Source of the DNA: Terriglobia bacterium
GTDB taxonomy: Bacteria; Acidobacteriota; Terriglobia; 20CM-2-55-15
Direction: 5' to 3'
Length of the DNA: 64,000 bases
NCBI GenBank assembly: GCA_965198225.1
Contig: CBDAOY010000007.1
Coordinates: 704,001 to 768,000, forward strand
In this document: piece after piece, positions 1 through 64,000 of the stretch
Position numbering within the stretch: position 1 is the stretch's first letter
How the letters are laid out: each line of letters opens with the position of its first letter
The notes under the pieces: model-generated
The model's database searches: none
The model's input: the letters and a program-made list of their open reading frames with translations, nothing else
What the model was told of the DNA's origin: nothing
Made by a program: the position numbers and the translations under genes

Positions 1-1036
1 CTTGTCTGAAATCGTACATCAGCTTGAGCATTTCAGAGATCGTTTGATTCGTGTTGTCGTAGAGTGCCGGCTCGTTGATCAGTTTGCCCAGGGTTCCTTC
101 GCTGTTGGCGACATTCGAGACCATCGTGGAGACTTCCTCGGTCGCCGTCCGTAGATCATCGTAGAGTGCATCGTCCCGGCTCAGCTTCCCGAGCGTTCCT
201 TCGCCCATTTCCAACCGCGCGACGACGTTGTTCATGCGGCCGACGAGTTCGTTGGCCCGATCGTAGACCGACGGGTCGTTGATGAACTTCCCGAGCGTTC
301 CGTCGCCGCTTTCCACCTTTGTGACGAGAACGTCGATTCTCTGGACGGCTTCGTTCATCCGATCGTACATTTCCCGGTCATTCATCAGACTGCCGATCGT
401 GCCGTCCCCTGTCCGAGCGTTTTCCACCAACAAGCGCACTTCCTCGACTGTTGCGTTGGCATTGTCGTATATCGACGTATCGGTGAGCATCTTGCCCAGC
501 GTCCCTTCGCCCTGGCGGATCTGGGCGGCGATTTCCTGGATTTCTTCGCTCAGGACTTCCAGGTTCGCGATGATGTCGTTGGTTCCGGTGATGAGTTCGC
601 GGATGTCCCCGGTCGTTTGTCCCTGGATGGTTCCCTCGTCCGGGATACTGTCGCCGAGGCCGGGTCCCTTCTCGATCTCCACTATGCTGTCGCCGAGCAG
701 GCCGATCGAACCGATCGTCATGATCGAGTCGGACAGGATGATCTCCTGGAACTGGAGATCCAGACTCATCTCGACGGCCACGGATCGTTCCGGCTCAGGC
801 AGGTTGGTCACCCCGACCGAGCTGACGTTCCCGACGGTAACGCCTTCGAGCCACACCTCCGCGCCGTTGTTCATTCCGTTGACCGAAGGAAAGTAGGCCG
901 TGACGGTGTATTTCGGCGTGAAGAAACCAGCCTCGCCCCCCACGAAGAAGATCGCCGCGGCCAGGAGTGCAAAGCTGGCGATCACCAGCACGCCGACCCG
1001 TAACTCGGCCCAGGATATTGTTTGACGCCTTGCCAT
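1..1036 (-). CDS. mlaD: MlaD/MCE-family lipid transport protein (partial, runs off window start)
   Basis: Not in the ORF track. Manual translation from ATG at 1036 gives MARRQTISWAELRVGVLVIASFALLAAAIFFVGG...YTVTAYFPSVNGMNNGAEVWLEGVTVGNV (TM helix + MCE domain), then repeated G(T/S)LGKL helical segments. Lies downstream of mlaE/mlaF. Confidence 0.88.
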   Translation of the reverse strand, partial: MARRQTISWAELRVGVLVIASFALLAAAIFFVGGEAGFFTPKYTVTAYFPSVNGMNNGAEVWLEGVTVGNVSSVGVTNLPEPERSVAVEMSLDLQFQEIILSDSIMTIGSIGLLGDSIVEIEKGPGLGDSIPDEGTIQGQTTGDIRELITGTNDIIANLEVLSEEIQEIAAQIRQGEGTLGKMLTDTSIYDNANATVEEVRLLVENARTGDGTIGSLMNDREMYDRMNEAVQRIDVLVTKVESGDGTLGKFINDPSVYDRANELVGRMNNVVARLEMGEGTLGKLSRDDALYDDLRTATEEVSTMVSNVANSEGTLGKLINEPALYDNTNQTISEMLKLMYDFRQ

Positions 1037-1052
1037 GTTTTTCCCCTTTTTC

Positions 1053-1892
1053 TTACGCTAGAAACCGTTGGATGTACGGATCCTTCGACGCCCGGAGTAC
1101 CTCGTCCGGGCCGTCGAATACTATTTTCCCCTCGTGGAGCATCACCAACCGGGTATGGGCGAGGCAGAACGTACCGTCCTCCCGTATGAATTCGATGCTC
1201 CCGTCGGCCTCTTCCGCATATTCCGTCGCGAGCGTGAACGCGTCGCGCAGCCGATGGGTCACGAAAACGCTGGATACGCCTTCGATGTCCCGCAGCCGGA
1301 TGATCAGTTCATTGATCTTCCTCGAGGTAACGGGGTCGAGACCCGCAGTCGGTTCGTCATACAGCATGATGGCCGGTTCTGAAATCAGAGCGCGCGCGAG
1401 CGACACGCGACGCTTCATCCCGCCCGACAACTCGGATGGAAGCTTGTCGATGGCCTCAGCCAGGCCGACGAAACCCAACACCGTCCGGACGCGTTCCTCG
1501 ATCAGGTCCCCCTTCACTCCTAGCTCGAATAAACGATAGGCGACGTTTTCGAAGAGCGACATGGAGTCGAACAGACCCGATTCCTGGAAGACCATCCCGA
1601 CTTTGGGTCGGACTCGGCTCAGCTTGCGTTCGTTCATGTTCGTGATGTCTATCCCTTCGATCAGGACTTGCCCCTCGTCGGGCCGCTCCAGCCCCATCAT
1701 CAGTTTCAACATCGTGGACTTCCCCGATCCGCTGCCGCCGAGAATGATCTTGGTCTCTCCACGCAACAGTTTGAACGACACCCCATCGAGTACCGCTGCG
1801 TCCCCGTAGTACTTCGAAACATTGCGCAGCTCTAGTATGGGCCTCGAAGCCGTGTAAGATTCGTTCACGGACTTCTGATCCAACGTTTTCAT
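1053..1892 (-). CDS. mlaF: ABC transporter ATP-binding protein, MlaF/Mkl family
   Basis: Walker A GGSGSGKST, signature LSGGMKRR, Walker B MLYDEPTAGLDP. Likely start ATG 1892 (MKTLDQ) overlaps the mlaE stop; the longer track ORF N-terminus is a shadow of mlaE. Confidence 0.9.
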   Translation of the reverse strand: MKTLDQKSVNESYTASRPILELRNVSKYYGDAAVLDGVSFKLLRGETKIILGGSGSGKSTMLKLMMGLERPDEGQVLIEGIDITNMNERKLSRVRPKVGMVFQESGLFDSMSLFENVAYRLFELGVKGDLIEERVRTVLGFVGLAEAIDKLPSELSGGMKRRVSLARALISEPAIMLYDEPTAGLDPVTSRKINELIIRLRDIEGVSSVFVTHRLRDAFTLATEYAEEADGSIEFIREDGTFCLAHTRLVMLHEGKIVFDGPDEVLRASKDPYIQRFLA

Positions 1893-2644
1893 AGATATGT
1901 CAGGATGATCCGGGTCAGGAAAAAGTCGGAAACCAGGATGAGGATCGATGATACCACCACCGCCTGCGTGGTGGAACGGCCGACGCCTCGCGTTCCCCCG
2001 TAGGTGCGCATCCCGCAGTAACAACTGACCGTGGCCAGGATGCCGCCGAACACCACCGGCTTGAGCAGACCGCCGAGGATGTCGTCGTAGCTGAGCGCGT
2101 CCCAAGCCGAGTTCAGGTACATGTTGGGGCTGATCTGGAGCAGGAAAACTGCGACAAACAGACCTCCGATGATTCCCATCGCGTCGGCGACGATGGTCAG
2201 AAGCGGTTGCATCGTGACGGTTGCGAAGATCCTGGGAACGACCAACTTCTTGACTGGATCGGTTCCCAGCGCGCGCATCGCGTTGATCTGTTCCGTGACT
2301 TTCATCGAGCCCAGTTCCGACGCCATGCCCGAACCCACCCGGCCGGCTACCATTAACGCGGCGAGCACCGGTCCCAGCTCGCGCACGAGCGAAACCGACA
2401 CGAGCGATCCGGTAAAACCGATTGCACCGAATGTGGAGAGCGTCGATGCGGTTTGGAGGGTCAGGACGGCTCCGGTGAAGAAGCCGGTCAGCATGATGAT
2501 GGTCAGCGAACCGACTCCCACCCGATCCATCTGGATGAGGATGTCCCTGAAGTAGAACGGCCGACGGAAGGCCCCCCGGAAGGAACGGCCGGTCAAAACC
2601 GCTATTTCCTGGACCTCGATCACCGCGTCCTTCGGGCTGAGCAT
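1889..2644 (-). CDS. mlaE: MlaE-family ABC permease
   Basis: RELGPVLAALMVAGRVGSGMASELGSMKVTEQINAM and GVGRSTTQAVV motifs. Confidence 0.92.
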   Translation of the reverse strand: MLSPKDAVIEVQEIAVLTGRSFRGAFRRPFYFRDILIQMDRVGVGSLTIIMLTGFFTGAVLTLQTASTLSTFGAIGFTGSLVSVSLVRELGPVLAALMVAGRVGSGMASELGSMKVTEQINAMRALGTDPVKKLVVPRIFATVTMQPLLTIVADAMGIIGGLFVAVFLLQISPNMYLNSAWDALSYDDILGGLLKPVVFGGILATVSCYCGMRTYGGTRGVGRSTTQAVVVSSILILVSDFFLTRIILTYL

Positions 2645-2727
2645 AAGGCATCGTATCGGAAGATCCCTTTTATGGTCAACAGTTAGGCCCTAGTGCAGCT
2701 CCTTCCCGGTGGGCTATACTTGAGTCA

Positions 2728-3915
2728 ATGTTGAGCTTCAAAACAGCTGGCGAATCCCACGGACAGGCGCTGATCTCTATCGTCGAGGGGCTTCCGGCCA
2801 ATCTCGAATTCGACACGAATTTCATCAATGAAGAGCTTCGGCGGAGGCAGGGTGGCTTCGGGCGTGGTGGCCGAATGAAGATCGAGTCGGACCAGGTTCG
2901 AGTCCTCTCCGGGGTTCGACACGGTAAAACTCTCGGCAGCCCGCTCGCGATGATGGTCGAGAACCGCGATTGGGAGAACTGGCGCGACGTCATGTCGGTC
3001 GAACCCGTCACTCCCGAGGTCGCCGAGAAGCGACGGGTGACGCGACCGCGACCCGGCCACGCAGACCTGACCGGCTCCCAGAAGTTCGACCAATCCGACG
3101 CTCGAAACATCCTCGAGCGCTCCAGCGCCCGCGAGACGGCTGCCCGAGTGGCCGCCGGGGCCGTGGCCAAGCTCCTGCTGCGAGCCTTCGGCATCGAAGT
3201 CCTCAGTCACACCCGCTCGATCGGGGAAGTCCGTCTGGCGGAAGATTTTATGGTCGAGTGGGCGCAGTTGGAGGCTATTCGTGATGATCTCATCGTACGC
3301 TGCGTCCTTCCCGGCCATGCCAACCGCATGGTAGAGGAAATCAAGGCGGCCCAGCGCGACGGCGACACGATCGGCGGCACGTTCGAGGTGGTTGCTCGAG
3401 GAGTCCCCGTCGGATTGGGTGCGCACACCGGCTGGGAACAGAAACTTGATGGACGTCTCGCGCAGGCCGTGATGTCGATCAACGCTGTCAAGGCAGTGGA
3501 AGTCGGTGACGCAGTTCGTGTCGCCTTCAGCCGGGGCTCGTTGGCCCATGACGAGATCTCGTTTGATTCCGATACCCGTCGATTTGATCGGCTCACGAAC
3601 CGGGCCGGTGGGATTGAAGGCGGCATGAGCAACGGGGAGAACGTCCGCGTTGTCGGATACCTGAAACCGATCCCGACGCTGAAGAAGGCCTTGAAGTCGG
3701 TCGACATGGTGTCGAAGGAACCGTTCATGGCCCAGCATGAACGCTCCGACACCTGTACGGTTCCGGCTGCGGGTGTTATCGGAGAGACCATGGTGGCGCT
3801 GGTTCTCGCCCATGCGATGACGGAAAAGTTCGGCGGCGATTCGATTGATGAAAGTCTAAGAAACTACAGGGGATACCTCCAGCAATTGCGTGATTTCCCG
3901 ACCAGCGGTGATTGA
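2728..3915 (+). CDS. aroC: Chorismate synthase
   Basis: TAGESHG, RPRPGHADL, ERSSARET, NRAGGIEGGMSNG, KPIPTL motifs. Confidence 0.97.
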   Translation: MLSFKTAGESHGQALISIVEGLPANLEFDTNFINEELRRRQGGFGRGGRMKIESDQVRVLSGVRHGKTLGSPLAMMVENRDWENWRDVMSVEPVTPEVAEKRRVTRPRPGHADLTGSQKFDQSDARNILERSSARETAARVAAGAVAKLLLRAFGIEVLSHTRSIGEVRLAEDFMVEWAQLEAIRDDLIVRCVLPGHANRMVEEIKAAQRDGDTIGGTFEVVARGVPVGLGAHTGWEQKLDGRLAQAVMSINAVKAVEVGDAVRVAFSRGSLAHDEISFDSDTRRFDRLTNRAGGIEGGMSNGENVRVVGYLKPIPTLKKALKSVDMVSKEPFMAQHERSDTCTVPAAGVIGETMVALVLAHAMTEKFGGDSIDESLRNYRGYLQQLRDFPTSGD

Positions 3916-4017
3916 GCAAGTCGGGCATGTTAGGATTGATTTTCGAGGAGAACTCGCAACGTCCCGTTTGTAAGTCCCCAAAATGCTAGATGTCCAGTGC
4001 GCAGGGGGAAGTTCCTC

Positions 4018-4135
4018 TGATTGCAAATTTGGTTATTGGACGAATCCGCATTGGAAGTTGGAGATTGCAAATTGCTGGATTCCTCATTGGGTCGGAAATC
4101 TGAAATGAAGCAATCTCCAATGAGCGATCTCCAAT
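4018..4135. repeat. Degenerate heptamer array (GATTGCA/AATCTCC type), family B; similar arrays at ~22463-22615, ~31428-31482, ~50078-50140
   Basis: 7-nt periodic gattgca/aatttgg/gagattgcaaattg followed by the complementary aatctgaaat/gcaatctccaat units; intergenic. Confidence 0.55.
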
Positions 4136-4183
4136 GCGCATGGGCGAATGCCCATGCGCAGGGGGCACGACGCTAACAAAACG

Positions 4184-4693
4184 ATGAACAGAAAGATTGT
4201 CCGTTACGGTAACAACGTTCTTCAGCAGAAGGCCAAGGAGGTCGATAACATCACCGACGCTGAGGTTCAACTGGTGCGGGACATGGTCGAGACGATGTAC
4301 AAAGCCCCGGGCGTCGGCCTCGCCGCGCCGCAGGTCGGCGTCTCCCAGCGCATCATGGTGACTGATACAAGCGGCGGCGAAAAAGCAGACAATCTGCTCG
4401 TCATCGTCAACCCCGAGGTCGTCGCGAGCGATGGGGAACAGTACGAAGAAGAAGGCTGTCTCAGCATCCCGGGCTTTTCCGAGAGGGTCACACGGCCGAA
4501 GAAAGTCGTCATTCGCGGCCTGGACCTCGACGGGCGGGAGATCCTGCTCGAAGGGGAGGATCTGTTGGCCCGCGCCTTCTGTCACGAGATGGACCATCTG
4601 AACGGCGTCATGTTCCTCGACCACCTCAGCTTCATCAAGCGTGACCTCATCAAGCGTAAGATAAGGAAGCTCATCAAGCAGGACGAGTGGTAG
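4184..4693 (+). CDS. def: Peptide deformylase
   Basis: GVGLAAPQVG, EGCLS, HEMDHLNG motifs; start set at MNRKIVRYG. Confidence 0.96.
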   Translation: MNRKIVRYGNNVLQQKAKEVDNITDAEVQLVRDMVETMYKAPGVGLAAPQVGVSQRIMVTDTSGGEKADNLLVIVNPEVVASDGEQYEEEGCLSIPGFSERVTRPKKVVIRGLDLDGREILLEGEDLLARAFCHEMDHLNGVMFLDHLSFIKRDLIKRKIRKLIKQDEW

Positions 4694-4699
4694 ACGGCA

Positions 4700-5665
4700 A
4701 TGAAGCTCGTCTTCATGGGGACGGCGGACTTCGCCGTGCCTTCGCTCGGCGCCCTGAGGGAAGCCGGGCATGAACTCGTCGGAGTTTTCACCCAACCGGA
4801 CCGTCGCGCCGGTAGGGGGCGGAAGATGCGCCCTTCGCCGATCAAGGAAGCGGCGATTGAACTGGACCTGCCGATCCACCAACCCGATTCTCTCAAGACC
4901 GATGAAGCACGCGACCTCCTGACGAACCTGTCGCCTGTCTTGATCGCGGTTGTGGCTTACGGAAAGATCATTCCACGCTGGTTGATCGACCTCCCGCCCC
5001 GCGGCGTCGTCAACGTACATGGCTCTATCCTGCCGAGATACCGTGGCGCCGCTCCCGTCAACTGGGCCATTGCGAACGGGGAGAGCCGGACTGGGGTGTG
5101 CGCGATGCAGATCGACGAAGGCCTGGACACAGGCCCCGTGTACCTATGTGAAGAAACCGAAATCGATCCCGGCGACACGGCCCCGGTCCTATCGTCGCGG
5201 TTGGCCGCAATCGGTGCTTCGTTGCTGATCCGAACGCTGGAGGGAATCGAGGGCGGCACGCTTCTTCCGAAGCCCCAGGACGAGGGGCAAGCCACCCTGG
5301 CTCCACGGCTGACGAAACAGAATGGCGTCATCGAATGGAGCGAGACCGCCCAACAGATTCACGACAAGGTCCGGGCTTTTCTCCCGTGGCCTTCGGTGAC
5401 GGTACGATTCGGAGACACGCCATTCAAGATCCTTGAGTCGAGGCCGACGGGCGTAGTCGACAAGAAAAAAGAATCGCAAGTTGGGACGATCATTTTCGAA
5501 CAGAATCGTCTAAAAGTAACCTGCGGCGGCGGGAGCGTGCTTGAACTGCTGCAGCTTCAAGCGGAGAACCGCGGACCCGTGACCGGCGCCGAATTCGCGA
5601 ACGGGATGCGCATTCGAAGCGGGGCGATGTTTGCGTCGATCCGTGGCTGGTCGCCGGCGGGATAG
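4700..5665 (+). CDS. fmt: Methionyl-tRNA formyltransferase
   Basis: FMGTADFA, TQPDR, NVHGSILPRYRGAAP, GLDTG; follows def. Confidence 0.96.
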   Translation: MKLVFMGTADFAVPSLGALREAGHELVGVFTQPDRRAGRGRKMRPSPIKEAAIELDLPIHQPDSLKTDEARDLLTNLSPVLIAVVAYGKIIPRWLIDLPPRGVVNVHGSILPRYRGAAPVNWAIANGESRTGVCAMQIDEGLDTGPVYLCEETEIDPGDTAPVLSSRLAAIGASLLIRTLEGIEGGTLLPKPQDEGQATLAPRLTKQNGVIEWSETAQQIHDKVRAFLPWPSVTVRFGDTPFKILESRPTGVVDKKKESQVGTIIFEQNRLKVTCGGGSVLELLQLQAENRGPVTGAEFANGMRIRSGAMFASIRGWSPAG

Positions 5666-5732
5666 TCTCCGAGCGCGGTTTCCGCTTTTTCAGGTCCCGA
5701 CTTAGGCCGCGAAGTAGCTTACAATCGGCAAG

Positions 5733-6488
5733 ATGCATCGAACCCATCCGGAACCCGATGACGCGCACGACGATCGCTGGGCTCGACTGGCCGGCGTTCT
5801 GCTGATGGTGTCGGTCCTTGTGGCTGCCGGTCTCCTGAGTGCTTTGACCGCGATGCGGTTCGCCATCCGGGGTCAGGAGGTCGGCGTCCCCGACCTGGTT
5901 GGGAAGTCTCAGGTAGAGGCTGCCCGGATCCTGGCGGAACGGGGACTCGAACTCCGACTCTCCAGCCGTCGTTTCAGTTCCACCGTGCCAAAGGACCGAA
6001 TAATGGATCAGATTCCCGCGCCGGGTTCGCGACTGAAGCTGGAGCGCGGGGTCAAAGTGCTCTTGAGCCTGGGCGAGCGCCAATTCTCTGTTCCCGATCT
6101 CGAGGGTGCGAGCGTTCGTGCGACACAGTTGATGCTGACCGAGCGGGGTCTATCGGTCGGGAATACGCTGTTCGCGCACACCGACGCAGGCGAGGCATCG
6201 ACGATCGTCCACCAGTCGCCCCCAGCCGGGGACATCGGAGGAAGCGATCCGGCGGTGAACGTGCTGGTGTCGCTCGGCCCTCCTGCCGAGTACTACGTGA
6301 TGCCCGACCTTACCGGTCGACGGCTGGACGAAGTCGTCGAGCAGGTTCGAAACGAGGGGTTTCGGCTCGGAGAGGTGACATACGATCAACACCCGGGAAT
6401 CGAGCGGGGCCGCATCGTTCAACAACAGCCTCCCGTCGGTTACAAGTTGTCCAGATCCGATCCCATTCTTCTGGAAGTTAGCCAGTGA
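5733..6488 (+). CDS. Membrane-anchored PASTA-domain protein (3 repeats)
   Basis: N-terminal TM helix then three VPDL/MPDL...Q.P..G repeats; between fmt and rpe. Confidence 0.85.
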   Translation: MHRTHPEPDDAHDDRWARLAGVLLMVSVLVAAGLLSALTAMRFAIRGQEVGVPDLVGKSQVEAARILAERGLELRLSSRRFSSTVPKDRIMDQIPAPGSRLKLERGVKVLLSLGERQFSVPDLEGASVRATQLMLTERGLSVGNTLFAHTDAGEASTIVHQSPPAGDIGGSDPAVNVLVSLGPPAEYYVMPDLTGRRLDEVVEQVRNEGFRLGEVTYDQHPGIERGRIVQQQPPVGYKLSRSDPILLEVSQ

Positions 6489-7168
6489 CTGTACGCATTG
6501 CACCATCGATACTTTCCGCGAATTTCGCCACCCTGGCCGAGGAAATCCGCGTTGTAGAGGAGGCCGGGGCGCACTACATCCACGTGGACGTGATGGACGG
6601 GCACTTCGTTCCGAACATCTCGATCGGACCTCCGGTCGTATCCTCGATCCGCAAGGCGACGAGCCTGCCCTTGGACGTTCACCTGATGATTGCGGAACCG
6701 GATCGCTACATCCCGGCCTTTGTCGAGGCTGGAGCGAACATCGTCACGGTCCATGTCGAGGCGACAACGCATCTGGATCGTACGATCGAATTCATACGAA
6801 CCCACGACGTCCAGGCCGGCGTTGCCCTCAACCCTGCCACTCCCCTCGCAGCGGTGGAGCACGTGCTGGACATGCTGGATCTGGTCTTGATAATGACGGT
6901 CAACCCGGGGTTCGGAGGACAGAAGTTCATCCCCTACACCGCCCGGAAAGTCCGGCGATTGAGGGAATTGATCGAGGACGAGGGCTACGGCGCCGTCATC
7001 GAAGTCGATGGTGGAATTGACGTGGAAACGATCGCCGAGGTTGTGCCCGCCGGAGCCGAAATTCTCGTGGCGGGCTCGGCAATTTTCGGCAGTTCGGAGC
7101 CCGCTCTAGCAGTCAAGGAAATGTTGGCAAAGGCTTCTGCCCTCGGGTATCATTCTAAATACGCCTGA
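6485..7168 (+). CDS. rpe: Ribulose-phosphate 3-epimerase
   Basis: IAPSILSA, HVDVMDGHFVPN, MTVNPGFGGQKF, VDGGI. Confidence 0.97.
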   Translation: MTVRIAPSILSANFATLAEEIRVVEEAGAHYIHVDVMDGHFVPNISIGPPVVSSIRKATSLPLDVHLMIAEPDRYIPAFVEAGANIVTVHVEATTHLDRTIEFIRTHDVQAGVALNPATPLAAVEHVLDMLDLVLIMTVNPGFGGQKFIPYTARKVRRLRELIEDEGYGAVIEVDGGIDVETIAEVVPAGAEILVAGSAIFGSSEPALAVKEMLAKASALGYHSKYA

Positions 7169-7189
7169 TTAAAGGAGTTTCTTATTCCT

Positions 7190-8194
7190 ATGCGGAAGTT
7201 TTGGGTCGTGCTGCTGGCCCTGCTGTTGTGGGGTTGCGGCGGCTATCCCGACGATCTGGAAATCGGCGAAGAGGGCATTGATGAGCCTGATCGTATTCTC
7301 TATTTGAGGGCGCTTCACGACCTGCGCCGAGGTAAGAATATCCAGGCCCGTCTAGAGCTCAACGCCCTGATCAATACCTATCCCGACAGCGAATTCCTTC
7401 CCCAGGCGAAGTACGCCACCGCCGAGTCATTCTACCGGGACGGTGGCATGTCGGACATGGTTCAGGCAGAGGCCGAATTCAAAGACTACATCACGTTTTT
7501 CCCGACCAGTGACCTGGCCGACGATGCGCAGTTGATGATTGCCATGACGCATCTCCGCCAGATGGAAAAACCGGATCGGGACCCGACACAGTCGTTGATG
7601 GCAGAGCTGGAGTTGAAGAATTTCATATCCACCTATCCCGACAGCAATCTGCTGGATGAGGCGAAAGCGAAGCTGCGCGCGGTGCAGGAAGTCCTGGCGG
7701 AGGGTATCCTCAAAGTTGCGAATTTCTACTCCACCATCCGGTCCAACACCGCGGCCATCGACCGGTATCGGCAGGTCCTGGAAGATTATCCCGATTTCAC
7801 GAAGACACCGGACGCCCTGTTCCGTATGGCCGAAACAATGCGCCGCAGCGACAACGAAGGCGAATCGATCATTTACTACGCGCGGATCGTTCGTGACCAT
7901 CCGCTCTCCGAGCGGGTCGGGGAAGCAAAGGAACGACTGATCTCACTCAACCAGCCGATACCTGAGGTCAACTCCGCTGCGCTTGCCCGAGCCGAGGAGG
8001 CGCCACTGCCCGAGGGTCGGGGGCTGTTTGGCCGGATGTTCGGCATCCTCGGTCGTCGTCCGGACATATCGACCGAAACCACGGCGGCATCTATCATCCG
8101 GGAGAGTGAGGAAGGTGAAGGCACCGGAGAAGGAACCTTCGAAGTGGAGGGCAGAGTAATATCCGGGTCGAGTCCGCCCGGTGGAAATCTGTAG
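7190..8194 (+). CDS. bamD: Outer membrane protein assembly lipoprotein BamD
   Basis: Lipobox LWGC, TPR-like helices with YPDS motifs, PDRD motif. Confidence 0.85.
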   Translation: MRKFWVVLLALLLWGCGGYPDDLEIGEEGIDEPDRILYLRALHDLRRGKNIQARLELNALINTYPDSEFLPQAKYATAESFYRDGGMSDMVQAEAEFKDYITFFPTSDLADDAQLMIAMTHLRQMEKPDRDPTQSLMAELELKNFISTYPDSNLLDEAKAKLRAVQEVLAEGILKVANFYSTIRSNTAAIDRYRQVLEDYPDFTKTPDALFRMAETMRRSDNEGESIIYYARIVRDHPLSERVGEAKERLISLNQPIPEVNSAALARAEEAPLPEGRGLFGRMFGILGRRPDISTETTAASIIRESEEGEGTGEGTFEVEGRVISGSSPPGGNL

Positions 8195-8220
8195 AGGCAT
8201 CGAGGAATCAACTGGAATAT

Positions 8221-8248
8221 CGGGCGGCCATGTCGGCCGCCCGTTTTT
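8221..8248 (+). terminator. Rho-independent terminator after bamD
   Basis: cgggcggcc-atgtc-ggccgcccg stem followed by ttttt. Confidence 0.8.
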
Positions 8249-8304
8249 GTGGTAGAAGAAGTGATAAGTGACGAGTGACAAGTAAGAAGCATTTGATACT
8301 TCTT

Positions 8305-8336
8305 AACGGGCAACGGCCTACGGACAACGGCCTACG
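8305..8336. repeat. Heptamer array family A (ACGGCCT/ACGGACA/ACGGATA); copies also at 19067-19098, 19296-19327, 39164-39195, 45568-45598, 45717-45740, 46037-46069, 56872-56896
   Basis: Near-identical aacggcctacggacaacggcctacg strings in both orientations at gene boundaries. Confidence 0.8.
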
Positions 8337-8960
8337 ATGAAACGAACTATCCTGCTGGCCGACGACAGCCCGACGATTCAGCGCCTGGTTGCGCAGACGC
8401 TCGACGGCGGGAGCTTCGAGCTCGTTTCGGTCAACAACGGCGACGCTGCCGTCGAGAAGTTTGACGAGTTCCGGCCCTCCGCGGTCCTGGCCGACATATT
8501 CATGCCGGGGAAGAACGGCTATGAGGTCTGCTCCTTCGTAAAAGGGCATCCAGCGCTGGATCAGACGCCGGTCATCCTGCTGGTCGGCGCCTACGAAGCC
8601 TACGACGAGGACGAAGCCACCCGGGTCGGTGCCAACGGGCGCATCACCAAGCCGTTCGAGCCGCAGCAACTTCTGGACATGGTGACGTCGATGGTTCCGG
8701 ACGATCCCGTCGACGAGGTACTTTCGGTCACTGAAGATGACCCCGACGGCGGGGATCTACTCGGATTGGAGGCCTTGTTCCCGCCGGAGAAGCCGGAACC
8801 CAAGTACGGCGAGATTACAGAGGAAGAGATCGAAACAATAGCAGATCGTGTGATTCAGAAGCTGTCGACCGAAATCATCGAGGGAATCGCCTGGGACGTT
8901 GTTCCCGATATTGCAGAGAAGATCGTGCACGAGGAATTGAAGAGAAAAGATGAAAGTTGA
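8337..8960 (+). CDS. Response regulator receiver domain with acidic C-terminal extension
   Basis: [27 protein letters not shown]; C-terminal [11 protein letters not shown] helix; overlaps valS start. Confidence 0.88.
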
Positions 8961-11577
8961 GCTGCCCAAGATCTACAACTTCCAGGAAGTCGAATCCCAC
9001 TGGTACGACTTCTGGGAATCGAATGGTTATTTCCGCGCGGACGCCGCCTCCGAGAATCCCGCCTTCGTAATAGTGATGCCGCCTCCCAACGTTACCGGGT
9101 CTCTCCACATGGGTCATATGCTCAACAACACCGTCCATGACGTGATCGTGCGGCGCAAACGCATGCAGGGTTTCAATACCCTGTGGCTTCCGGGGACGGA
9201 CCACGCCGGAATCGCAACCCAGAACGTCGTCGAGCGACAGCTGAGCGAAGACGGGCTATCCCGTCACGATCTGGGTCGCGAGAAATTCGTGGAGCGCGTC
9301 TGGGAGTGGAAGCGGGAATACGGCAACCTCATCACGAAGCAGATCCGGCGGATCGGGGCGTCGTGCGACTGGTCCCGGGAACGTTTTACGCTCGATCAGG
9401 GATTGTCGCGAGCCGTTCGCGAGGTCTTCGTGCGGTTGTACGATGAAGGGCTCATCTACCGCGGCAAGCGGCTGATCAACTGGTGTCCGCGTTGCCAAAC
9501 TGCGCTTTCGGACCTGGAGGTCCAGCACGATGCCGTCGAAGGCAAGCTCTACCACATCCGCTACCCGATCAAGGACTCTGAAGGGGAGTTCGTCGAAGTT
9601 GCGACGACGCGCCCGGAGACGATGTTGGGCGATACCGGCGTCGCGGTCCATCCCGAGGACGAACGCTACGCTCATCTCAGGGGCATGTCTGCAACGCTTC
9701 CCCTGATCGGTCGCGAACTGCCGTTCATCCAGGACGATGTCGTCGAGAGGGAGTTCGGCACCGGCGTGGTCAAGGTGACCCCTGCCCACGATCCCAACGA
9801 TTTCGACATGGGAAACCGGCACGGGCTCGAGCAGGTCAGCGTCATAGACGGGGAAGGGGCCATTACCTCCGAAGGCGGATCTTACGCGGGACTCGATCGG
9901 TTCGAGGCGCGAAAACGAGTGCTCCAGGACCTCGAAGCGCAGGAGCTCCTCGTGAAAGTGGACGCCCACACGCACAACGTGGGTCATTGTTCCAGGTGCA
10001 AGACGATCGTCGAACCGCTGCTGTCGGTCCAGTGGTTCGTCCAGATCGCGCCGCTTGCCAGCGAGGCGATCCGGGCGGTCGAGGAGCACGAAACACAGTT
10101 CGTTCCGTCCAATTGGGCGAAAACGTATTTCGAGTGGATGTACAACATCCGCGACTGGTGCATATCCCGTCAACTCTGGTGGGGGCATCGCATCCCGGCC
10201 TGGTATTGCGGGGACTGCGGCGAAATCCTTGTCTCGCGCTCGGATCCGACCACTTGCTCAAAATGTGGGTCCGGCGAGCTGAGGCAGGACGAGGATGTTC
10301 TCGACACGTGGTTCAGTTCGGCCCTCTGGCCGTTCTCAACAATGGGCTGGCCCGAAGAGACCGCGGACCTCAAAGTGTTCTACCCGACGAGTCTCCTGGT
10401 CACCGGCTTCGACATCATCTTTTTCTGGGTGGCCCGGATGATGATGGCCGGCACGAAGTTCATGGGCGACGTTCCGTTTCGGGAGGTCTACATCACGGGG
10501 CTGGTCCGTGACATAGACCGCCAGAAGCTATCTAAGTCTAAGGGTAACGTTGGAGACCCGCTGGTCATATGCGACGAATACGGGACCGACGCGGTCCGCT
10601 TTACCCTGGCCCGTCTTGGCGCGCCCGGTTCCGACCTGGTTCTTTCCGCGGATCAGCTGGACGGGTACCGCGCGTTTTCGACCAAGATCTGGAACGCGGC
10701 GCGCTTCATGCTCGGCCACGTCGACGATTCCGACCGGCTGGCCACGTCCGACGAGCTTCGGGCGATGGATCTGCCGCTCGCGGATCGGTGGATCCTCTCC
10801 CGCCTTTCACGCACGGTCGAGTCGGTCAACGCAGCGATGGATCGCTATTTTCTGCACGAAGCGGCCCGGAGCGTGTACCAGTTTTTCTGGCACGAGTTCT
10901 GCGACTGGTACCTGGAGATGGTCAAGCTGCATCCCGACCGCTCCAAACCCGTGTTGATCTATGTCTTCGAGAGCGCGCTCCGCCTACTGCACCCGTTCAT
11001 GCCGTTCATCACCGAAGAACTCTGGCAGCGGATCCCTCACAGGGGCGAGTCCATCGTCGTCGCTCCCTATCCCGAAATCGCACCCGGCCTCGTCGACGAT
11101 CACGCGGAGGCGCACGCGCGGCTGATACAGGAGATCATCGTCAAGGTCCGCAACATCCGGGCCGAGGTGAATGTGGAGGCCAAGCAGTTCGTCCCGCTCC
11201 GCGTTGCGACTGAAAACCCCGACGTCGAAGGAATGCTCGTCGAGCACGAGGACTACATCCACCGCCTGGCGAGGGTCGAGACCCTGGAGGTTCTCCCGGC
11301 GCTTTCGGGGGAGCGGGCCGCGGCGCAGGCCGTCGCCGCGGGAGTCTCGCTGGAGGTTCCGCTGGCCGGAGTCATCGACATCGATGGGGAACGATCCCGC
11401 CTGGAACGGGAGATAGACAAAGCCCGGAAGGAAATCGAGAGCCTGGAACGCAAGCTGTCGAACAAGAATTTCATCGATCGGGCCCCGGCGGAGGTTGTCG
11501 AGGAGAATCGGCGCAGACTCTCTGACTACCGGGATCAGGCCGCAAAGCTCACCGCCGGACTCGAACGACTGAAATGA
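8950..11577 (+). CDS. valS: Valine--tRNA ligase
   Basis: [40 protein letters not shown]-terminal coiled coil. Confidence 0.97.
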
Positions 11578-11612
11578 AGCCCGGGACCATCGATCGCTGC
11601 ACCCGATCCTGA

Positions 11613-12458
11613 ATGAACTCCATCGATCTCAGTCTGCTTCGCCAGAGTCTGCTCGCTGCCATCCGCGAAGACGTCGGCAGCGGCGACCTTACCGCACGAG
11701 CGACCATCGAGGCCGGGAGCGAGGCTCGGGCCGAGTTTGTTTCCAAGCAGAACCTCGTCGCCTGCGGTGTGAGGGTTGCAGGAGAAGTACTTCGCTTGTG
11801 CGATCCAGAACTCGCTTTCAGACCGCTGGTGTCGGACGGCGACTCCGTCGCTACGGGCGGCGCGCTCGCCGAGGTCGGCGGTCGAGCGTCTTCCATCCTG
11901 GCGGCCGAGAGAACAGCCCTGAACTACCTGCAGCGACTCTCAGGCATCGCCACGGCGACTTGTGAGTACGTCGCCAGGATCAGTGGTACCGGTGCGCGGC
12001 TCGTCGATACCCGCAAGACTGTTCCCGGCATGCGGCAGCTCGACAAGTATGCTGTCCGGTGCGGGGGCGGGCTGAACCACAGGGTCGGTCTCTTCGATGG
12101 GGTCCTCATCAAGAGCAACCACCTGGCCTTCCACACGGGCGTTGGAGACGCTCTGGAGGCGGCACGAACCCGGCTGGGCCACCTGGTCAAGCTGGAAGTC
12201 GAGGTTCGGAAGCCGGACGAACTCCGCCAGGCGATCGTGGCCGACGCGGACGTCATCATGCTGGACAACTTCAGCCCCGCCGAAACCCGTGAAGCCGTCG
12301 AGGTCGTTGCCGGTCGGATTCCCCTCGAGTCTTCCGGCGGGATCACGCTGGAGAACATTCGCGAGTTCGCTGAAGCCGGCGTCGATTACATTTCTGTCGG
12401 TGCGCTGACACATTCGGTGAGGGCGGCCGACATCCATCTGCGCATTTTCCCGGAGTGA
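11613..12458 (+). CDS. nadC: Nicotinate-nucleotide pyrophosphorylase (carboxylating)
   Basis: ERTALN, DTRKT, NHRVGL, MLDNF, SGGI, ISVGALTHS. Confidence 0.96.
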   Translation: MNSIDLSLLRQSLLAAIREDVGSGDLTARATIEAGSEARAEFVSKQNLVACGVRVAGEVLRLCDPELAFRPLVSDGDSVATGGALAEVGGRASSILAAERTALNYLQRLSGIATATCEYVARISGTGARLVDTRKTVPGMRQLDKYAVRCGGGLNHRVGLFDGVLIKSNHLAFHTGVGDALEAARTRLGHLVKLEVEVRKPDELRQAIVADADVIMLDNFSPAETREAVEVVAGRIPLESSGGITLENIREFAEAGVDYISVGALTHSVRAADIHLRIFPE

Positions 12459-13474
12459 GTGGAGCCGTGAAGCCGGACCCCAACACCACCCTCGATCAGA
12501 GTCTGGACGCTGTTCTTCATTTCCTCATGCAGAACATGACGGTTTCGGTATCCGGCGAGAAGCTCGCCCGCGATCTCGGGGTCCCGCACTCCCGGGTCGT
12601 CCGCTGGGTGGACAGGTTGCGGTCCGAGGGCATTGACATCCTCGGCGAAGCCTTCACCGGATTCCGCCTGACGCGGCTGCCCGATGTCCTGCTCCCCCAG
12701 TTGATCCGGGACCGGCTGCACACCCGGGCTTTCGGAAGGAACCTGTACCACCTCTACAGTGTCGAATCGACGAACAGCTACGCTGCAGACCTGCTGGGCC
12801 AGGAGAAACTCGCTCCTCACGGCACGGTGGTGGTGGCCGAGAGGCAGACCGCAGGCCGCGGCCGTATGGGCAGAAGCTGGATTTCCAGGCCGGAGGTTGG
12901 GCTCTACACCTCCATCATCCTGCGGCCCGAGTTCTCCTCGAATCTCGCTCCGCTCTTGACCCTGGGGACTGCCGTCGCAGCCCATGACTCGATCGAACGC
13001 GCCACGGATCTGGAAGTTGACATCAAGTGGCCCAACGATCTTCTTATCGGCCGAAAGAAAATCTGTGGGATCCTCTCAGAATTGCAGGCCGAAGTCGACC
13101 GTGTTCGGGCGATGGTCATCGGTGTCGGCATCAACGTGAACCAAGATGAATTCCCCGACCAGATTGCCGACACGGCGACGTCGCTCCGGATGGAGTCGGG
13201 ACGGACGCACTCCCGAATCGAGATCCTCCTGGATTTTGTCCATGAGTTCGAGCGGCTCTATGAGCTGTTTTGCGAGAAAGGACCGTCCGCCATCATTGAC
13301 AAGTGGACGCGTCTGTCCAGCTTTGCGAACGGCCGGACGATCGAAGTCGACGACGGTGTGCGGCGTATCCGTGGCGAAACGGCTGGATTAAATGCACTGG
13401 GAGCGCTTCGGATTGCGCAGCCCGACGGCGACGTAGAGGAAGTCTACAGCGGCGACGTCGTACACTGGGAGTAA
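12455..13474 (+). CDS. birA: Bifunctional biotin ligase/repressor
   Basis: N-terminal HTH (SGEKLA), QTAGRGRMGRSW, IKWPND, KICGIL. Confidence 0.95.
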   Translation: MSGAVKPDPNTTLDQSLDAVLHFLMQNMTVSVSGEKLARDLGVPHSRVVRWVDRLRSEGIDILGEAFTGFRLTRLPDVLLPQLIRDRLHTRAFGRNLYHLYSVESTNSYAADLLGQEKLAPHGTVVVAERQTAGRGRMGRSWISRPEVGLYTSIILRPEFSSNLAPLLTLGTAVAAHDSIERATDLEVDIKWPNDLLIGRKKICGILSELQAEVDRVRAMVIGVGINVNQDEFPDQIADTATSLRMESGRTHSRIEILLDFVHEFERLYELFCEKGPSAIIDKWTRLSSFANGRTIEVDDGVRRIRGETAGLNALGALRIAQPDGDVEEVYSGDVVHWE

Positions 13475-13481
13475 GCAGAGG

Positions 13482-14249
13482 ATGCTACTGGCGATAGATC
13501 TCGGAAACACGAACACGGTCTTCGGCGTTTACGACTACGGGAACCTCGCGAAGAGTTGGCGGCTGTCCACCCAGAAGGCGCGAACGGTCGACGAGTACGG
13601 CATTCTCCTGCGAAACCTGTTTGCACTCGAGCAACTCGACGTCGGGTTGATCGATGCCGTCATTATCGCTTCGGTCGTACCGCCGCTGGACCCCACCCTG
13701 GATGGGATGGTCCGGCGCTACTTTTCGGTGGAACCGATTTTCGTGTCTCCGGAAAACGCCGGCATTCCCATCCTCTACCACGATCCCAGTGAGGTTGGAG
13801 CCGACCGAATCGTGGACGCGGTCGCCGCCGTGGAACGCTACGGCGCGCCGGCGATCATCGTCGATCTGGGAACCGCGACGACCTTCGATGGGATTACCAG
13901 AGAGGGCGCGTACCTGGGAGGGTTGATCGCCCCCGGCATAGAGATTTCGGCTCGGGCCTTGACGGACAGGGCGGCCCGGCTACCTCGGGTCGACATCCAG
14001 AAACCGACCGAATTGATCGGTCGCTCCACGGAAGCCAGCATGCAAAGTGGCTTTTTCTGGGGGTACGTGTCGCTGGTCGACGGGATCATCGACAGAATGA
14101 AGGTTGAACTGGGGGACGCCGCCCACGTCATCGGGACCGGAGGGATGGCCCGTTTCGTCGAGGGAGAATCGAAGTGGGTCTCGACGATCGATCAGGATCT
14201 TACGCTGGACGGTTTGTACCTGGTGGCGAAGAGACTGGGAGCGGCGTGA
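13482..14249 (+). CDS. coaX: Type III pantothenate kinase
   Basis: IDLGNTNT, VGADRI, DLGTATT, IGTGG. Confidence 0.95.
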   Translation: MLLAIDLGNTNTVFGVYDYGNLAKSWRLSTQKARTVDEYGILLRNLFALEQLDVGLIDAVIIASVVPPLDPTLDGMVRRYFSVEPIFVSPENAGIPILYHDPSEVGADRIVDAVAAVERYGAPAIIVDLGTATTFDGITREGAYLGGLIAPGIEISARALTDRAARLPRVDIQKPTELIGRSTEASMQSGFFWGYVSLVDGIIDRMKVELGDAAHVIGTGGMARFVEGESKWVSTIDQDLTLDGLYLVAKRLGAA

Positions 14250-14362
14250 GCAGAATCGAGAGCCTGCGTCGGCTAGGGTTTGCATGATGGTGTTTCGTGT
14301 CATAATTCACGGATTGGGAATCATTTAGGCTGAACTCGGGACAGCCGAGAGGGGAGGACGAA

Positions 14363-16108
14363 ATGAATCGTCAATTTGGAGCATTCCTGCTGGCGGCCAT
14401 GATGGTAATTGGCGGATGCGGAGGTAGGGACCGCGGAACCGATCTGGTTGCAGGAGCGGATCAGACACCAGTGGAAGGGGACTGGCTCGTGCTGGCGTAC
14501 GACGCCGAAGCCGATACCTTGAACCGGATTATTTCCAACAATGCCTACACCGGGTACATCATGGAGGGAGCGATGGGCTCCATGGTTGGGGAGTTCCTGC
14601 TTTCCTACGACCCGGAGACCTGGCGCACCGACAGGCCTCTCCTGGCGGAATCGTATCCCGAAATCTCTGAAGACCACTTGATTTACACTTTCGTCGTCCG
14701 GGACGGAGTGCGCTGGCATGACGGCCAGACTTTCACCGCCGCCGACGTGTTGTTTTCGGCGAAAGCGATGATGAATCCGTTCACCGATTCGGCTTCGCTG
14801 CGCGGCTACTTTGCGGATCTTGCCGACGTTCAAGTCAACGGTCGAGAGATCCGGTTCGAAATGAGCAAGCCGTATTGGATGAACGACGACGCGCTGGGAA
14901 CGACACTGCCTATTCTTCCTAAGCACGTCCACGATCCCGAAGGCGTTCTGGACGACTATTCATACCGCGACATTGTCAGTGCGTCCGCACGCGAGGACGC
15001 CACGCTGCGAGAATTCGGGGAGCTGTTCAACGAAAACCCCGCCAATCGGCAACCCATTGGGACGGGGCCGTACAAGTTCGAGAGCTGGGAGAGCGGCTCT
15101 GAGATGATTCTGGTCCGCAACGACGACTACTGGGGTGAAAAAGCTTACCTCGAACGGATTCTCATCCGATTCATAACCGACGATACGGCCCGGTTGACGG
15201 CCCTGAAAGCCGGCGAAATCGACTTCGACACTCGATTGACGCCGATCCAGTATGCGCGGCAGACCAGTGGCGCGAGCTTTGACTCCGAATTCGCGAAGGC
15301 GAGCTTCAACATCCCGCAGCTTTCCTACATCGTCTGGAATTCCCTGCGCCCGTTCTTCGCCGACAAACGTGTTCGTCAGGCGATGACGATGCTGATTCCC
15401 CGACAGCAGATCATCGACAGCCTACGGTTCGGTCTCGCCCAGATTGCCGTCTCGAATTTCAACCCGAGCTCCCCGGATTTCCACACGGGGCTGGAACCAT
15501 TTCCTTATGATCCCGATCGCGCCATGGCGCTGCTGGATGAAGCGGGCTGGATCGACCATGATGGCGACGGGATTCGAGACAAGGACGGGGTGCAATTCAG
15601 CTTCGAGTTCCTCGGTTCCGTCAGCAGCTCGTTCACGGATCAGCTGCTCCCGATCCTGAAGGAGGAGTTCGGACAGGCCGGTATCGAGATGACGGAACGG
15701 CGGCTGGAGTTCACCGTCGTCATCGAGAACGTCCGCGACAGGCAGTACGACGCCTACGCGGGGGCCTGGCTGAGCGGCCTGCAGCAGGATCCCTACCAGT
15801 TGTGGCATTCGAGTTCGATCGGGAACCGGGGGTCCAATTTTGGCAGCTTCGACAATCCGGAAGCAGACAGGCTCATGGAAGAGGCGCGGACGGAATTCGA
15901 TCCGGAAAAACGGAAGCAACTCTACTGGCGGTTTCAGGAAATTCTTCACGAGGAGCAGCCGTACACATTCATGCTCTATCCGCAGGAATCGGTGACCTAT
16001 CACCGCCGATTCCAGGGTGTCGATTTCCTCCCTGTCCGACCCGGCTACGACCTGACGAAGTGGTTCGTACCCCTGGTTTCCCAACGCTACTCTGCGGTGA
16101 CTCCCTAA
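14363..16108 (+). CDS. Peptide ABC transporter substrate-binding lipoprotein (family 5, AppA/DppA-like)
   Basis: Lipobox IGGC, VRWHDGQTFTAADV, PIGTGPYKF, DKRVRQAM, DHDGDGIRDKDG. Confidence 0.92.
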   Translation: MNRQFGAFLLAAMMVIGGCGGRDRGTDLVAGADQTPVEGDWLVLAYDAEADTLNRIISNNAYTGYIMEGAMGSMVGEFLLSYDPETWRTDRPLLAESYPEISEDHLIYTFVVRDGVRWHDGQTFTAADVLFSAKAMMNPFTDSASLRGYFADLADVQVNGREIRFEMSKPYWMNDDALGTTLPILPKHVHDPEGVLDDYSYRDIVSASAREDATLREFGELFNENPANRQPIGTGPYKFESWESGSEMILVRNDDYWGEKAYLERILIRFITDDTARLTALKAGEIDFDTRLTPIQYARQTSGASFDSEFAKASFNIPQLSYIVWNSLRPFFADKRVRQAMTMLIPRQQIIDSLRFGLAQIAVSNFNPSSPDFHTGLEPFPYDPDRAMALLDEAGWIDHDGDGIRDKDGVQFSFEFLGSVSSSFTDQLLPILKEEFGQAGIEMTERRLEFTVVIENVRDRQYDAYAGAWLSGLQQDPYQLWHSSSIGNRGSNFGSFDNPEADRLMEEARTEFDPEKRKQLYWRFQEILHEEQPYTFMLYPQESVTYHRRFQGVDFLPVRPGYDLTKWFVPLVSQRYSAVTP

Positions 16109-16140
16109 TCGAGTCCCCCGGGGCGATCTGCTGCCGTCAG

Positions 16141-16299
16141 GTCGCCCTCCGCCGCAACCCTCCGGGCCGATGGGGGTTGGGGTCGATCTCTTTGTCGTTC
16201 GTCGTCATGATGAAACCGCATCAATTCCTCCTCTCTCCTCGACCTCGACTGGCAAGACCCATCGGCGATGGTGCCGATATCTCCGTTACAGGCCACTAG
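16141..16299. mobile_element. Partial MITE-like element related to 33015-33282
   Basis: Shares ccgccgcaacc...gatggg and gcaag.cccatcggcga...gttacagg.cact with the 33 kb element; ends in CTAG directly before the next ATG. Confidence 0.6.
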
Positions 16300-17304
16300 A
16301 TGCAAAGCTATCTGCTCAAACGGATCCTTTTGATGATCCCGACACTGGTCGGGATCTCCATGGTTTCGTTCCTCATTATCCAGCTGGCACCGGGAGATCC
16401 CGCGACGATGAGGCTCGGCGACGGGCAGGGCATACGGGACCAGGCGATGGCAGAGAAGATCATCAAGGAGACCCGCGCGCTGTACGGTCTGGATCGCCCC
16501 CTGCACGTGCAATACGCAAGTTGGTTCAAGCGCATCATCACCCTGGACTTCGGCCGTTCTCTCAAGGATCAGCGGCCTGTTTGGGACAAGCTCAAGGAAC
16601 GTGTTCCAGTATCCATCCAGCTCAGCGGCATTTCACTTCTTCTGGCCTACCTGATTTCCATTCCTGTCGGAATCTACTCCGCGACGCACCAGTATACGAA
16701 GACCGACCAGGCGACGACGGTGTTCCTCTTTACGCTCTACTCGCTGCCGAATTTCTGGGTGGCGACGCTGGGCATCGTCTACCTCGGTGGCGGCGATTTT
16801 CTGGACGTGTTCCCCGTGTTCGGCCTGCAGACGATCGGGTCTGAGAGCTGGCCCCTGTGGGACCAGATCAAGGATCGAGCGTGGCATCTGACGCTTCCGG
16901 TGATCTGCATGACCTACTACACCTTCGCCGCGCTGTCGCGGTACATGCGCTCCTCCATGCTGGAAGTCGTCCGCCAGGACTTCATCCGCACTGCGCGCTC
17001 CAAGGGATTGAGCGAGCGGCTCGTGATCTACCGCCATGCGCTCCGGAATTCTCTGATCCCAATCGTCACGCTGATGGCCGACCTGCTGCCGGCGCTCATC
17101 GGCGGGAGCATCGTCATCGAGTACATCTTCTCGATTCCGGGGATGGGGCAGTTGACTTTCGACGCCGTGCTTTCGCGGGACTATCCGGTCGTCATGGCGG
17201 TTTTCACGATCAGCGCTCTGCTGACCCTTCTGGGAATCCTGATCGCCGACGTTCTCTACACCGTCGTCGACCCGAGGATCACGTATGGCAGACGGACTGC
17301 GTAG
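16300..17304 (+). CDS. Peptide ABC transporter permease (OppB/DppB family)
   Basis: LAPGDPA, YGLDRP, EAA-type QDFIRTARSKGL, RHALRN, RDYPVV. Confidence 0.93.
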   Translation: MQSYLLKRILLMIPTLVGISMVSFLIIQLAPGDPATMRLGDGQGIRDQAMAEKIIKETRALYGLDRPLHVQYASWFKRIITLDFGRSLKDQRPVWDKLKERVPVSIQLSGISLLLAYLISIPVGIYSATHQYTKTDQATTVFLFTLYSLPNFWVATLGIVYLGGGDFLDVFPVFGLQTIGSESWPLWDQIKDRAWHLTLPVICMTYYTFAALSRYMRSSMLEVVRQDFIRTARSKGLSERLVIYRHALRNSLIPIVTLMADLLPALIGGSIVIEYIFSIPGMGQLTFDAVLSRDYPVVMAVFTISALLTLLGILIADVLYTVVDPRITYGRRTA

Positions 17305-18370
17305 CGTCGAATCACGGCCCCTGGAAAGCGAAAGCGGGGTTCGTTCTGGCGCGTCGGAAGCCTACTGGTCGATCATCATCCGCCAGTTCCGCAAGAACAA
17401 GGTGGCCATGGTCGGACTTGTCCTGGTCATCCTGCTCTTTCTGCTTGCGCTGACGGCCGACTTTGTCGCGAACGATAAGCCCCTGGCGATGCGCTACGAC
17501 GGCGCAATCTACCTTCCGGTGTTCAAGAGCTATTCCGTCAAGCTGGGGATATCTCTCTGGCAGCCGGAGTTCCTGAACGTCAAGTACAAGGAGTTCACGG
17601 AGGAAAACTTCGGGGACGACGACTGGGCAGTGTTTCCGCCCGTCAAGTACTCGCCCAATGACATCGATCTTCTCTCGACGATTCAACCACCGTCGTCGGA
17701 GCACTGGCTGGGCACGGATGATATCGGGAGGGACATCGCCAGTCGGATGGTGCACGGCTCGCGGGTATCGCTGTCGGTCGGATTCGTCGCCGTCGCGATC
17801 TACGTCGCAATCGGGATGTTCATCGGGGCGCTTGCCGGATACTACGGCGGTGTCGTCGACATCATCGCCTCCCGCCTGATCGAGATCATGCTCACGATTC
17901 CGACCTTCTTTCTCATCATCACGGTCGTCGCGTTTCTGCCTCAGAGCATTTTCAACATCATGGTGGTCATCGGCCTGACGAGTTGGCCTACTGTGGCCCG
18001 TCTGACGCGCGGCGAGTTCCTCAAGACCAAGTCGCTGGAGTACGTGGTCGCCGCGCAGGCCCTGGGTGCCAGCGATGCCCGAACGATCCTGCGACATGTC
18101 CTGCCCAACACGCTGGCTCCCGTATTCGTCGCGGCGACGTTCGGGGTCGCTTCCGCAATCCTCATCGAATCGACTCTCAGCTTTCTAGGCTTCGGCGTTC
18201 CTCCGTCGACGGCGAGTTGGGGCGCGATCCTCTCGAGCGCGCGCACCCTGCTGCCCAGTGGATGGTGGCTCACTTTGTTTCCGGGCATGGCGATCTTCCT
18301 GACGGTGACTTCCTACAATTTGGTGGGGGAGGGGTTACGGGATGCGGCTGACCCACGTCTAAAGGGATAG
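17285..18370 (+). CDS. Peptide ABC transporter permease (OppC/DppC family)
   Basis: HWLGTDDIGRDI, EYVVAAQALGAS, RHVLPN, GEGLRDAADP. Confidence 0.93.
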   Translation: MADGLRSVESRPLESESGVRSGASEAYWSIIIRQFRKNKVAMVGLVLVILLFLLALTADFVANDKPLAMRYDGAIYLPVFKSYSVKLGISLWQPEFLNVKYKEFTEENFGDDDWAVFPPVKYSPNDIDLLSTIQPPSSEHWLGTDDIGRDIASRMVHGSRVSLSVGFVAVAIYVAIGMFIGALAGYYGGVVDIIASRLIEIMLTIPTFFLIITVVAFLPQSIFNIMVVIGLTSWPTVARLTRGEFLKTKSLEYVVAAQALGASDARTILRHVLPNTLAPVFVAATFGVASAILIESTLSFLGFGVPPSTASWGAILSSARTLLPSGWWLTLFPGMAIFLTVTSYNLVGEGLRDAADPRLKG

Positions 18371-18458
18371 TGGCCAGTGGTCAGTGACCAGAGGCCGGAA
18401 ACGGCTCGTAGGATCGGTGGCACGGGGACTCGGGGACTCTTATAATTAAGTCAATCGG

Positions 18459-19061
18459 ATGCCGCAGATTCGCACTTTCTACGATGAGCTTGGGATCGAT
18501 CGTGATGCCGGTCCGTCCGAGATCAAGCGTGCGTTCCGCGACGTTGCCAAGCAGTACCACCCCGACGTGAATCCTCCGGACAAGAAGGACTGGGCTCACG
18601 AACAGATGAGCCGCGTGAACTTCATCGCAGATACCCTCTTGAATTCCGAGACCCGGGCCGAATACGACGATCTTGTGTCAAAGTACGAACGCGGGTTCTT
18701 CCGCCGACCACGGCGGACCGCCCGGCAGGAATACGCGTTGCAGCGCGAATATGCCCGCGTGTCGGTGGAGATCATGAACCTGAGCGGCAAGTACTCCAAC
18801 TGCAGGCTCAAGATGGTGCTGGGCGGTTGCGTCAGCGGGTCTGCCATGCTGGTCCTGATCGTAATGTCGGTATTCTCGTCCGGAGCGTTCAGCCTCACTG
18901 TCGCGTTTGCCCGCTTCCTCGTCCTTGTTGGGCTCATCATGACCGGCATCGGCCTTTCGGATTACATGGCCCGGGGCCAGTACCGCCAGCAGATCCGGGA
19001 ACTGGAAATGCGCCGGTCGGATCTGCGCCGCCGTATGTATGAGGCGTGGACGATGTATTGA
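18459..19061 (+). CDS. J-domain (DnaJ class C) membrane protein
   Basis: FYDELG...YHPDVN J-domain; two C-terminal hydrophobic helices. Confidence 0.85.
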   Translation: MPQIRTFYDELGIDRDAGPSEIKRAFRDVAKQYHPDVNPPDKKDWAHEQMSRVNFIADTLLNSETRAEYDDLVSKYERGFFRRPRRTARQEYALQREYARVSVEIMNLSGKYSNCRLKMVLGGCVSGSAMLVLIVMSVFSSGAFSLTVAFARFLVLVGLIMTGIGLSDYMARGQYRQQIRELEMRRSDLRRRMYEAWTMY

Positions 19062-19331
19062 AGAGTCGTAGGCCGTTATCCGTAGGCTGTTGTCCGTTGG
19101 GGATCCGGAACGCAAGCCTCTCGGTCGGGGTGGGACTATTGCTTTCTCAGACTTTTCTGCTCAGCCAACACCCTTAGGGACGCAGATCGAAATCGATCTT
19201 GGATCCGAAACTGTTGCGCTCGGAGGGCGTCTCTCCTCCCACTAGGCTAGAACCTGGAAGGCTGGAGTTTGCTGTCGGTTGGGATCCCATCCCCTAACGG
19301 ACAACGGCCTACGGATAACGGCCTACGTCCC

Positions 19332-20300
19332 CTACTCCGCCACGAACACGCTCTGCGCGAACGGCCACTCCCCGTCCACCCATTGCACATCGCAGCGGAA
19401 GCCCGACTTACGGCCGATCTCGACAACTTCCTCGAGGTTGAACTTGTGGCTGCTCTCGGTCCAGATCCTCTCGTCTTCCCCCAGGGTGATGGCCAAGCCT
19501 GCCCCGGGAATCGTGACCTTCTGGTTTCGTTTCGATCGCAGGTACATTTCGATCCGCCGCTCCGCTTGGTTGTACATGGCCAAGTGATCGAATTGTGCCA
19601 GCTCGAAATCCGCTCCCAGTTCGCGGTTCAGCCGTGCCAGGATGTTCAGGTTGAACGCGGCTGTGGCACCGATGGAGTCGTTGTAGGCCGCGAGAACGCG
19701 TTCGACGGGTTTCTCCAGATCGGTTCCCAGATACAGGATGTCTCCGGTCTTCAGAATCAGCCGGAGCTTGCGCAGAAAATCGATCGCCACCGGCCTTTCG
19801 AAGTTACCGATCGTACTCCCAAGGAACAGCAGGAGCATCTGAGCTCCGCCAGGCCGTCGCGCCGCAGCCTGGCCGAGACCCTCGATGTATCCGCATTCGA
19901 GCGTCTGGACCTCGACGCCCTCGAGCTGCTCAAGCTCGAGTTTGCAGCGCTCCAAAGCTGCAGCGGAAATGTCGATCGGAAGGTAGGTTACCGGTCCCCG
20001 CCTGGCGAGGGCCGACAGGATCCAACGCGTTTTCGTACCGCTTCCGCTACCGAGCTCCGAGACCAGTACTCTGGAGTCGAGTCGTTCGACGAGGTCGGGC
20101 GCATGACGTTCGAGCAGCCGTTCTCCGGCGCGGGTCAGGCCGTACTCGGGCAGCAACGTGATCACGTCGAAGAGAGCGGAGCCGATGGCATCGTAGAGGT
20201 ATTGGAAGTGCAGCTCTTTCTGGCCTTTCCGGCCGAGACCGCTTTGGACGTCTGCAATCAATCGGAGAGCTGCCTTCGCAGCCATGGGCCCAGTTGACAT
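19332..20300 (-). CDS. egtD: L-histidine N-alpha-methyltransferase
   Basis: YLYD..GSALF...LPEY, ELGSGSGTKT, GSTIGNF, AYND..G.TAAFNLN, RIEMYL, TESSHKF. Confidence 0.92.
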   Translation of the reverse strand: MSTGPMAAKAALRLIADVQSGLGRKGQKELHFQYLYDAIGSALFDVITLLPEYGLTRAGERLLERHAPDLVERLDSRVLVSELGSGSGTKTRWILSALARRGPVTYLPIDISAAALERCKLELEQLEGVEVQTLECGYIEGLGQAAARRPGGAQMLLLFLGSTIGNFERPVAIDFLRKLRLILKTGDILYLGTDLEKPVERVLAAYNDSIGATAAFNLNILARLNRELGADFELAQFDHLAMYNQAERRIEMYLRSKRNQKVTIPGAGLAITLGEDERIWTESSHKFNLEEVVEIGRKSGFRCDVQWVDGEWPFAQSVFVAE

Positions 20301-20304
20301 CGTG

Positions 20305-21633
20305 TCATGCTTCGACGCAGCGAAACGTCGAGTAGATGTGGGGGTAGTGCGGCTGGAACCAGTTTCTGAAAGACCGACGCAGCATGCATGCGGCCGTCCT
20401 GGGTGATCCCCCTTTCATCACGAAATGCTTCCCGTCGAAGAAATCGGCGGAGTATCCGGGATAGAAAGGGAACCGCTCGAAGCCCTCGAAAGGTTCGAAC
20501 ACCGTCGATGTCCATTCCCAGCCGTTGCCCACCAGATCGGCCACCCCGAATGCGCTGTCACCGGCCGGATACGCGCCGACCGGCGTCGGGTTCCACCTGC
20601 AGAAATCGAAGTTTCCGTGTTTCTGCTCTGGCGGGGCCTCCCCCCAGGGGAATGCTCGCTCCTTCCCGTCCGGAGTTCCGTAGGCGGCGCGGTGGAGCTG
20701 GGCTTCGGTGGGCAGGGTCCGTCCGACCCAGCGGGAGTAGGCCGACGCCTCGGCGTGACTCACGTACACCGGCCACGAGGAGGGAAGGGGGCGTTCATCG
20801 AACATGTTGCACTGCTGCCACCCGTTTCCGTTCTGGCGCCAGAAACGGGGGTGCTGGATGTCCTCCCGCGTGACCCATTCCCATTCCGTATCGTCCCACA
20901 GCGATCGATCCTCATACCCACCCGCCTGTACGAATTCCATGAACTGACCGTTCGTGATGTTGTGGACGTCGACCGTGAAGCCCGGGACCTCCGTGAGTGT
21001 GAGGTCGAACTCGTTGTCCCATCCGAACGCCTTCTCGGGCTTCATTCCCAGGGTTGCCGTGCCGACTGGAATTTCGACCTGACGTGGCTCGACCTGCGGA
21101 TCGCTGCGCACGTTGCCGCGCTCCGGCTGTGGTCGTTTGCGATCAAGCGGAAGCTGGTGATACATGTATGCGAGAGTCTCGGCGTGCATGAGCCTGTGCT
21201 CGATCGCCACGTGAAAGATCAAGCCGTCCGAGAGGCCCTCGCCTGCGTCGTCGTCGAACCCTGTCGTGTCCAGGAGGCCGTCCACGGCTTCACGGACTCG
21301 GCGATTGTAAGAAGCGATCTGGGAAGGAAGCGGCCAATCCGACGGTGTGTCAGAGGGCAGGTCTCCGTCGACCGGATCGATTCCGAAGGCGAACACGTTG
21401 TCGAAGTACTCGTCGAACGGGTCCAGGCCGAAGGTTCTTCGCCCGATCAGGTTCCAATCGAAGGCCTCCAGATGTCCTAGGTAGAAGATGATCCGGTGCC
21501 GTTCCCGGATCGGGCGATCGTGTATAGCTGCGGGCGCCAGGAGATGGAACAGATGGTCGGTTTGAACGCGGGATTCCCGCAGCCGGTGAATCAGCGAGGC
21601 TCGGAGTCGGTCGTCCGTCCCGTTTGAGAGCAT
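20305..21633 (-). CDS. egtB: Non-heme iron sulfoxide synthase (EgtB/OvoA-like; DinB + FGE-sulfatase fold)
   Basis: FYLGH, EHRLMHAET iron motif, FGWDNE, LPTEA, GNGWEWT, KGGS, SFRNWF; directly upstream of egtD. Confidence 0.82.
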   Translation of the reverse strand: MLSNGTDDRLRASLIHRLRESRVQTDHLFHLLAPAAIHDRPIRERHRIIFYLGHLEAFDWNLIGRRTFGLDPFDEYFDNVFAFGIDPVDGDLPSDTPSDWPLPSQIASYNRRVREAVDGLLDTTGFDDDAGEGLSDGLIFHVAIEHRLMHAETLAYMYHQLPLDRKRPQPERGNVRSDPQVEPRQVEIPVGTATLGMKPEKAFGWDNEFDLTLTEVPGFTVDVHNITNGQFMEFVQAGGYEDRSLWDDTEWEWVTREDIQHPRFWRQNGNGWQQCNMFDERPLPSSWPVYVSHAEASAYSRWVGRTLPTEAQLHRAAYGTPDGKERAFPWGEAPPEQKHGNFDFCRWNPTPVGAYPAGDSAFGVADLVGNGWEWTSTVFEPFEGFERFPFYPGYSADFFDGKHFVMKGGSPRTAACMLRRSFRNWFQPHYPHIYSTFRCVEA

Positions 21634-21851
21634 CGATTCGTTGGTACTGCGGTTAATGCGTTCACTTCATGCTGCGACGATCCGCGTCCAGAGACGCTCG
21701 AACTGCGCTTTTGGATGCGGATATTCGGTCTCCGTCCCCGGACCCACCATCGTCAGGGTGGTCCTGTTTAACAGGTGGAAATGTTAAAGTCAACCGTCGA
21801 CCGGTCGGATCCCTCGCGCCGGTGGGTTCTAACTGCATGCGAGACAGTCAG

Positions 21852-22346
21852 ATGAGCTTGGCCATAGAAAAGATGCAACCGGAGGATTGGTCTCGGGTTC
21901 GAGAGATTTACACGGAGGGCATCGAAAGTGGAGATGCAACTTTCGAGACCGAAGCGCCGCACTGGGACGCCTGGGACACTGCGCACCGAGAAGATTGCCG
22001 CTTCGTGGCGCGATCTGGGGGCCGCGTCATGGGCTGGGCGGCCCTCAGCCCTGTATCGGATCGATGTGTGTACGGCGGAGTGGCCGAAGTCAGCGTCTAC
22101 GCAGCCCGACTTGGGGCGGGCCGTGGTGTTGGCACGGCATTGCTGGAGGCGTTGATTCGGGAATCGGAGCAACTGGGTCTGTGGACACTCCAGGCAGGCA
22201 TTTTCCCCGAGAACGAAGCCAGCCTGCGACTACACGAGAAACTGGGTTTCCGTCGAATCGGTCATCGTGAGCGCCTCGGCCAGATGAAAGGTGTCTGGCG
22301 CGACGTAGTCCTGATGGAGCGGCGCAGCAAGGCCGTCGGGGTTTGA
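21852..22346 (+). CDS. GNAT N-acetyltransferase (phosphinothricin/ArsN1-like)
   Basis: ATFET, VSDRCVYGGVAEVSVY, GRGVG, WTLQAGIFPEN, WRDVVLMERRS; start set at ATG 21852. Confidence 0.88.
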   Translation: MSLAIEKMQPEDWSRVREIYTEGIESGDATFETEAPHWDAWDTAHREDCRFVARSGGRVMGWAALSPVSDRCVYGGVAEVSVYAARLGAGRGVGTALLEALIRESEQLGLWTLQAGIFPENEASLRLHEKLGFRRIGHRERLGQMKGVWRDVVLMERRSKAVGV

Positions 22347-22646
22347 TCTTTCTTGTCCAAAACAGCTTTGGGAGGGCCGGCGTTTTTTGGAGACCCGTGT
22401 CCCAATGGAGATGTAGGTGCGGTCTATGAGTCTGTGACCGCACCCTCTTCGAACCAATGAGAAATGCAGCAATTTCCAATCTCCAACTTCCAGTGCGGAT
22501 TTGTGCATTAACAAATCTGCGATTAGACGGAACTCTCTTCTGTGCGATCGCAAATTGCGATATTTGAAAGAATCCACATTGCAGGTTGCTCATTGCAAAT
22601 TTGAGGTTTGAAATCCGTCGCGGTTTGGTCCCCTTCCCTCACGACA

Positions 22647-22715
22647 GTGTAGGTGCGGTCTATCACCCGCACAGTCTTCGAGCCGAAACGATGTGCGCTC
22701 ATAGAGCGCACCTAC
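22647..22715. repeat. GTAG-type REP doublet (REPIN); single copy at 22412-22443
   Basis: gtgtaggtgcggtctatcacccgcac ... gtgcgctcatagagcgcacctac, an inverted pair of palindromes with GTAG/CTAC ends. Confidence 0.8.
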
Positions 22716-22734
22716 GCCCCTCGTCTGATCGGTC

Positions 22735-23376
22735 CTAACACTCCTCGTGGCACTGTTCGCCCCGAATACCCTCCAGGCCTTCCCGGATGAGCCAGGGGAC
22801 CATGATGAGAGCGGCCGCGGGGTCCGCCCACCACCAGCCCGCGAGGGAGTTGGCAGCGAGCCCGGTCAAGAGCGCCAGCGAGAGGTAGGAGCACGCGAGC
22901 GTTTCCTTCGCTTCGGCCGACAGAGCAGCGCTTCCGATTGCGCGTGCGGCCCGGATCTTTCCCCAGGCGATCAGGGGCATGATCATCAGGGAAAAGGCCG
23001 CCAGAATGATTCCGACGGTGCTTTCCTCGGGAGGGCGGCGTGAGAGCAGAATCCAGAAGGCCTGGAGAGTCACGTAGGCGGCCAACAGGACGAACGTGAT
23101 GCCCACGAAGCGGTGCACCGAGCGCTCGGTTTGTTCGATCACCTCCGGCTCGGCTCCTCGGGCTTCCACCCTCAATCGCCACAGCAGCAATGAGGCCGCC
23201 GCGCATTCGATCACACTGTCCAGCCCGAACCCCATCAGCGCTATGCTTCCGGCAACGTAGCCCGACCAGAGCGCCACGGCGGCCTCGATCAGGTTGTAGC
23301 CGATCGTCGCCACAACCAGGCGAGTCGCGAGCTTGGTCCAATCAGTCCGTGAGGGGCCGACGTCGACGTTCATCAC
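22735..23376 (-). CDS. Cation efflux (CDF-like) transmembrane protein
   Basis: YNLIEA, SIALMGFGLDSVIE, GWWWADP; about 6 TM helices; C-terminal CHEEC. Confidence 0.85.
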   Translation of the reverse strand: MMNVDVGPSRTDWTKLATRLVVATIGYNLIEAAVALWSGYVAGSIALMGFGLDSVIECAAASLLLWRLRVEARGAEPEVIEQTERSVHRFVGITFVLLAAYVTLQAFWILLSRRPPEESTVGIILAAFSLMIMPLIAWGKIRAARAIGSAALSAEAKETLACSYLSLALLTGLAANSLAGWWWADPAAALIMVPWLIREGLEGIRGEQCHEEC

Positions 23377-23407
23377 GTTTTCAGCAGTGCGGTACGGGGT
23401 ATCCGAG

Positions 23408-23556
23408 CCACGGATTGCGCGGACAAATCAAGCCACGGATTGCACGGATTCAACGGATTAAGAGTGGTCTTTCGGACAGCAGTCCACCGGTTTTTCCTAT
23501 CCGTGTAATCTGTGTAATCCGTGGCGTATCTCCGTCGAATCTGTGTAATCCGTGGC
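23408..23556. repeat. Nonamer array (CCACGGATT / AATCCGTGG) in inverted arrangement
   Basis: ccacggattgcacggattcaacggatt ... atccgtgtaatctgtgtaatccgtgg. Confidence 0.7.
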
Positions 23557-23572
23557 TCTCACCGGAAGGTCA

Positions 23573-26008
23573 TCAGTTCCGCCGGTCTCCCGCCGGCTGT
23601 GCGTCCTTTACGAACCGCTCGAACCACGACATCATTTCATAGAGCGTGTGTTCGACCGACTCCTTCGCTGCGTAACCGTGGGATTCGTTCGGCAGTGTGA
23701 CGAGTCGAGCCGTTGCGCCGTGTCCCGTCAGGGCGTGATACATCCGGTCCGACTGGACGGGGAAGGTGCCGGAGTTGTTGTCCGCCTCTCCGTGCGTCAG
23801 CAGGATCGGCTCGTTGACCTTGTCGGAGTGCATGAAGGGTGAGACCTTGAAGTACAGCTCCGGAGCTTCCCAGAACGTCCGCTGTTCGCTCTGGAACCCG
23901 AAAGGAGTCAGCGTGCGGTTGTAGGCTCCGCTGCGAGCGATGCCGGCCCGAAACAGGTCGGAGTGCGCGAGCAGGTTCGCCGTCATGAAAGCTCCGTACG
24001 AGTGTCCGCCCACCCCGACGCGATTGCCGTCGGTGACTCCCAGCTCCACGGCCTTGTCGATCGCCGCCCTCGCGCTCATCACGATCTGATCGACCATCGT
24101 GTCGTTGACGGTCATGGGGTCGCCGATCACGGGCATGGTCGCGCCGTCCAGGAGCGCGTAGCCGTTGAGGACGAAAAAGAGCTGCGACGCTCCACGGATC
24201 GTCGTGAAGCGCTCGGTCGATCCAGAAACCTGGCCTGCTGTGGACGGATCGTTGTACTCCCGCGGATACGCCCAGACCACGGTCGGCAGACGGGTACCCT
24301 CTTCGTAGTCTGCGGGCAGATAGAGGGTAAAAGAGAGATCCACGCCGTCTTCGCGCTCGTACTTGATGAGTCGTTTCGAGATCCCACGGAGCTGCGGCGT
24401 GGGATCGGCGAAGGCGGTCAACCCGGCGATGCTGCCCCCTCCGGACAAATCCCGGATGCGGTAGTTCGGGGGCTCCGTCTTGGTCTCACGTCGCGTGACC
24501 CATCGGTCGCCGGAATCGCCGAGCGGGCTCACAATGGCTTCGTAGGTCCCGGTCTCGGCCCTGAAGAGGCGCTCCGAGGCGAGTGTCGCAAGGTTCAGGC
24601 GATCCAGGAATGGGTAGTCGCCGTTGGGTGAGGAGCCGTTGCCGGCGAGATAGATCCAGTCGCCGTTCTGCATCACGGCACGGTGGCCGTTGGGCAGGGT
24701 CGCGGAAACAGGCCGCCCCGGATCGTTGTAGCGGTCCTGCGCGCTCATGTCCCAGATGAGCTTTGGGTCGGCATCCGAAGCGACCAGGAACGTTCGGTTC
24801 CACCGCCGGATGCGATCGAACTCGGTAATCAACGCCCGTCCGTCGGCGAGCCATTGCAGTCCGCGGTTCCGTTCTTCGGTCCGGAAGATCTCCCGCGGCG
24901 CCTGATCGAACGGCGCGGCGAGCGCCATCAGCTTGTCGCGGTGTTCGACTTCGGCGGCGGGGTCTCCACCGTCCAGAGCTTCCGCCCAAGTCAGCGTTGC
25001 TGGTTCGGTCGGGATCCAGCCATAGCTTCGGGGATCGGTCGGTACGCCCCCGATCGGCACGTTCTCCTGCAGCGAGATCCTCGCGACAGTGTGCTCGACG
25101 ACGGCCGAACGATCCCAGATCTCAACCATTCGTGGGAACGAACTGTGCCTGAACAGGTAGGAGTAGGGCTTCTGCAGGCGGACGACGAGGAGGTGGTTGC
25201 CGTCAGGGGAGATCGACAGCGACTGGAAGAGTCCGGGCTCGCCGAAGTTCGTCACCCGGTCGTTTGCAGTGTCCACCAACGCGAGTTGAGCCGTGGCGTG
25301 GTAGTCGAACAGGGCGATATCGTGCGGCGTTTCCAGCAGATCCTGGTATGTCCGAACCGGTCCGGACCGTCCGGAGGTTTCCTGGACATTTGGTCCGACA
25401 GGTACGGTGGGTGCCTGGGGCGGTTCACCCCGGCCCGCCGGAAGTCGCTGGATCAGAAGCGTTCGGCTGTCGGGCATCCATCGGATCGCGGTGCCGTACG
25501 CCGCGTTGAGTACGACGCCGTCGATCCTGTGTGCGCTGCCGCCCACGCCGCCGACCCACAGATCGATACCTGAGTCCCGGGTGTTCGTGAACGCGAACCT
25601 TTGGCCGTCGGGACTCCACTGGGGAGAACCCAGCTGTGCCTCGAGCGGCAGGTCGATCTGCATCTCGTTCCCGTCCGGCATCGCCTTCAACGCGTATCCG
25701 ATCGAGTAGCGGGGTCGGCTGGGTCCGTTGGTCAGCGGGTCGATACGCAGCCCGGCGATCCGTAGCATCGGTTGGGAGAAATCCTCGATCGACGGGTATC
25801 CCGGCGGCTGGGAGAGAATCATGTGGCTTCCGCCCGGATTGATACTCACCTGGGGCGTCGGCAGGGCGTCCAGGACGTCCTGGATTGCCTGTGGCGGTTT
25901 CCTGTAAGGCTCCTGGCCGGCCCCTGCAGTGGCCGACGCCAGCAGCAGGGCCGTCACTACGGCGGCCGTCGGGAGCCCCCGAGGGAAGTCGAAAGATCGT
26001 GTTTTCAT
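23573..26008 (-). CDS. Secreted S9-family (prolyl oligopeptidase-like) peptidase
   Basis: Signal peptide, beta-propeller, GGHSYGAFM nucleophile, SGAYNRTLTPFGFQ, HGEADNN, ESHGY; GAGGAG RBS before ATG 26008. Confidence 0.92.
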   Translation of the reverse strand: MKTRSFDFPRGLPTAAVVTALLLASATAGAGQEPYRKPPQAIQDVLDALPTPQVSINPGGSHMILSQPPGYPSIEDFSQPMLRIAGLRIDPLTNGPSRPRYSIGYALKAMPDGNEMQIDLPLEAQLGSPQWSPDGQRFAFTNTRDSGIDLWVGGVGGSAHRIDGVVLNAAYGTAIRWMPDSRTLLIQRLPAGRGEPPQAPTVPVGPNVQETSGRSGPVRTYQDLLETPHDIALFDYHATAQLALVDTANDRVTNFGEPGLFQSLSISPDGNHLLVVRLQKPYSYLFRHSSFPRMVEIWDRSAVVEHTVARISLQENVPIGGVPTDPRSYGWIPTEPATLTWAEALDGGDPAAEVEHRDKLMALAAPFDQAPREIFRTEERNRGLQWLADGRALITEFDRIRRWNRTFLVASDADPKLIWDMSAQDRYNDPGRPVSATLPNGHRAVMQNGDWIYLAGNGSSPNGDYPFLDRLNLATLASERLFRAETGTYEAIVSPLGDSGDRWVTRRETKTEPPNYRIRDLSGGGSIAGLTAFADPTPQLRGISKRLIKYEREDGVDLSFTLYLPADYEEGTRLPTVVWAYPREYNDPSTAGQVSGSTERFTTIRGASQLFFVLNGYALLDGATMPVIGDPMTVNDTMVDQIVMSARAAIDKAVELGVTDGNRVGVGGHSYGAFMTANLLAHSDLFRAGIARSGAYNRTLTPFGFQSEQRTFWEAPELYFKVSPFMHSDKVNEPILLTHGEADNNSGTFPVQSDRMYHALTGHGATARLVTLPNESHGYAAKESVEHTLYEMMSWFERFVKDAQPAGDRRN

Positions 26009-26094
26009 GACCGTGGTCTCCTCTTCGCCGAAAGTTGGATCAGGCTTCTGTCGGGATCTGGCGATTTTAGTACCCGAGTGCGCCATTTCGAAAG

Positions 26095-26553
26095 CTATTC
26101 CTCACTGATGTCGGCGGAGTACTCCAACTCGATTCCGCGTTTGACGCTGAGAGCTGCGGGACAGGCACTTTCGACGATGTCGATCAATTTCCGGGCATCT
26201 TCCTCTCGTCCCCGGGGCACTTTGATGTTGTAATTGACCCGGATTCGCGTGACGACCATCCTGCCGTCAACTTCTTCGATGTCTCCTTCGACGTCGGAGT
26301 GCAGTTTCTCGGGGTATGATGGGATTCCTCGTGCTTCCAGGGCGCCGCCCAGGGTGCCGGTCAGTCAACCGGCGACGGCGGCCACGAGGTAATCGAGAGT
26401 TGCGGGGATGTCTTCGTCGGGTTCCAGCTTGTAGAAGTGCTTGATGCCTCCGTGGACGCCGAAACGCACGGGTTCGGGGAAGTCTTCGATGTATGCGAGC
26501 CGCAGCGGCCGCTTATCCTGGTAGATCTTAACCTTCGAGGTGTGCACTAACAT
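26095..26553 (-). CDS. OsmC-family (seleno)protein, 152 aa, with in-frame UGA at codon 63
   Basis: Track ORF stops at ...LDYLVAAVAG*, but the same frame continues LTGTLGGALEARGI...VEGDIEEVDGRMVVTRIRVNY...ESACPAALSVKRGIELEYSADISEE to TAG at 26095. GGAGAGGA RBS upstream. Confidence 0.85.
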
Positions 26554-26677
26554 GGTTCCTCCTCCAGAGAAGGGTTAACGTAAAACTATCCTATAATTTA
26601 GATCGGTTGTTTCTACACAAGATAATCCGTTGTTCCGATCCCATGACGGGGGACGCTGCCACAGGAGGTGTTGCTGC

Positions 26678-29017
26678 GTGACGAGCACACCTGAGAACGA
26701 GCTGGAGAGGGCCCGTCAGGTGTGCCGCACCGAGGATCAGCCGGCCGACCGCTACCTGGAAGCCGTCGACAGGATCGTTGCCATCTGCCTCCAATCTCCC
26801 GAGCTGGTCGGAGAGGAGACATTGTCTTCGCTGGGCGGCCTTCTCCGCCGCGAAGAACTGCCCAAGTCCGTCATCGACCACACCCTGATTGCGATAGCCG
26901 TCGTTGCCTATAGCGTTCCGGCCCTGCTTTCGGGTGCGCTCGAGTTTGTTCGGGACTTTTTGAAAGACCCTCCCGCTGAAGTCGCGAGCGACCATCTTGC
27001 ATCCTCTCTGTTCCTCTGCCTGGTCAAGATAGATCGCACTTCGTCGATGGGCGCTGTGTTGGATGTCCTGCAGGCTCCCTCCTTGTCCGGACCTGTGCGC
27101 GGTTCACTGCTGGCGGCGCTACCGCAGGTTGCGGAATGGAATGACACAGATTCGGCAGGAGAGCAGCTCCTCCAGCTTCTGGACACCCCGGGGCTCTCCG
27201 TGCAGAGGCGAACCGTCGGCCCGATCCTGGAGCGGCTCTGCTTGAGACACCCTGAGGAGGTGACGCCGCAACTGCTGGAGCTTCTGGCGTCATCCAAGCT
27301 CGTTCGCGATTTCCACTACCTCCGGTCCTGGCTGGTGGGGAGAAAGTCTCTGTCTGAAGAGACCCGCGGGAAGCTCGGAAGTGGCGCCGCAGTTTCTGCG
27401 GAAATTCGGTCGGCGGTCCGCAGGCGCCTCGGGGACGGGGCGTGTCGAGTTTTGATCGTCCACAACATCAACGACTCCCGGTCGAGCGAAATCGTCCGCG
27501 TCACCCCACTCGCCGACGCGCTGCTGGCGCTCAATCCCCGGTTGGAAATCACGCTGGTGACCCGGCGTCGGTATCTCTATGACCATCCACGAGTGAAGGT
27601 CATTTCAGTGGAAAATGCCGGCGCCGTCTACGAGTGCCTGGAGTCGCGGTTGCAGGCCGTGATCGATTTCTACGAAGCGGGTAACAAGCGTCAGAACTAC
27701 CGCCCGGAGCTGGAGCTGGCCGTTCAGGAGCACGTTTCGAAGGAGCGTCCGTTATTCATATCCGCGGGCAAGGGCACGGACCAGTTCACGTTCAGCCGCC
27801 TGATGTTGGGCCGGATGGACTATGCGGGTGATCTCGATCTGGACGTTCAGCGGGTTCCGAACGTATACGATCCGAGCTACCGCCTTGCGGCGGTGCTCGG
27901 AATACCGTTGAGGATGGGAGAAGAACAGCCCGATGACGGATCTATCCTGGTGGCCTCGCCCTCGGATGAAGCCCGGGCAGAGTGGACACGCCTCACCGAG
28001 CGTTGCGGCGCAGGGGGGGACCGGCCGATCGCCCTGGTGAATCCTTTCGGCGAGTCCGACCTGTTGAGGGGTTTCACCCCCGAAACGGCGCCTTCCCTCG
28101 CGGCTGAACTCGAAGTTCTCGTGGGCGAAGGGTATTCCGTCGTTATTCTGCCGAACGGCTTGAGCTGGGGTACCGGGGCGGAAGCCGTCAACGCGGTTCG
28201 ATCCGAGTTCCAGCCGTTCATCACGACAGCCCCGGATCTGGTCCTGAGCGGTGCGGATTCAGATGCTTCGAAGAAACTCCCGTTGGATCGTGCCGATCAG
28301 ATTTTGCGCTGGTTCAAGTATTTTTCGAGCTATGCGGATCTGGTCGTAACAGTCGAGGGCTGGCTCATGCACCTGGCATACCAGATGGGGAGGCCCTACA
28401 GCCTGTGGATGATGCCATACTCGGGACAGCTCGAATGGCACCCTTTCGGCGCGAGCGCCAGACAGCACATCGTTGCAGGAATGAGCTCGCACACTTCCCC
28501 GGACACCGGGTCGGAGCTTCTTGGTGAATCCGACGAGCCGCCCCAGCCGCGCTATCCCCGGAAGGAATTGTTGCTGTACCTGCTCGAGGGCCTCGGGAAG
28601 ATGGAGGGATCGTTTGCCGCCGGTCCTCTCCTGCTTGCCGCTCGCAGCGTGGATCGACATGTTCGCGCCGCCGCGATCGCAGCTCTCGCTCGTTTTGAGA
28701 GCGAGGAAACCAGAAAGGTGGCTCTGGGCGCTCTGCGGGACCCCTCCTGGGAGGTGCGGGCCGCAGCCGCCGAAGCCCTGCTTTACTCTCGCCGTGATCT
28801 GCGGTGGGAGTTGGACGAAGGCTATGAACGCGTCCTGCGATGCCACTCGTTGATCGGTAAGGGGCGGTGGGCTGACGTACTCGCGATCGGCAAGGCGGCG
28901 ATGGCTCCACTGATGCTGGCGATGAAGGATGAGGATCCAGCGATGCGTCGAGAGGCCAAAGACTGGTTTACCAGACTGACCAGTGTGAAAAAGGAAAAGG
29001 AAAGTCCCTGGCAGTGA
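26678..29017 (+). CDS. Large protein: helical N-terminus + GT9 (heptosyltransferase)-like core + C-terminal HEAT repeats
   Basis: EIVRVTPLADALLALNPRLEITLVT and ADLVVTVEGWLMHLAYQMGRP resemble GT9 motifs; VRAAAIAALA and DPSWEVRAAAAEAL are HEAT-like; AGGAGG RBS before GTG 26678. Confidence 0.65.
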   Translation: MTSTPENELERARQVCRTEDQPADRYLEAVDRIVAICLQSPELVGEETLSSLGGLLRREELPKSVIDHTLIAIAVVAYSVPALLSGALEFVRDFLKDPPAEVASDHLASSLFLCLVKIDRTSSMGAVLDVLQAPSLSGPVRGSLLAALPQVAEWNDTDSAGEQLLQLLDTPGLSVQRRTVGPILERLCLRHPEEVTPQLLELLASSKLVRDFHYLRSWLVGRKSLSEETRGKLGSGAAVSAEIRSAVRRRLGDGACRVLIVHNINDSRSSEIVRVTPLADALLALNPRLEITLVTRRRYLYDHPRVKVISVENAGAVYECLESRLQAVIDFYEAGNKRQNYRPELELAVQEHVSKERPLFISAGKGTDQFTFSRLMLGRMDYAGDLDLDVQRVPNVYDPSYRLAAVLGIPLRMGEEQPDDGSILVASPSDEARAEWTRLTERCGAGGDRPIALVNPFGESDLLRGFTPETAPSLAAELEVLVGEGYSVVILPNGLSWGTGAEAVNAVRSEFQPFITTAPDLVLSGADSDASKKLPLDRADQILRWFKYFSSYADLVVTVEGWLMHLAYQMGRPYSLWMMPYSGQLEWHPFGASARQHIVAGMSSHTSPDTGSELLGESDEPPQPRYPRKELLLYLLEGLGKMEGSFAAGPLLLAARSVDRHVRAAAIAALARFESEETRKVALGALRDPSWEVRAAAAEALLYSRRDLRWELDEGYERVLRCHSLIGKGRWADVLAIGKAAMAPLMLAMKDEDPAMRREAKDWFTRLTSVKKEKESPWQ

Positions 29018-29039
29018 CGAACCTTGCGGCTAGCGACAG

Positions 29040-29312
29040 CTATTCGGATTCTTCGTCCCTGTCAGTCCTTTCGACTCGCTCGACTTCGATACTGCATTCC
29101 GTCAGCAGGGCGACGAGCGCGCCGATCGCCGCAAGCACCGGCGCGAGTACGGCGCCGACGACCCCTACCGTCAGCGGGAACTCGGCAACTATGTCTCCCG
29201 ATTGTCTGATCCGGACACGGCGCACATTGCCTTCCTCGATGATCTTCTTGACCTGATCGAGCGCTGCGCTCCCTTCCGACTTTATGGTTTCCCACCACGT
29301 GCGTTCGGACAT
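29040..29312 (-). CDS. DUF4342-family small protein
   Basis: VKKIIEEGNVRRVRI...PLTVGVVG...AIGALVALLTECSIEV; GGGAGG RBS. Confidence 0.85.
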   Translation of the reverse strand: MSERTWWETIKSEGSAALDQVKKIIEEGNVRRVRIRQSGDIVAEFPLTVGVVGAVLAPVLAAIGALVALLTECSIEVERVERTDRDEESE

Positions 29313-29339
29313 GAGATCGACCTCCCTTGTGAATCAACC

Positions 29340-29615
29340 CTAGGGTCCTGAGTTAGAAATACGTTCACTATCTCCGATGGACGTTGCCACCCGCCGGGTG
29401 GACGTTGACCCGATCGACAACGGGGGTATGCACGCGGCCGGCTCGGCCTTCACAACCGGCAACTTCCATCGGCCCTGCGGGTTCGGGCGGAACGGCGCCG
29501 TCTTTGGAGTCGCTCCTCCTCGCAATGAATGAGCATTGGCTCGTCGTCGCTCCGCCAAATCCAGCGTCGTTGTGTTCCTAAATATAGCAAACGTACTTCG
29601 AACTCAGGACCCTAG
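29340..29615. mobile_element. MITE-like element, 276 bp, ~32-bp imperfect terminal inverted repeats beginning CTAG
   Basis: Left end ctagggtcctgagttagaaatacgttcactat vs reverse complement of right end ctagggtcctgagttcgaagtacgtttgctat; no convincing ORF. Confidence 0.75.
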
Positions 29616-29747
29616 CGATGGAGTGCAATTCCGTGAGCTGGAGAATCGGAAAGATCTCTCCCGTGGAATAGGGCCCACTGTGGCAGAGCTTACAACCATA
29701 GTACGTCCGGGAGCGTATGATTGTTCCTTGTGACCTGTAACAGGCCA

Positions 29748-29919
29748 CTAGCAGGCTGCTGAAAAACTCCGTTTTTCGGCTGTCTGTGTCGCGGCATAGG
29801 ATGTGCCGCCGCCATTTTCGATGGCTGTAAGCCATTGAGAATGTGAGGCACCTGAGAATCACACTTCTCAGGTGACGTTGCTGAAAAAGCCACTGAGGGC
29901 TTTTTCAGCATCCTGCTAG
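29748..29919. mobile_element. MITE-like element, 172 bp, TIR CTAGCAGG(C/A)TGCTGAAAAA
   Basis: ctagcaggctgctgaaaaa ... tttttcagcatcctgctag (18/19 match); internal hairpins cacctgagaa/ttctcaggtg and ctgaaaaagcc/ggctttttcag. Confidence 0.75.
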
Positions 29920-29927
29920 AGGTGTTC

Positions 29928-31310
29928 ATGAGCAGGCTACCTGGCCTCGCCGTGGCGATGGCGCTTTCGATCGTGCTACCGGCGCTCGGAGCGCAGCAGT
30001 TCGAGCCGCCGGAGATGGCACTGTTTTTCCAGGCGGGCGGCGAGGATGAAGATACGGCCCAGAGCGCGCTCGCAAAGATTGGCGCGAGCTGGAAGGATGG
30101 GTACGCTCCCATCCTCGTCACGCTGGCGCGGTTGATGCGACCGCCATCGCCGATCCGACACCGTTTGATCGACTTTCTCGGCGAGCAGACGGGCCAGGAC
30201 TTTGGGCAGGATCTTGCAGCGTGGCAACGATGGACGTGGAAGCTTCCCTACGACCCGCACCCCAACTACGGCCCGTTCCTGGGAGCAATGTACGGCCAGG
30301 TCGATCGTCGGATGATGGATTTCTTTCCCATCGGCGTCGAGGCCACCATCGAGGCCACCATCCGCCTGGATGAAGTCGACTGGGGTGGGGTCAGCGTGAA
30401 CGGCATTCCGCCTCTGGACCATCCGGTCCATATCCCGGCCTCGGAGGCGGACTACCTTTCTGACGACCATGTCGTTTTTGGAATTGCCGTCAACGGAGAG
30501 GCCCGTGCCTACCCGAAGAGAATCCTGGCATGGCACGAGATGGCGGCCGACCAGATCGGAGGAGTCGAACTGACGATCATTTACTGCACCCTCTGCGGCA
30601 CGGTTCTTCCCTACGAGAGTGTCGTAGATGGGGCTTTGAGGAAGTTTGGCACGAGCGGTTTTCTCTACCGCTCCAACAAACTGTTCTTCGACGAGGCGAC
30701 CAAGAGCCTTTGGTCGACCCTGGAGGGGCGTCCGGTTGTCGGCGAACTGGCTGGAACCGATCTGGAATTGAAGCTGAGATCGTCGGTCACGACGACCTGG
30801 GGAGAGTGGCGCCGCGAGCACCCCGCAACGACGGTGCTTTCGATCGACACGGGGTACGATCGGGATTACGGCGAAGGTGTCGCCTACAAGGAATATTTTG
30901 CCACCGACCGCCTGATGTTCCAGGTTCCCGAAACCGACGACCGACTCCGCAACAAGGACGAAGTTCTGGTGATGCTGATCGAGCCCTCATCGGGTACCGG
31001 TGATCGTCAACCTGTCGCGATATCAGCCGAGTTCCTGGACGATAACCGTGTCTACCCTTTCGAGCTTGATGGGCGTTCGTATGTGGTGATCACCTCCGAG
31101 AGGGGAGCGAACCGGGTGTTTGAGACGGCGGCGGTTCGATTCAGACGGGATGACGATTCCGATCGTATCCGCGACCGGGAAGGCAGGACCTGGACTGTGA
31201 GTGAGGACGCCCTGGTATCAGGTGATGATCGACTTGCCCGGGTCACGGCCAACCGGGCCTTCTGGTTCGGCTGGTACTCGCAGTTTCCCGAAACCAGGCT
31301 GATCAAGTGA
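29928..31310 (+). CDS. Secreted DUF3179-family protein with CxxC
   Basis: Signal peptide, WGGV..NGIPPLD, ARAYP, WHE, YCTLCGT, FGTSGFLYRSN, FWFGW. Confidence 0.85.
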   Translation: MSRLPGLAVAMALSIVLPALGAQQFEPPEMALFFQAGGEDEDTAQSALAKIGASWKDGYAPILVTLARLMRPPSPIRHRLIDFLGEQTGQDFGQDLAAWQRWTWKLPYDPHPNYGPFLGAMYGQVDRRMMDFFPIGVEATIEATIRLDEVDWGGVSVNGIPPLDHPVHIPASEADYLSDDHVVFGIAVNGEARAYPKRILAWHEMAADQIGGVELTIIYCTLCGTVLPYESVVDGALRKFGTSGFLYRSNKLFFDEATKSLWSTLEGRPVVGELAGTDLELKLRSSVTTTWGEWRREHPATTVLSIDTGYDRDYGEGVAYKEYFATDRLMFQVPETDDRLRNKDEVLVMLIEPSSGTGDRQPVAISAEFLDDNRVYPFELDGRSYVVITSERGANRVFETAAVRFRRDDDSDRIRDREGRTWTVSEDALVSGDDRLARVTANRAFWFGWYSQFPETRLIK

Positions 31311-31352
31311 TGTGAAGGTAGCCAGGGTCGTTCGCCCCATCGACATGGTCCG

Positions 31353-31416
31353 TGAGAGACCCACGTGAGGGGGACAGGGCTTGCCCTGTCCCCGGGTGTT
31401 GGCTGAGTAGAAATGT
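31353..31416. repeat. Palindromic repeat family GGGGACAGGG-n-CCCTGTCCCC (~60-75 bp unit); copies at 36478-36525, 49757-49821, 50006-50040, 56792-56852, truncated flank at 19150-19181
   Basis: Conserved gtgagggggacagggc..gccctgtcccgggtg core with conserved flanks. Confidence 0.8.
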
Positions 31417-31488
31417 TACGGAACGACTATCGGAAAATCCACAATTGAAGTTCGAAATCGTAGGATCTGAGATTTCAGATCGGAGCCA

Positions 31489-32064
31489 CTACACCCGCCC
31501 CATTCTCTTGATCTCTTTGTACCGGAAGCAGTCCACGCTGTGATCGTTGACCATGCCGACAGCCTGCATGAACGCATAACAGATCGTCGAGCCGACGAAG
31601 CGGAAGCCATGTGCCTTCAGGTCCTTACCCATCGCGTCCGATTGTCCGGTTTGAGCGGGCACGTCGCGAGGCCGGGAGAACCGGTTCTGGATGGCTTTCC
31701 CGGCGGTGAACTGCCAGATGTATGAGTCGAAGGAGCCGAATTCTTTCCAGACCCGCCCAAAGGCCCTGGCGTTCCCGATCGAAGCCGCAACTTTCAGGCG
31801 GTTCCTGACGATGCCCGGATTACCCAGCAACTGTTGCACCTTGCGGTCTCGATAGCGGGCGATCTTCGCCGGTTCGAAGCTATCGTACGCCTTGCGGTAG
31901 TTTTCCCTTTTCTTCAGGATCGTCGACCAACTCAGGCCGGCCTGGACACCCTCCAGGATCAGAAACTCGAACAGCACCCGATCGTCATGGACAGGAACTC
32001 CCCACTCTTCGTCGTGGTAGGCGACCATCAGCGGGTCCGATCCCGCCCATTCGCACCGCTTCAC
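31489..32064 (-). CDS. tag: DNA-3-methyladenine glycosylase I
   Basis: RCEWA, YHDEEWG, LEGVQAGLSW, IVRNRLK, FRFVGSTICYAFMQAVGMVNDH..DC; GTG start overlaps the upstream stop. Confidence 0.95.
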   Translation of the reverse strand: MKRCEWAGSDPLMVAYHDEEWGVPVHDDRVLFEFLILEGVQAGLSWSTILKKRENYRKAYDSFEPAKIARYRDRKVQQLLGNPGIVRNRLKVAASIGNARAFGRVWKEFGSFDSYIWQFTAGKAIQNRFSRPRDVPAQTGQSDAMGKDLKAHGFRFVGSTICYAFMQAVGMVNDHSVDCFRYKEIKRMGRV

Positions 32065-32825
32065 CCTTGCGCTTCCTTCCTGGCAACGAGACATAGTCGA
32101 GCTGAGTCCACAGAGAACGGCTCTCCTGTCGCAGTATCGAGGGCTTCGAAATCGCCGAAACCAGCGGACTCCAGCAGTGACACCAGTTCGCGGTAGGTGT
32201 AAACCCGGAGGGAGAATCTCTTCGTTGCCTTCTGATCGTCGGTTATCAGGATCCAGTCCGAATCGACTCGGCTGTTCTCGTGATCGTAGGAGCATTCCTC
32301 CACGAGTATCCAGTCTCCCGCGCGGCTCCATATGCGGGACCGAAAATCTCGAAGGACGATCTCGGTGACGTACGTGTCGATCAGGAACTTGCCGCCAGGC
32401 TTCAGCGCCCGCCACACCGCCTCGACGAAATCTCGATTACCTTTATCGTCAAAGTATCCAAAACTGCTCCAATAACAGATCGCAGCGTCGAACTCGTCCC
32501 ACCAGGGGAGATCCCGCATATCGCCCTGACGGCAAGTCAACTTTACTGACTGTTCTTGCGCTCTCTTGTTCGCTGCTTCAACGAGCGCCGGCTGGAGATC
32601 GATCCCGGTTACGTCCCAACCGCCCAGGGCGAGCTGAAGGCCGAGACGGCCGTTGCCGCAGGGAACGTCCAGCACCTTTGATGCAGCTTCGAGGTTGAGC
32701 GTCTTACGGATGAAGTCGGTTTCGGCAAGAGTTGCCTCGTCAGTCTTGGCTCGTTCGAGAAAGTCCGGCCACACGCCGGTGAAGAAATCGTTCCACCAAT
32801 CACTTTGAGCCGAGTCGCCAGACAT
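32061..32825 (-). CDS. Class I SAM-dependent methyltransferase
   Basis: VLDVPCGNGR, GDMRDL, SSFGYF, LKPGGKF. Confidence 0.9.
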   Translation of the reverse strand: MSGDSAQSDWWNDFFTGVWPDFLERAKTDEATLAETDFIRKTLNLEAASKVLDVPCGNGRLGLQLALGGWDVTGIDLQPALVEAANKRAQEQSVKLTCRQGDMRDLPWWDEFDAAICYWSSFGYFDDKGNRDFVEAVWRALKPGGKFLIDTYVTEIVLRDFRSRIWSRAGDWILVEECSYDHENSRVDSDWILITDDQKATKRFSLRVYTYRELVSLLESAGFGDFEALDTATGEPFSVDSARLCLVARKEAQG

Positions 32826-32841
32826 TATTCGGGAGGCAAAA

Positions 32842-32914
32842 TGCCGAGGGACGGAATTGAACCGCCGACGCCGGCCTTTTCAGGGCCGCGCTCTACCAAC
32901 TGAGCTACCTCGGC
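32842..32914 (-). tRNA. tRNA-Phe(GAA), CCA not encoded
   Basis: GCCGAGGTAGCTCAGTTGGTAGAGCGCGGCCCTGAAAAGGCCGGCGTCGGCGGTTCAATTCCGTCCCTCGGCA folds as a cloverleaf with anticodon GAA. Confidence 0.95.
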
Positions 32915-33014
32915 ACGCGCCCCGGTTCACTCTTCGAACAGAGAAGCGAACCCCTAAGATAGCGGTTTTGATACTGCGGGTAAAGGGTCAATAGGAGGTC
33001 CGGCCGGCCCGACC

Positions 33015-33282
33015 AGTGGCCTGTGACAGAGAGAGTGGTAGTGGCGTTGCGAGCGCAACGGTACCGGATTCTAGGAGTGCCGCCCGAGGTAATGCTGTTT
33101 CATTCCGAGAAGGCGCGACAACGAAGACGGTGCTGTTCCGCCGCAACCCGAAGGGACGATGGGTCCTGCCCTCCGTGCCTGATGAGCTAGGAGACAGGCG
33201 ATGTCCTTGGCTCGGCGACGATTCATCAAAGAAACCGCAAGGCCCATCGGCGACGCTGGCACTCTCTCTGTTACAGGTCACT
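33015..33282. mobile_element. MITE-like element, 268 bp, 23-bp TIRs; right TIR contains the ileS stop codon
   Basis: agtggcctgtgacagagagagtg ... cactctctctgttacaggtcact (21/23 match). Confidence 0.75.
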
Positions 33283-36200
33283 CTGCCTTCGAGATACCGA
33301 TCTCGCAGGTTAGTCCGTCGATCTCCCATCGAGCCTGGTGATCCGCTTCCACCCGCTCGGTATCCACCGCCACTGCCAGGGTCTCCGACATGACGTAGTC
33401 GGAAAGCTCGAGGATTGCGCGAGTGAGGTTGTCGTCGGCCTTGACGCCGATCCGGATCCTGTCGGTGACTTCCAGCCCGGCGTCCTTTCTCATGTTCTGG
33501 ACGCGGTTCACGAATTCCCGAGCCAGGCCTTCATCGACCAGATCCGGCGTCAGGGCGGTGTCGATGGCGACGGTGAGACCGTCCCTCGATTCAACCATCC
33601 AGCCTTCGATGTCTTTTGCGGCTACCGAGACGTCTTCACCCTCGATCGTAACAGCGTTCCCGCCAACCTCGGTTTCAAACGAACCCCGGCTTTCGAGCTG
33701 GAGGATCTCTTCCTTCGACATCGATCGAATGCGGTTTGCCACCGCATTGACGGCCTTGCCGAAACGCGGCCCGAGACGCCTGAAGTTCGGCGTTGCGCTC
33801 TTCTGGACCAGTGGCGAGTCGTCGTCGATAAACTCGATTTCCTTCACGTTGATTTCCTCGAGTATCACTTCTCGAGTCCTCTCGATGGGATCCCGAACGT
33901 CGTCGGACACCGGGATGGCGATCCGGCTCAGGGGCTGTCGTACCTTCAGCCCGCTTCGGGAACGCATCGAGCGCACCAGGAAGACGATACTCTGCGCGAG
34001 TTCCATGCGACGTTCCAGGTTCTCGTCGATCCGGTCGCTTTGGGGTTCGATCATCGGAGCCACGTGGATCGAAGGATGTTTTTCCCGTCCTGTGGCTTCC
34101 ATCAGGCATCGATACAGTTCATCGGATACAAAAGGTGCGATGGGCGCCATCATCTTTGCGATGCCGGCAAGGCATTCGAACAGCGTCTGGTATGCGGCAA
34201 TTTTGTCGGAACTGAGCTCGCTCTTCCAAAATCGGCGACGGTTTCGCCGGACGTACCAGTTGGAGAGCTGCTCGATCGCGAAATCGGACACGAGGCGAGC
34301 GGCCCGGGTCGGATCGTAAGCTTCCATCGCGTTCAAGTAATCTGCAGCCGTCGTATCGAGAAGGGACAGAATCCACCGGTCGATGTCGGCGCGCTCTGAA
34401 ATCGGGACATCCTCTTCGGTGTGGGTGAATCCGTCGATGTTTGCGTACAGCGCGAAGAACGAATAGGTGTTCAGCAGCGTGGAGAACAGCTTCCGCTGAA
34501 CCTCTCCGATTGCGTCCTCGTCGAACAGTTTGGGCTTCCACGGAGGAGAAGAGACGATCAGGAACCACCGCACCACATCCGCCCCGTACTGGTCGATGAC
34601 GCGGAACGGGTCGACCGTGTTCCCCTTCCGCTTGGACATCTTCTGGCCGTCCTTGTCCAGGACCAGTTCGTTGACGATGACGTTCTTGAAGCACGGCTCC
34701 TTGAACAGGTGGGAGCTGATCGCGTGCAGAGTGTAGAACCAACCCCTCGTCTGGTCGATTCCTTCGGCGATGTAATCGGCGGGGAAGGAGTGCTTGAAGA
34801 TGTCCTCGTTCTCGAACGGATAGTGCCACTGGGCGAAGGGCATCGACCCGGAATCGAACCAGGCGTCTACAACCTCGGGGATTCGCCGCATTGTTCCGCC
34901 ACAGCTGCAGTCCAGAGTGACGCGATCCATGTAGGGCTTGTGCAGGTCGAGGGGATCGGGCAGGTTGTGGCCGTCCCGTTGAAGCTCGTCGACGCTTCCG
35001 ATCGACCGTCGCTCATCGCAGGACCCGCAGACCCAGATCGGTATCGGCGTACCCCAGTAGCGGTCACGCGAGATTGCCCAGTCTTTGTTTTCTTCGAGCC
35101 AGTTTCCAAATCGTCCCTCGCCGACCTCGGGTGGCTGCCAGCGTATCGACCGGTTGTAGGCGAGCATTCGAGAGGCGTAGGCGGTGGTCCGGATGTACCA
35201 GGATCGCCGGGCGTAGAAGATGAGCGGCGTGTCGCACCTCCAGCAGTGCGGGTAGCTGTGACGGTAGTTTTCCCTCAGTTGGAGTAGCCCGCGCGCCTTT
35301 AGATCCCTGGTGATTTCGGGATCTGCCTCTTTGAAGAACATGCCGGCGAAAGGACCGGCCTCTGCTCGGAACCGGCCCTCTGAATCGAGGGCGTGGATCA
35401 TCGGCAGGTTGTGGGTCTTGGACGCCTGGTAGTCGTCTTCACCGTAGGCCGGAGCCATGTGCACGATCCCCGAACCATCCGTCGTGGTCACAAAAGACGC
35501 CTCTATGACGTAGAAGGCCTTATCTTCGACGGGAAAGAAGTCGAACAGGCGCTCGTATTCCTTGCCGGCGAGCGCCGATCCCGGAAACGTTTCAACGACC
35601 TCGACGCCCTCCTCCAGAACCGACAAGCGATCCCTGGCCAGGATCAGGTATTCGTCTTCGAGCCGGACCCTGACGTATTCGACGTCCGGCCCGACCGCGA
35701 GCGCCACGTTGGAGATCAGAGTCCAGGGAGTCGTTGTCCAGACGAGGAAGAACGTGTCTTCTTCACCGACCAGGGCCGCTTTGATGTACACGGAGGGATC
35801 GTCGACATCGCGGTAACCCTGCGACACCTCGTGGGACGAAAGAGGGGTCCCGCACCTCGGGCAGTACAACTGAATCTTGAAATCCTGGTAAATCAGGCTG
35901 TCCCGGAAGAACGAATCGAGCGCCCACCACACCGACTCGATGTAGTCGTTCTCACACGTGACATAGGGCTTTTCCATATCGACCCAGTAGCCCATCCGAT
36001 GCGTGAGGTCCTCCCAGACGTTTTTGTACTCGAACACCGACTTCCGACAGGCGGCGTTGAAGCGGTCGATTCCGTACTCATCGATCTCTTCCTTGTGTTT
36101 GATACCCAGCTGGCGCTCGACCTCGATCTCAACCGGCAGGCCGTGAGTGTCCCAACCGGCCTTCCGGTGCACCTGGTAGCCCCGCATGGTCTTGTACCGG

Positions 36201-36418
36201 CAGACGAGATCCTTGATTGTCCGGGAAAACACGTGGTGGATTCCGGGCTTGCCGTTGGCCGTCGGCGGCCCCTCGTAAAAAGTGTAGTCCGGCCCGTCAT
36301 GTCGGACTTGGACGCTCTCCTCGAAGACCTTGTGCGATTTCCAATACTCGAGGATGGACTCTTCCAGCACGGGCAGCTGCTCCGGAAGCTTCAGCTTGTC
36401 CGATATCTGCCTGAACAT
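33278..36418 (-). CDS. ileS: Isoleucine--tRNA ligase, type 2
   Basis: EGPPTANGKPGIHH, GWDTHGLPVE, WTTTPWT, DWAISRDRYWGTPIP, AEGIDQTRGWF, KMSKR; type-2 C-terminus EGLAREFVNRVQNMRK. Confidence 0.96.
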   Translation of the reverse strand: MFRQISDKLKLPEQLPVLEESILEYWKSHKVFEESVQVRHDGPDYTFYEGPPTANGKPGIHHVFSRTIKDLVCRYKTMRGYQVHRKAGWDTHGLPVEIEVERQLGIKHKEEIDEYGIDRFNAACRKSVFEYKNVWEDLTHRMGYWVDMEKPYVTCENDYIESVWWALDSFFRDSLIYQDFKIQLYCPRCGTPLSSHEVSQGYRDVDDPSVYIKAALVGEEDTFFLVWTTTPWTLISNVALAVGPDVEYVRVRLEDEYLILARDRLSVLEEGVEVVETFPGSALAGKEYERLFDFFPVEDKAFYVIEASFVTTTDGSGIVHMAPAYGEDDYQASKTHNLPMIHALDSEGRFRAEAGPFAGMFFKEADPEITRDLKARGLLQLRENYRHSYPHCWRCDTPLIFYARRSWYIRTTAYASRMLAYNRSIRWQPPEVGEGRFGNWLEENKDWAISRDRYWGTPIPIWVCGSCDERRSIGSVDELQRDGHNLPDPLDLHKPYMDRVTLDCSCGGTMRRIPEVVDAWFDSGSMPFAQWHYPFENEDIFKHSFPADYIAEGIDQTRGWFYTLHAISSHLFKEPCFKNVIVNELVLDKDGQKMSKRKGNTVDPFRVIDQYGADVVRWFLIVSSPPWKPKLFDEDAIGEVQRKLFSTLLNTYSFFALYANIDGFTHTEEDVPISERADIDRWILSLLDTTAADYLNAMEAYDPTRAARLVSDFAIEQLSNWYVRRNRRRFWKSELSSDKIAAYQTLFECLAGIAKMMAPIAPFVSDELYRCLMEATGREKHPSIHVAPMIEPQSDRIDENLERRMELAQSIVFLVRSMRSRSGLKVRQPLSRIAIPVSDDVRDPIERTREVILEEINVKEIEFIDDDSPLVQKSATPNFRRLGPRFGKAVNAVANRIRSMSKEEILQLESRGSFETEVGGNAVTIEGEDVSVAAKDIEGWMVESRDGLTVAIDTALTPDLVDEGLAREFVNRVQNMRKDAGLEVTDRIRIGVKADDNLTRAILELSDYVMSETLAVAVDTERVEADHQARWEIDGLTCEIGISKAE

Positions 36419-36582
36419 CCCTCTAATCTAACATGTCAAGTCAGGCGGAGATCCGTGCGTCGCGCGTCACGGCCCGCGAGGGAGCCACTGTGAGGGGGAC
36501 AGGGCTAGCCCTGTCCCCGGGTGGTGTGCTCAATCGACCAATTGCCGTGAGGGATTGTTCAAGTGTGCGATGCCTATGGTCC

Positions 36583-36656
36583 GGTGTAGGTGCGGTCTAT
36601 GACCGCACAATTCATCAAGATGCGATATTTGTGCGCTCACAGAGCGCACCTACACC
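36583..36656. repeat. GTAG-type REP doublet (REPIN)
   Basis: ggtgtaggtgcggtctatgaccgcac ... gtgcgctcacagagcgcacctacacc. Confidence 0.85.
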
Positions 36657-36682
36657 TGGGGGAAGATTCCGCCATCTATCCC

Positions 36683-36710
36683 AAAAAAAAGCCTCCGCTT
36701 TCGCGGAGCC
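36683..36710 (-). terminator. Rho-independent terminator after recA
   Basis: Minus strand ctccgc-gaaa-gcggag stem followed by a T run. Confidence 0.75.
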
Positions 36711-36773
36711 TGCGCAACGAGTTGTGAGAACTGAGTGAGATACTAGGCTTATCGGTCGGAAAGCCGTTTCGCT

Positions 36774-37862
36774 TTACTTCTTTTTGTGCCGGCGCTTCCT
36801 CGAGGGCTCAGACTCAGCGTCGTTGGCCGGAGTTGCGGCCACGGCCGCCACCCGGGTTCCAGCCACTCCAAGACCGAGTTTTCCTCGAACGGCTTCTTCG
36901 ACCCGCGCATGGTATTCATCATTGTCACGCAGGAACTGCTTTGCGTTTTCGCGCCCCTGGCCGAGTCGCTCGCCTTCGAAGGAGAACCACGAGCCGCTCT
37001 TGTCGACGATATTGTGGTCGACTGCCAGGTCCAGAAGTTCTCCCTGGGTAGAGATCCCCTCGCCGTACATGATGTCGAATTCCGCATTGCGGAAAGGAGG
37101 AGCGACCTTATTCTTGACGACCTTGACGCGGGTGCGGTTGCCGACGATAGCGTCCCCGTCCTTGATCGAGCCGATCCGCCGAATGTCGGCTCTGATGGAC
37201 GAATAGAACTTCAGCGCCCGGCCGCCGGTCGTCGTTTCAGGATTGCCGAACATCACCCCGATCTTTTCGCGGATCTGGTTGATGAAGATCAGGCTTGTCC
37301 GGGACTTCGAGACCACCCCGGTAAGCTTCCGCAGAGCCTGAGACATCAGCCGGGCCTGGAGGCCCATCTGCGCCTCTCCCATCTCCCCTTCCAGTTCCGC
37401 CCGGGGAACCAGGGCCGCTACCGAGTCGACTACAACGACATCGATTGCGCCGCTGCGGATCAGTACTTCGGTGATCTCCAGGGCCTGTTCGCCGCTGTCG
37501 GGCTGGGACACCAGGAGATTGTCCACGTCGACTCCCAGCTTGCCTGCGTAGACGGCGTCCAGAGCATGTTCAGCGTCGACGAAAGCTGCTGTACCGCCGA
37601 GCTTCTGAGCTTCGGCAATTATATGCAGCGTCAGCGTTGTCTTGCCGCTGGATTCCGGCCCGTAGATTTCCGCCACTCGTCCTCTTGGAAACCCGCCGAC
37701 ACCGAGTGCCGCGTCGAGAGCAAGTGATCCGGACGGGATGGTTTCGATCTTGGGGATGTTGTCGCTACCCAGGCGCATGATCGATCCCTTGCCGAATTGT
37801 TTCTCGATCTGGGTGACCGCGAGGTCAAGTGCTCGTGCTTTTTCTTTTGTTTCTTCTGCCAT
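36774..37862 (-). CDS. recA: Recombinase RecA
   Basis: [43 protein letters not shown]. Confidence 0.98.
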
Positions 37863-37941
37863 GTTTCCTCTTTCCTGTTCTGGGCCGGTCGGTCACCTGT
37901 CCTGGGGACACGGGTGACGGGAAGGGCTGAACTCTACTTTA

Positions 37942-39093
37942 TTACGTTGCGCGCTCGGCGCTCCAACAGTTCGTGAGGCGCAGCTCGTCGCGAACGAGAC
38001 CGGTCAACTGGTCCGGGGTCACCCTGCCGTCGGAAAAACTCGGAACCATCCGGCGGTATCTCCCCTCCTCGGGGTCGATTTGCTGCGCGTGGCTGAAGGA
38101 TTCCTTGGCTTTGCGTCGCCAGTTCATTTCCAGGCAAAGCAGTCCCATCTGGTAGAACGCCTCGCCGAACCCCGGATCCATCTGGGTGGCCTGTTTCAGA
38201 TGATCGATCGCACGCCGGTGGCGGCCGCCTGCGTAATAGATCGCTCCCAGCATGAAATGGATCGGCGCCGACGGCTGCAATTCGAGGGCCCGGCTGAGAT
38301 GGTCCCGTGCCAGCTGCGGGTTTCCGCTGTCGAGCAGCAGGGAACCCAGGGTGGCGAGCGCGGCCGGTGAATCGCTCCTGAGGCCGACAGCCCGTTCCAG
38401 GAGCCGCTGAGATTCACGGTAGTTTCCGTTTTGCTTCTGGAGCAGCCCCATCAGCAGCGTGGCTTCGAAGTGATCGGTCTTGGTGTCCAGCACCCGCCGG
38501 AGACACTCGCTCGACCGGCCGAATTCGGCGGACTGGAAGTACGCTTCGGCGAGCAGCATACCGAGTTCGTAGTTCGAAGGATCGTTCTCGTACGCCGACT
38601 CCAGCGAATGGAGGCTCTCGGTCGTGCGGTCCGACGCCAGCAGCTCATACGCCCGCTCCATCCACATCGTGAACTGCTTCCGTTGAGAGCCCCGGTAGAG
38701 GTCGATGATCTCTTCCATCCGGGAGCCCAGTCTGTCGACTTCTTCGTTCTCCAGAAGCCGTGCGTCGATCTTCTTCCTCCACTCCGATTCCAGATTTGCC
38801 AGATTGATTCCGGCCGATTCAAGAGAGTCGGTGAGTGTCTCGATCATGGTGTGGTCGATGAAACTGTTCGCGGCCACCCGTTCGACGGTTTCGCCAAGCG
38901 TATCGAGACGTTTATTGATCGCGGACAGTGCGTGTTCCATCGCGCTGATTCGTTCGAGCACGTGCTCATCCATGAAGCCCATCGGCGACTCGGACGCGAC
39001 TGTTCCGGAGGCCACGAGGAGCTTCCAGCCGCATTTCCAGCAGAACTGCCGCGTCAGCGCGTTCCGTGTGGTGCAATTCTGGCAGTGGATCAT
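37942..39093 (-). CDS. Zinc-ribbon + coiled-coil + TPR protein
   Basis: MIHCQNC...FCWKCG N-terminus, multiple TPR helices; start set at ATG 39093. Confidence 0.8.
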   Translation of the reverse strand: MIHCQNCTTRNALTRQFCWKCGWKLLVASGTVASESPMGFMDEHVLERISAMEHALSAINKRLDTLGETVERVAANSFIDHTMIETLTDSLESAGINLANLESEWRKKIDARLLENEEVDRLGSRMEEIIDLYRGSQRKQFTMWMERAYELLASDRTTESLHSLESAYENDPSNYELGMLLAEAYFQSAEFGRSSECLRRVLDTKTDHFEATLLMGLLQKQNGNYRESQRLLERAVGLRSDSPAALATLGSLLLDSGNPQLARDHLSRALELQPSAPIHFMLGAIYYAGGRHRRAIDHLKQATQMDPGFGEAFYQMGLLCLEMNWRRKAKESFSHAQQIDPEEGRYRRMVPSFSDGRVTPDQLTGLVRDELRLTNCWSAERAT

Positions 39094-39190
39094 GGTTAAG
39101 AATGATCGAGACGCAGGACAGGTGTGGTCCATTGGGGAAGTAGTCGGTTGTCGGACGCTTCCTAACGGCCTACGGACAACGGCCTACGGC

Positions 39191-40045
39191 CTACGAGTAT
39201 TCGTAGAACCCACGCCCTGTCTTTCTGCCCAAAAACCCCCCATCGACCATCTTCTTGAGCAAAGGGCACGGGCGATACTTGGAGTCTCCGAGGCCGTTAT
39301 GCAGGACTTCCATGATGTCCAAGCAGACATCCAGGCCGATCAGGTCGGCCAGGGTCAACGGTCCCATCGGGTGGTTCATGCCGAGCTTCATCACGGTATC
39401 GACGGCTTCTGCGTCTCCGACGCCTTCCATCAGGCAGTAGATAGCCTCGTTGATCATCGGCATCAGGACGCGGTTCGAGACGAAACCGGGATAGTCGTTC
39501 ACCTCGACCGGCGTTTTGCCGAGACGCTCCGACAAATCGCGGGTAGTTTCGAATGTCTCGTCCGAAGTGGCCAGCCCGCGGACGATCTCCACCAGTTTCA
39601 TCACCGGTACCGGGTTCATGAAATGCATGCCGATGACCTTGTCGGCGCGGTCGGTTGACGCGGCAATCCTGGTTATGGAGATCGATGATGTGTTGGAAGC
39701 TAGAATGACACCAGGTTTACTTATGTCAGCAAGTTCTGTGAAAATATTCAACTTTATGTCGAGGTTTTCCGTGGCAGCCTCGATCACAAAATCGGTCTCG
39801 GCCAGGTCCTGTTTTGCGACGGTTGTGGCAATTCGTGCCAGCGCGACCTCCTTCTCCCCGACAGTCAGTTTTTCTCGGGCCACTTCGCGGTCCATATTCC
39901 TGGAAATCGTGGACAATGCCTGCTCCAGAAGCCGCTGTTCAAGGTCAAAAAGAACAACGTTCAAGCCGGCCCGGGCCAGGACGTGGGCGATCCCATTTCC
40001 CATGGTTCCGCATCCGACAACACCTGTCGAGTTGATCTGGGCCAA
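39191..40045 (-). CDS. hbd: 3-hydroxybutyryl-CoA dehydrogenase
   Basis: [40 protein letters not shown]. Confidence 0.93.
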
Positions 40046-40090
40046 CGGATTCCTCCTGCAAAAGGTTATTCGGGCGGGGGAGCGCCCGAT

Positions 40091-41269
40091 TCAGCGCTCG
40101 ATGGCCATGGCGACCGCGTTGCCCCCGCCGAGGCACAGCGTAGCGATTCCGCGCTTTACGTCACGACGCGCCATTTCGTAGAGCAGGGTAACCAGGATGC
40201 GGGCGCCGCTGGCGCCGATCGGGTGACCGATTGCGACGGCTCCTCCGTTAACGTTCACCCGCGCCGGATCCAGCTCCAGTTGCTCCATCACAGCAACCGC
40301 CTGCACGGAGAACGCCTCGTTCAACTCCACCAGATCCACGTCAGCAAGATTCCAGCCAATCTTGTCCACCAGCTTGCGCACGGCTTTGACCGGAGCCATC
40401 ATGACCAGGGCCGGCTCGATTCCCACCGCCGACTGCCCGACGATCCGGGCCAGGGGAGAGGCGCCCATCTCGGCAGCACGCCCTGCGGAAGTGACAACGA
40501 CCGCCGCCGCTCCGTCGTTCACGCCCGGGGCGTTTCCGGCCGTGACCGTGCCGTCTTTCTTGAAAGCAGGCTTCAGGGCCCGCAGCGCTTCGATCGAGGC
40601 ATTGGGTCTTGGGCTCTCGTCGGTGTCGAAAACGATCGGGTCACCCCGTCTTTGAGCAATCTCGACGGGAAGGATCTGATCCCGCAGCAGGCCGGATTCG
40701 ATCGCGGCCACGGCCTTCCTGTGGCTGCCCAGGGCGTACTCATCCTGTCGTTCCCTCTCGACGTGGTACTTCTCGGCGACCACCTCTCCGGTATTGCCCA
40801 TGTGGAAATCCTCGTACGCATCCCACAACCCGTCCTGAATCATCGAATCCACAACCGTCCCGTGCCCGAGTCGGTAGCCCTCGCGTGCTTTCGGGAGCAG
40901 GTAGGGGCAGTTGCTCATGCTCTCCATCCCTCCAGCCAAGACTATCTCGGACTCTCCCGTCTGGATGGCTTGTGCACCGAGTCCGACAGCCTTGAGCCCT
41001 GATCCGCACACCTTGTTGACTGTCAGTGCGGCGACCTCCGGGGTCAGTCCGCCGCCGAGCGCGGCCTGCCTGGCCGGATTCTGACCGAGTCCGGCTCCCA
41101 CGACATTGCCCATGATTACCTCGTCGACCTGTTCGGGGGCAACCCCCGCCCGTTCCACGGCCTCGCGGACCACGAGGGAGCCGAGCTTGGTCGCAGAAAG
41201 CGGCTTCAACGTTCCGTTGAATTTTCCGACGGGGGTGCGGACGGCGCTGATAATTACGGTTTCTCTCAT
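40091..41269 (-). CDS. Acetyl-CoA C-acetyltransferase (thiolase)
   Basis: [25 protein letters not shown]. Confidence 0.95.
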
Positions 41270-41342
41270 CGCTCAACCTCCTCCAAACATGGGAGAAAGT
41301 AACACAAAAAAGCCCAAGGCGGAGTGAGCCGGGTGTCTCCGC

Positions 41343-41377
41343 AAAAACAAAAGGCGATCGCCCGGAGGACAATCGCC
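41343..41377 (-). terminator. Probable terminator after tonB
   Basis: Minus strand ggcgattgtcc-tcc-gggcgatcgcc then ttttgttttt. Confidence 0.65.
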
Positions 41378-41403
41378 GACTATTCGGAGAAGAGGCCTGT
41401 GCG

Positions 41404-42495
41404 CTATCTCAGGTTGAAGTTTACCTCTATGTTCAAGGCCACGTCGACCGGCAGGCCGTTTCGCATTCCCGGGCGGAACTTCCACTGCTTCAGGGCCTGA
41501 ATCGCGTTTTCGTCGAGCCCGAAACCGAGGCTACGGACGACTCTCAGGATGTCGACGGTACCGTCGCTTCGGACGATCGCTTCGAGGACGACCGTGCCCT
41601 GGTAGCGGGCCTTGCGCGCCTCCTCAGAGTACTGGGGATCAACCTTGAAAAGAATCGTCGGAGGGCTGACACCCCCACCGATCCGGAAGACGCCGCCGCC
41701 GAAACCGCCGCCCTGTCCCTCACCGACTCCCGGGCCACTGCCTTCGCCCACGCCTCGCCCCTGACCCCTGCCGATTCCACCACCGACGCCTGGCCCGGAG
41801 CTCGGCGGGCCGGGGATGCCTTCAAGAGCTCCCAGAAGTGCGAAGTCTATCGTCTGCATGTGGGCCAACTGCGGCGCTACAACCGTCGGCTCGGCAACGA
41901 GAATCGGATCCCGATTCAAGATTTCCGGTGTCGGCGGAACTATCTGCTCATCGTCGGGCTTCGGCAGTTCGCCCAGTGAGGGCGGCTCTTCTTCCTGCAG
42001 CCCGCCGCCGCCGCCGCCGCCGGACTCATCGTCCTGGTCCGGCAGGTCCAGAATCATCGGAGGTGCGACCAGCGAAACGAAGGTTTCCCTGACCTCCAGC
42101 CCGGGGCCAAACCCGAGAACCGGGAAGATGATCAGCAGGACGGCAATCGTATGGCCTGCCACAGAGATCAGGCCGGGACCGGTCAAGTTGTATTCCGACC
42201 ACAACTCCTCTACCTCGACCGGTTCGGCGGTTGCCTGGAATTTTTCCTTCGGGTGGAGGATATCGTCGATCCTCGAGCGGAACTGGGAGATCAGGGAAAA
42301 AAACGGGGATGGAGCTTCCAAGAGTTTGCGTAGGGCTTGGGGATCCTTCTTAGCCGTCAGTTCGAGCCGGGGTCGTGGATTCTTACGCTCGTCGGACAGC
42401 TGCTTCAGCTGTCGCCGCAACGAGGTGATCCACGTGTCCTCTGCGACCGCCCCGAAAGTGGGCAGCCCTGACCGCTTTGTCTCCTGATCAGTCAT
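41404..42495 (-). CDS. tonB: Energy transducer TonB-family protein
   Basis: TM helix with conserved His, Gly/Pro-rich linker, PQYSEEARKARYQGTV...LGFGLDENA...WKFRPG. Confidence 0.88.
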   Translation of the reverse strand: MTDQETKRSGLPTFGAVAEDTWITSLRRQLKQLSDERKNPRPRLELTAKKDPQALRKLLEAPSPFFSLISQFRSRIDDILHPKEKFQATAEPVEVEELWSEYNLTGPGLISVAGHTIAVLLIIFPVLGFGPGLEVRETFVSLVAPPMILDLPDQDDESGGGGGGGLQEEEPPSLGELPKPDDEQIVPPTPEILNRDPILVAEPTVVAPQLAHMQTIDFALLGALEGIPGPPSSGPGVGGGIGRGQGRGVGEGSGPGVGEGQGGGFGGGVFRIGGGVSPPTILFKVDPQYSEEARKARYQGTVVLEAIVRSDGTVDILRVVRSLGFGLDENAIQALKQWKFRPGMRNGLPVDVALNIEVNFNLR

Positions 42496-42598
42496 CGAAT
42501 GCTGCGATGGCCCCCGACTAACTTGTCTATACTAATGGATAGCATAGTCAGAATACCATAATTCAGGGACCCCAAATCGGGCTCCGCGGCCAAAGAAC

Positions 42599-43111
42599 AT
42601 GACTTCAAGCGACCTGGCTTCGACCATTCGAGCGCGCCTCCCCTATCTCGGTCTCGTGGGTATCATACTGCTTCTGGACCAGTGGTCGAAGTCAGTAATT
42701 CAGGACACGTTCAGCCTGGGTCAGAGCCTGACGGTCCTCGGCGGCTTCTTCGACCTGACCTACGTCCATAACACCGGTATCGCTTTCGGCATTTTTTCCT
42801 CAGTCAGCTCGCCAGCCAAGGCCGCCCTTCTGTCGGCGTTCGCGGCGGTGGCCGCTGTCGTTGTAGTCGTCTATAGCATTCGGAACCCTCCGGGGCACCG
42901 ACTGCTGCAGCTCGCTCTGGCCTTGATCCTGGGTGGAGCGCTCGGCAACCTCTACGATCGAGTGGCCCACGGGTACGTCATCGACTTTGTTCACCTGCAT
43001 GCCGGGAGTTACTACTGGCCGGCCTTCAATCTTGCGGACGCAGCAATATCAGTCGGTGTCCTCTTTCTTGCCGCGGAAATCATCCGAGATGAGATTGCAG
43101 CCCGGGCCTGA
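42599..43111 (+). CDS. lspA: Lipoprotein signal peptidase
   Basis: DQWSK, NTGIAFG, GGALGNLYDR, VIDF, FNLAD. Confidence 0.95.
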   Translation: MTSSDLASTIRARLPYLGLVGIILLLDQWSKSVIQDTFSLGQSLTVLGGFFDLTYVHNTGIAFGIFSSVSSPAKAALLSAFAAVAAVVVVVYSIRNPPGHRLLQLALALILGGALGNLYDRVAHGYVIDFVHLHAGSYYWPAFNLADAAISVGVLFLAAEIIRDEIAARA

Positions 43112-44018
43112 TGATCGCGGGATCCGGCTGGACATTTTCCTGTCCCGTTTCGTGGCCGACCTTACTCGCTCCAAGCTGCAGTCGATGAACCGACGCGGCG
43201 ACGTCCTGGTCGACGGGCGTTCCGAGAAAGCCGGTTATCGAATCCGGGGTGGCGAGGAAATCGAAGTCAGGTTACCTGTGCCAGCGCCCCTGACGGTCGA
43301 ACCGGAAGCGATTCCGCTCGCTGTCTGCTACGAAGACCAGGACATTGCGGTCGTCGACAAACCTGCCGGTCTCGTCGTCCATCCCGGTGCCGGTAACCGC
43401 AGAGGCACCCTCGTCAATGCGCTGTTGGACCGATTCAACGATTTGTCCGACGCCGGAGGGAGCGATCGCCCCGGGATCGTTCACCGGCTCGACAAGTGGA
43501 CTTCCGGCCTCATCATCGTCGCCAAGAACAACCAATCCCACCATCGCCTGTCGAAGAGTTTCGAGAAACGCCGGGTCGGGAAAACTTATCTGGCCCTCGT
43601 CCATGGAAATCCCAGAGCCGGCACCGGAGAGATCGATCTCAGCATCGGTCGCGACCGCAAAGCCCGGACCAAAATGTCGGTGCGTCACGAGGGCGGGCGC
43701 ACCGCGCTTTCCGAATACCGGACTCTGGAAAAGCTGAAAGTGTTTTCGCTGCTGGAAGTCCGTATCCGCACTGGCAGAACCCACCAGATTCGTGTACACC
43801 TGAGTGCAATCGGCCATCCCGTGGTCGGTGACAACGTATACGGTGAGAAGGCAAACCGAGTGTTCGCACGAAAGCACGGCGATCTTGGTCGATATTTTCT
43901 TCACGCGTCGGCCATCGAGTTTCCACACCCGGCGACTGGCACGACGATGGAGTTCAGCTCGGCGATCCCGGCCGAACTGGCGCGACTTCTGGAGACGATC
44001 CGCACCGGGCAGGCCTGA
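43089..44018 (+). CDS. RluA/RluD-family pseudouridine synthase with S4 domain
   Basis: RLDIFL, DKPAGLVVHP, RPGIVHRLDKWTSG, TGRTHQIRVH; start set at ATG 43089. Confidence 0.93.
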   Translation: MRLQPGPDDRGIRLDIFLSRFVADLTRSKLQSMNRRGDVLVDGRSEKAGYRIRGGEEIEVRLPVPAPLTVEPEAIPLAVCYEDQDIAVVDKPAGLVVHPGAGNRRGTLVNALLDRFNDLSDAGGSDRPGIVHRLDKWTSGLIIVAKNNQSHHRLSKSFEKRRVGKTYLALVHGNPRAGTGEIDLSIGRDRKARTKMSVRHEGGRTALSEYRTLEKLKVFSLLEVRIRTGRTHQIRVHLSAIGHPVVGDNVYGEKANRVFARKHGDLGRYFLHASAIEFPHPATGTTMEFSSAIPAELARLLETIRTGQA

Positions 44019-44072
44019 GAGATCTCAGAAAGATTTGTCTGTGCCGCGCTCGATCCCTATATTTCTAAGTGT

Positions 44073-44606
44073 CCGAGAAGCGGGTAAGCGGGCAATCGCC
44101 GCCAAGCAGTTGCTTGGCGGAGGAAAGTCCGAACTCCGCAGGGCAGTGTGCCCCGTAACCCGGGGGCCCGTAAGGGACGGAAAGTGCCACAGAAAAAATA
44201 CCGCCGCTGCCCGGACCTTTGAATTCGGGCGAGTATGCGATAGCTGGCCATCTGGTGTAGGTGCGCTCTATGAGCGCACATGGGTCCGGTCTGAAAGATG
44301 TGCGGTCCTAGAGCGCACCTACACGGTTGGTTTCGAGTTCGAGGGTCCGGGCAGCGGTAAGGGTGAAATGGTGCGGTAAGAGCGCACCAGCGGGCCGGTA
44401 ACGGTCCGGCTTGGCAAACCCCACACGGAGCAAGGCCAAATAGGGAAACGTTGGTGCGCTTCGGCGCACCTGGAGGGCGGCCCGTCCAAGTTTCCGGGTA
44501 GGCTGCTGGAGTCCGGGTGCAAGCCCGGGCCTAGATGAATGATTGCCGCCTCGCCGCATTCACGCGGCGAGGAACAGAATTCGGCTTACAGCTTGCGCGC
44601 TCTCGG
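44073..44606 (+). ncRNA. rnpB: RNase P RNA (bacterial type A) with enlarged P12
   Basis: GAGGAAAGTCC, GGAAAGTGCCACAGAAA, AAGGGTGAAATGGTGCGGTAAGAGCGCAC, GGCAAACCCC, GAGCAAGGCCAA, TAGATGAATG, ACAGAATTCGGCTTAC; 5' and 3' ends pair as P1. Confidence 0.95.
44255..44324. repeat. GTAG-type REP doublet inside rnpB P12
   Basis: gtgtaggtgcgctctatgagcgcac ... gtgcggtcctagagcgcacctacac; same family as 22647 and 36583. Confidence 0.85.
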
Positions 44607-44632
44607 ACATACACACAGCACCCGGAGGTCGA

Positions 44633-45571
44633 GTGGCCGTTTACGCAGTCACAGGGGGCGCCGGATTCATCGGTTCCCACATAGCCGAAGCGTTGGCTCT
44701 TCGTCGAGAGACCGTCCGTGTCCTTGACAATTTCTCGACGGGCAAGCGGGCGAACATCGAAACCTTCGAATCCCTCGTAGAAATCCGGGAGGTCGATCTC
44801 GCGGCTGACTCCGGATTGGCGGATCATCTGCGCGGTGTCGACTATGTGTTCCATCAGGCGGCGATCCCATCCGTTCCCCGATCGATGAAGGATCCCGTGA
44901 CGTCTCACCGGGCCAACGTCACCGGGACCCTCAACCTGCTGGTTGCGTGTCGTGAAGCCGGTGTTCGGCGCGTGATCTACGCGTCCTCGTCATCGTTGTA
45001 CGGGGAAAGCGAGGTCTTGCCGAAGCACGAGGAAATGGCACCGCGGCCGATGTCCCCCTACGGAGCTCAGAAACTTTTCGGTGAGATCTACTGTCAGGTC
45101 TTCTTTCGCGCGTACCGGCTCGAGACCGTCTCCCTGAGATACTTCAATGTTTTTGGTCCCAGGCAGGACGCATCATCCCCTTACAGCGGCGTTCTGGCCA
45201 GGTTCATACCCGCCGTGATCGAAGGCAGGCGGCCGATCATCTACGGCGATGGCCGGCAGTCGAGGGATTTTACCTACGTGTCGAACGTCGTCGACGCCAA
45301 CATCCAGGCCTGCACGGCCCCCGGCGTGGCCGGCCACGCGTTCAACATCGCCTGCGGGGATCGGATCACTGTCAAGGAAATCCTCGGCGAGATCAGGGCC
45401 CTCACCGGAAGCGATGTCGAACCGATCCATGAAGATCCGCGTCCCGGCGACATCCTCCATTCGCAAGCCGACATCACCAAGGCTCGAAAAAAGATGGGCT
45501 GGAAACCGGTGGCGAACTTCAGGGAAGGACTGAAGCCGACGATTGAGTGGTATCGGGGAAGAACTAAGTAG
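44633..45571 (+). CDS. NAD-dependent nucleotide-sugar epimerase/dehydratase (SDR)
   Basis: TGGAGFIGSH, ASSSS, YGAQK, RYFNVFGPRQD, RDFTYV; GGAGG RBS before GTG 44633. Confidence 0.93.
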   Translation: MAVYAVTGGAGFIGSHIAEALALRRETVRVLDNFSTGKRANIETFESLVEIREVDLAADSGLADHLRGVDYVFHQAAIPSVPRSMKDPVTSHRANVTGTLNLLVACREAGVRRVIYASSSSLYGESEVLPKHEEMAPRPMSPYGAQKLFGEIYCQVFFRAYRLETVSLRYFNVFGPRQDASSPYSGVLARFIPAVIEGRRPIIYGDGRQSRDFTYVSNVVDANIQACTAPGVAGHAFNIACGDRITVKEILGEIRALTGSDVEPIHEDPRPGDILHSQADITKARKKMGWKPVANFREGLKPTIEWYRGRTK

Positions 45572-46070
45572 GCCGTAGGCCGTTATCCGTAGGCCGTTGA
45601 AAGCGGGTGCGGGGGTTTGTGACCGCCGCGATTCAGATTTGGTTACTCACTATCGACCCAACGGTCTACGGCTTACCGAGTGCTTGTTTTGGCGTCCCGC
45701 CGTCCGGTGGCAGGCGACGGCCTACGGACAACGGCCTACGCCTGGATACGCCGAAGGTGCAGACGGGGTGGTTCCTCGGCCTCAGATCGCGGGCGGGTTC
45801 CGCGGTGGTGCCGGGATCGCACCGCTTGTCGAACTGCTCGCGCTGGAACTATCACTACTGCTGCTGCCGCTCCCGCCACCGCGCAGGAGCTACCGAGTAG
45901 TGAGCCGTTTCCAGAACGAACCTCGTTTAGCGTTCTGCCTTTTCATGGTGTCTCCCTGCGCAGGCCCAGGTGGTTTCAACAACGGCCTACTGCCTACGCC
46001 TGGATGCGCGGGAGGTGCTACAAGGGGTGGTTCAACAACGGACAACGGCCTACGGATAACGGCCTACGAC

Positions 46071-47285
46071 CTACTGCCTTACAGTGATCACAACTTCTGA
46101 CGCGCTCGTGCCACCCCTGCCGTCGTTTGCTACGGCGCGAATCGTGTACTGGCCGGGGGGCAGGCCTGTCGTGTCGAAGGTGACCGATTCGCCGCTACCG
46201 ACGACCTGGCCGCCGGTGCTGGTCCAGGAGTAGGACAGCGGATCGGTGTCCGCATCAAACCCTGTCGCCGTGATCTGGAGCGATTCACCGACCGTGACTT
46301 CGTCGCTCGGAATCTCGAGGACGATGAGAGGAAAGTTGTTGGCCAGGAGCGCGGCGACCGGCTTGGTGTAGCTGACGCCGAATATGAACCCGTCATACTC
46401 GGTGTTGCCCGGAAAGTCTTTATCGAAGCCCCTGTTACGGCGGAATCCCGCGTTGAACACCATCCCAGTGCCAAGCCCTATGAATCGCAGGCCGGCCACC
46501 AAGTCGGTCGGCGCCTGGATTACGTCATTGGGGCTGCCAGCGCCGATGAAGGTCGTGCTGACATACTCGAACACGCCCTGCACGATGCCGCCGCCGATGA
46601 CATCGACGCCGTCAGCGAGCCAAAGGACACCGATGCCGGTCCGCATCTCGTCCTTGATACCCAGTGGAACGGGGGTCACGGCATCCCGTGTTGCGACCAC
46701 TCCCATGCTGGAATGCAGCAGGAACCGCCAGGGCAGAGCTGAGGTGAAGACCAGGTCCAGTCCGCCGTCAACCTCTCCGGTTCCCAGGCCTTTCTCCGCA
46801 TCCGCCGTCGGAATCTTGACGAATCCCGATATGCTGATTCCACCGACGGTGCCCTGCCGGCTTTGGATACGGTACTTGCCGGTGATGATCGTGTCGCCGT
46901 AACCCTCGACGAAACGATCACCGACGAAAGGCAGTTGATTGTAGAAACCCTGCTGGGAAAGATTCCGTGCCGCGATCTGCTTCTGGGTCTCCATCGTCGC
47001 CGTTACGGTGATCCGGCCGGTCAGTCCGTACGAGAAGAAGACAGGTACGGAATTGATGTCGAGATCCTGAGGCGTCCGGTCGAAATTGTTCCACCCGACG
47101 CCGAAGGAAAACTGGTTGCGGTTCAGCGTCTCGACGCTCGGGACCGAGAAGCTGCCCCTGTCTCCTGAGGTCGTTGCGCTGAGTTTCGAAATGCTCGTGA
47201 GGCGGGCCGTTCGCTCCTCTTGACTCTGGGCAGACAGGGGACTGCTGAAAGCCAGCAGGAGGATTGGGAAGACAAATCGTTTCAT
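46071..47285 (-). CDS. Secreted/outer-membrane protein with C-terminal PKD/Ig-like domain
   Basis: Signal peptide, beta-rich body (KIPTAD..KGLGTG), C-terminal DADTDPLSYSW...GQYTIRAVANDGRGG. Confidence 0.7.
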   Translation of the reverse strand: MKRFVFPILLLAFSSPLSAQSQEERTARLTSISKLSATTSGDRGSFSVPSVETLNRNQFSFGVGWNNFDRTPQDLDINSVPVFFSYGLTGRITVTATMETQKQIAARNLSQQGFYNQLPFVGDRFVEGYGDTIITGKYRIQSRQGTVGGISISGFVKIPTADAEKGLGTGEVDGGLDLVFTSALPWRFLLHSSMGVVATRDAVTPVPLGIKDEMRTGIGVLWLADGVDVIGGGIVQGVFEYVSTTFIGAGSPNDVIQAPTDLVAGLRFIGLGTGMVFNAGFRRNRGFDKDFPGNTEYDGFIFGVSYTKPVAALLANNFPLIVLEIPSDEVTVGESLQITATGFDADTDPLSYSWTSTGGQVVGSGESVTFDTTGLPPGQYTIRAVANDGRGGTSASEVVITVRQ

Positions 47286-47301
47286 GTACAATCCTCTAAC
47301 A

Positions 47302-49746
47302 ATGCACATCTTAGCAGCGCTGTTGACCGCGTTCCTTGCTACAGCCGCCTCCGAGCCGGTTCAGGGGAGAGCGGACGAAATCTTAGCTCAGTTGTCAAAT
47401 CTTCGTCTAGACAAAAACCAGATCTACAGCATACGGGACATCACCCTCAGGCGCGACGCGCTTTCAATTTCTTTCAATCGCGGGGCGATCGCGTTCCTGG
47501 AGCCGGTTGCAGGCCGCGTAACCGGCGCCGTCTTTGTGGGAAGCGGCGAGATCCTGTCGATACCGCCCGACCCGGCCGAAAAACTGCAGCTGTTCAAGTT
47601 CACCGGTTCTCCGATCCTCAACGAACGTTTCGATGCCGGCCTCTTCCGGTTTACCGACGACACGTACTCGGAAATCCTCGAGCAGTACGAGGATCGCGCC
47701 TACGAAGAAGTTCGTGCCGAAGACCTCGAGGCGCTGCTTCCGTGGGAAGACAACCTGGGAGAGCGGGCACGGTTGTTGAACTTCCGTTTGCTGAAGGACT
47801 TGATCGGGAACGACGAGCGGCCACTTTTTCTAGCCGAGTTGCGAGGCGAAGCCATGGGATGGTTCGACGCCGTTTACGATCAGCGAATGGCCGAGGAGGT
47901 TACGGTCCTGACCGCCGGGAGAGAAGAGCCCAGCTACCTGACGGACATCTGGCTGAGTTTCAACCGACGGTCTGAGGCCCGCGATCCCGAGAGTTTCGCG
48001 CACGAGGACGCCTCTCCCGTAGACGTTCTGTCCTACGACATCGATCTGACGATCGGACCTGACACTCTGCTGGAAGCCGTGACGAAGTTGGATCTTCGAG
48101 CCCGCGTTTCAGGAGAGCGCGTCCTGAGCTTTGATATGACGCCGGCCTTGCGGGTCTCCGAGGTGACGCTGGACGATGAAGCGGTTCCGTTCTTCCAGTA
48201 TGAGAAGTCCGCTCTCGATCCTTTTTACCGGGGCCTTGACAGGTTCGTCGTCGTCCTTCCGAGCGCAACCGAAGAAAGCGCGGAGATGTCGCTCGAGTTC
48301 CGTTATTCGGGCGGCGTCCTTGAGGAACGGGGCGAGGGGATCTACTTCGTCAGTGAACGCAGCCTCTGGTACCCGAGCGTCGGGCCTCAGGATCCCGCCC
48401 GTTTCGATCTGACGTTCCACTTTCCCGCCTCGGCCGAACTCGTGGCAACGGGGAGCCTGCTGGAGGAGCGGAACGACGGCGAACTCAAACACTCCCGCTG
48501 GACCAGCGGGAGGGAATTCTTCGTGGCCGGCTTCAACTTTGGGGACTTTGCGATCGAGAGTCATGAAGACGGGCCGGTGCCGGTCTTCGTCTGTCTCAAT
48601 AACGGCGTGGAAACAATTTTCAAGGAAATCGAGTCCCGGAGGGCCCTGGAGAAGGAACTGGCCTTGCGGGCAGCCGCGAGCCTGAGGCGGAATCGTCTCG
48701 CTAACGAAACGGCTCTGGTTTCACCCGACTTCGATGCGTTTTCGACGCGGGGGCTGGCGCAGAGCATTCTCCAAGACGTTCGCTCGACAGTGGAGTTTTT
48801 CTCGGAACAGTTCGGACCGTATCCATTCGACCGGCTGGCTGTTTCGCAGTTTCCGGTCCCCTTTTCACAAGGTTGGCCGTCTCTGCTTTATGTTTCGACA
48901 TTGTCGTTCTTCACGCCCGAACAACGCAACCGGCTCGGACTGGAGCCGCGACGGAACCTGATCGCGACCGAATTCGTCCGGGCGCACGAGATCGCACATC
49001 AGTGGTTCGGGAACAAGATTGGTTGGAGAAGCTACCGGGATCAGTGGATCGTGGAAGGCTTCTCGAACTATGCCGGAGCCATGTACCTCGCCCACAAACA
49101 CGGCGAGCACGGTCCTCTGGCCGCCGTGCTCGACGATGCGGCGACACGACTGTTTACACCGACTGGTGAGGAGACGACACACGACGACAACGGACCGATC
49201 TGGCTGGGACACCGTCTGGCCACGGCGCAAGTACCGGACGGTTACGTTGAGACGGTCTATAACAAGTCGACGTGGACGATTCACATGTTGCGATCGCTGA
49301 TGCAGGATCCCGAGGATCGGAGCGACGCTCGATTCCTCTCGATGACCCGGGAACTCCTGGATGAATTTGATGGGCGGCTGGCTTCGACCTGGGACCTGAA
49401 GAGAATCGCGGAGAGTCACATGAGCGCTCGTATGGACGTCCGCGGCGACGGCAACCTCGACTGGTTCTTCGAGCAGTGGGTCTTCGGTACCGGCGCACCG
49501 AGCTATGACCTCAGGTACGCTGTGGAACCTGCGGGCGCTGGCTTTGACGTTTCGGGAAACATCGAACAGGCCGGGGTCTCGGATTTCATCATGCCCGTCC
49601 CGCTCTACGGCGTCGTTGACGATGTCCGCCGCTACCTTGGCGACGTAATCGTCTCCGACGACGGCGGAGACTTCAGCTTCACGATCGACTGGCAGCCCGA
49701 GACCGTCGAACTGGATCCGTATAACACCATCCTGAAACGTCCTTGA
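47302..49746 (+). CDS. M1-family (gluzincin) aminopeptidase-like protein
   Basis: Signal peptide, FGPYPF, HEIAHQWFG...EGFSNY, YNKS..HMLR, WFFEQWV. Confidence 0.88.
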   Translation: MHILAALLTAFLATAASEPVQGRADEILAQLSNLRLDKNQIYSIRDITLRRDALSISFNRGAIAFLEPVAGRVTGAVFVGSGEILSIPPDPAEKLQLFKFTGSPILNERFDAGLFRFTDDTYSEILEQYEDRAYEEVRAEDLEALLPWEDNLGERARLLNFRLLKDLIGNDERPLFLAELRGEAMGWFDAVYDQRMAEEVTVLTAGREEPSYLTDIWLSFNRRSEARDPESFAHEDASPVDVLSYDIDLTIGPDTLLEAVTKLDLRARVSGERVLSFDMTPALRVSEVTLDDEAVPFFQYEKSALDPFYRGLDRFVVVLPSATEESAEMSLEFRYSGGVLEERGEGIYFVSERSLWYPSVGPQDPARFDLTFHFPASAELVATGSLLEERNDGELKHSRWTSGREFFVAGFNFGDFAIESHEDGPVPVFVCLNNGVETIFKEIESRRALEKELALRAAASLRRNRLANETALVSPDFDAFSTRGLAQSILQDVRSTVEFFSEQFGPYPFDRLAVSQFPVPFSQGWPSLLYVSTLSFFTPEQRNRLGLEPRRNLIATEFVRAHEIAHQWFGNKIGWRSYRDQWIVEGFSNYAGAMYLAHKHGEHGPLAAVLDDAATRLFTPTGEETTHDDNGPIWLGHRLATAQVPDGYVETVYNKSTWTIHMLRSLMQDPEDRSDARFLSMTRELLDEFDGRLASTWDLKRIAESHMSARMDVRGDGNLDWFFEQWVFGTGAPSYDLRYAVEPAGAGFDVSGNIEQAGVSDFIMPVPLYGVVDDVRRYLGDVIVSDDGGDFSFTIDWQPETVELDPYNTILKRP

Positions 49747-50146
49747 GCGGTTCCTAACTTTTCTGCTCATCGAACAGCCCGGGGACAGGGCTATACCCCT
49801 GTCCCCCTCACGTTGGCTCTCGCACGCACGTTCCGCAGAAACGGAAAACAGATATTCGACACCAGCGAGACGATTATGAAAGACAGGGGCGTGGGGGGAC
49901 CGGACCAGCTGTCTTTCTCCCGAGCCGTCCGCAATGCGCGTCTGTCGTCGAACGCTTTCAGTCGAAGTGAGAGGGGGACGGTGGGCCCGACGCTAAAGAA
50001 TAGTCGGGGACAGGTCGAAGCCCTGTCCCCGGGTGTTCAGTTCGCCTGAAAATTAGGGGCCGCCGTGGATCATTACAGATTTCGCTATCGGAGAGTCCAC
50101 AATGGAAATTCGAGATTGCAGATTCGAAATTTGAGATTGGGGCATT

Positions 50147-51045
50147 CTAGCGCTTGCGCGCAGCGACCACCCTCGGAATACCCTGCAGGTCGGTCCGCGT
50201 TGGCAGCAGATCCCAGCCCTCGCCAAACAGTTTCCGCACACCTTCCTCCAGGGCGAAACCGATTTCCGCGACGAGATAACCTCGGTGGATCAGCCGATCG
50301 TGTGCCTGGGGGATGAGTCTGGAAGCCGAAGCCCAGCAGAAGGCCGAGGAGACGAAGGCGGCCGCGGAAGCCCGAACCGCCGAACGGCTCTGTACACACT
50401 CAACGTGTCATCGGGAGCGAACAGGGCGACGTGTGGTTCGTAGTTCCGGACTTCCTTCTGCAGACTGTGATAGTCGCCACGGGCGACGTACGGTGGATTG
50501 CTGACGACGAATTCGAACAGGCCTCCAACGGCATCAAGAACGTCTACGGCGGCCAGCGCCACCTCCGCTCCGAGTTCGGCTGCGTTGTGTCGCGCGACGC
50601 CGAGGCCTTCGGGTGAAACGTCGATTGCGAACACCTGCGCGTCAGGTATTTCCAGGGCGAGTGTCACGCCGATGCATCCGGAGCCGGTGCCCATATCGAC
50701 GATGCGGGCCCCCGCCCATTCGTTCAGGTCGCAAACCGTCTCGATGACCAGTTCTGTTTCCGGACGCGGAATGAGCACCGACGAGTTGACCTCGAAAGAC
50801 CGCCCGAAGAATTCCTGGATGCCGGTGATGTGTTGCAGTGGCTCGCCGGCCGACTTTCGATCCAGCATGGATCGGTAGGCGTCGAGGTGTGCCGGCCCCA
50901 TTTCGTCCCTGTCGTGAGAGTAGAGATAAGGGCGCTCGACTCCGAGGCAGTGGCTGAGGAGCACTTCCGCCGACAGGCGCGGGGAAGAGATTTGACTCTT
51001 GTCCAGGATTGCGGTCCCGGCGGCAATCGCCTCGCGCAGTGTCAC
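50147..51045 (-). pseudogene. prmC: Release factor glutamine methyltransferase PrmC/HemK interrupted by a 68-nt out-of-frame insertion (or assembly artefact)
   Basis: GEPLQHI, LIPRPETE, DMGTGSG, SNPPY; the genuine C-terminus RLIPQAHDRL..GYLVAEIGF...TDLQGIPRVVAARKR* lies in another frame after 50321-50388. Confidence 0.8.
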
Positions 51046-52133
51046 GCCACGAGTTCTTTTTTCAGCCGCTCGGCTTGGAAGTGGGTGGACAGGGCATCGA
51101 TGATCTCGTCGACATCGCCGGCCGTCACAGCGTCCAGGCGGTGAAGCGTCAGGCCGATCCGGTGATCGGTCACGCGATTCTGGGGGTAGTTATACGTGCG
51201 GATCTTTTCACTGCGGTCACCCGTGCCCACCATCGATCGGCGTTCATCGGCAAGGGCCTGCTGTTGTCTTTCGAGCTCGAGGTCATACAGCCGGGAACGC
51301 AACACGCGGAGCGCCTTTGCGCGGTTCTTGATCTGCGACTTTTCGTCCTGACAGCTCACCACGAGCCCGGTAGGCACATGAGTGATCCGGACGGCCGAAT
51401 AGGTCGTGTTCACGCTCTGGCCGCCGGGGCCCGATGAGCAGAACGTGTCGATTCGCAGGTCCTTCTCGTCGATGTCGACTTCAACCTCGTCGGCTTCCGG
51501 CAGCACCGCGACCGTTACGGCAGAAGTGTGGATACGGCCGCTGGATTCGGTAGACGGCACTCTCTGGACGCGGTGCACCCCGCTCTCATACTTCATACGG
51601 CTGTATACGCCCTTGCCCTCGATCAGGAGGATGATCTCCTTGAAGCCTCCCACACCGGTGAGGTTCGACGAGATGATCTCCACTTTCCAGCGCTTCGTCT
51701 CGGCGTACCGGGAGTACATCCGGAAGAGGTCGGCCGTGAACAGCGTTGCTTCGTCGCCCCCGGTGCCGGCTCGAATTTCCAGGATGACGTTGCGTTCGTC
51801 GTTGGGGTCCGTCGGCAGGAGCAGCGTCCGGAGGCCCAGCCGACACTCCTCGAGCCGCTGTTCCAACGACGCCAACTCTTCTTCGGCCATGGCTTTCATT
51901 TCCGGGTCGTCTTCGGCTTCGCGGAGCATCGCCCGGGTGTCGGAGATCCCGCGATCCAGGCCCTGGTACTCGTGGAACTTCGAGACTATTTCACCCAACT
52001 CGCTGTGGGCCTTGGCGGTCTTCTGGTACCGGCGGTTGTCGGCAACCACCTCGGGCTCCCCGAGCTCACTTGTCAACTCATCGTAGCGTTGCTCAAGCGC
52101 CTGCAGCTTTTCTACCAGAAGATCGTCGTTCAT
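51042..52133 (-). CDS. prfA: Peptide chain release factor 1
   Basis: [17 protein letters not shown] (PxT), [17 protein letters not shown]. Confidence 0.97.
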
Positions 52134-52674
52134 GACGCCGGTTCCTCTACGGCGAGCGCTTCTTCGAGCGCGACGATAGCTACTTTCAACTGGTCCTCAT
52201 CGGGCTCGTTGGTCGTGATCCTCTGAAGCCAGAGCCCCGGCATCGTAAGCCAGCGTACGATGCTTCGCGGGTTTCTTGCCGCGTAGCGGATGATCTCGTA
52301 GGAGATTCCCGCCACGAGCGGCAACAAAACGATCCTGGACAGAAGCTTTGCCACGAAACCGTCGAAATGGAGCAGAGAGAAGACCAGAATGCTGACCCCC
52401 ATCACTACCAGGAGAAAACTCGTACCGCACCGGGGGTGCAGGGTGGAGTATTTCTTGGCGTTCTCGGCCAGCAGATCCTCCCTTGCCTCAACCGGTTCCC
52501 GATCGTCGACACCGAGCCGTCCGGCTTGCGCACCGCCACCGAGTACCCTTTGGGCGAACGCATCATGACCCCCTCGATGACCGCCTGCCCCCCGACCAGG
52601 ACGTCGTCCTCGTCCGAAGCTGTGGCCCAGCCGGTCGCCGTGATCGAGAGACACTTCAGGTATCGGAGCAGCAC
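52130..52674 (-). pseudogene. DUF1385 (YqhQ-like) gene with internal deletion and frameshift
   Basis: N-terminal [12 protein letters not shown] in one frame and C-terminal HPRCGTSF...PGLWLQRITT.EP in another; the central region is absent. Confidence 0.75.
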
Positions 52675-52683
52675 CGCTAACCC

Positions 52684-52890
52684 CTAACTCTTGTTTTTTC
52701 GGTACTTTCGCTCGAATCGTTCGACACGCCCGGCCGTATCGACGAGCTTTTGCTTGCCGGTGAAGAAGGGATGACACTTGGAGCAGATCTCCAGGTGGAT
52801 TTCCGGCTTCGTAGAACGGGTATGGAAAGTCTCTCCACAGGCGCAGGTGACGACTGCTTCCACGTACTTGGGATGAATGCCCTCTTTCAT
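52684..52890 (-). CDS. rpmE: 50S ribosomal protein L31 (Zn-binding type)
   Basis: [29 protein letters not shown]. Confidence 0.97.
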
Positions 52891-53162
52891 GAAACCTCCG
52901 TCTTGCTACAACCTTTTCATTATAGGGACGCTAGCAAATCCTAACAAGTAGCTGCTCCCCGGTGAGAGGTCGGGCAAGCTTGGGAGCGGGGTCCTGTGAC
53001 GTAGGGCTCAAGCAGCACGAAAACGGGCCTCCCGAAACGGGATAAATCCCTGACTATCAGTCAACTGACACACAGTTGCCGCCCCCGAGTCAAGGTTGCA
53101 ATGGGCCGTAGAATCCGGTACCGTAAGTACTTTGTAATCACCGCAGGAGGAAAACAAGTCAA

Positions 53163-54911
53163 ATGGTTAACAAACCCGAAGAATTGGCCGACGCTCCGTC
53201 GCAGGAAACGACGAGCGGCGGTCAATTTGCAGATTCCCAAGGAGGAGAGGAGGAAGAAAGCTACGAAAAGCTTTTGGATCAGTACGGTGGAATACGGAAG
53301 TTCGCCGAAGGCGAGGTGTTGAAGGGGACGGTCTTGAAGATCACGTCGACCGACGTGGTCGTCGATATCGGTTACAAGTCCGAAGGAGTCATACCCATAA
53401 ACCAGTTTCAAACGCCGTCCGGAGACCCCGAGGTCGCTATTGGCGATGTCGTCGACGTGTTCATTGAGAATACGGAGGACTACGAGGGACATATCGTACT
53501 GTCGAAGGAGAAGGCCGAGAAGGTACGAGTTTGGGAAGATGTCGAGAAAGCCTACAACGAAGAGACAGTCATCGACGGCCGTGTGATCGAAAGGATCAAG
53601 GGCGGGTTGGCTGTCGACATCGGTGTTCGAGCATTCCTTCCCGGTTCCCAGATCGACGTCCGGCCGGTAAAGAACCTGGATTCCTTGCGGGGTCAGGAGA
53701 TCCAGTGTCGCGTGATCAAGCTGAACAGAAAGCGCGGCAACATCGTGCTTTCCCGGAAGCTGGTCCTGGAACAGGCACTGAACATCAGGAAGGCCGAAAC
53801 CCTCGCAAACTTGCGGGACGACGCCGTCATCACCGGTGTCGTCAAGAACATTACCGATTACGGGGTGTTCATCGATCTGGGCGGACTCGATGGTCTGCTG
53901 CACGTGACAGACCTGTCCTGGGGGCGCGTCAACCACCCCTCCGAGCTGTTCAGCGTCGGCGACGAGATCACTGTGAAAGTCCTCAAGTTCGACCGTGAAA
54001 AGGAACGGGTGTCGCTGGGGTACAAGCAGTTAACGCCGGATCCCTGGTCCCTGATCCATGAGCGCTATCCGATAGGCTCCCGTGTGCAGGGAAAGGTGGT
54101 CAACATCACCGACTACGGGGCTTTCGTGGAACTGGAAACCGGTGTCGAAGGCCTGATCCACGTTTCTGAGATGTCCTGGAGCAAGCGGGTCAAACATCCG
54201 TCGAAGGTGCTCGACGCCGGCCAGGAGGTAGAGGCCGTCGTCCTGGACCTGGACAGTGATGGAAGACGGATATCGCTAGGCTTGAAGCAGATCGGGCCCG
54301 ATCCCTGGGTGACGCTGGCCGGGCGGTATGCCGTCGGATCGGTAATCGAGGGCCGCGTCCGGAACCTGACAGACTTCGGTGCTTTTATCGAGGTCGAAGA
54401 GGGCATTGACGGGCTTGTGCATGTTTCGGACATTTCTCAGCGACGAATCAAACATCCGTCCGAGATCCTCAAGAAGGGCGAGCAGGTTCAGGCCATCATC
54501 CTGAACATCGACATCGACAACCATCGGTTGTCGATGGGAATCCGGCAGCTTCAGCCCGACGTCTGGGACCAGTTCTTCGATTCCCATCACGTCGGTGACA
54601 ACGTGCGGGGTAGAATCGTCCGGCACGCCCCGTTCGGCATCTTCGTCGAACTGGACGAGGGCATCGAAGGTCTGTGCCACATCTCGGAGATCGACGACGA
54701 TGATCGCGACAATCCTGAGGAACGCTTCAAAGTCGGCGACGAAGTCGAACTGCGGGTCATAAAACTGAACCCATCGGAGCGGAAGATCGGCCTCAGCTAC
54801 AAGGCGCTGGCCGAGGATGTCGAGCGGCAGGAAATGAACGAGTACCGTGCCGCATCGGACGGAAGCGCGACGTTGGCGGATCTTTTCACGAAGGACGCGA
54901 ATAACAACTGA
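53163..54911 (+). CDS. rpsA: 30S ribosomal protein S1
   Basis: Six S1 repeats (DIGYKSEG, AFLPGS, DGLLH, EGLIH, DGLVH, EGLCH); AGGAGG upstream. Confidence 0.97.
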   Translation: MVNKPEELADAPSQETTSGGQFADSQGGEEEESYEKLLDQYGGIRKFAEGEVLKGTVLKITSTDVVVDIGYKSEGVIPINQFQTPSGDPEVAIGDVVDVFIENTEDYEGHIVLSKEKAEKVRVWEDVEKAYNEETVIDGRVIERIKGGLAVDIGVRAFLPGSQIDVRPVKNLDSLRGQEIQCRVIKLNRKRGNIVLSRKLVLEQALNIRKAETLANLRDDAVITGVVKNITDYGVFIDLGGLDGLLHVTDLSWGRVNHPSELFSVGDEITVKVLKFDREKERVSLGYKQLTPDPWSLIHERYPIGSRVQGKVVNITDYGAFVELETGVEGLIHVSEMSWSKRVKHPSKVLDAGQEVEAVVLDLDSDGRRISLGLKQIGPDPWVTLAGRYAVGSVIEGRVRNLTDFGAFIEVEEGIDGLVHVSDISQRRIKHPSEILKKGEQVQAIILNIDIDNHRLSMGIRQLQPDVWDQFFDSHHVGDNVRGRIVRHAPFGIFVELDEGIEGLCHISEIDDDDRDNPEERFKVGDEVELRVIKLNPSERKIGLSYKALAEDVERQEMNEYRAASDGSATLADLFTKDANNN

Positions 54912-54986
54912 TCTCGGTGGTGCTTGCCCTTTCCCGGGTGTGGCGCGGAACCGGTCGACCGGTTCCACAACCGGAACGTACGCGTT

Positions 54987-55883
54987 ATGCGCAATCGCAT
55001 GCTCATATGGCTCCTCCTGGGTGGTGGAGCCCTTGTGCTCTTCTCGGTGACCGTCGTCGCGCTCGTCCTCACTCTCGCCCAACCCGACGGTGGCGGGGAT
55101 TTCGGCTTTTCCGACAGGATCCAGGTTGTCGACATCGAAGGGCCACTGTTGGATTCCCGATTCCTGCTGCAGCAGTTGAAGAGGTACGAGGAATCCGATT
55201 CCGTACAAGGCATTCTGCTCAACATCGACTCGCCGGGAGGCGGTGTGGCCGTGTCGCAGGAGCTCTACACCGAAGTGCGGCGGCTCAGGGAGGAGAAGGA
55301 CAAGACCGTTGTTGCCTACCTGTCTTCGGTGGGGGCGTCGGGAGCGTACTACGTTGCCTGCGCCGCCGATCAGATCGTCGCCAGCCCAGGTTCGGTCGTG
55401 GGCAGCATCGGTGTGATTATGGAGTGGTTGAACTACGGTGAACTCCTCGAGTGGGCGAAGTTGAGCAACATCGTGTTCACGAGCGGAGAGTTCAAAGACA
55501 CCGGCACTCCGACCCGCGAGCCGACTGCCTCGGAGCAGGAGTATTTCCAGGGGTTGATCGACGATATGTACGTCCAGTTCGTCGAAGCCGTGGCCACGGG
55601 GCGCGACCTGGATATTGCCGACGTTCGCGAGTTTGCCGACGGACGGGTCTTCACGGGCAGGGCCGCCAAAGAACGGGAGATGATCGACGAGGTGGGCAAC
55701 TTTCAGGATGCGGTGAACCTGACGGCCCGGCTCGCGGGTATCTCCGGGAAACCGCGGCTGGTGCGGCTCGGTCGCGAGCGAGTGACCCTTCTCGACGTGC
55801 TCACGAGCGATATTTCTCAAGTTCTTCCCGCAAGCAGGCAGGCGTTCGGATCACAGATTCGGTTCCAGTATCTGTGGAAATGA
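54987..55883 (+). CDS. sppA: Signal peptide peptidase SppA (short form)
   Basis: IDSPGG, ASGAYYVA, GSIGVI, SGEFKD, DGRVFTG; start set at ATG 54987. Confidence 0.92.
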   Translation: MRNRMLIWLLLGGGALVLFSVTVVALVLTLAQPDGGGDFGFSDRIQVVDIEGPLLDSRFLLQQLKRYEESDSVQGILLNIDSPGGGVAVSQELYTEVRRLREEKDKTVVAYLSSVGASGAYYVACAADQIVASPGSVVGSIGVIMEWLNYGELLEWAKLSNIVFTSGEFKDTGTPTREPTASEQEYFQGLIDDMYVQFVEAVATGRDLDIADVREFADGRVFTGRAAKEREMIDEVGNFQDAVNLTARLAGISGKPRLVRLGRERVTLLDVLTSDISQVLPASRQAFGSQIRFQYLWK

Positions 55884-55947
55884 CAGCAGACGGCGAGGCC
55901 CCTCTTACAGGCGACGCCGGCAAAAAGGTGTAAGGAGTTAAAGGGTA

Positions 55948-56283
55948 ATGACCAAGGCAGACCTGGTTGAAGAGGTAGCCCGCGTGACTCAGTTGACGCG
56001 AAAGGATTCGGAAGTCATCGTGGACACCCTGTTTGAGAATGTAATCAAAGCTCTCAAAGCCGGGGACAAACTCGAGGTGCGAGGCTTCGGCAGCTTTCGA
56101 GTGCGGCAACGGAACGCCCGCGTGGGACGCAATCCCAAGACGGGTGAAAAAGTCGAAGTGCCGGCCAAGCGAGTTCCTTACTTCAAGCCGAGCAAGGAGC
56201 TCAAGGATCTGATCAATCAGAAGTCGACGCTTTTCAGTGCCGAGCCCGTTGAGCCCGCTCCCCCGGAAAGTCCCGGCTTCTGA
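55948..56283 (+). CDS. HU/IHF-family DNA-binding protein (IHF-beta-like position)
   Basis: MTKADL, RGFGSF, GRNPKTGE, FKPSKELK; downstream of rpsA-sppA. Confidence 0.93.
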   Translation: MTKADLVEEVARVTQLTRKDSEVIVDTLFENVIKALKAGDKLEVRGFGSFRVRQRNARVGRNPKTGEKVEVPAKRVPYFKPSKELKDLINQKSTLFSAEPVEPAPPESPGF

Positions 56284-56284
56284 G

Positions 56285-56770
56285 GTGGATTTTCTTCGGA
56301 GTCCGTGGCGGTACAACTACGTCCGATCCGCCACGGAGTCCGTTCCTGCTGATTGCGTGTTCTGCGTCGCCGAGTCCACGGACCAGGATGCCGAGCGGTT
56401 GATCCTTTACCGGGGGCGCCTCAATTTCGTCATCATGAACTTGTTCCCGTACACGTCGGGACATCTCATGGTGGCGCCCTACCGACACATCGGCAACATC
56501 ATCGACGCCGTCGCCGAACAACTCGAAGAGATGATGACGCTGTCCAGGCAGGCTGTCAGTGTCCTGGACGACGTGTACCGTCCCGAGGGCTACAACATGG
56601 GGCTGAATCTCGGGCAGGCCGCAGGCGCCGGCATAAGAGATCACATGCACCTGCATGTCGTCCCGCGATGGGTCGGGGACACGAATTTCATGACTGCCAC
56701 TGGTGAAACCCGGGTCCTGCCGGAAGATCTGGAAGTGGGGTATGAGATGCTGAAACCCCTGTTTAACTGA
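56285..56770 (+). CDS. HIT-family hydrolase
   Basis: PWR, CVFC, NLFPYTSGHLM, HMHLHVVPRW; GTG start 56285. Confidence 0.92.
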   Translation: MDFLRSPWRYNYVRSATESVPADCVFCVAESTDQDAERLILYRGRLNFVIMNLFPYTSGHLMVAPYRHIGNIIDAVAEQLEEMMTLSRQAVSVLDDVYRPEGYNMGLNLGQAAGAGIRDHMHLHVVPRWVGDTNFMTATGETRVLPEDLEVGYEMLKPLFN

Positions 56771-56891
56771 CATCTCGGAGGTCGACCGACACCTCTGCTT
56801 ACCGGACACCCGGGGACAGGGCCAGGCCCCTGTCCCCCTCACATTGGCTCTCTCTCGGTTCCTTTCGCGCCAACGGACAACGGCTTACGGC

Positions 56892-57345
56892 CTACGACCT
56901 GATCTCCTTCTCCATCAAATAGGCGTCCGCCCCGTTGCCGTAGTAGCCCCTCAGAGTCTGGCGGGTTCCAAACCCGTGCTTTTGGTAAAAAGCGATCGCG
57001 CTCTCGTTCGAGACGTCAACCTGCAGCCGGTAGCGGCTGATGTTCTGTTTGCGGAGCACCTCCTCGGAACGCGCGAGTAGGAGGGATCCGATACCCGCGT
57101 TGCGGTGCGGCTCGACCACATCCAGGGTCACGAGTGTGGCGCGTCGGCTCTCAGGCTCACTCTCCAGAACAAGGAATCCGACTGTCTCGCCTTCGACTTC
57201 GGCCACCAGATTCGTGGCTCCGACCTGGGACATGAAATAGCTGAGTTCCCATCGATCGTAAGCAACTTCTGGCGGATAGCAGCTCTGGTCGATGGCGAGT
57301 AGTGTCGGGAAATCCGCAGCCGGCCATCCGGATTCGTCTTTTCAT
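56892..57345 (-). pseudogene. RimI-like GNAT acetyltransferase with a frameshift near codon 9
   Basis: MKRRIRMA then shifted frame AADFPTLLAIDQSCYPPEVAY...TLDV...GIGS...SNESAIAFYQKHGF...YYGNGADAYLM. Confidence 0.7.
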
Positions 57346-57387
57346 CGTTGAAGAATCCAGTTCTTTGTACTTATGATAACTCTATAG

Positions 57388-57633
57388 ATGCAGCGTTGCT
57401 TCCATCTCTATGGATCCGGCCGGCAGTGTGAGTCAGAAGCCGTGCCGGGTAGCGATTTCTGTGAGAGTCATATCTCCGAGGTCGATTTCGAGAGACTCAA
57501 AGACGGGCCCTTCAGGAAGCTGGCACTGAAGATCGTAGCCCTCATTCTGTTGATCATGTTCATGGTTCCGTTCTACTACACGCTCAAGTCTCTCTACGCT
57601 AGTCGCCCGACCCAGGCCCAGGAGGGCTGGTGA
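57388..57633 (+). CDS. Small membrane protein with N-terminal Cys/His cluster
   Basis: C-x9-C-x10-C-x2-H then a TM helix; stop overlaps the next start (GTGA). Confidence 0.65.
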   Translation: MQRCFHLYGSGRQCESEAVPGSDFCESHISEVDFERLKDGPFRKLALKIVALILLIMFMVPFYYTLKSLYASRPTQAQEGW

Positions 57634-58415
57634 GGCGCAGGATAGTCGCGGCGTCGATCGTCTTCGGTCTCCTGGCTGCTGCGGGCGTGTTCGCTCAACA
57701 AGAATTAGGCCTGCTGGGACGGTATGACGATGCCAGGTTTGTCGACCAGAACAAGCAGACGACGAACCAGTTCGCCTTCACGAGACTGATCTACAACGGT
57801 CGGATTCCCGCCTACATCAAGAATTGGTACACGGACTGGCCCGCGGCCGACCGGCAGCTGATCATGGGAATCCAACGGCTGTCGAACCTCAACATCGCGG
57901 ACGAAGAACGTCTGATTCCCCTGAACGACCCCGATCTTTTCGAGTATCCCTTCCTCTACACAAGCGAGCCCGGCCAGATGGTTTTGACCCAATCCGATGC
58001 AGCAATCATGCGGGAGTATCTGGAACGTGGCGGTTTTTGGGTCGTGGATGATTTCTGGGGCAGCTTCGAGTGGGCGAACTTCGAAGGCCAGATTCAGAAG
58101 ATACTGCCGGGCGCCGAGATAAAGGACATACCGCGAGACCACCCGATCTTCCACTGTTTCTACGACATCGACGAACTCATCCAGGTGCCGAGCCTGAACT
58201 ATGTCTACACCGGCATGATCATAGAACAGGACGGCTTCGAGGCGTTTTGCCGGGGGATCTGGGACGAGGATGGACGACTCATGGTTGTCATCAACCATAA
58301 TACTGACCTCGGTGATGCCTACGAGCACGCCGACCATCCACAGTATCCGAACTACTTTTCAGGCTATGCCTATCGGCTGGCCATCAACTTCATCATCTAC
58401 GCGCTCACTCATTGA
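57630..58415 (+). CDS. DUF4159-family protein
   Basis: WYTDWPAAD, YPFLY, YLERGGF..DDFWG, HPIFH, NTDLGD. Confidence 0.85.
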   Translation: MRRRIVAASIVFGLLAAAGVFAQQELGLLGRYDDARFVDQNKQTTNQFAFTRLIYNGRIPAYIKNWYTDWPAADRQLIMGIQRLSNLNIADEERLIPLNDPDLFEYPFLYTSEPGQMVLTQSDAAIMREYLERGGFWVVDDFWGSFEWANFEGQIQKILPGAEIKDIPRDHPIFHCFYDIDELIQVPSLNYVYTGMIIEQDGFEAFCRGIWDEDGRLMVVINHNTDLGDAYEHADHPQYPNYFSGYAYRLAINFIIYALTH

Positions 58416-58987
58416 TTGCAGCCATCGTTCTTGCCGCCGGAAAGTCTGAACGGATGGGCCAACCGAAGGCCCTGTTGCCGTATCAGGGTTCCACGTTTCT
58501 CGAGCACATACTCACAGCGATCGAGGAGTCGACGATCGACGAGACCGTCGTGGTCGTTGGACACCACCGCGAAGCCATCGCCCGGCGAGTCGATCTGCAT
58601 TCGGTGGTCTACAATGAGGACTATGAGGCGGGTATGGTGACCTCGCTTCAGGCAGGGATCCGCGTCCTGCCCGACGAAGCTGCCGGCGCTGTCATCTTTC
58701 TCGTGGACCACCCCGTGATAGGACACAAGACCATTGACGCACTGCTGTCGCGGTTCGAATCGGGTGCCATCCTTCTGCCGGTGTACGAAGGGCGGCGCGG
58801 CCACCCCGTGCTGTTCTCGAGGGCTGTTCTCGATGAAGTCCTGGAACTGCCGGCGTCGTTGGGAGCGAACGCCGTCGTCCGGAGGCGTCCGGAACGAGTC
58901 ATCGAAGTCGAAGTCGATGAGCCCGGTATCCTGGTGGATGTGGATACACCGGAACAATTGGAATCTTTAAGAAGTGACGAGTGTTGA
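58412..58987 (+). CDS. MocA/MobA-like nucleotidyltransferase
   Basis: LAAGKSERMG.PKALL, GMVTSL, DHP, GHPVLF, DVDTPE. Confidence 0.9.
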   Translation: MIAAIVLAAGKSERMGQPKALLPYQGSTFLEHILTAIEESTIDETVVVVGHHREAIARRVDLHSVVYNEDYEAGMVTSLQAGIRVLPDEAAGAVIFLVDHPVIGHKTIDALLSRFESGAILLPVYEGRRGHPVLFSRAVLDEVLELPASLGANAVVRRRPERVIEVEVDEPGILVDVDTPEQLESLRSDEC

Positions 58988-59063
58988 AGAAGTGGCCAGT
59001 GACGAGGAACCCCCCGTCTGCGCCTTGCTCTTTCCTCTGACTACTGAATACTGAAAGGTAAGA

Positions 59064-60698
59064 ATGTCCAGCCAAATTCTTTCGGGGCGTTTTCATGGCG
59101 ATCGGCCGGCACCTAATGCCTTCGGCACTCGCTCGCCTGTGCTCGGAACCCACGGCATGGTGGCGACATCTCAGCCTCTGGCCTCGGCCGCCGCGTTGCG
59201 TGTCCTGCAGGACGGAGGGAACGCCATCGACGCGGCGATCTCGGCCGGCGCGGTGTTGAATGTCGTGGAGCCGATGAGCACCGGCATCGGCGGTGACATG
59301 TTCGCGCTTGTTTTCATGCAGAAGGATGGCAAGACGGTGGGGCTGAACGGCAGTGGCTGGTCCGGGTCGGGCTCGACGATCGATTTCTTCCGGCGGAACG
59401 GCCTGGACTCGATCTCGAGTGACAGCATCCATTCGGTGTCGGTTCCGGGTGCCGTCGATGGATGGTTCACGCTGCACGACCGGTACGGGGTTCTTCCGAT
59501 GCCTCGCCTGCTCGAGCCCTCCATCGAATATGCCGAGGATGGGTTCGCTGTATCGGAGGTCATCGCCGGGCAGTGGAAGCGCAACGAAGAACGTCTGCAG
59601 AGGTATCCCACGACCGCTCGGAGCTACCTGATCGGCGGCCGCACACCCAAGCACGGCGAGCTGTTTCGTTCTCCGGGCCTGGCCCGAAGCCTTCGGGAGA
59701 TATCGGAAGGTGGCCGCGAGGCGTTCTACAAGGGCAGGATTGCCGAGGAGATCGTGCGATGCTCGGATGAGCTGGGAGGCTTCCTGACGATGGACGATCT
59801 CGGTGAGTTCCGCGCGGAGTGGGTCGACCCGATCAGTACTGAGTACCGAAGGCACCAGGTGTTCGAACTGCCGGCCAACACGCAGGGACTGGTCGCGCTC
59901 GAAATGCTCAACATTCTCGAAGAGTTCGACCTCGCCGGGATGGGACACAATTCTACGGAGTACCTGCACCGATTCATCGAGACCAAGAAGCTTGCGTTTG
60001 CGGACCGGGACGCTTATATCGCGGATCCGAGCCGGGCGAGCATCCCGATGGAGGGCCTGATTTCGAAGGGCTATGCCTCCGATCGCCGCCGGCTGATCGA
60101 CCCGAACCTGGCCGCCGCGGCAACCCAGCCCGGGCTCCCGGAGCAGGGAGACACCGTCTACCTGAGCGTCGTCGACGGGGAACGGAACGCCGTTTCGTTC
60201 ATAAACAGCCTGTTCTGGGGTTTCGGCTCGTCGATCGTCGCCGGGGACACCGGTATCTTCCTGCAGAACCGGGCGTCTCTGTTCTCGTTAGATTCACACC
60301 ATCCGAACAAGGTCGAACCCCGTAAGAGACCGCTCCACACGCTGATCCCGGGCATGGTGCTCCGGGACGGGCGTCCCTGCTTCTCGTTCGGAGTGATGGG
60401 CGGAGACATGCAGCCGCAGGGCCATGCGCAAGTGCTCGCCAACCTGATCGACTTCGGGATGGACGCCCAGGAAGCCGGAGAGGCCCCCCGTTTCTGTCAC
60501 TCGTCCGAGGGCGTCTCTCTGGAGTCGGCCATCAGTGGGCGGGTTCGCTCACAGTTGGCCGAGAAGGGACACGACATCATCTCCGGCCAGGGTCCGTTCG
60601 GCTTCGGCGGCTACCAGGGCATCTGGATCGACCCTGAAAGCAACGTTCTCTTCGGCGGCTCGGATCCGAGAAAAGATGGATGTGCGATGGGGTGGTAA
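59064..60698 (+). CDS. ggt: Gamma-glutamyltransferase
   Basis: GGNAIDAA, GIGGD, DTVYL (Thr nucleophile), RPLHT, GVMGG, DPRKDG. Confidence 0.94.
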   Translation: MSSQILSGRFHGDRPAPNAFGTRSPVLGTHGMVATSQPLASAAALRVLQDGGNAIDAAISAGAVLNVVEPMSTGIGGDMFALVFMQKDGKTVGLNGSGWSGSGSTIDFFRRNGLDSISSDSIHSVSVPGAVDGWFTLHDRYGVLPMPRLLEPSIEYAEDGFAVSEVIAGQWKRNEERLQRYPTTARSYLIGGRTPKHGELFRSPGLARSLREISEGGREAFYKGRIAEEIVRCSDELGGFLTMDDLGEFRAEWVDPISTEYRRHQVFELPANTQGLVALEMLNILEEFDLAGMGHNSTEYLHRFIETKKLAFADRDAYIADPSRASIPMEGLISKGYASDRRRLIDPNLAAAATQPGLPEQGDTVYLSVVDGERNAVSFINSLFWGFGSSIVAGDTGIFLQNRASLFSLDSHHPNKVEPRKRPLHTLIPGMVLRDGRPCFSFGVMGGDMQPQGHAQVLANLIDFGMDAQEAGEAPRFCHSSEGVSLESAISGRVRSQLAEKGHDIISGQGPFGFGGYQGIWIDPESNVLFGGSDPRKDGCAMGW

Positions 60699-60751
60699 CC
60701 ACCCCGTCTGCGCCTTTTGCGCAGCCGCCCCTCTTGAATCAGGAGGGGAGT
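60697..60751. repeat. REP-like element ACCACCCCGTCTGCGCC...CCCCTC-n-GAGGGG; partial copies at 59008-59027 and 45750-45773 (minus)
   Basis: Shared aacc(a)ccccgtctgc(g/a)cctt string; terminal hairpin cccctc-ttgaatcag-gagggg. Confidence 0.6.
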
Positions 60752-60760
60752 CCAAGGGAA

Positions 60761-60862
60761 GTGACTCGTGACAAGAGACGAGTGACGAGTAGGACCGGCC
60801 GCCGCCGGGACCGGTAATCCGATTCCCTCCGACTCGTCACTTGTCACTGGTCACTTGTCACT
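60761..60862. repeat. Heptamer array family C (GTGACGA/GTGACAA) as an inverted pair; also 8261-8284, 18369-18391, 58974-59006
   Basis: gtgactcgtgacaagagacgagtgacgagt ... actcgtcacttgtcactggtcacttgtcac. Confidence 0.65.
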
Positions 60863-60932
60863 TAAATCCCCCCGCCACTCTGCTATCATAGGATTCTGCA
60901 GGTTCTCATAAACTCGGAGGGCAAGACGACAG

Positions 60933-61118
60933 ATGGCAGGTGGAAAGCTCAGCAAGACGGCGCGCGCGAGTCTAGGAAAAGGTAAGGAAACTGGCGCGGC
61001 CAAGATCTGTCCACAGTGCGAAACTCCGATGGTGGCGACCAAAGTGATCAAGTCAGCCCGGGCGCCCGGGGGCATGTACTGGGTATGTCCCAAGGACGAT
61101 TTCAGGGTCAAGACATAG
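60933..61118 (+). CDS. Small basic zinc-ribbon-like protein (61 aa)
   Basis: CPQC...WVCPKD; GGAGG RBS and TATCAT -10-like box upstream. Confidence 0.65.
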   Translation: MAGGKLSKTARASLGKGKETGAAKICPQCETPMVATKVIKSARAPGGMYWVCPKDDFRVKT

Positions 61119-61198
61119 AACTCCGTCTATGACGACCCGTAAAGGGTTGTATGTCCGAAGTCTTTAACTGATAATGTGTTACCGAAAGTCGGGCAGCG

Positions 61199-61414
61199 AT
61201 GGATCATGATTTCCTAGATGGTATTGACGAGCACTTCGAGCGGCTGATGAAGCGGCACGGAAACGGCAGAAACAACGGCCGCCGCAACGGCCGATCAAGA
61301 GATCGGACCCTCGTCGAAATCATGGAAGAGTTAGACGGAATGACCTCGAGCCAGAAACACGAAGTTCTGAGCTTCATCCAGTCCTTGAGAGGAGACTCGG
61401 AACCGACCGACTAG
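61199..61414 (+). CDS. Hypothetical protein (71 aa)
   Basis: ORF co-oriented with neighbours, helical C-terminus; no family recognised. Confidence 0.5.
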   Translation: MDHDFLDGIDEHFERLMKRHGNGRNNGRRNGRSRDRTLVEIMEELDGMTSSQKHEVLSFIQSLRGDSEPTD

Positions 61415-61456
61415 CATTCCCCGAAGCACTTCCCGACCCGCCGCGGAGACGCTCAA

Positions 61457-61831
61457 ATGGCAGAGCAAAAACCCAGGCGAGCCCGCCTGGTGTTCCTGAT
61501 GTGGTTGCTCGTCGCGATCTTCTATGCCTATCTGGCGTCGGACTACGTTCAGGTCGTCATGCGTGACGACGAGTTCGCACAATATCTTCAGGTGTCGGTG
61601 CAACTGGTCGGGGCCCAGGACCGTACGAGTCGCGAACTACGCCAGCTCGTGATGGCGAAAGCGCGGGAACTGGAGATTCCAATCGACCCCGAACGGGTGC
61701 AGATCAGCGGGGAAAGACAGACGCTCCGGCTGAACGTCGGCTACGAAGTCGACATCGCCATACCCCTCATTTCCGAGGCCGGCTATCAGAAGGATTTCGA
61801 GCACGAAGTCAGCTTTGGCGGCTCGCAGTGA
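61457..61831 (+). CDS. Single-TM pilin-like protein (DUF4845-like)
   Basis: N-terminal TM helix, alpha-beta body ending YEVDIAIP...DFEH; GGAG RBS. Confidence 0.55.
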   Translation: MAEQKPRRARLVFLMWLLVAIFYAYLASDYVQVVMRDDEFAQYLQVSVQLVGAQDRTSRELRQLVMAKARELEIPIDPERVQISGERQTLRLNVGYEVDIAIPLISEAGYQKDFEHEVSFGGSQ

Positions 61832-61855
61832 TGAGAAGCCACTAGCTCAGCGCTT

Positions 61856-62317
61856 CTACGCCTCGCCCATATCCACAAGGACGTTCCTGTAAACCCGGTA
61901 GAAACTCTCGAATTCAGTGAGGCCCTTCTTCAGGATCGCTCCGAGGTTGGATAAGTCGTTAGGGTTCACGACCAGGTGGACGCTCTGGGCGTAGGCCTGC
62001 ATCGCGTCGAGTGTTCGGAAGGAGTCGCCGACGAGCGCGACGTAGGTGTAGCGACGCTGGGCCATCGGCAACGGAACGAGGTAGTTTAGAACCGCGTTCG
62101 TCGCGAGAATCGAGCTGCTGAACGTCTCGCTGACGACGATCACGTCGTAGGTCGTGTACTTCATCCGCTCGATCGCTCGTTCCGACGTTTCTGCCGTGTG
62201 GCACTTCAAGTCGAGCTCTCCCAGGATAGTCTTCAGCGTATCGGCCGCCGTGGAGTCATCGCAGATCAGCGCCGTCTTGTCTCCAATTTCGAAGAATTCG
62301 CTCTGTTCGGTGCTCAT
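61856..62317 (-). CDS. Receiver-like hypothetical protein in pilT operon
   Basis: ALICDD...YDVIVV receiver-like pattern without the complete phospho-site; co-oriented with pilT/pilU. Confidence 0.65.
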   Translation of the reverse strand: MSTEQSEFFEIGDKTALICDDSTAADTLKTILGELDLKCHTAETSERAIERMKYTTYDVIVVSETFSSSILATNAVLNYLVPLPMAQRRYTYVALVGDSFRTLDAMQAYAQSVHLVVNPNDLSNLGAILKKGLTEFESFYRVYRNVLVDMGEA

Positions 62318-62319
62318 GG

Positions 62320-63483
62320 CTATTTCTTCCCGTATTCCGCGTCGAGCGAGAGACCGGCCAGCCCGCTCGTGTCCTCTCCCCGTTCCTTCTTGATCCTGTC
62401 GATGCCCCGAGAAACCACGCCCTTGCTCGTACAGTAGAGCAGGGCCGATTCTTCAGTGATCAAGCCCTTCGTGTACAGGTCGATCATCGTCATGTCGAAG
62501 TTGGTCCATCCGAACGAGCCGGCTGCCTCGATGATTTCGTAGAAGGTCTTGCCCTCCGATTCCCCGTTCTCGACGCAGTCTTTGACTCTCATGTTGTTTC
62601 CCATGATCTCCAGAGCGGCCACTCGACCGCCCCCGACCTTGGGCAGGAGTCGCTGGGCAACGATCCAGCGCAGGGTTTCCGCAAGACGGATCCGGATCTG
62701 CTTCTCCTCTTCCTGCTCGAACATACCAATGATCCGGTTGATCGTCTGACCCGCGTTGATCGTGTGGAGGGTGCTCATGACCAAATGGCCCGTTTCGGCC
62801 GCCGACAGGCCGATCTCGACGGTCTCCCGGTCGCGCATCTCACCAACGAGGATGACTTTGGGCGCCTGCCGGAGAGCGGCACGGAGGCCCGACGCAAACG
62901 TGTCGTAGTCTCCGCCCATCTCCCGCTGGTTGAAAGTAGCCTTCTTCTGGGGGTGGACGAACTCGACGGGGTCTTCCAGGGTCACGATGTGGATGGATTT
63001 CGATTCATTCAGCTCGTTCAACAGCGCAGCAAGCGTCGTCGATTTTCCGCTGCCCGTTGCGCCGGTCACGAGAACCAGGCCCGTCTTCTCCTTAGCCATT
63101 TCGTCGAAGACCGAGGGCAGGTTCAACTGGGCCAGCGTCGGGATATCGGTCGAGAGCCTCCTCAAGATGATCGTGTAGTGGCCGCGCTGCGTGAAGATAT
63201 TGACGCGGAACCGGGCTTTCTGGCCGAGGGAATAGGACTGGTCGCACGAACCGGTTTTCAACAGGTCGATCGTCAAGCGGGTGCTGCTGTTCATCAGATT
63301 CAGGGCCAAGGTCTCCGTCTGGAAGGGAGTCAGCCTGTCGATCGGCGGATCAATGTCGACCTCGACGAGCTGCCCGGAAGACTCTACCTGGAACGGTTTG
63401 TCCGCCGTGATGTTCAGGTCGGACACTCCCGAATGGGAGTCCAACATCGTACCGAGAACATAGTCGACTTCGGCCTTTCTCAT
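62320..63483 (-). CDS. PilT/PilU-family type IV pilus retraction ATPase
   Basis: RFRVNIF, GATGSGKSTT, TLEDPVE, LRQAPKVILVGEMRD, ETGHLVMSTLHT. Confidence 0.93.
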   Translation of the reverse strand: MRKAEVDYVLGTMLDSHSGVSDLNITADKPFQVESSGQLVEVDIDPPIDRLTPFQTETLALNLMNSSTRLTIDLLKTGSCDQSYSLGQKARFRVNIFTQRGHYTIILRRLSTDIPTLAQLNLPSVFDEMAKEKTGLVLVTGATGSGKSTTLAALLNELNESKSIHIVTLEDPVEFVHPQKKATFNQREMGGDYDTFASGLRAALRQAPKVILVGEMRDRETVEIGLSAAETGHLVMSTLHTINAGQTINRIIGMFEQEEEKQIRIRLAETLRWIVAQRLLPKVGGGRVAALEIMGNNMRVKDCVENGESEGKTFYEIIEAAGSFGWTNFDMTMIDLYTKGLITEESALLYCTSKGVVSRGIDRIKKERGEDTSGLAGLSLDAEYGKK

Positions 63484-63505
63484 CGTGCACTACTCCCGGG
63501 CTGTC

Positions 63506-64000
63506 TTACTGCCATTCCTCCGGCGGGTTCTTCAGCAGCGGACGGAATTTGTTCTTGTCGTTGGCCTTGTCGTAGGCGTCTTCGGGGCTGATCATCTTCT
63601 TGTTCAGCATGTCCATAATCGCGTCGTCGAGCGTCTGCATCCCGTACTTCTTTCCCACCTGCAGCATGCCGGGAATCTGGAACGTCTTGGCTTCACGGAT
63701 CAGATTCGATATGGCCGGGGTTACCACCAGGATCTCGAGAGCCGCCGCGCGTCCCTTCTTGTCGATGCGCTTGAAGAGGTTTTGTGCCACGACGCCCTTG
63801 AGAGCTTCCGACAAAGTATTTCGGATCTGGTTCTGCTGGCCGGCCGGAAACACGTCGATGACACGGTCGATGGTCTTCGGGGCACTGGGCGTATGCAGGG
63901 TTCCGAAAACGAGGTGGCCGGTTGCAGCCGCCTCGAGGGCCAACTGGATGGTTTCCAGGTCGCGCATCTCGCCGACCAGGATGATGTCGGGGTCTTCGCG
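63506..64000 (-). CDS. pilT: Type IV pilus retraction ATPase PilT (partial, start beyond window end)
   Basis: REDPDIILVGEMRDLETI, TGHLVFGTLHT, AISNLIRE, GMQTLD. Confidence 0.92.
   Translation of the reverse strand, partial: REDPDIILVGEMRDLETIQLALEAAATGHLVFGTLHTPSAPKTIDRVIDVFPAGQQNQIRNTLSEALKGVVAQNLFKRIDKKGRAAALEILVVTPAISNLIREAKTFQIPGMLQVGKKYGMQTLDDAIMDMLNKKMISPEDAYDKANDKNKFRPLLKNPPEEWQ

Follow-up and report, generated by a model that had tools for sequence, protein, structure and literature searches.

A REPIN within the P12 Helix of the RNase P RNA Gene of a Terriglobia Bacterium and Its Probable Tolerance

Introduction

How does a mobile repeat come to lie inside the gene for an essential ribozyme, and what becomes of the RNA? 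The question is raised by the RNase P RNA gene, rnpB, in a window of 64,000 nucleotides (the whole stretch of DNA analysed here) from the genome of a Terriglobia bacterium (G000; an assembly in 9 contigs that is 97% complete). An initial annotation of this window had proposed that a selfish repeat, a doublet of REP palindromes, had inserted into rnpB at a tolerant site in the P12 helix. REPs, and the doublets that they form (REPINs), are extragenic by name and by habit. In the account given in PMC3337134, REPINs, the REP doublet hairpins of Bertels and Rainey, are proposed to be mobilised by RAYT transposases in the form of hairpins of single-stranded DNA. PMC3733652 lists GTAG REPs for Proteobacteria, Cyanobacteria, Chloroflexi, and the PVC group and describes REPs that lie inside protein-coding ORFs; the term “RNase P” does not occur in the text of that article as available. 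As for the host helix, PMC2858038 presents P12 as having no universally conserved nucleotides, as being absent in a few lineages, and as having been called dispensable in cyanobacteria. No published REP, REPIN, or MITE within rnpB was found in the literature searched, the scope of which left out most subscription journals and supplements.

Results

The gene concerned is intact. The RNaseP_bact_a covariance model (RF00010) matches the plus strand of the window over 525 nt with 287.2 bits (E 7.8e-93; the gathering threshold is 100 bits), and the match, which covers model positions 1-367, is not truncated. The initial annotation was therefore right about the gene itself and a little generous about its length, which it had put at about 530 nt. 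The Infernal alignment that it had suggested as a check gives this full-model match and locates a 134-nt insertion inside P12; smaller insertions relative to the model are found between P16 and P17 (19 nt) and ahead of the 3' strand of P2/P1 (10 nt). This rnpB is the sole RF00010 match in the 6.4-Mb genome, and rnpA (PF00825, E 7.8e-29) is encoded on another contig, C9. The P16/P17 insertion corresponds to a small extra hairpin that is missing from the three other genomes of the genus (G001-G003) and is present in genus g4.

A consensus scan places a promoter-like site around 17 nt 5' of the start of rnpB (1 site compared with a shuffle mean of 0.2); by this pattern match, it is a putative sigma-70-like promoter. 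A pattern scan of the gene found no terminator-like sites inside rnpB. Since the listed ORF of the downstream epimerase begins at 44543, within rnpB, with its PF01370 domain starting at ORF residue 36, the true start of this gene is probably near the position given in Table 1. A gene for an NAD-dependent epimerase also lies 3' of rnpB in G042. A 191-aa ORF that overlaps rnpB has no Pfam match and was set aside as spurious.

Table 1. Coordinates of rnpB, its P12 insert, and associated features (window positions unless another contig is named)
Feature	Position	Strand	Basis
Intergenic REP doublet, family of the rnpB REPIN	22649..22715	.	between long ORFs
Intergenic REP doublet, family of the rnpB REPIN	36586..36653	.	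between long ORFs
RNA pseudouridine synthase, upstream gene	42933..44018	+	PF00849, E 2.7e-35
Promoter-like site TTGTCT, 17-nt spacer, TATATT (putative)	44035..44063	+	consensus pattern match only
rnpB, type A RNase P RNA	44080..44604	+	RF00010 covariance model (cmscan)
Extended native P12 stem, 5' strand	44204..44227	+	pairs with 44334-44357 in the predicted fold
Unique filler, 5' side, 27 nt	44228..44254	+	outside the doublet consensus, no other genomic copy
REPIN, head-to-head GTAG-REP doublet	44255..44324	.	REP pattern matches, genomic doublet consensus
REP unit 1 of the rnpB REPIN	44257-44279	+	23-mer match
REPIN spacer, 20 nt	44280-44299	.	between the two REP units
REP unit 2 of the rnpB REPIN	44300-44322	-	23-mer match
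Unique filler, 3' side, 9 nt	44325..44333	+	outside the doublet consensus, no other genomic copy
Extended native P12 stem, 3' strand	44334..44357	+	predicted fold
Small extra hairpin GGTGCGCTTCGGCGCACC, between P16 and P17	44453..44470	+	cmscan insertions, alignment
NAD-dependent epimerase/dehydratase, downstream gene	44634..45571	+	PF01370, E 3.1e-60
P12 palindrome of G042 (third family)	G042:C24 ~46070-46180

Within P12 lie two REP units in head-to-head orientation, each with a GTAG tetranucleotide at its outer end. The 23-nt unit reads GTAGGTGCG[C/G]TCTATGA[G/C]CGCAC, and a search of the window with up to 3 mismatches gives 5 matches, compared with 0 in each of 100 shuffles. Besides the two in rnpB, these are at 22693 (-), 36586 (+), and 36631 (-), and a fourth partner unit, at 22649, has a 1-nt insertion. 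The kinship that the initial annotation had seen with intergenic doublets near 22647 and 36583 is thus borne out, and so is membership in a REP family, this family being one of high copy number in the genome. The minus-strand unit at 22693-22715 has a GTAG head (22712-22715) that supplies the TAG stop of a minus-strand ORF (22712..23341); GTAG REP heads that provide stop codons of ORFs are described in PMC3733652.

Genome-wide, G000 contains 879 REP units at up to 4 mismatches, with 312 head-to-head pairs within 120 nt, and a separate search by pattern, allowing 2 mismatches at most, counted 839 units. Among the 292 doublets with spacers of 16-24 nt, a spacer of 20 nt is the mode (153 doublets), as in the rnpB REPIN, and units of the “GCT” and “GGT” subtypes are paired in 248. 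In the consensus of the 153 doublets that have a 20-nt spacer, conservation starts with GTGTAGG and stops with CCTACAC, and the boundaries given for the element in Table 1 are therefore right; units, spacer, and consensus edges all agree with the 70-nt doublet that had been placed in P12. The rnpB copy departs from the subtype consensi by 2 mismatches, a level of divergence somewhat above that of the median doublet (at most 1 mismatch in 220/292, at most 2 in 267/292), and its 2 arm-to-arm mismatches are the mode of the family. Tandem Repeats Finder (minimum score 30) found 0 tandem repeats in the gene, and no REP was found inside the tmRNA, 16S, 23S, or 52 tRNA genes of G000. One of the latter, a tRNA-Val gene at C7:527306-527401 (ARAGORN), is unusually long for a tRNA-Val at 96 nt and is without a REP. 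At the 60% G+C of this genome, spurious ORFs are too common for an ORF mask to estimate the fraction of REPs that is intragenic.

Within rnpB, two hairpins look much like the REP stem (GGTGCG[C/G]T ... [G/C]CGCAC), namely the conserved hairpin of P13, GGTGCGGTAAGAGCGCACC, at 44370-44388, just 3' of P12, and the extra hairpin between P16 and P17. When the rnpB core is shuffled, one or other of the 8-mers of the REP 5' arm appears in 425 of 20000 trials (about 2%). These hairpins could be due to chance or could be a REP mimic that draws the transposase.

The P12 arm has a composite structure. Its base is homologous, by alignment, to P12 of G001-G003, and the two native strands pair in the predicted fold as the initial annotation had them; besides the REPIN, the arm encloses 27 nt and 9 nt of filler on either side of it. 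Neither filler has another significant copy in G000. With these fillers (around 36 nt) unexplained, the history of the arm must involve more than one clean insertion into a loop like that of G003. A 14-mer of the 3' strand of P12, CGAGGGTCCGGGCA, was considered as another repeat on account of its 16 exact copies. Fourteen of these are in one multi-copy IS element, and the match is therefore taken as a single chance match multiplied by copy number.

The arm as a whole (44196-44364) folds as one long hairpin with a predicted energy of -108.9 kcal/mol, compared with -62.1 +/- 4.3 kcal/mol for its shuffles (z -11), none of 200 being as stable, and it stays a separate domain in the minimum-energy fold of the full-length RNA. 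The REPIN is predicted to form a self-contained fold within P12. In the same predicted fold, 6 of the 34 pairs of the outer stem are G.U, whereas the 27 pairs of the REPIN are all Watson-Crick. The G.U wobbles of the outer stem pair on the sense strand only. The sense arm is more stable than the antisense arm (-107.8 versus -86.6 kcal/mol), and nearly all of this 21 kcal/mol gap comes from the outer stem. These predictions fit an outer P12 that is a native helix shaped as RNA and that carries a younger, strand-symmetric palindrome formed at the level of DNA.

The initial annotation had pointed out that the insert would be suspect if reads did not span it. Contigs from three public runs (X1-X3), which belong to three studies, were compared with the window over 43950-44750. 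X1 is possibly the source sample; X2 and X3 are under other organism labels, and the library type is unrecorded. Record 1 of X1 (2383 nt) and record 17 of X3 (575 nt) cover 43950-44383 with 0 differences, and X2 tiles the same interval with two exact overlapping contigs. Contigs of all three runs extend into the flanking genes at even, low depth, and none shows polymorphism of the insert within a population. The insert is not a misassembly, since each of these runs, which come from different studies, yields contigs that contain it in identical form.

Comparison with relatives shows where P12 is empty. An rnpB gene is present in 38 of 40 related genomes. Full-length genes number 37; they measure 346-556 nt (median 397), and that of G000 is the fifth longest. 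Synteny of the locus holds across the four genomes of the genus (G000-G003). In G002 and G003, rnpB has 397 nt, and P12 is a clean, near-perfect hairpin of around 25 bp without a REP, which matches only its own arms and no dispersed repeat. These orthologous genes provide the empty site that the initial annotation had proposed to look for. In G001, rnpB has 427 nt, and one REP unit, 2 mismatches from the consensus, forms the apical hairpin of P12. Identity across the locus is 69-72% between G000 and the others, which makes G000 the outlier, and 80-81% between G001 and G002/G003. Because the outlier G000 and G001 both have a REP in P12, either the REP was gained twice or it was gained once and cleanly lost. 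The sequences that flank the REPs in P12 are unrelated in the two genomes, which favours two gains, without proof.

The state of P12 in this genus parallels the load of REP units in the genome. The pattern search gives 839 units in G000, which has the doublet, 185 in G001, which has the singlet, and 1 each in G002 and G003, which have none in P12. Elsewhere, the counts are 277 in G006, 663 in G008, 309 in G009, and 221 in G010, and the family was not found in 16 genomes from other families of the class. Among the genomes compared, this REP family is thus restricted to the bacterial family of G000, in which its distribution is patchy.

Other repeats have entered the same place. P12 was inspected in 26 genomes of the bacterial family (G019 was left out as the anchor motifs failed), and a clear dispersed repeat is present in 7 of them, or in 8 with G006. 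In genus g3, P12 of G005, G015, and G021 contains a near-perfect palindrome of 33 bp, the arm of which, GGGGTCAGAGCCCTATTTCCC, is a dispersed inverted repeat that often forms doublets; there are 43, 46, and 20 such arms in the three genomes, respectively (at most 3 mismatches), and 0 in the G017 and G006 genomes. By eye, at least one position of this palindrome has changed on both sides of a pair, from T-A in G015 to C-G in G021 or the reverse. G044 has a single g3 arm in P12; in G043, P12 is short and the element absent. In genus g7, a perfect palindrome of around 50 bp occupies P12 of G042 in place of the TTT loop of G041. The arm of this palindrome has 34 copies in G042 and 0 in G041, G009, G023, and G000. 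Neither the g3 nor the g7 element is related to the GTAG REPIN (an equal score is reached by 416 and 866 of 1000 shuffles, respectively), and these two elements have a marginal likeness to one another near their ends only (46/1000 shuffles). On these comparisons, the repeats in P12 represent at least three independent events.

Two genomes of genus g4, G006 and G016, have P12 inserts of 129-155 nt, and P12 of G022 is short. The insert of G006 includes a REP-like stretch (22/26 positions; 0 of 1000 shuffles as good), and this variant is not repeated within the G006 genome. The likeness of the G016 insert to a REP is not significant (62/1000 shuffles), and P12 of G022 has none. The P12 hairpin of G017 was rejected as a dispersed repeat, as it matches only its own arms.

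An enzyme that could have moved the REPIN was sought in G000. In this 97%-complete assembly, there are 0 PF01797 matches for a RAYT, and tblastn with the Y1 proteins of relatives gives best E-values of 0.068-0.13. Two Y1-like remnants, at C6:1056740-1057345 and C8:596284-596889, are 100% identical and N-terminally truncated; they are part of a duplication that spans at least 2.6 kb (100% identity) and are without REP flanks. Their ORF has 45% identity to residues 120-275 of a 278-aa protein of G003. The mobilising enzyme of G000 is either in the unassembled 3% or lost. Given that a RAYT is missing from the assembly, the insertion may be old, or an enzyme since lost may have mobilised the REPIN in trans. 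A Y1 transposase gene flanked by REPs is the hallmark of a RAYT. In G001, an ORF of 163 aa for a Y1 transposase (2296-2787, minus strand; locus L049, G001:C70 2174-2824) has REP flanks of 3 + 1 units, and this ORF is likely to be the RAYT of the rnpB-REPIN family. The Y1 gene of G008 has no flanking REP within the 2.3 kb examined. G012 has 117 Y1_Tnp matches, mostly to a 180-nt fragment that has in-frame TGA/TAG stops and is present in dozens of copies, suggesting that an element of the IS200/IS605 type, or its remnants, underwent a large burst.

Discussion

It is highly probable that a REPIN inserted into the distal part of P12 in the single functional rnpB of this bacterium and was tolerated there. 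This reading is supported because the element is a typical member of its family, the site is empty in close relatives, the gene is a single-copy, full-model match with an rnpA to accompany it, and the contigs span the insert. The original proposal of a selfish repeat at a tolerant site in an essential ribozyme gene is sustained by the same family membership, by the empty site of G002 and G003, and by the intact core of the gene.

The likely sequence of events is as follows. The REPIN, a non-autonomous element made of two inverted GTAG-REP palindromes, would have been mobilised by a RAYT (a Y1/HUH enzyme) as a hairpin of single-stranded DNA and would so have transposed into distal P12. The tip of P12 faces away from the catalytic and substrate-binding core, which would allow an insertion to be tolerated. 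The REPIN would fold on itself, and P12 of the transcript would only gain around 27 bp atop a native stem that is already long. The enlarged RNA would be active, with the insert remaining in it. If the insertion was indeed tolerated in this way, retention of the insert in the mature RNA is the likelier outcome, held with less assurance than the insertion itself.

Expression data were sought in a sponge metatranscriptome, X4. It contains an exact contig of 239 nt (44364-44602, depth 132) that corresponds to the 3' half of rnpB, and no contigs over 44220-44327 or 44085-44111. The DNA contigs likewise break at 44364-44383, in a conserved stretch where the assembly graph branches, and the start of the X4 contig at this place therefore has no bearing on the presence of the insert in the RNA. 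In three runs that carry one and the same organism label, with no type on record, the share of words is equal (~0.46). Judging from the exact match, the source organism or a near-identical relative is present in the sponge RNA library, a setting remote from soil.

Two kinds of known insert resemble the present one. Short tandemly repeated repetitive (STRR) elements are arrays of tandem heptamers. They reportedly lie within P12 of rnpB in heterocyst-forming cyanobacteria, in work attributed to Vioque (1997, Nucleic Acids Res 25:3471), to which PMC2858038 refers for the dispensability of P12 in cyanobacteria. The likeness is that of a repeat found genome-wide that has come to lie within a type A RNase P RNA gene, in P12; the difference is that STRRs are tandem heptamers, whereas the repeat described here, in another phylum, is a palindromic mobile element in the form of an inverted doublet with 0 tandem arrays. 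STRRs in cyanobacterial P12 are the closest published precedent. The other kind is the intervening sequence (IVS), known from Coxiella among others, that occurs in bacterial 23S rRNA at helices 25 and 45, according to PMC4990558. Here too, a selfish or foreign hairpin with a long complementary border stem is found at the tip of a peripheral helix in an essential structural RNA. However, the host RNA, the type of element, and the size differ (70 nt here, 100-450 nt for the IVS), and the IVS is described in PMC4990558 as being excised by RNase III.

As for REPINs elsewhere, the rnpB element has their inverted, GTAG-headed imperfect palindromes, short spacer, hundreds of copies that seem to lie mainly outside genes, and capacity to fold as one long hairpin; singlets likewise occur beside doublets, and a Y1 gene has REP flanks in G001. 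It differs in that the rnpB copy is within the gene for an essential structural RNA rather than intergenic and in that G000 is without a detected RAYT.

Could the arm be cut after transcription by RNase III, as in the case of the 23S rRNA, to leave an RNase P RNA in two pieces? The predicted substrate is long, with an outer stem of around 27-30 bp and a REPIN stem of 27 bp, and RNase III is encoded in G000. The enzyme excises rRNA intervening sequences that have a stem of around 28 bp, leaving an rRNA that is fragmented but functional, as set out in PMC4990558. By inference, a cut at the tip of P12 would leave the two halves paired via P1, P2, P4, and other helices. However, the outer stem is interrupted by six G.U wobbles and by internal loops, and near-perfect P12 helices of around 25 bp are present even in the “empty” relatives, which means either that RNase III does not cut such helices or that splitting is common and independent of the REPIN. 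Moreover, the STRR-bearing RNase P RNA of cyanobacteria is reportedly full-length, which counts against splitting. Cleavage of this kind is therefore considered unlikely. An assembly artefact, or a REPIN in a dead copy of rnpB, is scarcely credible: REP repeats can confuse short-read assemblers, and the genome is in 9 contigs, but the contigs of X1-X3 span or tile the insert with 0 differences, and the genome has one match to the full-length model together with rnpA.

A further possibility is that the REPIN has been co-opted in P12, as a site to which a protein or nucleoid factor binds, as a rod that stabilises the S-domain, or as a regulator of the level of the rnpB transcript. Consistent with this, the sequence of the insert is identical in the contigs of three runs from three studies, a repeat-bearing P12 persists in three g3 species with at least one two-sided pair change, and REPs are described as binding host proteins and as affecting the fate of mRNA (PMC2817692, PMC3479197). 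However, close relatives manage without a REPIN in P12, and the rnpB copy has no adaptation specific to this gene, its arm-to-arm mismatches being those of the family mode. Furthermore, the presence of three unrelated sequences at the same place in P12 argues for tolerance rather than for a sequence-specific role. Co-option is accordingly held to be very improbable, and insertion with tolerance is preferred.

The recurrent colonisation of the P12 tip by several families of repeats is the most interesting part of these observations. From the genomes compared, the tip seems to be a safe landing site for repeats. A bolder version would have it as a preferred landing pad, used independently by at least three families, each with a series of none, half, and full insertions among close relatives, and with rods of 50-60 bp that are cut by RNase III. 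Taken jointly, these propositions are rather improbable; if they were true, these bacteria would run on a natural two-piece RNase P ribozyme.

On the preferred reading of insertion and tolerance, a typical REPIN in the single gene for an essential ribozyme would mean that a structured RNA can absorb selfish DNA if the latter is self-folding and sits at the end of a peripheral helix. The relatives provide natural alleles of rnpB (insertion, half-insertion, and empty) for three elements: a series of none, singlet, and doublet in two genera and a clean replacement of the loop in a third. This series bears on whether the length of P12 is neutral for RNase P, on whether RNase III spares long perfect helices of a stable RNA, and on whether hairpin transposons target hairpin loops. 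In practical terms, rnpB genes of 450-560 nt with a P12 filled by repeats may be mis-annotated or may come out broken in short-read assemblies. Finally, large rnpB genes also occur in two other families of the class, where those of G026 (554 nt) and G028 (549 nt) are enlarged in several helices, namely in the P3 loop, in a hairpin after P7, in P12, P13, and P16-17, and at the P19 position.
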